The translations under genes and the position numbers were made by a program. Below, piece after piece: positions 1 to 19,458 of a DNA stretch of 19,458 bases. The DNA is from Lenisia limosa (lineage: Eukaryota > Protista > Breviatea), in assembly GCA_001655205.1 (NCBI GenBank), contig LPNZ01006843.1, positions 17,460 through 36,917 on the forward strand, read 5' to 3'. The stretch's first letter is position 1. Every line of letters starts with the position of its first letter. The notes under the pieces are model-generated. The model had not been told where the DNA came from. It was given only the letters and a program-made list of their open reading frames with translations, and made no database searches.

Positions 1-83
1 CTCATAAGAGATATTGTATTATAGTATAATAATAATATCAATTAATTCACCCGATCATTTGCCTTACAAATCTGTGTACACAG

Positions 84-712
84 CTTTGTTGGTACGGTGT
101 GTCATTGTATACCTGTATACCCATGGAATGGGGTTTTCGGTATCATTTTAAAATGACTTTTTTTTCTTTTCTAGTAGTATAGCTATATAATATATCATAT
201 ATGATATATTACTACTAGTAAATATAGTTCAATTTTATTCAAAATGGGGTCGATGAAACAAACCTCGTATCTGTAACCTCTGGGTTGTGGTAATGGTTTA
301 GTCTGATGGAGAGCCGCAGTACTCCAAAGAGCCACTGAATTCCAAAACCTCCAAGAAGAAAGCTGGTAAGCCGGTCTGCCCTTGTTCACCTTTCAGCACT
401 CATCAAAATGAAGAAGCAAATCTCTATCCAAAAAGCGGCATCAGTTGACAAAAGTGAGTTTTGCTGCTTTCCAATGTCATGCTCCTTTAGGTTGTGAAGA
501 TGAACCGGTCAAAAAGTGCGAAAAATGTGGAAAATCCCCTCCAAAACTGAAAATTTGCAGCAGATGCTTGTTGGGGAGGGGGTCATATGGCATTATGTTC
601 TCTTTGTGAATGAAAACCATGAGGCTCATGTTATAGGAATACAAGATACTGTTCAGCTGAGTGTCAGAAGAATGACTAAAGTGACTACAAACGTAAATGT
701 AAAAAATCCTAG
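84..712 (+). pseudogene. 3' part of a zf-MYND zinc-finger gene with an in-frame premature stop (pseudogene or recoded gene); 5' end probably lies outside the window
   Basis: Exons 84-139, 228-266, 302-365, 397-453, 491-569 and 637-712 splice at GT-AG sites in frame to ...KKCEKCGKSPPKLKICSRCLNTRYCSAECQKND*SDYKRKCKKS*. This fits MYND spacing Cx2C...Cx2Cx4YCx3Cx7(H)x3C. TAA 677-679 replaces the conserved W and TAC 686-688 replaces the H ligand. Confidence 0.8.
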
Positions 713-917
713 TTATGGTAATTCATTGGTAAAAAAGGTATTCAAATGCATGGTGTCTAGATTCCATCAGCAAAAATCACATTATCAAATAGTTGGTCAA
801 TTCTCAGGTTGTTCCAAAAACGGGCACTCCAAAAGGGGTCGGTATTCGGGTTCGTTTTCTACTGAACAGCAATCTCTCAGAAATCTGAAATATCAAATTA
901 CATCAGTTCATAAAGGT

Positions 918-2875
918 CTACCTTTTTAATCCCTCCGTCATTTCAGGAGGGAAGTTGGGAAGAGGGCAAACATGTTTCCTGACCCGACCAATATCCACAC
1001 TAATTCAGTCATATGCTGGCCTGCAGTAAGCCTACTTATATTGATCATTGAAGTGAAGGAATAGAGGAAGGGAGTCCTTGGCAATAGCGCCCTGAAAATT
1101 CAGTGATCTAGGCAGTAACCTACCTTTTCCTTGTCTTTGCTGTTGTCGCATAGCCAGACCGAATCAGCACGTGAAGCTATCTGAAGCGTAATATTGACAT
1201 CGCACATTTATACCGATTCAAAGTTGTTTTGAGAAGCCTCACTGATAGAACGAATCACTGCATGGGGTATATACCTGATGTCTGTTAAAAATTCAGAAGA
1301 GCACGGGTTATTGATTCAAACCCGCAACATTGTAATTGCTTGATTCAATTGTAATTACTTGTCCAGGATTGATTTATCTAACCTGTAGTTTTTTTGAGCT
1401 CTAGCGTCAGCACGAGCACATAACTTGTCAACAGGCACCCATGGGTAAAAGACCCATGTTTCATAGCCTAGCTGGACAAATTAGCGAGTAACCAAATACC
1501 ATCTATGATAGACAAGTTAATGTGAAAGCATAATTATATCCCTTTACCTCCTTCACATGTCTGATAATATAAGTACACCAGGAAATATTGGCTCCCGTAG
1601 CCTCCATAATCATGTTGTATTTCTGCCTTGCTAAAAATATGAATGTCTTAGTTAAGCTGCACAACGTATGTTGCTTCGAAAAAAGATGATTACTTTTCCC
1701 ACCAGCCACTTCGAGCATCAGTTCCGAGAGGACATCAGCTGACTTCCGACAAGTGGAGTAGAGCCTTTGAATGGCTGCAGTGATCTGCAAATTATAAAGG
1801 ATGATATGAAGTATTTCGCTTTAGTCTAAAAAGACTAATGTACCCAGATACTCCTTGTATTCCGTATCGGACTTGCTACTTCAAAAATTCCTCGATAATA
1901 CATGGGAAATAGACCAAGGAAATCTGGCTGAAGCCGTCCACACCATCACACCAAAAAGATATTTCACCCAATCATTTGCCTTACGATCTATAGATATTTT
2001 ATTAAGTCACATCATTTGCCTTACAGATATATACTAGATCAGATGTTTTACAGGTAATTTTGAACTTAATTGGGCTGTTGTTGCTTGTCCCCCCTTACCT
2101 CGGTGCAATCCACATCCTCATTCTCTGCGAATTGTAAAATTTCAGCACTTCGCTCCTGGAACATCGGTTCTTTTTCAATGATTTCGTCAATGAGAATGCG
2201 AACAAAATTCTGAGGGTCCATGCCTTGTCTTCGAATGATTTCATCTGATACAGCTGAAAAGTAAGGAGGGGGGGGGGGGNNNNNNNNNNNNNNNNNNNNN
2301 NNNNNNNNNNNNNNNNNNNNNNNNNNCTGAAAGCCAATCGAATCCCAAATGTACGATTGAATAGAAATAGAGAATAGGAAAATTATTAACCCAATTGATC
2401 TGGCGAAAAGAATCAACCCGTCTCACATGTTTTTCCACTTCCGGGTGGGCCATAAGCTAGTATGAACACGGGTCGGACAGGCTATTCGGATTTAGACATA
2501 TTTGAATGCAGAATAATTAGGTTTTCCCCATAATTCCAAAATTAGCCCCTCACTTTGACTCCTTTAAACCAAGTAGCCTTCAAACATTGGAATTTCTAAT
2601 GAATAAAAAAAGGATATGGTTGAATTACTGAACACGGAAACACAAAGATGCTAAAGTGGGAATCGCAAACTTTCGCGAATTGGACAGTATTGTCGAATTG
2701 AGAAAGGTCCAAAAGGCTATCGGGAAGTGGTGTACGTGGGGGTGTAGGAGGGTTCCTAGAATTGACTGATTTGGCCTTCGGTTCCAGAACTACAGGTGGC
2801 TCATCCACTGTTGGGTCATTTCGGGGGGTTGCGAGAAATGAGTAAATAAATAAATGGAATTGCCAGTTTACCCAT
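918..2875 (-). CDS. Zeta-toxin-like P-loop kinase (Zeta_toxin/AAA_33-type fold), multi-exon
   Basis: Spliced translation gives RPVFILAYGPPGSGKT (Walker A, 2451-2428), SVSDEIIRRQGMDPQNFVRILIDEII, RQKYNMIMEATG (about 1620-1594), LGYETWVFYPWVPVDKLCARADARAQKNYRYIP and DSVWLCDNS. This is the motif order of zeta-toxin-family kinases. Proposed start ATG at 2875 (ATG G|gtaaac) and stop TAG at 918-920. Exons between 2098 and 1800 are ambiguous, and one intron contains an N-gap. Confidence 0.75.
2280..2326. other. Assembly gap (47 N) next to a poly-G run
   Basis: N run directly after a G homopolymer. Confidence 0.99.
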
Positions 2876-2944
2876 GCAACATCAACTTTTTAATACGTGG
2901 TATTCAGGGATATATTTAACATAATTTGAAAGTAGAATAATTAA

Positions 2945-3113
2945 CAAAGTCAAAAGAACAACGGGTGAAGTCAACTCTAGCTACCATCAAAGTCAAAAGA
3001 ACAACATGTGAAGTCAACTCTAGCTACCATCAAAGTCAAAAGAACAACATGTGAAGTCAACTCAAGCTACCATCAAAGTCAAAAGAACAATATGTGAAGT
3101 CAACTCTAGCTAC
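2945..3113. repeat. Tandem minisatellite, 43-bp unit x about 3.9 (CAAAGTCAAAAGAACAACATGTGAAGTCAACTCTAGCTACCAT)
   Basis: Units start at 2945, 2988, 3031 and 3074. They are head-to-tail with no spacers and differ from the consensus by at most 2 substitutions. Confidence 0.97.
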
Positions 3114-3213
3114 AAATTCCATCCCCCCCCCCCAACTTTTGTTTAATCTTTCCTCTTCTTCTTCTTTGTTGTAGATTTAAATTTATAATCCACTATTTAT
3201 CTAGCACCACCTA

Positions 3214-3386
3214 GTTCCCGTGGCCCGGGGCTACCCTTTCAGTAAGAAAGTAACACGGGCCGGATTAAACCTAGAGCTGGGAACCCGAAATACTCCCAAG
3301 GCCCACCAGGGATCCGGGGTACAGAATGGAGTCAATATGCCTCGCCAAGGATTGCGACAGCGCCACTTAAGGGATAAGCCATTTTT
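3214..3386 (+). ncRNA. Candidate structured non-coding RNA of unknown family
   Basis: GC-rich island in AT-rich intergenic DNA. Nested helices: GTTCCC 3214-19/GGGAAC 3279-84, GGCCCG 3222-27/CGGGCC 3256-61, CTTTC/GAAAG, ACTCC 3292-96/GGAGT 3328-32, TCGC/GCGA. Ends in TTTTT (3382-86). No family recognised. Confidence 0.3.
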
Positions 3387-3459
3387 CGTTCCATCGTCTC
3401 CTTTTGGGATTACTTCATGCTTATACTTCATTATTAGTTACTATTAGAAGTTTATCATA

Positions 3460-5984
3460 ATGGTTGCTAAGCCGAAGCGGATTAGTCCCCATGAATTGAG
3501 AGAATGCAAGAACGACAAGCATTCCCAATGGTTTGTCAATAATTATCATGTTATAAAACACAAAATATGAACATTTTATGAAGTTGTATGGCAGATTTAC
3601 TTCTTCCCTTGAGGTGAGCTCTGACAACTAAGGTGGGGAACTCCAAGCCTTCTTCCTGCAGCCACTGAGTTCTACATCACATCAAGTAGATGCAAGAAGT
3701 GTATCAGGGAAATGGCAAAGCGAAAAGACAGGGTTGGTTCCGTCTTTTCATTTTCCCCTTGTATGACAAATGTCGAGTATAATACAATTGTACTTTTCTT
3801 CTTAACGTGATTTTGGTCTGTTATATTTTTTTCATCAAATAATGTCTTACATTTTAGGGGATAGGAGATATTAACGATGATGGAGTGGTGATTCCTCTGG
3901 AAGAAATTCAAGAGTTCCTTGACGTAGGTATCAAGTCTCTCATTTTCAAGTACATTTGTATTCTATTCTAAATCCGCAGCAAAAGCGAAAGAATCGCCAG
4001 CAAAACTTACGAGCTGCACCGACATCGACTCTCAAAGCTGTGGCGCCGCAGCAACGCCGGTGGGTTGAGTAGTCTATTGAGTGCAAGATTGAGCGTCTTG
4101 GGCATGTTTATTAATACCTTACCATATAAAGGGCTATGTAAAGTATATTATAAATCATCAAACCGTTTTATCATGAGGCTCGCATGTTACGGATTAGTGT
4201 GCGAGTTGCAGGACTGCCTTCTGCGACCCTCCCTCCACCACCGACACCCACCACCACCACTCTCGACCTCCTCAAGCCCCCCACTCAATGTGTCCGATGC
4301 CAGCTTGGTGGCTCTTTGCTCGTCTGTCATGGACCCTGTGCAAGAGCCTACCATCCTAATTGCATTGGTTAGCTCTCCTGGACTTTTGATTCGTTATCTC
4401 ATTTGGTAACATTTGGGCTCAATGTATTTAGATCTCACAGAGCACTCTATTGCTGATTGGATTTGTCACGATTGTCTCAATCCCGAGTCACCACCTTTAG
4501 CAAAAGTTGGCTTTGCTTGGACTTTTTAACATTATATGTTTTTTTTCATTCTTCGCTGTTTTATTCTTGATGCTCCAGCTTGCACCTGAAAAGACCCAAA
4601 AAGGCGTAAAAGAGTTCGAAGACTTTAAAGTAGGGTAACAGTGCAAGAGTGTTTTCACAGCTTGTACTACCTTGTTGGATTATTTGTTACATTTAGGTTA
4701 CCTGGGATCCCGAAAGGAAGCAATACTACTACAAAACCACAGCCCCGACAACTGAGTCGTCTATCCTTGTCCTGAATGTTGATGATGAAGTGGGTCATTT
4801 GAGCAACTCTCACACAGTTTTGAAACCTTGTTTTTTTGACATTTCAGACAGTGACTCGATATGTTCGGCCGAGCCCTGCTACACGTATTCTCAAAAACTC
4901 TGACATTACAAAGCTCCAGGTAGGTACAAAGGAGTGACAAAGTTCTTTATTTTTAAGACGCATGACAAACTCGATCCAATTTGGGGTCACGTTCCTGGCC
5001 CACGCACTGTCATAAAGCCCCCTCCCCCTCCTTCAGTCAAAATGGTAGGCTTCGTCTTCTCAACACGGTGGTGTCGGTTGCAACTTGTAACACCCCTCAG
5101 GCCCCTCAGGCCGCATTTTCATCACCTCTGCCCACGCCCACCGCTACGCCACTCATGCGTGCGGCTTCTGTTGGCGTGTCTCCAAATATTCAGATTCCCT
5201 ATCAGGCCGGTTTGTTAGGATTGTGTGATTCAAAATTGGATTGGCTTACAATGATAAAATATATGTAGTGTGAAATATTTACACATCAAAAAGCTGGCTG
5301 GTTTTGACAGCTGCACTTCATTGCAAAAATCTAATCCATATCAACTTTTTGATTTCATCTGTGCAACACACCTCACACTTTCCAGCTTCCACTTTCCAGT
5401 ACATGAAAAATGCGAACTTTGGTTCTGCTCTTGTCAACCCTGGCAACATCGCACACACTCCATCTCCTGGTATGTTCAGCTGTACTCTTAAACAAAAGAA
5501 AACCATTTTTGTTTTATGGAGATGAGTTGTTATTTTGGATATAAAGGAAACTGAAATGCTCTGTAGGACTATTTCAGCGGAAACGGGGGCGTCCCGCTGG
5601 CAGTAAGAAAATCCTCAGTGGCTCTCCAAGACCTCAGTCTCAGTCGTCACCAAAGCCCAGTAAATACACACCTAATGGTTTGCTTGGTTGTCACGTTCTC
5701 CTTACCTACCCAATGGACTGACATAAAATCTGTGTGAAGAGCTGAAAGAAAGGGTGGGTGTTACTGCTTTCGATATCGGAAGGTGGCCAGGTGGACGGCT
5801 TTGTTTAGAGCCAGAGATAAACTCTCTTCTCATACATATATCTCATCCAAAATTAGGCAGGCCGCGGGGAAGGCCAAGGAAAGACACACGACTGGCTTCT
5901 TATGTTGTCACCCCGAGGTCTTCACCACAGTCTGAACCAATTCAGTCGTCTCAGCAACTTCAGATACCAATCCATAACTTCTAG
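3460..5984 (+). CDS. PHD-finger and AT-hook chromatin protein, multi-exon
   Basis: C4HC3 PHD finger CVRCQLGGSLLVCHGPCARAYHPNCI|DLTEHSIADWICHDC (4289-4475, split by an intron). AT-hooks KRGRP (about 5581) and GRPRGRPRK (about 5857). Pro/Thr-rich linkers. Most exons join in frame at GT-AG sites; the start (3460), exons near 5210-5400 and the stop are less certain. Confidence 0.8.
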
Positions 5985-6099
5985 TCTGTTGTTTCAGTTT
6001 TCTTTCGTGATACTGTGTTGATGTATCTAGCTCTTGTCAAGAGGACATTTGTTATTATGATCACATTGTTATTTTTACACATTATTTTCAGCTTCCACA

Positions 6100-6116
6100 T
6101 TTCCCGCTTTCCCGCG
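6100..6116 (+). promoter_or_regulatory. Tandem E2F-like sites (TTTCCCGC-TTTCCCGCG)
   Basis: Two adjacent matches to the TTTSSCGC consensus about 150 bp upstream of the proposed ATG at 6268. Confidence 0.35.
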
Positions 6117-6267
6117 CCGTCTTTTTTCCTTCCCGAAAAAAAAAACGCCGCTAGCTGTTCCCAAGCTGTTCCACATATCATTGAGTATATTATATATATC
6201 TCTCATTGAAGTGTTCAATAAGACTCTGTGAGAAGACTAGTTTGACCTTGGAACAGACAAACTCATC

Positions 6268-9200
6268 ATGTTGACTTGCCTCGTGGAAGTGGCATCTGAT
6301 CCTTCTAACAGCCTTGTTATCACTCAAGTTAGGCCTCAAAACAATTTTAGCACCAGTAGGCAAGGAGAAGGCTTTCTAGTTACAAGTCATCCCGTTTTCT
6401 TCCTCCACTTGTCGTTTCTTTCAACCTCTTGTGTTTTAATGCTTCAAATAAGTACAAATAAAGCTTTTCTTCAAGCTGAATCGTTCTTATTAACACTTCT
6501 AACCTCTTCCTTTTCTGTCGAATCAGTCTCATTGTTCCAGCTCTCATTTTAACTCTGGTATGTTTGACCTTACTATTCTAGATCATGACTACTCATCTTT
6601 CATGGATCATATTTCAAAGGAGACAGAAATCAGCCTGAACAACCTTGTATGTGACACTATTCTATGTTCATCTTTTGGGAGGGTAGGCCTATTAGTTACT
6701 ATTCCTTGCAGACCGTCACTTGGGGTGGCAACTGTGTTAACAGACATGCATTAGTCCAAGCATTCAACTCCGACACTTCTCCAGTTTTCAGATGCTACGA
6801 CATGAACCATGCTAAGTGTTAGTGGGGTTTTATGAGGGGTGTGAAGCGTTCTTTACTCCTTTGCAAGTGCTCTTTCTGTTTTAGTTTTATTATTACAGTC
6901 ACCTCGTCATCTCTTTGCAAGCAATCCCCTCAGTTTAAAAAAAGGGAACTAAACAGAGAAGAAGAGAGGGAAGAAGAAATTGAGAAGGAAGGGGAAGAAA
7001 TTGAAGAAAAGAATGTACAAGTTGTGGAAGAGAAAGAAAACGAGAAGGTACTAGAGGAGGAGGAGAATGAAAGGGAAGGAGTGGAAGAAGCACAGGAGGA
7101 GAAGAAGGAAGAAATTGTTCAAGAGAAGGAAGAAGAGAAGGAGGAAGAAATGAAAGAAGAGAAGGAGGAAGAAATGAAAGAGAAGGAAGAAGAAATTGAA
7201 GAGAAGGAGGAAGAAGTGGAAGAGAAGGATGAAGAAGTGGAAGAGAAGGAAGAAAAGGAACAAGAAATTGTTGAAGAGAAGGAGGTTGTTGAGGAGGGGG
7301 AAGAGAAAGTGGAGGAAAAAGAGAACGATGAAAATGAGGAGGATGAAGAAGAAATTGAAGCAATCAAAGAAGAATTAGAGACGTTTGTTCAGGATGTTGT
7401 TGTTGAAGTGGTCGTACAGCAGCCAAAGAGCCGTGAAAATGGGGATGTTGCTCAACCAAAAAAGAAGTACTCTAAAAGCAATGGCGAACCCAGACAGCCC
7501 CGCGCTAGTGAAGTTCTGTTGAGCTTTTTGTCTGAGGACAAAGAGACTATCTTCATGAATGTAGGCTACATCACCAATTTTTGAAGGCTGATTTCGCCCA
7601 AGCAAACTTTTAACAAAACTAGGTTTCAAAGAAGGACAGCATCTTCTCTGTTCTTCATGCTTTCTCTTGCAAACGTGAGAAGGGACCTTCGTTTGGTTGA
7701 TTAACTTATTCAGATTTCCCTGGTCAAACTCTTCGCTTCAAATCTGAAACTACCGTCAAGTACCAGGTAAGATCCGACATATTACGTCCAGTTGGCGCCT
7801 TCCACCCCTCCTCCATAACCTTTTCCAGGAGCCCGTCCAGAACCTCAAGAAGACTTCGATCTCCATTTTCAGCGTGTCCAACTTGTCCAACGAGGTTGAC
7901 GAAAAGGCCCTTAGTGCTGACCTTTCAAGCCTTCTCGAGGTTGCCCTGGCTGGTGATGACAGGCTGAAGAAGGTATGTTGCCACTGCGACAATGACTAAT
8001 AAATAATGTGATGCCTATTGTTTTTGGACTAAAGCAGGCCAGTGACTTTTCAGGTTATTGAGGGCTGCATTCCCAAGGTCTTCGACTCTCTAATGACCCA
8101 ATCTGTCCTTCCCGAGATCCTGGTTGGCTCAGAGTATAGTCACTGCAGTTGAAACAGCAACTACACGTTTCTATTCTCCTTACCAGTTTAGATCACTGGC
8201 GAGGGATTTTGCGAGGAAACTCACCATGCTCTTGTTAAATACAACCCCGAGATATTTTCTATCAAGGAGGTGAGCTGATTGCAAAAAGAGGTTTATTATC
8301 AGCCATTTTACGATGATACAGACTAAGTATTCTTGAATTAGTCAATTGTTGATCATTCTAGCAACTTGATACGGTGAAGTACTTCTCAACACAGAACAAA
8401 CCTGATGATCTTGTTTCCAAAATGGTGAAAGCAATCCCGAGAAGAGTTTGGGGGGCGGAGCGGGGGAAGAGTCTTGAATTAAGTTTCTGAGTGTGTACTG
8501 ACTTTTGTAGTTCAACAGAAACCTCTCCGAAATTGCGCTATTCTCACTCAAAAATGATAACCTGCCTTTCATGGCCATGATCATGAACCATGGAGTTGAG
8601 TTCTGTGACCAAGACAAAAAAGTTGGTTGTTTTGCGTGTGCTACATATATTCAACAAATACTATGATAGATAAGTTCAAAAACACTTTGTAGAATAGCTT
8701 TGAATCATTTCCTTTTCAGGCATACGACAACGCAGACGAGTTTTGGAAGTTGCTTCTCAAGCAAGAATCTACCAATTTCCCCAAATACTTTATCTGGAGA
8801 GGGTTCAAGAGAGGCCAAGTTGACCTCCTCTTCTTGGTAGGGATATTTTTTGCGTTTGCAAATTTGAACAACTTTCCTTGCAGTTTTTACTTGTTGTAGA
8901 GTTCATGGTATAACAAGACTAAAGATGAGAGGTTTGGACTGAAGATTGTTGAAAGCTGCACCCCATCCCACCAAGTAAGCTCCCCTTTGTCTTACTCATT
9001 TTGGTCACCACCTCCTTATGCAGTAGATGATGATGCATCTTGCTTGCAAGTACTCGCATACCAACATCGTGAAGTACCTTCTTGAAAAGGCTCAAATTGA
9101 CGTCAACATCAACAACAGCGTTGGAGGGCAGATAACTACTATGATAACTTGTGATTGACTCCCTTCTTGTTCCTTGGGCTGGTATTACCGATCCCGTCTG

Positions 9201-9851
9201 ACTCCTCAAGGGTGGTGTTCCTCCCCTTCAAATGGCGGTTGACGCTGGCAACTATCGTATGATCCAACTTCTTCTCGATAACGGGGCTTCCATCAGAGAA
9301 TCAGTTGGTGCTCTTCTGTTAGACTCGTCTAACCTGTTCAGAGAGGAATTTGCCTGATCTTGGACAAAGTAGTGAAGGAGCAAGCTGAAGCGATGAAAGA
9401 GTACCTCTTGAGCGTCTGCAAAACCCGTGATGATACTAACGCGGTTGGCTGGGTGGTGCTACTAATGCAAATTCTAATCTCTAGGATGAAATGGAAGCAC
9501 TTTCAATTGAAATCGAAGAAAGAGACTCGAGAATGATCAAGAAACTGGAGTCGCTGGCCTTCAAGTTGAAAGTGGTAAGCTCTCTTTCCTTGTTCTTCTG
9601 TATTGGAAAGGATTGGCTCCGATAACACTTTTCAGAGAGATATGAAGTCAACTCGTGCCACATACAAAACTATCACGGTGGACCTCCTGAAGGCTCTTGG
9701 TGCTGAGCTCAACCAGGCCTATCTTGAATCTCCTCCAACCAAGAGAGCCGATAAACGCCTTGTCAAGGTGTTTTAGCTGGTTTACCTAGTTGCATATTCC
9801 ACAATTTTGAATATTTAGTTTTGTTTGGTGATGAAGAGAGTTGTATTCTAA
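6268..9851 (+). CDS. Multi-exon protein: N-terminal small domain, long Glu-rich tract, ubiquitin-like segment, ankyrin repeats, helical C-terminus
   Basis: Ankyrin repeats MHLACKYSHTNIVKYLLEKAQIDVN (about 9033-9110) and PPLQMAVDAGNYRMIQLLLDNGAS (about 9220-9290). Ubl-like IFMNVSKKDSIFSVLHAFSCK. Successive GT-AG exons are in frame. The stop is either TAG near 9776 or TAA 9849-51, and some internal exons (8270-8350) are uncertain. Confidence 0.7.
6955..7370 (+). repeat. Purine-rich low-complexity GAA/GAG tract encoding a Glu/Lys-rich region
   Basis: Almost entirely purine on the + strand; degenerate repeats of EEKEEE(M/V)(K/E). Confidence 0.9.
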
Positions 9852-9893
9852 AGTACCATATACGACAAGGGGAAAGAAAGGGTAGAAGAGAAT

Positions 9894-12089
9894 TTAAGCG
9901 ATGCAAACGTTTGAGAGGGACTTAGAGGTTGCAGGGCCTTGAGAGTTAGCTCGAATAGAGTGAAGTGGCAATGGCAGAAAGAGAACATAAATATGAATAT
10001 TTGAGTCATCTCACCTGAAGAGCACTTGACCACAACACCCTTGTAGGTTGACACGCAGTTTGCATCAGTCTTGAAATCCTGGGGGTGATAATTAGCTAAA
10101 GACTTTCAAAACTTCAAAAGCGAGAAAAGTGAAAATAACCGAACTGAGCCCCAAACCGGAGCAACAGCCTCGAATATTTTCTTCTTGGGGGGGAGGACGG
10201 CCAAAGGTGCGCCATCTTCATAACCCTCACACTACACAATGAGAACATAACATAACGGTGAGCCAATGGAACACGTCTACTCGTGAGCGGACTTGGTCCT
10301 AATATCAGGGGATCCTAATCTTTCACTCAAACAATAAAAAAAAGAACAAAATGACAAGACAGTACAACCACTTACAGTAAATCTGTCTCCAACTTTAGCA
10401 CCTTCGGGAACATCCATAACCTCAACTTGAGTATGCTGCAAATGTAAGAAATGAAATGAAAGACAAGATGCTTAAGCCACCCCTCACGTCATCCGAGCCA
10501 GCACAAAGCACCATTCCGGCGGAAGCGACACCAACCATCTTACAGGGCTTCAGGTTACAGAGAACCATAACCATACGGTTCTAAACGGGTGATGAACCTG
10601 AAAAGCACAAACCTGCATCTCTTCAATGGGGACAAAGTGCACAAGACCTGACACAATTGTGCGAGGGCCAGATTCCTCTCCAAGATCGATGGTCTCAACG
10701 TACAGCCTGTTGAGTCAAACATGGAGTTTCAACGCATGGAATTCCATTATATGGTATCCTTTGGACTGAAAGACAACCATTAGATGATGATAGCCTTTGG
10801 ACTGAAAGACATGATTAAGATAAACATCTTACTTATCAGCAGCTTCGTGCTTCTTGACGTCCACGATCTTGCCAACACGGATATCGAGCTTTGAGAACTG
10901 GCTCTGCTCAGGGGCGGCCGGGGCCTGGGGCTTCTTCTCCTTCTTCGGCTTCTGCTTCTTCTCAGTCTTGGCACCGGCGGGAACGTCTGCCTTCTTCTCC
11001 TTCTTCTCAACCTGGGGAGGGTGGGGGGTAAGAAGACAAGCAAGAAATTGTATGGATGAAGGACTATACACCCCAGCAATTCGCGACCCGCAAAAAATAA
11101 TCTAAAAGCAAGGAATATAGCAATTAGCCACATACAGCAATATCAGGCATGACGAGGGGAATCTCAACCATGTCACAGACACCCTTCATTTCAGGGAGGT
11201 GCTGAATGTGGTTGAACCAACGAGCCATTTGGGAGAAGGAAACACGCTCAGTCACAGTGAAACGAGCCTGTGATATCAGGATCAAGGCTACCAGCAAGAG
11301 AGTTTCAAAACTGAAACTATTCATGACATGAGAAAGTCCAAACCGACCATGATGGGGTAGACAGCAGCAAAGACGACAGCGTCAGCGACAGTAATGACAT
11401 TGCCGGTGAGGAACACGGAAGTCAAAGCGGTGGAGTTGATCTTACCAAAGCCTCCCCTGAGAGTGTTGTACTCTCCATTCACTAGTTTGATCAGTCATAA
11501 TGAAGAAATGGGCGGGGGGCCACCAACAACACCCTTCTGTTGGTCTCATAAAAAATCTTCACCAACTCGAACAGGATAACAACCAACCATTGGGAGTGAT
11601 CTTGGAAGCAACAAAGTCCACCCAAGTGGCTGGCTTCTTGTCAGCAGCAAAGCCACACTGCAACGTCATCGCATAAATAAAAGCAAGTCTGTTGGATTTG
11701 TAAATATTAAGCAGATAAAGCTTATATATGGTGTTGTATTATGCCATAAAAGGACGAACAGAATCAGAACAGAAGTTCATTTCAGCATACAGTTCCAGAG
11801 AGAGCAGCAGCAATCTTCTGAACACCAACGAAGGTATCGCCGTTGAAAACCATAGAAGGTTCATCCTATAACCATTTTAGTGGTATGTGAGGCAAAGGAG
11901 AGGTACAAAGAAAAAATAGGTCAACCATACAGCAGCTTCGGTCACGGGAACGGCCATGGATAGGGATTTTCCAGCAAGAGCTGCAAGAACCTTCACAAGG
12001 AGGTTGCCTAGAGGGTAAGAAAGAAGCTGTAACTCAGTGTGTTTACCGCTGGGGGCAGAAAATGAGAGCTGAACTCCGTCTGTTGTCAT
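9894..12089 (-). CDS. ARC1: Arc1p/AIMP1-like aminoacyl-tRNA synthetase cofactor (GST-like N-domain, Lys-rich linker, EMAPII-like tRNA-binding OB fold)
   Basis: GST-C-like FLTGNVITVADAVVFAAVYPIM...RWFNHIQ. tRNA-binding motifs [63 protein letters not shown] and PPKKKIFEAV. All exons join in frame from ATG 12089 to TAA 9894-96. Confidence 0.93.
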
Positions 12090-12443
12090 TATTTATGTAT
12101 ATATTTGTCTAGTTTGACAACAAAAAAGGCCTTATTTTTCTCGGCCGAAAATTGAAAATGCTCTCGCGCGCACGCCACCTTCGCGTGTTATCTTGTCACT
12201 GATACAACCAACATACAACAGAACAACTTGTTAAAAAGCCTGCAAAAAAAAAAAGCTGATGATGTGTGAATACTAGAGTGTAAGCTCTAAGTTTGATGGA
12301 AAAGTGGAAAGTGCGTGTAATCTCCATTTTTGGGGTGGTCCTCAATTACATTTATTCAAAACCAACATCAAAGTATTCTACTTAATGATGGCACTGTGCC
12401 AAAGGAGGCGGCAAAATTCTCAATCACACGACGGGCTTCTGTC

Positions 12444-13678
12444 TCAGCTATCCATCAACTTCAGCAGTTCATGGATAACAGGAGGGGTGTGCAGGCGAGG
12501 GTCTAATCTACATTTGGGTAACTTTTCATGTTTCCAATGTAGAAATATGCAAGCACTTTCCATGGAAATAACAGATTGTCAGAAAGTTTACAAAGTTCAT
12601 ATGAAACAGAATAATTATAGAAAGTATTGTAAACAGAGCCCAGATATCTTTGCATTTGCACTGAAGCACATGCAGAGACAACTGAATTTGGTTAAGTGAG
12701 ATACAAGGGGCAAACACAAGTCACCCCGTTCCGTAACCATTGCCAACTTTCTGATTCGCAGCAACGCCGCCTGGTCAATTTGAATGGCTTTTCGACATGT
12801 TGTTCGCAGGGTGCCTGAATGAATAAGCAAACACAAGAAAGGAATGTTAAAAGTATATCCAAATTCAATGAGAACAGTTTTCATTTCTCCACCATAAGAA
12901 CTATGTACTCTAAAAAGCTGTTGATAACTTGGTGAATATGTAGCAAGTGGGAAATGATATTAATTTTTCTAAGATTATTCTAAGTTTAACGCTGAATCTC
13001 CTCTATTCTCTCCCTTATAAATTTTGGTAGATGTACATAGGTAAAAGTACCACTTTCGCAGTTTCTTAAATACGGGTTCAGAAACAAATAATCACCCAGC
13101 CCTGATATTCCTTCAGAGTATTGAAATATGAGTGTTCAAGAAACATCGTTTCACAACTTCATACCTCCAACATGAAGACATCTAATAAGACATCTTCGAT
13201 CGTCTAAGAAAGAAAGAAACGACATTGCTTGCCACAACTGAATAGTGAAACCCAATTTTTAGTTCAATCTTGACTGCCCTGCCCCATGCGCAAAATAGTA
13301 CATCCAGGGTACCTTTTCATGAGTTTCTCTTGCTGTCCTCACTAAAAACATTCCAGTCTTAGGATTGAAGTATTTCACTAGATTGTTATAATTAATAAAT
13401 ACACGTATTCTCAACAAGAAGCATTACATCTTCACCTTGGAGGCTGTGCGGTATTTTAGCCATTCCAAGATCGCCAAAATGGACATCAACACTGTCCCTG
13501 AGTTCCTTTGTGATGCTTTGGGCGGTGAGGTGCTTTCCTGGAGAGTAAAAAATAAATAAATAGAAAGCAGAACATGATAGCATGTTATGTTAATGCTAGA
13601 CTTACCAACCCCACCTGCTAATCCTCCATCTTCAAAGATGACTTCAGCTAACAAATAGCGGACCTTGAAACGAACCAT
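12444..13678 (-). CDS. POP5: RNase P/MRP protein subunit POP5 (Rpp14/Pop5 family)
   Basis: MVRFKVRYLLAEV N-terminus, then ELRDSVDVHFGDLG, VKYFNPKTGMFLVRTARE, LWQAMSFL and CLHVGGTLRTTCRKAI in in-frame exons. The last exon (proposed 12502-12444) is uncertain. Confidence 0.9.
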
Positions 13679-13990
13679 TTGGTTCGTTTCGTTTACTCAA
13701 ATATTAATGTCTTTGCTGTCAATCTCAAGAGGTGCTGTGCTGCCTTCTCAAATGTACAATCCTGAAAACCTGTATTAATTATTAATTATGTGTTAGTTTT
13801 ATGAGGTTTATAGGGTTTATAGATGTGATAGAAGGAAGAGGACTGGAGCTGGACTGGAGGACAGGGAAGAGGAAGGGGGAGGAGGGAGAGTGGTAGACAG
13901 ATATAAACCCCGCAGTTCTTAACTCTTTTTGCAGGTTTGTGACAAAAATCACCTTTCTCTACTCTAAATTGCGTTTAGTAAACTCTTACA
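13679..13990. promoter_or_regulatory. Short divergent promoter region shared by POP5 and urocanase
   Basis: 312 bp between head-to-head ATGs. Contains a purine-rich tract (about 13830-13890) and TATAAA near 13903. Confidence 0.5.
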
Positions 13991-16900
13991 ATGGTGGATC
14001 TTTCTTCTCTTGCCAAGGGTCTCCAGGTGAACCCCCTTCCTGAGCCTTATGTCCGTGATAACTCCGTTCCCCATGCTCCTAAGCGTACTCCTAACCTTAC
14101 CAAGAAGGAAGAAGAGGTGGTCTATCTTTAACATAAATCTGTTCTGTTCCATATCCTTTCTCTTTGGGTATTCTGCTGCTTATATTGCCTAGTTTTCAAT
14201 TTAAAACTTATATTCATCAGCTTGCCGTCGCCAATGCTCTCCGCTACTTCCCTGCGGAAACTCACGAAGTCCTTGCTCCTGAGTTTGCCGAAGAGCTCAA
14301 GCTCTACGGTCACATCTATATGTACAGGTTTGGTGTTGCCGGTTCTCATCAGTAGATATTTTTTAAGGGGTTCGTTTGATTGACTGTTCCAGATTCATGC
14401 CCAAGGACTATGAAATGAAGACTTACAACTTTGACCTATATCCCCAGAAGTCCCGCAGATGTTGGCATTGGCATGACTCTAATATAAACCATTTCTCCCT
14501 GTCGTTGAGAGAAATTTACCCCCTCCCAGCCGCCTGTATCATGGGCATGATCATGAACAACCTTGACAAGGCCGTAGCCCAGTTCCCCCAGGAGCTCATC
14601 ACTTATGGTTTGTTCTCGATAGATTCCATATCATGACACTTTTGTGATTTGACATTCCTTGAGATAATCATTCTGATGTTCAGGTGGCCAAGGAGGCGTG
14701 TTCTCTAACTGGGCTCAATACCACCTCACAATGAAGGTATGACGGAGGTCTTCTCCTTTGATTGGACTTTCCTTGTACATCGTTATATAACACGAATGCC
14801 GACTTTCCATTTGGACAACTATTGTGTTGTTTTTTTGTTTTTCACCTGAGTGTTTCCAAATAAGCCAGCAGAGTGGATTTTGGGGTTTTCTCTCCTCATA
14901 ATATAAACTCCACAGTACCTCTCTACTATGACTGATGACCAAACCTTGACCCTCCATTCCGGGCATCCTGCTGGGTAAGTCTGATGGTTTTCATATTGCT
15001 TTTTTGGCAATGTTGTTTATTCCCCTCCAGTCTGTTCCCCTCTTCCTTTGAGGCTCCTAACATGATTGTCACCAATGGCATGGTAATCCCCAACTACTCC
15101 TCCACCAAGGTTCGCTTTTTGTTTTTGGGAACTTGCTTTCACACCTTTATCATCGCATTATTACTTAACCCTTTACGGCTTTGAATTCCCTTCAAAATGA
15201 TTGGAGTGAGACAACTAGCTTATACTAATAGGACTATGACAAGATGTACGCCCTCGGTGTCTCCCAATACGGACAAATGACTGCCGGTTCTTTCTGCTAC
15301 ATTGGGCCCCAGGGTGCGAGGGGGTCAGGGAGAGGCTTGGTTGATGCTGTTACTGGCAATGACTAATTACGCAGGTATTGTCCATGGTACCACCATCACC
15401 ATCATGAACGCAGCTCGTAAATACTGTGGATCCAACGACATGAAGGGGAAGGTAACTGCGAAGGCGGCTTGGATGAATCCTTTGGCCTTCTTGACCACCT
15501 TAGCTCTTTGTCACCGCTGGGCTTGGGGGAATGAGTGGAGCTCAGCCCAAGGCTGCCACTATTGCCGGTGCCGTTTCTATCACTGCTGAGGTCCACGGTA
15601 TAGGGCGTATTGCATCCAATGCCGCCACTCTCAAAGTCTCGGTTCTCATCCATGTTAGAGTCGGCCCTCATGAAGCGCAAGGAGCAAGGATGGGTCATGG
15701 AGTCTTCCGACAACCTGGACGAAATTGTGAAGATGGCTCATGACGGCATCCAAGCCAAAAAGACTGTTTCAATCGCCTACCTTGGCAACGTCGTAAACGG
15801 GACTTCATGGGGCTTAATTCTGTGTATCGGGTGATATTGTGGTTACCCCCTCCCCCAGGTTGACCTGTGGGAGCGCCTTGCTGATGAGGATCTCGTGCCC
15901 TCAGTCGGCTCGGACCAGACCTCATGCCACAACCCCTATGGCGGCGGATACTACCCCACCGGCATGACTTACGATGAGTGTACACGGGCCGCTAAATGCA
16001 TTGCTGATATAATCGCGTGCCTCATTTTTAAAAATTGCCCTTACACGTTTCTTTGACTTGAGTATTGATTATTGCAGCCAACGCTCTCATGGCGTCTGAC
16101 CCTGCGGCTTTCAAGGTTGGCTTCGTGGAGCTTCACTTGTCTTTTATTTTGGTTGTTTTGACAGATTTAGAAACTCGTTGATGCATCTCTCGTCCGTCAA
16201 GTCAACGCCATCAACAGACTTACCAAAAAGGGCATGTTCTGGTTCGATTATGGCAACTCCTTCATGCTCAGTGCCTCTCGGTTGGCGTTACTGCGAATTA
16301 TGTCATTTTTTCCCGGATATTTTGTAACGGAATTAGTGCTGGAGCCGAAATCATGAACGCTGATAACACCGGTTTCCGTTATCCCTCTTACGTTGAGGAA
16401 TTCATGGGAGACATCTTCTCACTCGGTTTTGGCCCCTTTAGATGGGTATGCGGGGCTCAGGGCCGTGTCTCTTGGGGTCCCCTATTGGTTTTTGTCTCCT
16501 GTTGGTCCCTAAGAGGTTTTGCTGACATTTTCAGGTGTGCCTCAGTGACAAGCCCGAAGACCTCGAAATGACTGACAAGCTTGCCCGCGATGAGATCGGT
16601 AAGCGGTCTCGCCCACTCCATATTACAATTAGGCTTTACTTCGGTTCGAAAAAAGACTGAATTTCTCGATAAATCTTCGAAAATTATCGATATTTTTTCG
16701 AACCAAAGTGAAGCAAGCCCTACACTCAATGATACTTATTTTCACCTTTCAGTGAAACTCATGAAGGTTGCCCCCACCCGCACCACCCAGCAGTACGACG
16801 ATAACCTTAAGTAAGCCCCCACCTCCCTACTTGTGAAGGCCATTACAACTCTAAACACTCAGGTGGATCGAACAAGCTGGCGAACATAAGCTTGTTGTCG

Positions 16901-17893
16901 GTTCTCAAGCCCGTATTCTGTACAGCGATGTGGAAGGTCGCAGCAACATTGCTTCATCCTTCAATGAGGCTGTCAAGGATGGGCGTCTCTCTGTTGGCTT
17001 GCCTCTCTGCTTAGCATTGACTAATAATATCCTAGGGCCCTGTCGTCATTTCACGTGACCACCACGACGTTTCTGGAACCGACAGCCCGTGGAGAGAGAC
17101 CTCCAACATCCGCGACGGCTCGATGTTCTGCGCTGATATGGCTGTTCAGAACTTCTGTGGTGATGCCATGAGAGGTATGCATGCTCACCCCCCAGATAGC
17201 AAACATTCTGCGGGCTTGATTAACCCTTCAAGGTGCTACGTGGGTTGCCCTGCACAACGGCGGCGGCACCGGTTGGGGTGAGGCCATCAATGGTGGCTTC
17301 GGCCTGGTCCTTGACGGCTCGGACGAGCAGGGTGANNNNNNNNNNNNNNNNNNNNNNNNNNNNNNNNNNNNNNNNNNNNNNNNNNNNNNNNNNNNNNNNN
17401 NNNNNNNNNNNNNNNNNNNNNNNNNNNNNNNNNNNNNNNNNNNNNNNNNNNNNNNNNNNNNNNNNNNNNNNNNNNNNNNNNTGAGCCAAAAATGCTGCAT
17501 TGGGATTGTATGATCTAATAATCCAGAAAATGCTGCATTGGGACGTTCTCAATGGAGTGACCCGCAGAGCCTGGGCCGGCAACGACAACGCCCTTGATGC
17601 TATCACGTGAGCCCCCCCCCCCNNNNNNNNNNNNNNNNNNNNNNNNNNNNNNNNNNNNNNNNNNNNNNNNNNNNNNNNNNNNNNNNNNNNNNNNNNNNNN
17701 NNNNNNNNNNNNNNNNNNNNNNNNNNNNNNNNNNNNNNNNNNNNNNNNNNNNNNNNNNNNNNNNNNNNNNNNNNNNNNNNNNNNNNNNNNNNNNNNNNNN
17801 NNNNNNNNNNNNNNNNNNNNNNNNNNNNNNNNNNNNNNNNNNNNNAAGGCCGACGCTGAGCTTGTTGCCAAGTCACTTGCAAGTGCTACGTGA
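13991..17893 (+). CDS. UROC1: Urocanate hydratase, eukaryotic long (UROC1) type, at least 21 introns
   Basis: Spliced translation matches UROC1 motifs: VPHAPKRTP, NALRYFP...ELKLYGHIYMYRF, MIMNNLDKAVAQFPQELITYG, GQMTAGSFCYIGPQGIVHGT, GLGGMSGAQ, GSDQTSCHNP, FDYGNSF, GFGPFRWVC, VVGSQARIL, SRDHHDVSGTDSPWRETSNI, LHNGGGTGWG, MLHWDVLNG. Stop TGA 17891-93. Two N-gaps hide short parts. Confidence 0.98.
16633..16714 (+). other. Long intronic inverted repeat (hairpin) in urocanase intron 16
   Basis: Arms 16633-16654 and 16693-16714 pair over 22 nt with one G-U and one mismatch; an inner stem TCGATAA/TTATCGA follows. Confidence 0.85.
17336..17481. other. Assembly gap (146 N) inside urocanase
   Basis: N run. 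Confidence 0.99.
17623..17845. other. Assembly gap (223 N) next to a poly-C run inside urocanase
   Basis: N run directly after a C homopolymer. Confidence 0.99.
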
Positions 17894-18369
17894 GATAACG
17901 CTCAATGGCTTGCTCTATTGTTTTTTTGGTTCTGACTTTGTAGTGAAAACCAAGCAGCGTAAGTAGCTTCGTTGTCGCTTTCTTTCTCAAAACATTTTCT
18001 TCTCAACTTCCTCACAGAATAACTCGATACAATTACAGTTAGTGAATCCATTTTCAAGCAAGTTAACCACGATGGGAAATGAGACAAAACTGTATTCACT
18101 CGATACAATAAGATCAGAAGATACCAGAGTCCCTGGTCTTGGAAACAAAAGAAAAGGACACACTACTCGTCAACTATTTCTACCTGGCTCTCGGCCGTTA
18201 CTGACGATGTTGACAGGCTGGGATTCATTTAACATTGTGGATTGCAGGGCGTGGCCAAGTCTGAAAAGATTATCATTATTGAAAACACAACTTCAAATGT
18301 GGTGAAACTTCATAGTGGTGAAGGTGTTTGTCAGAATACTGGTATTAGAGTAGCCACACACCTGGGGAC

Positions 18370-19458
18370 TCAATGTCGGATGGTGACATTGGGTGACGAC
18401 AAGGCTGCAAGATCGGCCTCGTCTTTGCTCGGAAGGGGCCAGATCTCGGCATTAGGTATCAGACCGTCCAGCGTGTACTGCTTGAAGACTTCTCGTTCGA
18501 AGTCCGAGGCTTCGAGTCCACTGGCAAGGAGCCTCTTCCATCTAGGGTGTTAATACTGCTAAATGAAGGAACTGAACTGAACTGAACCAAACTGCATACC
18601 TGAGAATGATATTGAAGTCATCAACACCAATGGCAAAAAGTGTGACTTCCCGAAGGATAGACTCAGGAGCTTCGGTATTTGCTGCGGCAGCCGGGATCAC
18701 CTTGAGAGTCAGTGGGATGATAGTATTAACGATTATTGCATCAATCTATCCAACCTTTTTCCCGCCGATTGCCCAGCGCAACCCGCTGTCGAAATTGAGC
18801 CGACGGTACCCGGGACCATTGAGATTATTGTCGACGATGACGAGGACAAGGCCTTCCAGCTGAGACGCGAAAAGTCCATTGCCGCCCGATACGAAGCAAA
18901 ACGAGTGGACTCCTTCCATGAGGCATACAATGATGCGGTGGACGTGATGATGGTGGAGGCTCCTACTGGTTTGGCCAAACCCCCCATGCTTGGAATGTCC
19001 GTCCTGCCCAACCTGAGCCCTCTCGGCCTCAAGGTCTTCAAGGTGCCTGCCGGCAAGCCCTACGCCGCCGCAAGTGGCAGTGTGGGCGACATCATCCTCA
19101 GAACCCGGACCTTTTTAGGCCTATTCAGCAGGCAGAAGAGGCAACAGACACCAAGGAACGCCAGGGACGAGATCGAACCGATCAGCGCCCAAAGAGCAAT
19201 GGCAAAGTCGTTGCTAGAGTCTCCCCAATTGCCCTCCAGAACAACACACTCACCACTGAGGGGTGGCGAGGATTGGTTCTTAGAGATGATCAAGTGATCA
19301 TGCGCAATGGCGTAGGCTGGGCGTGTTAGGCTTCCAACATATTCCGGCCACCATGGCACCTGATAGAGATCGATACTTGCTGGGGGCGGGCAGATGAGAG
19401 TTGTTCTACGACTCAGTTGTGGCGTTCTTGTTTCCACCCACAGACCCAGTGCCATTCC
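18370..19458 (-). CDS. 3' part of a single-pass (type I-like) membrane protein, unknown family; 5' end outside the window
   Basis: Open frame from the window edge through a hydrophobic helix FAIALWALIGSISSLAFLGVCCLFCLL followed by basic NRPKK|. Downstream exons 18700-18600 (VIPAAAANTEAPESILREVTLFAIGVDDFNIILR) and 18541 onward (WKRLLASGLEASDFEREVFKQ) join at GT-AG sites. The true 3' end is uncertain and may extend toward 17900. Confidence 0.6.
18761..19108 (+). other. Opposite-strand coding segment (116 codons) containing a truncated PDZ-like domain
   Basis: Reads ...KPPMLGMSVLPNLSPLGLKVFKVPAGKPYAAASGSVGDIIL..., matching PDZ spacing LG(I/M)...GxxVxxVxxGxPxAxAxxxVGDxIL. Codon usage is host-like on +. 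No in-frame ATG upstream. Flanked by ACCTTTTT at 18753-60 and 19109-16. Confidence 0.6.

Follow-up and report, generated by a model that had tools for sequence, protein, structure and literature searches.

A block of coding sequence reversed in place within a cadherin-like receptor gene in the Lenisia limosa assembly

Comparison with two paralogues from the same genome indicates that a short block within a large receptor gene of Lenisia limosa is the gene's own juxtamembrane linker, helical stretch and first two-thirds of a PDZ-like domain, reversed in place. The block occupies approximately positions 18757-19100 of the window, by which we mean the whole stretch of 19,458 nt that was analysed (17460-36917 of contig 6843; the end of the window is the end of the contig). 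The preliminary description of this DNA had noticed a switch of coding strand at this point, and in the assembled sequence the switch is borne out: the block codes on the plus strand, and the transmembrane (TM) exon and exons 2 and 3 code on the minus strand. Narrowly, we take it as a real microinversion in the organism, a reading that has in our view an even chance of being correct; both its existence in the organism and any splicing of the gene are what we infer from the sequence. The most serious competing explanation is an error of assembly, and it is weighed below.

The locus is eukaryotic in its signals, with GT..AG introns of 54-90 nt and branch sites of the CTGAC/CTAAC type. The genome assembly is a gapped 49-Mb draft of 11,727 contigs. 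Three runs of N are present in the window, at 2280-2326, 17336-17481 and 17623-17845 (47, 146 and 223 bases), so the contig is a gap-estimated scaffold. The introns of the two paralogues, on contigs C156 (L008) and C9141 (L020), hold similar runs of N. On the minus strand, an open stretch of 116 codons, cut short by the contig end, closes with a hydrophobic helix of 27 residues and NRPKK; the inverted block lies 358 bases from the contig end. The features of the gene, listed from the contig end inwards, are as follows (here and below, a slash outside brackets in a motif marks a junction).

19101-19458, minus strand: TM exon, an open minus frame; the final portion of a large ectodomain exon that the contig end truncates.
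19109-19116, no strand: right copy of the 8-mer; the minus strand reads AAA AAG GT, the codons KKV inside the TM exon.
18757-19100, plus strand: inverted block, coding sequence that belongs to this gene but stands on the wrong strand, as judged by tblastx, Smith-Waterman alignment and codon score.
18980-19099, plus strand: putative first part of the PDZ-like domain, PPMLGMSV ... GLKV ... GKPYAAASGSVGDIIL, with matches in C156 and C9141.
18866-18970, plus strand: predicted helical linker of the cytoplasmic tail, matching the C156 exon at 4425-4562 (z 5.4).
18789-18805, plus frame 0 to plus frame 2: probable site of a frame break, from the DNA alignment with C156.
18747-18788, plus frame 0: juxtamembrane motif (Y)PTFFPPIAQRNP, one frame off the rest of the block.
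18753-18760, no strand: left copy of the 8-mer, lying across the left junction and made up of AGGT of the minus-strand donor and TTTT of the block.
18701-18754, minus strand: intron of 54 nt, with donor GTTGGA at 18754-18749, branch CTGAC at 18712-18708 and acceptor AG at 18702-18701.
18600-18700, minus strand: exon 2, VIPAAAANTEAPESILREVTLFAIGVDDFNIIL(R), likely the second part of the PDZ-like domain, with a paralogue match.
18542-18599, minus strand: intron of 58 nt, GTATGC ... TTAAC ... TAG, read from the sequence.
18370-18541, minus strand: exon 3, coding at 18373-18541, with the stop codon TGA at 18370-18372.

The minus-strand parts of the gene are matched by the paralogues in the orientation in which they stand. 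The TM exon reads, in order, as ectodomain, TM helix (about 19126-19206), the basic stop-transfer sequence NRPKK and then VRVL. Its ectodomain motif matches C156 (E 9e-07) and C9141 (57% over 21 aa), and FCLLNRPKKVRVL aligns with FLLLYKRDKTRVL of C156 (z 2.9) and with KKKPRIL of C9141. For exon 2, GVDDFNIIL aligns with GVDDVAIIL of C156 (z 4.6), and the codon score is +16 bits. The donor of the 58-nt intron, CTCAG/GTATGC, is found in the same form at the homologous point in C156, and exon 3 matches C156 at 2028-2141 (E 4.4e-5; z 21).

The block itself gives the opposite picture with respect to strand. Its plus frame (18761-19108) is open over 116 codons and scores +28 bits in a codon-usage measure trained on the 1291-codon exon of C156, against -2 and -26 bits for the two open minus frames. 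The codon-position composition of the block on plus (G1 0.43, G2 0.15, C3 0.42) agrees with that of the minus-strand exons 2 and 3. In Smith-Waterman alignments with paralogue exons (2000 shuffles), the plus reading reached z values of 5.4, 7.4 and 10.1, and the minus readings of the block gave no match (z <1.5). A Ser-rich reading in minus frame 0 through the block, tried as a low-complexity tail like that of C156, was rejected, having no similarity and scoring -26 bits. The earlier statement that the plus frame halts right after GDIIL was found to be wrong, since the frame is open as far as 19297 (238 codons); past about 19100, however, it merely mirrors the TM exon in antisense. The full 238-codon frame (18584-19297) covers the block together with antisense of exon 2 and of the TM exon, and real coding sequence is limited to its middle 344 nt.

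What the block is becomes apparent from the layout of the paralogues. When the last 1.4 kb of the window was compared with C156 by tblastx, the TM exon and exons 2 and 3 paired minus to minus (summed E 1e-15), and the block paired plus to minus, in colinear order. The Smith-Waterman alignments were made one exon at a time, an initial shuffle test of colinear chains at word size 3 having lacked sensitivity; all searches reported here were likewise run on single exons. The C156 gene lies entirely on one strand and consists of a 1291-codon exon (Big_9 and cadherin-like domains), a TM helix, a long tail and several small exons, which end with clear counterparts of exons 2 and 3 of the window. The C9141 paralogue is closer to the window than C156, and there too everything is on one strand, in the order TM helix with KKKPRILHPTFPPPMF; PADLGL..GLK; GHPYALSSGQVGDLILK; VNGTRVKAPEDINTALQ. 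Its matches to the block show 65% and 47% identity, all on the strand of the C9141 gene. Both paralogues thus carry a homologue of the block between the TM exon and the equivalent of exon 2, with its order preserved and its strand that of the gene. Because these homologues are co-oriented and colinear in both paralogues, the block is to be read as the gene's own sequence, in its own place, backwards. An inverted exon had been one of two explanations put forward in the preliminary description, and it is this one that the paralogues bear out.

The correspondence extends to the individual parts of the block. The juxtamembrane motif matches HPTFLPPIFKGLP of C156 (z 6.0) and HPTFPPPM of C9141, and in a MAFFT alignment it falls seamlessly right after the minus-strand KKVRVL. 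In the stretch that follows, an AlphaFold2 (AF2) model of the block places a helix at residues 26-69, with low confidence. The PDZ-like part aligns with two C156 exons, at 3076-3150 (PPVFGLSV...GLKV; z 7.4) and at 2707-2817 (GKPYDKAGGHIGDVI; z 10.1). The stretch of tail that is unbroken in the window (18866-19099) is split by at least two introns in C156 (2707-4622) and by at least one in C9141, so the window copy has fewer tail introns.

The two ends of the block can be placed within narrow limits. We infer a right breakpoint at 19098-19100 and a left breakpoint at 18747-18757, with 18757 preferred. On the right, the TM exon had been thought to end at a splice donor at 19111. This is not borne out: the minus reading runs past that point as KKVRVL, resembling DKTRVL in C156 and KPRIL in C9141, and the exon most likely extends to 19099-19101, R(V/I)L being present in both paralogues. 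There, RVL or RIL leads into HPTF(L/P)PP(I/M). The window has its version of this motif, (Y)PTFFPPI, at the opposite end of the block, on plus at 18747-18770. On the left, the minus strand reads AAG/GTTGGA at 18757-18749. The 54-nt intron that had been proposed here (18701-18754) is supported by C9141, which has the same AAG/GTTGGA donor, in phase 0, after the homologous GD(L/I)ILK. The exon after this conserved donor begins with V both in C9141 and in the window (VIPAAAAN), and the 46 nt beyond the donor (18701-18746) are intron-like, with 35% G+C; as a caveat, 18701-18745 is also open as minus-strand coding sequence, at +8 bits.

Un-inverting 18757-19100 produces GDIILK/GTTGGA. This sets GDIIL(K) beside the donor AAG/GTTGGA, in the way that C9141 has GDLILK/GTTGGA. 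The junctions are thus reciprocal within 0-12 nt, the slack between the two: KKVRVL is taken up again by (Y)PTFFPPI or FPPI at the block's far end, and GDIIL(K) meets AAG/GTTGGA at the other. The ten bases 18747-18756 give YPT(F) when read on plus and the donor when read on minus, and for this reason the left breakpoint is stated as 18747-18757. Within this range 18757 is preferred because the donor match is harder to obtain by chance than the YPT match (6/10 bases): the donor agrees with that of C9141 at 9/11 bases, in the right phase and position, with an intron-like 35% G+C and a CTGAC branch.

Two other placements were considered and rejected. The exact flip given in the preliminary description, 18761-19108, would join NRPKKV/PPI and GDIILRTRKK/GT; it makes the RVL and PTF matches coincidences and leaves four residues more than C9141 before the donor. 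A model with breakpoints at 18747 and 19098, in which the 54 nt are coding, gives a gap-free RVL/YPTFFPPI, but the GTTGGA donor, the composition and the CTGAC branch then become coincidences. All that was retained of this model is 18747, as the lower limit for the left breakpoint.

The earlier remark that a simple inversion leaves the frame off by a base is right as arithmetic. Between the TM codon boundary (19111) and the donor (18755) lie 356 nt, which is 2 mod 3, and hence no pure inversion restores the frame. The frame break probably lies inside the block, near 18791-18796, and not at a junction. The motif FPPIAQRNP falls in plus frame 0, the remainder of the block in frame 2, and aligning the DNA with C156 leaves the window with five additional bases near 18791-18796. 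The break may be a mutation or a sequence error.

The identification of the domain as PDZ, made in the preliminary description from the plus reading, is weakly supported, through the paralogues; the window's own pieces give no Pfam hit, a search with every window piece of the receptor gene having returned 0 families. The C156 exon homologous to the end of the block, searched as a single exon, matches PDZ_2 with E 0.0058, at 17.3 bits where the cut-off is 27, and PDZ_6 with E 0.074. A profile of the GxPY...GDxIL region of the three paralogues listed eight PDB chains at a threshold of E up to 10, and all eight (8/8) are PDZ domains matched at the right position, at weak E values of 0.08-1.2. Among language-model features, PDZ clusters are indicated at 0.81-0.83, a lead only, and C9141 continues with the classic GDLILK/VNG. 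The apparent resemblance to known PDZ domains (PF00595, PF13180, PF17820) lies in the loop-strand motif PPMLGMSV, in GLKV and in G-K-P-Y...G-x-V-G-D-I-I-L, arranged as in alpha-A to beta-E, for which PDZ domains have the pattern G-x-P-A...G-x-x-x-G-D-x-I-L-x-V-N-G. Unlike in those families, no match reaches the Pfam threshold, and the AF2 model of the block alone (4-row alignment) has a pLDDT of 52 and a pTM of 0.23. We therefore call the domain PDZ-like, its membership of the PDZ family being weakly supported from sequence.

Small in-place inversions with two breaks, or microinversions, are seen when related genomes are compared. The present case resembles them in that the same content is reversed at a homologous position, the breakpoints are reciprocal and long inverted repeats are not needed; it differs in lying inside coding exons, in being deduced from paralogues and not orthologues, and in being seen in a draft assembly. 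Two breaks about 345-350 bp apart would have reversed the gene's own exon sequence in place. If so, full-length mRNA could not be made from this gene copy as it stands, and this copy of the cadherin-like receptor family would be either a recent pseudogene or allele, or a tail-shortened form. In the tail-shortened form, the backward block would be skipped as a 410-nt intron, from 19111 to 18700, in frame; the join that had been described there (NRPKK/VIPAAAAN) is right arithmetically.

Alternatively, the assembler may have flipped a short piece near the contig end, with the frame break a base-calling or consensus error and the true gene intact. Draft scaffolds with orientation errors offer a close likeness: close to a contig end of a fragmented assembly with gaps, a short piece is turned against its two neighbours. 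The 11,727-contig draft with its gaps, the runs of N in the window and the contig end 358 nt away all count against a real inversion. The exons are all open apart from the one frame break, as would be expected of an intact gene with a local assembly error, and two separate defects, of orientation and of frame, fall in one piece of 350 nt. Also on this side, the left breakpoint is resolved no better than 10 nt. Against an assembly error stand the junctions themselves. Unlike typical misoriented scaffold pieces, the joins show no gap characters and no duplicated overlaps: at neither junction did we find runs of N, repeats of ≥9 nt or the duplicated k-mer overlaps that a flipped unitig would leave, and the flip is seamless within 0-12 nt. 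The clean joins and the reciprocity of the junctions suggest a real inversion. We give an assembly error a little over one chance in three, so that the weight between the two explanations leans mildly towards a real inversion.

A variant of the real inversion gives a role to the sequence at the breakpoints. The HPTF codons are nearly complementary to the family's unusual donor AAG/GTTGGA, with 7/11 bases in C9141 (6141-6151 against 8229-8239 of L020). In an ancestor, the block may have lain between the arms of an inverted repeat of 11 nt; 12 nt would then have been lost at the right junction. That the inversion is real and was favoured by this near-complementarity, perhaps with a skipped-block receptor or a strain polymorphism as its outcome, seems to us unlikely, at roughly one chance in ten.

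It was also suggested that the block could be a switchable or strain-variable exon cassette; a related functional reading is an opposite-strand exon that is transcribed separately and trans-spliced. In Drosophila mod(mdg4), opposite-strand exons are joined by trans-splicing, and the present locus is similar in having the coding sequence of one protein on both strands. The reading frame of the block is still open, and the in-frame skip from 19111 to 18700 exists. However, and unlike at mod(mdg4), splice signals are missing from the block's own strand (on plus, there is no AG acceptor before it and no GT donor after it), and the block carries a frame break. Its boundaries are without inverted repeats, a search for inverted pairs with arms near 18747-18760 and 19098-19116 having found none, and both paralogues use the ordinary co-oriented layout. 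Nothing we found supports a cassette, and we regard a functional arrangement of either type as highly improbable.

The other explanation of the preliminary description was that a gene fragment from elsewhere had been captured, had entered a splice donor with duplication of an 8-bp target site, and was spliced out neutrally. Transposons are known to capture gene fragments with target-site duplications, as in Pack-MULE elements or in hAT-type insertions with 8-bp duplications, and here, too, an 8-bp direct repeat flanks a wrong-way, coding-looking piece. The 8-mer ACCTTTTT does occur at both ends, as had been described (18753-18760 and 19109-19116), and removal of the segment with one copy of the 8-mer leaves the in-frame join. 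A common 8-mer in both junction windows is, however, found by chance in about 2.5% of composition-matched shuffles, which is mildly unusual for a pattern picked after the fact. Both copies are explained as by-products: the right one consists of TM-exon codons, inside the conserved coding KKVRVL, and the left one of the donor AGGT with TTTT of the block, so that neither appears to mark a target-site duplication. Of the duplicated splice donors that had been seen here, the one at 18755/18754 has paralogue support; the candidate at 19110 has none, and it reads GTCCGG, with a C at the +3 base that never occurs in ten donors of the family. In contrast to Pack-MULE or hAT-type captures, the segment has no terminal inverted repeats or poly-A. 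The search for a donor locus that had been proposed found no second copy of the block in the 49-Mb assembly, as DNA or as protein, and the supposed insert is native to the family, both paralogues carrying a homologue of it at exactly that position. Capture with a target-site duplication is thus not supported and is close to refuted.

The least probable reading is that the plus strand has a gene of its own, nested or convergent, or that an antisense frame happens to be open over an ordinary minus exon. It has in its favour the open 238-codon plus frame at 18584-19297 and is strongly disfavoured, since outside 18757-19100 this frame is antisense of paralogue-supported exons, there is no ATG before 18947 and no splice signal, and the minus frames of the block have neither homology nor good codon scores.

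Wider searches added little. A phmmer search with the cytoplasmic segment (the plus reading of 18584-19108) against 1.84 billion representative proteins gave 0 hits, although at this database size a 40-residue match at 50% identity would not pass, and the result is barely informative on distant kin. A metagenome scan with the block returned 505 pattern hits, of which 0 were confirmed. The Rfam scan of the whole window found nothing, the scan for promoters and terminators used bacterial consensus sequences and is uninformative for a eukaryotic locus, and the literature search yielded nothing specific. Elsewhere in the window, a 250-codon Glu/Lys-rich open frame on the plus strand (6832-7584) runs over purine-rich tandem repeats of 21/42/63 nt at 7099-7267, with strong GC and AT skew; in Pfam, whose scan covered this ORF (6832-7581) and the receptor-gene pieces, it gave only a weak sub-threshold match to ELP3_N. 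At 2945-3113 there is a 43-nt tandem repeat with 3.9 copies at 96% identity.

The gene belongs to a lineage-specific family of very large single-pass receptors, seen on contigs C156, C9141, C7209, C8411 and C3953. Members have Big_9/cadherin-like repeats with recurring LSG(D/S/N)(F/W)G motifs, and at least three of them have R(V/I)L-HPTF after the TM helix, then a PDZ-like tail that small introns interrupt.

For annotation, the arrangement matters because a gene caller would truncate the receptor or invent a 410-nt intron, and the 238-codon plus frame could be annotated as a gene that does not exist. The locus also offers a concrete and cheap test case for assembly quality. The arrangement is of a known kind, and our data do not indicate a new mechanism. 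If the inversion is real, it would be a clean microinversion of a single coding exon in a young member of a lineage-specific receptor family; if it is an artefact, the intact gene would encode ectodomain, TM helix, linker and PDZ-like tail. Receptors of this family have a Big_9/cadherin-like ectodomain, one TM helix and a PDZ-like tail.
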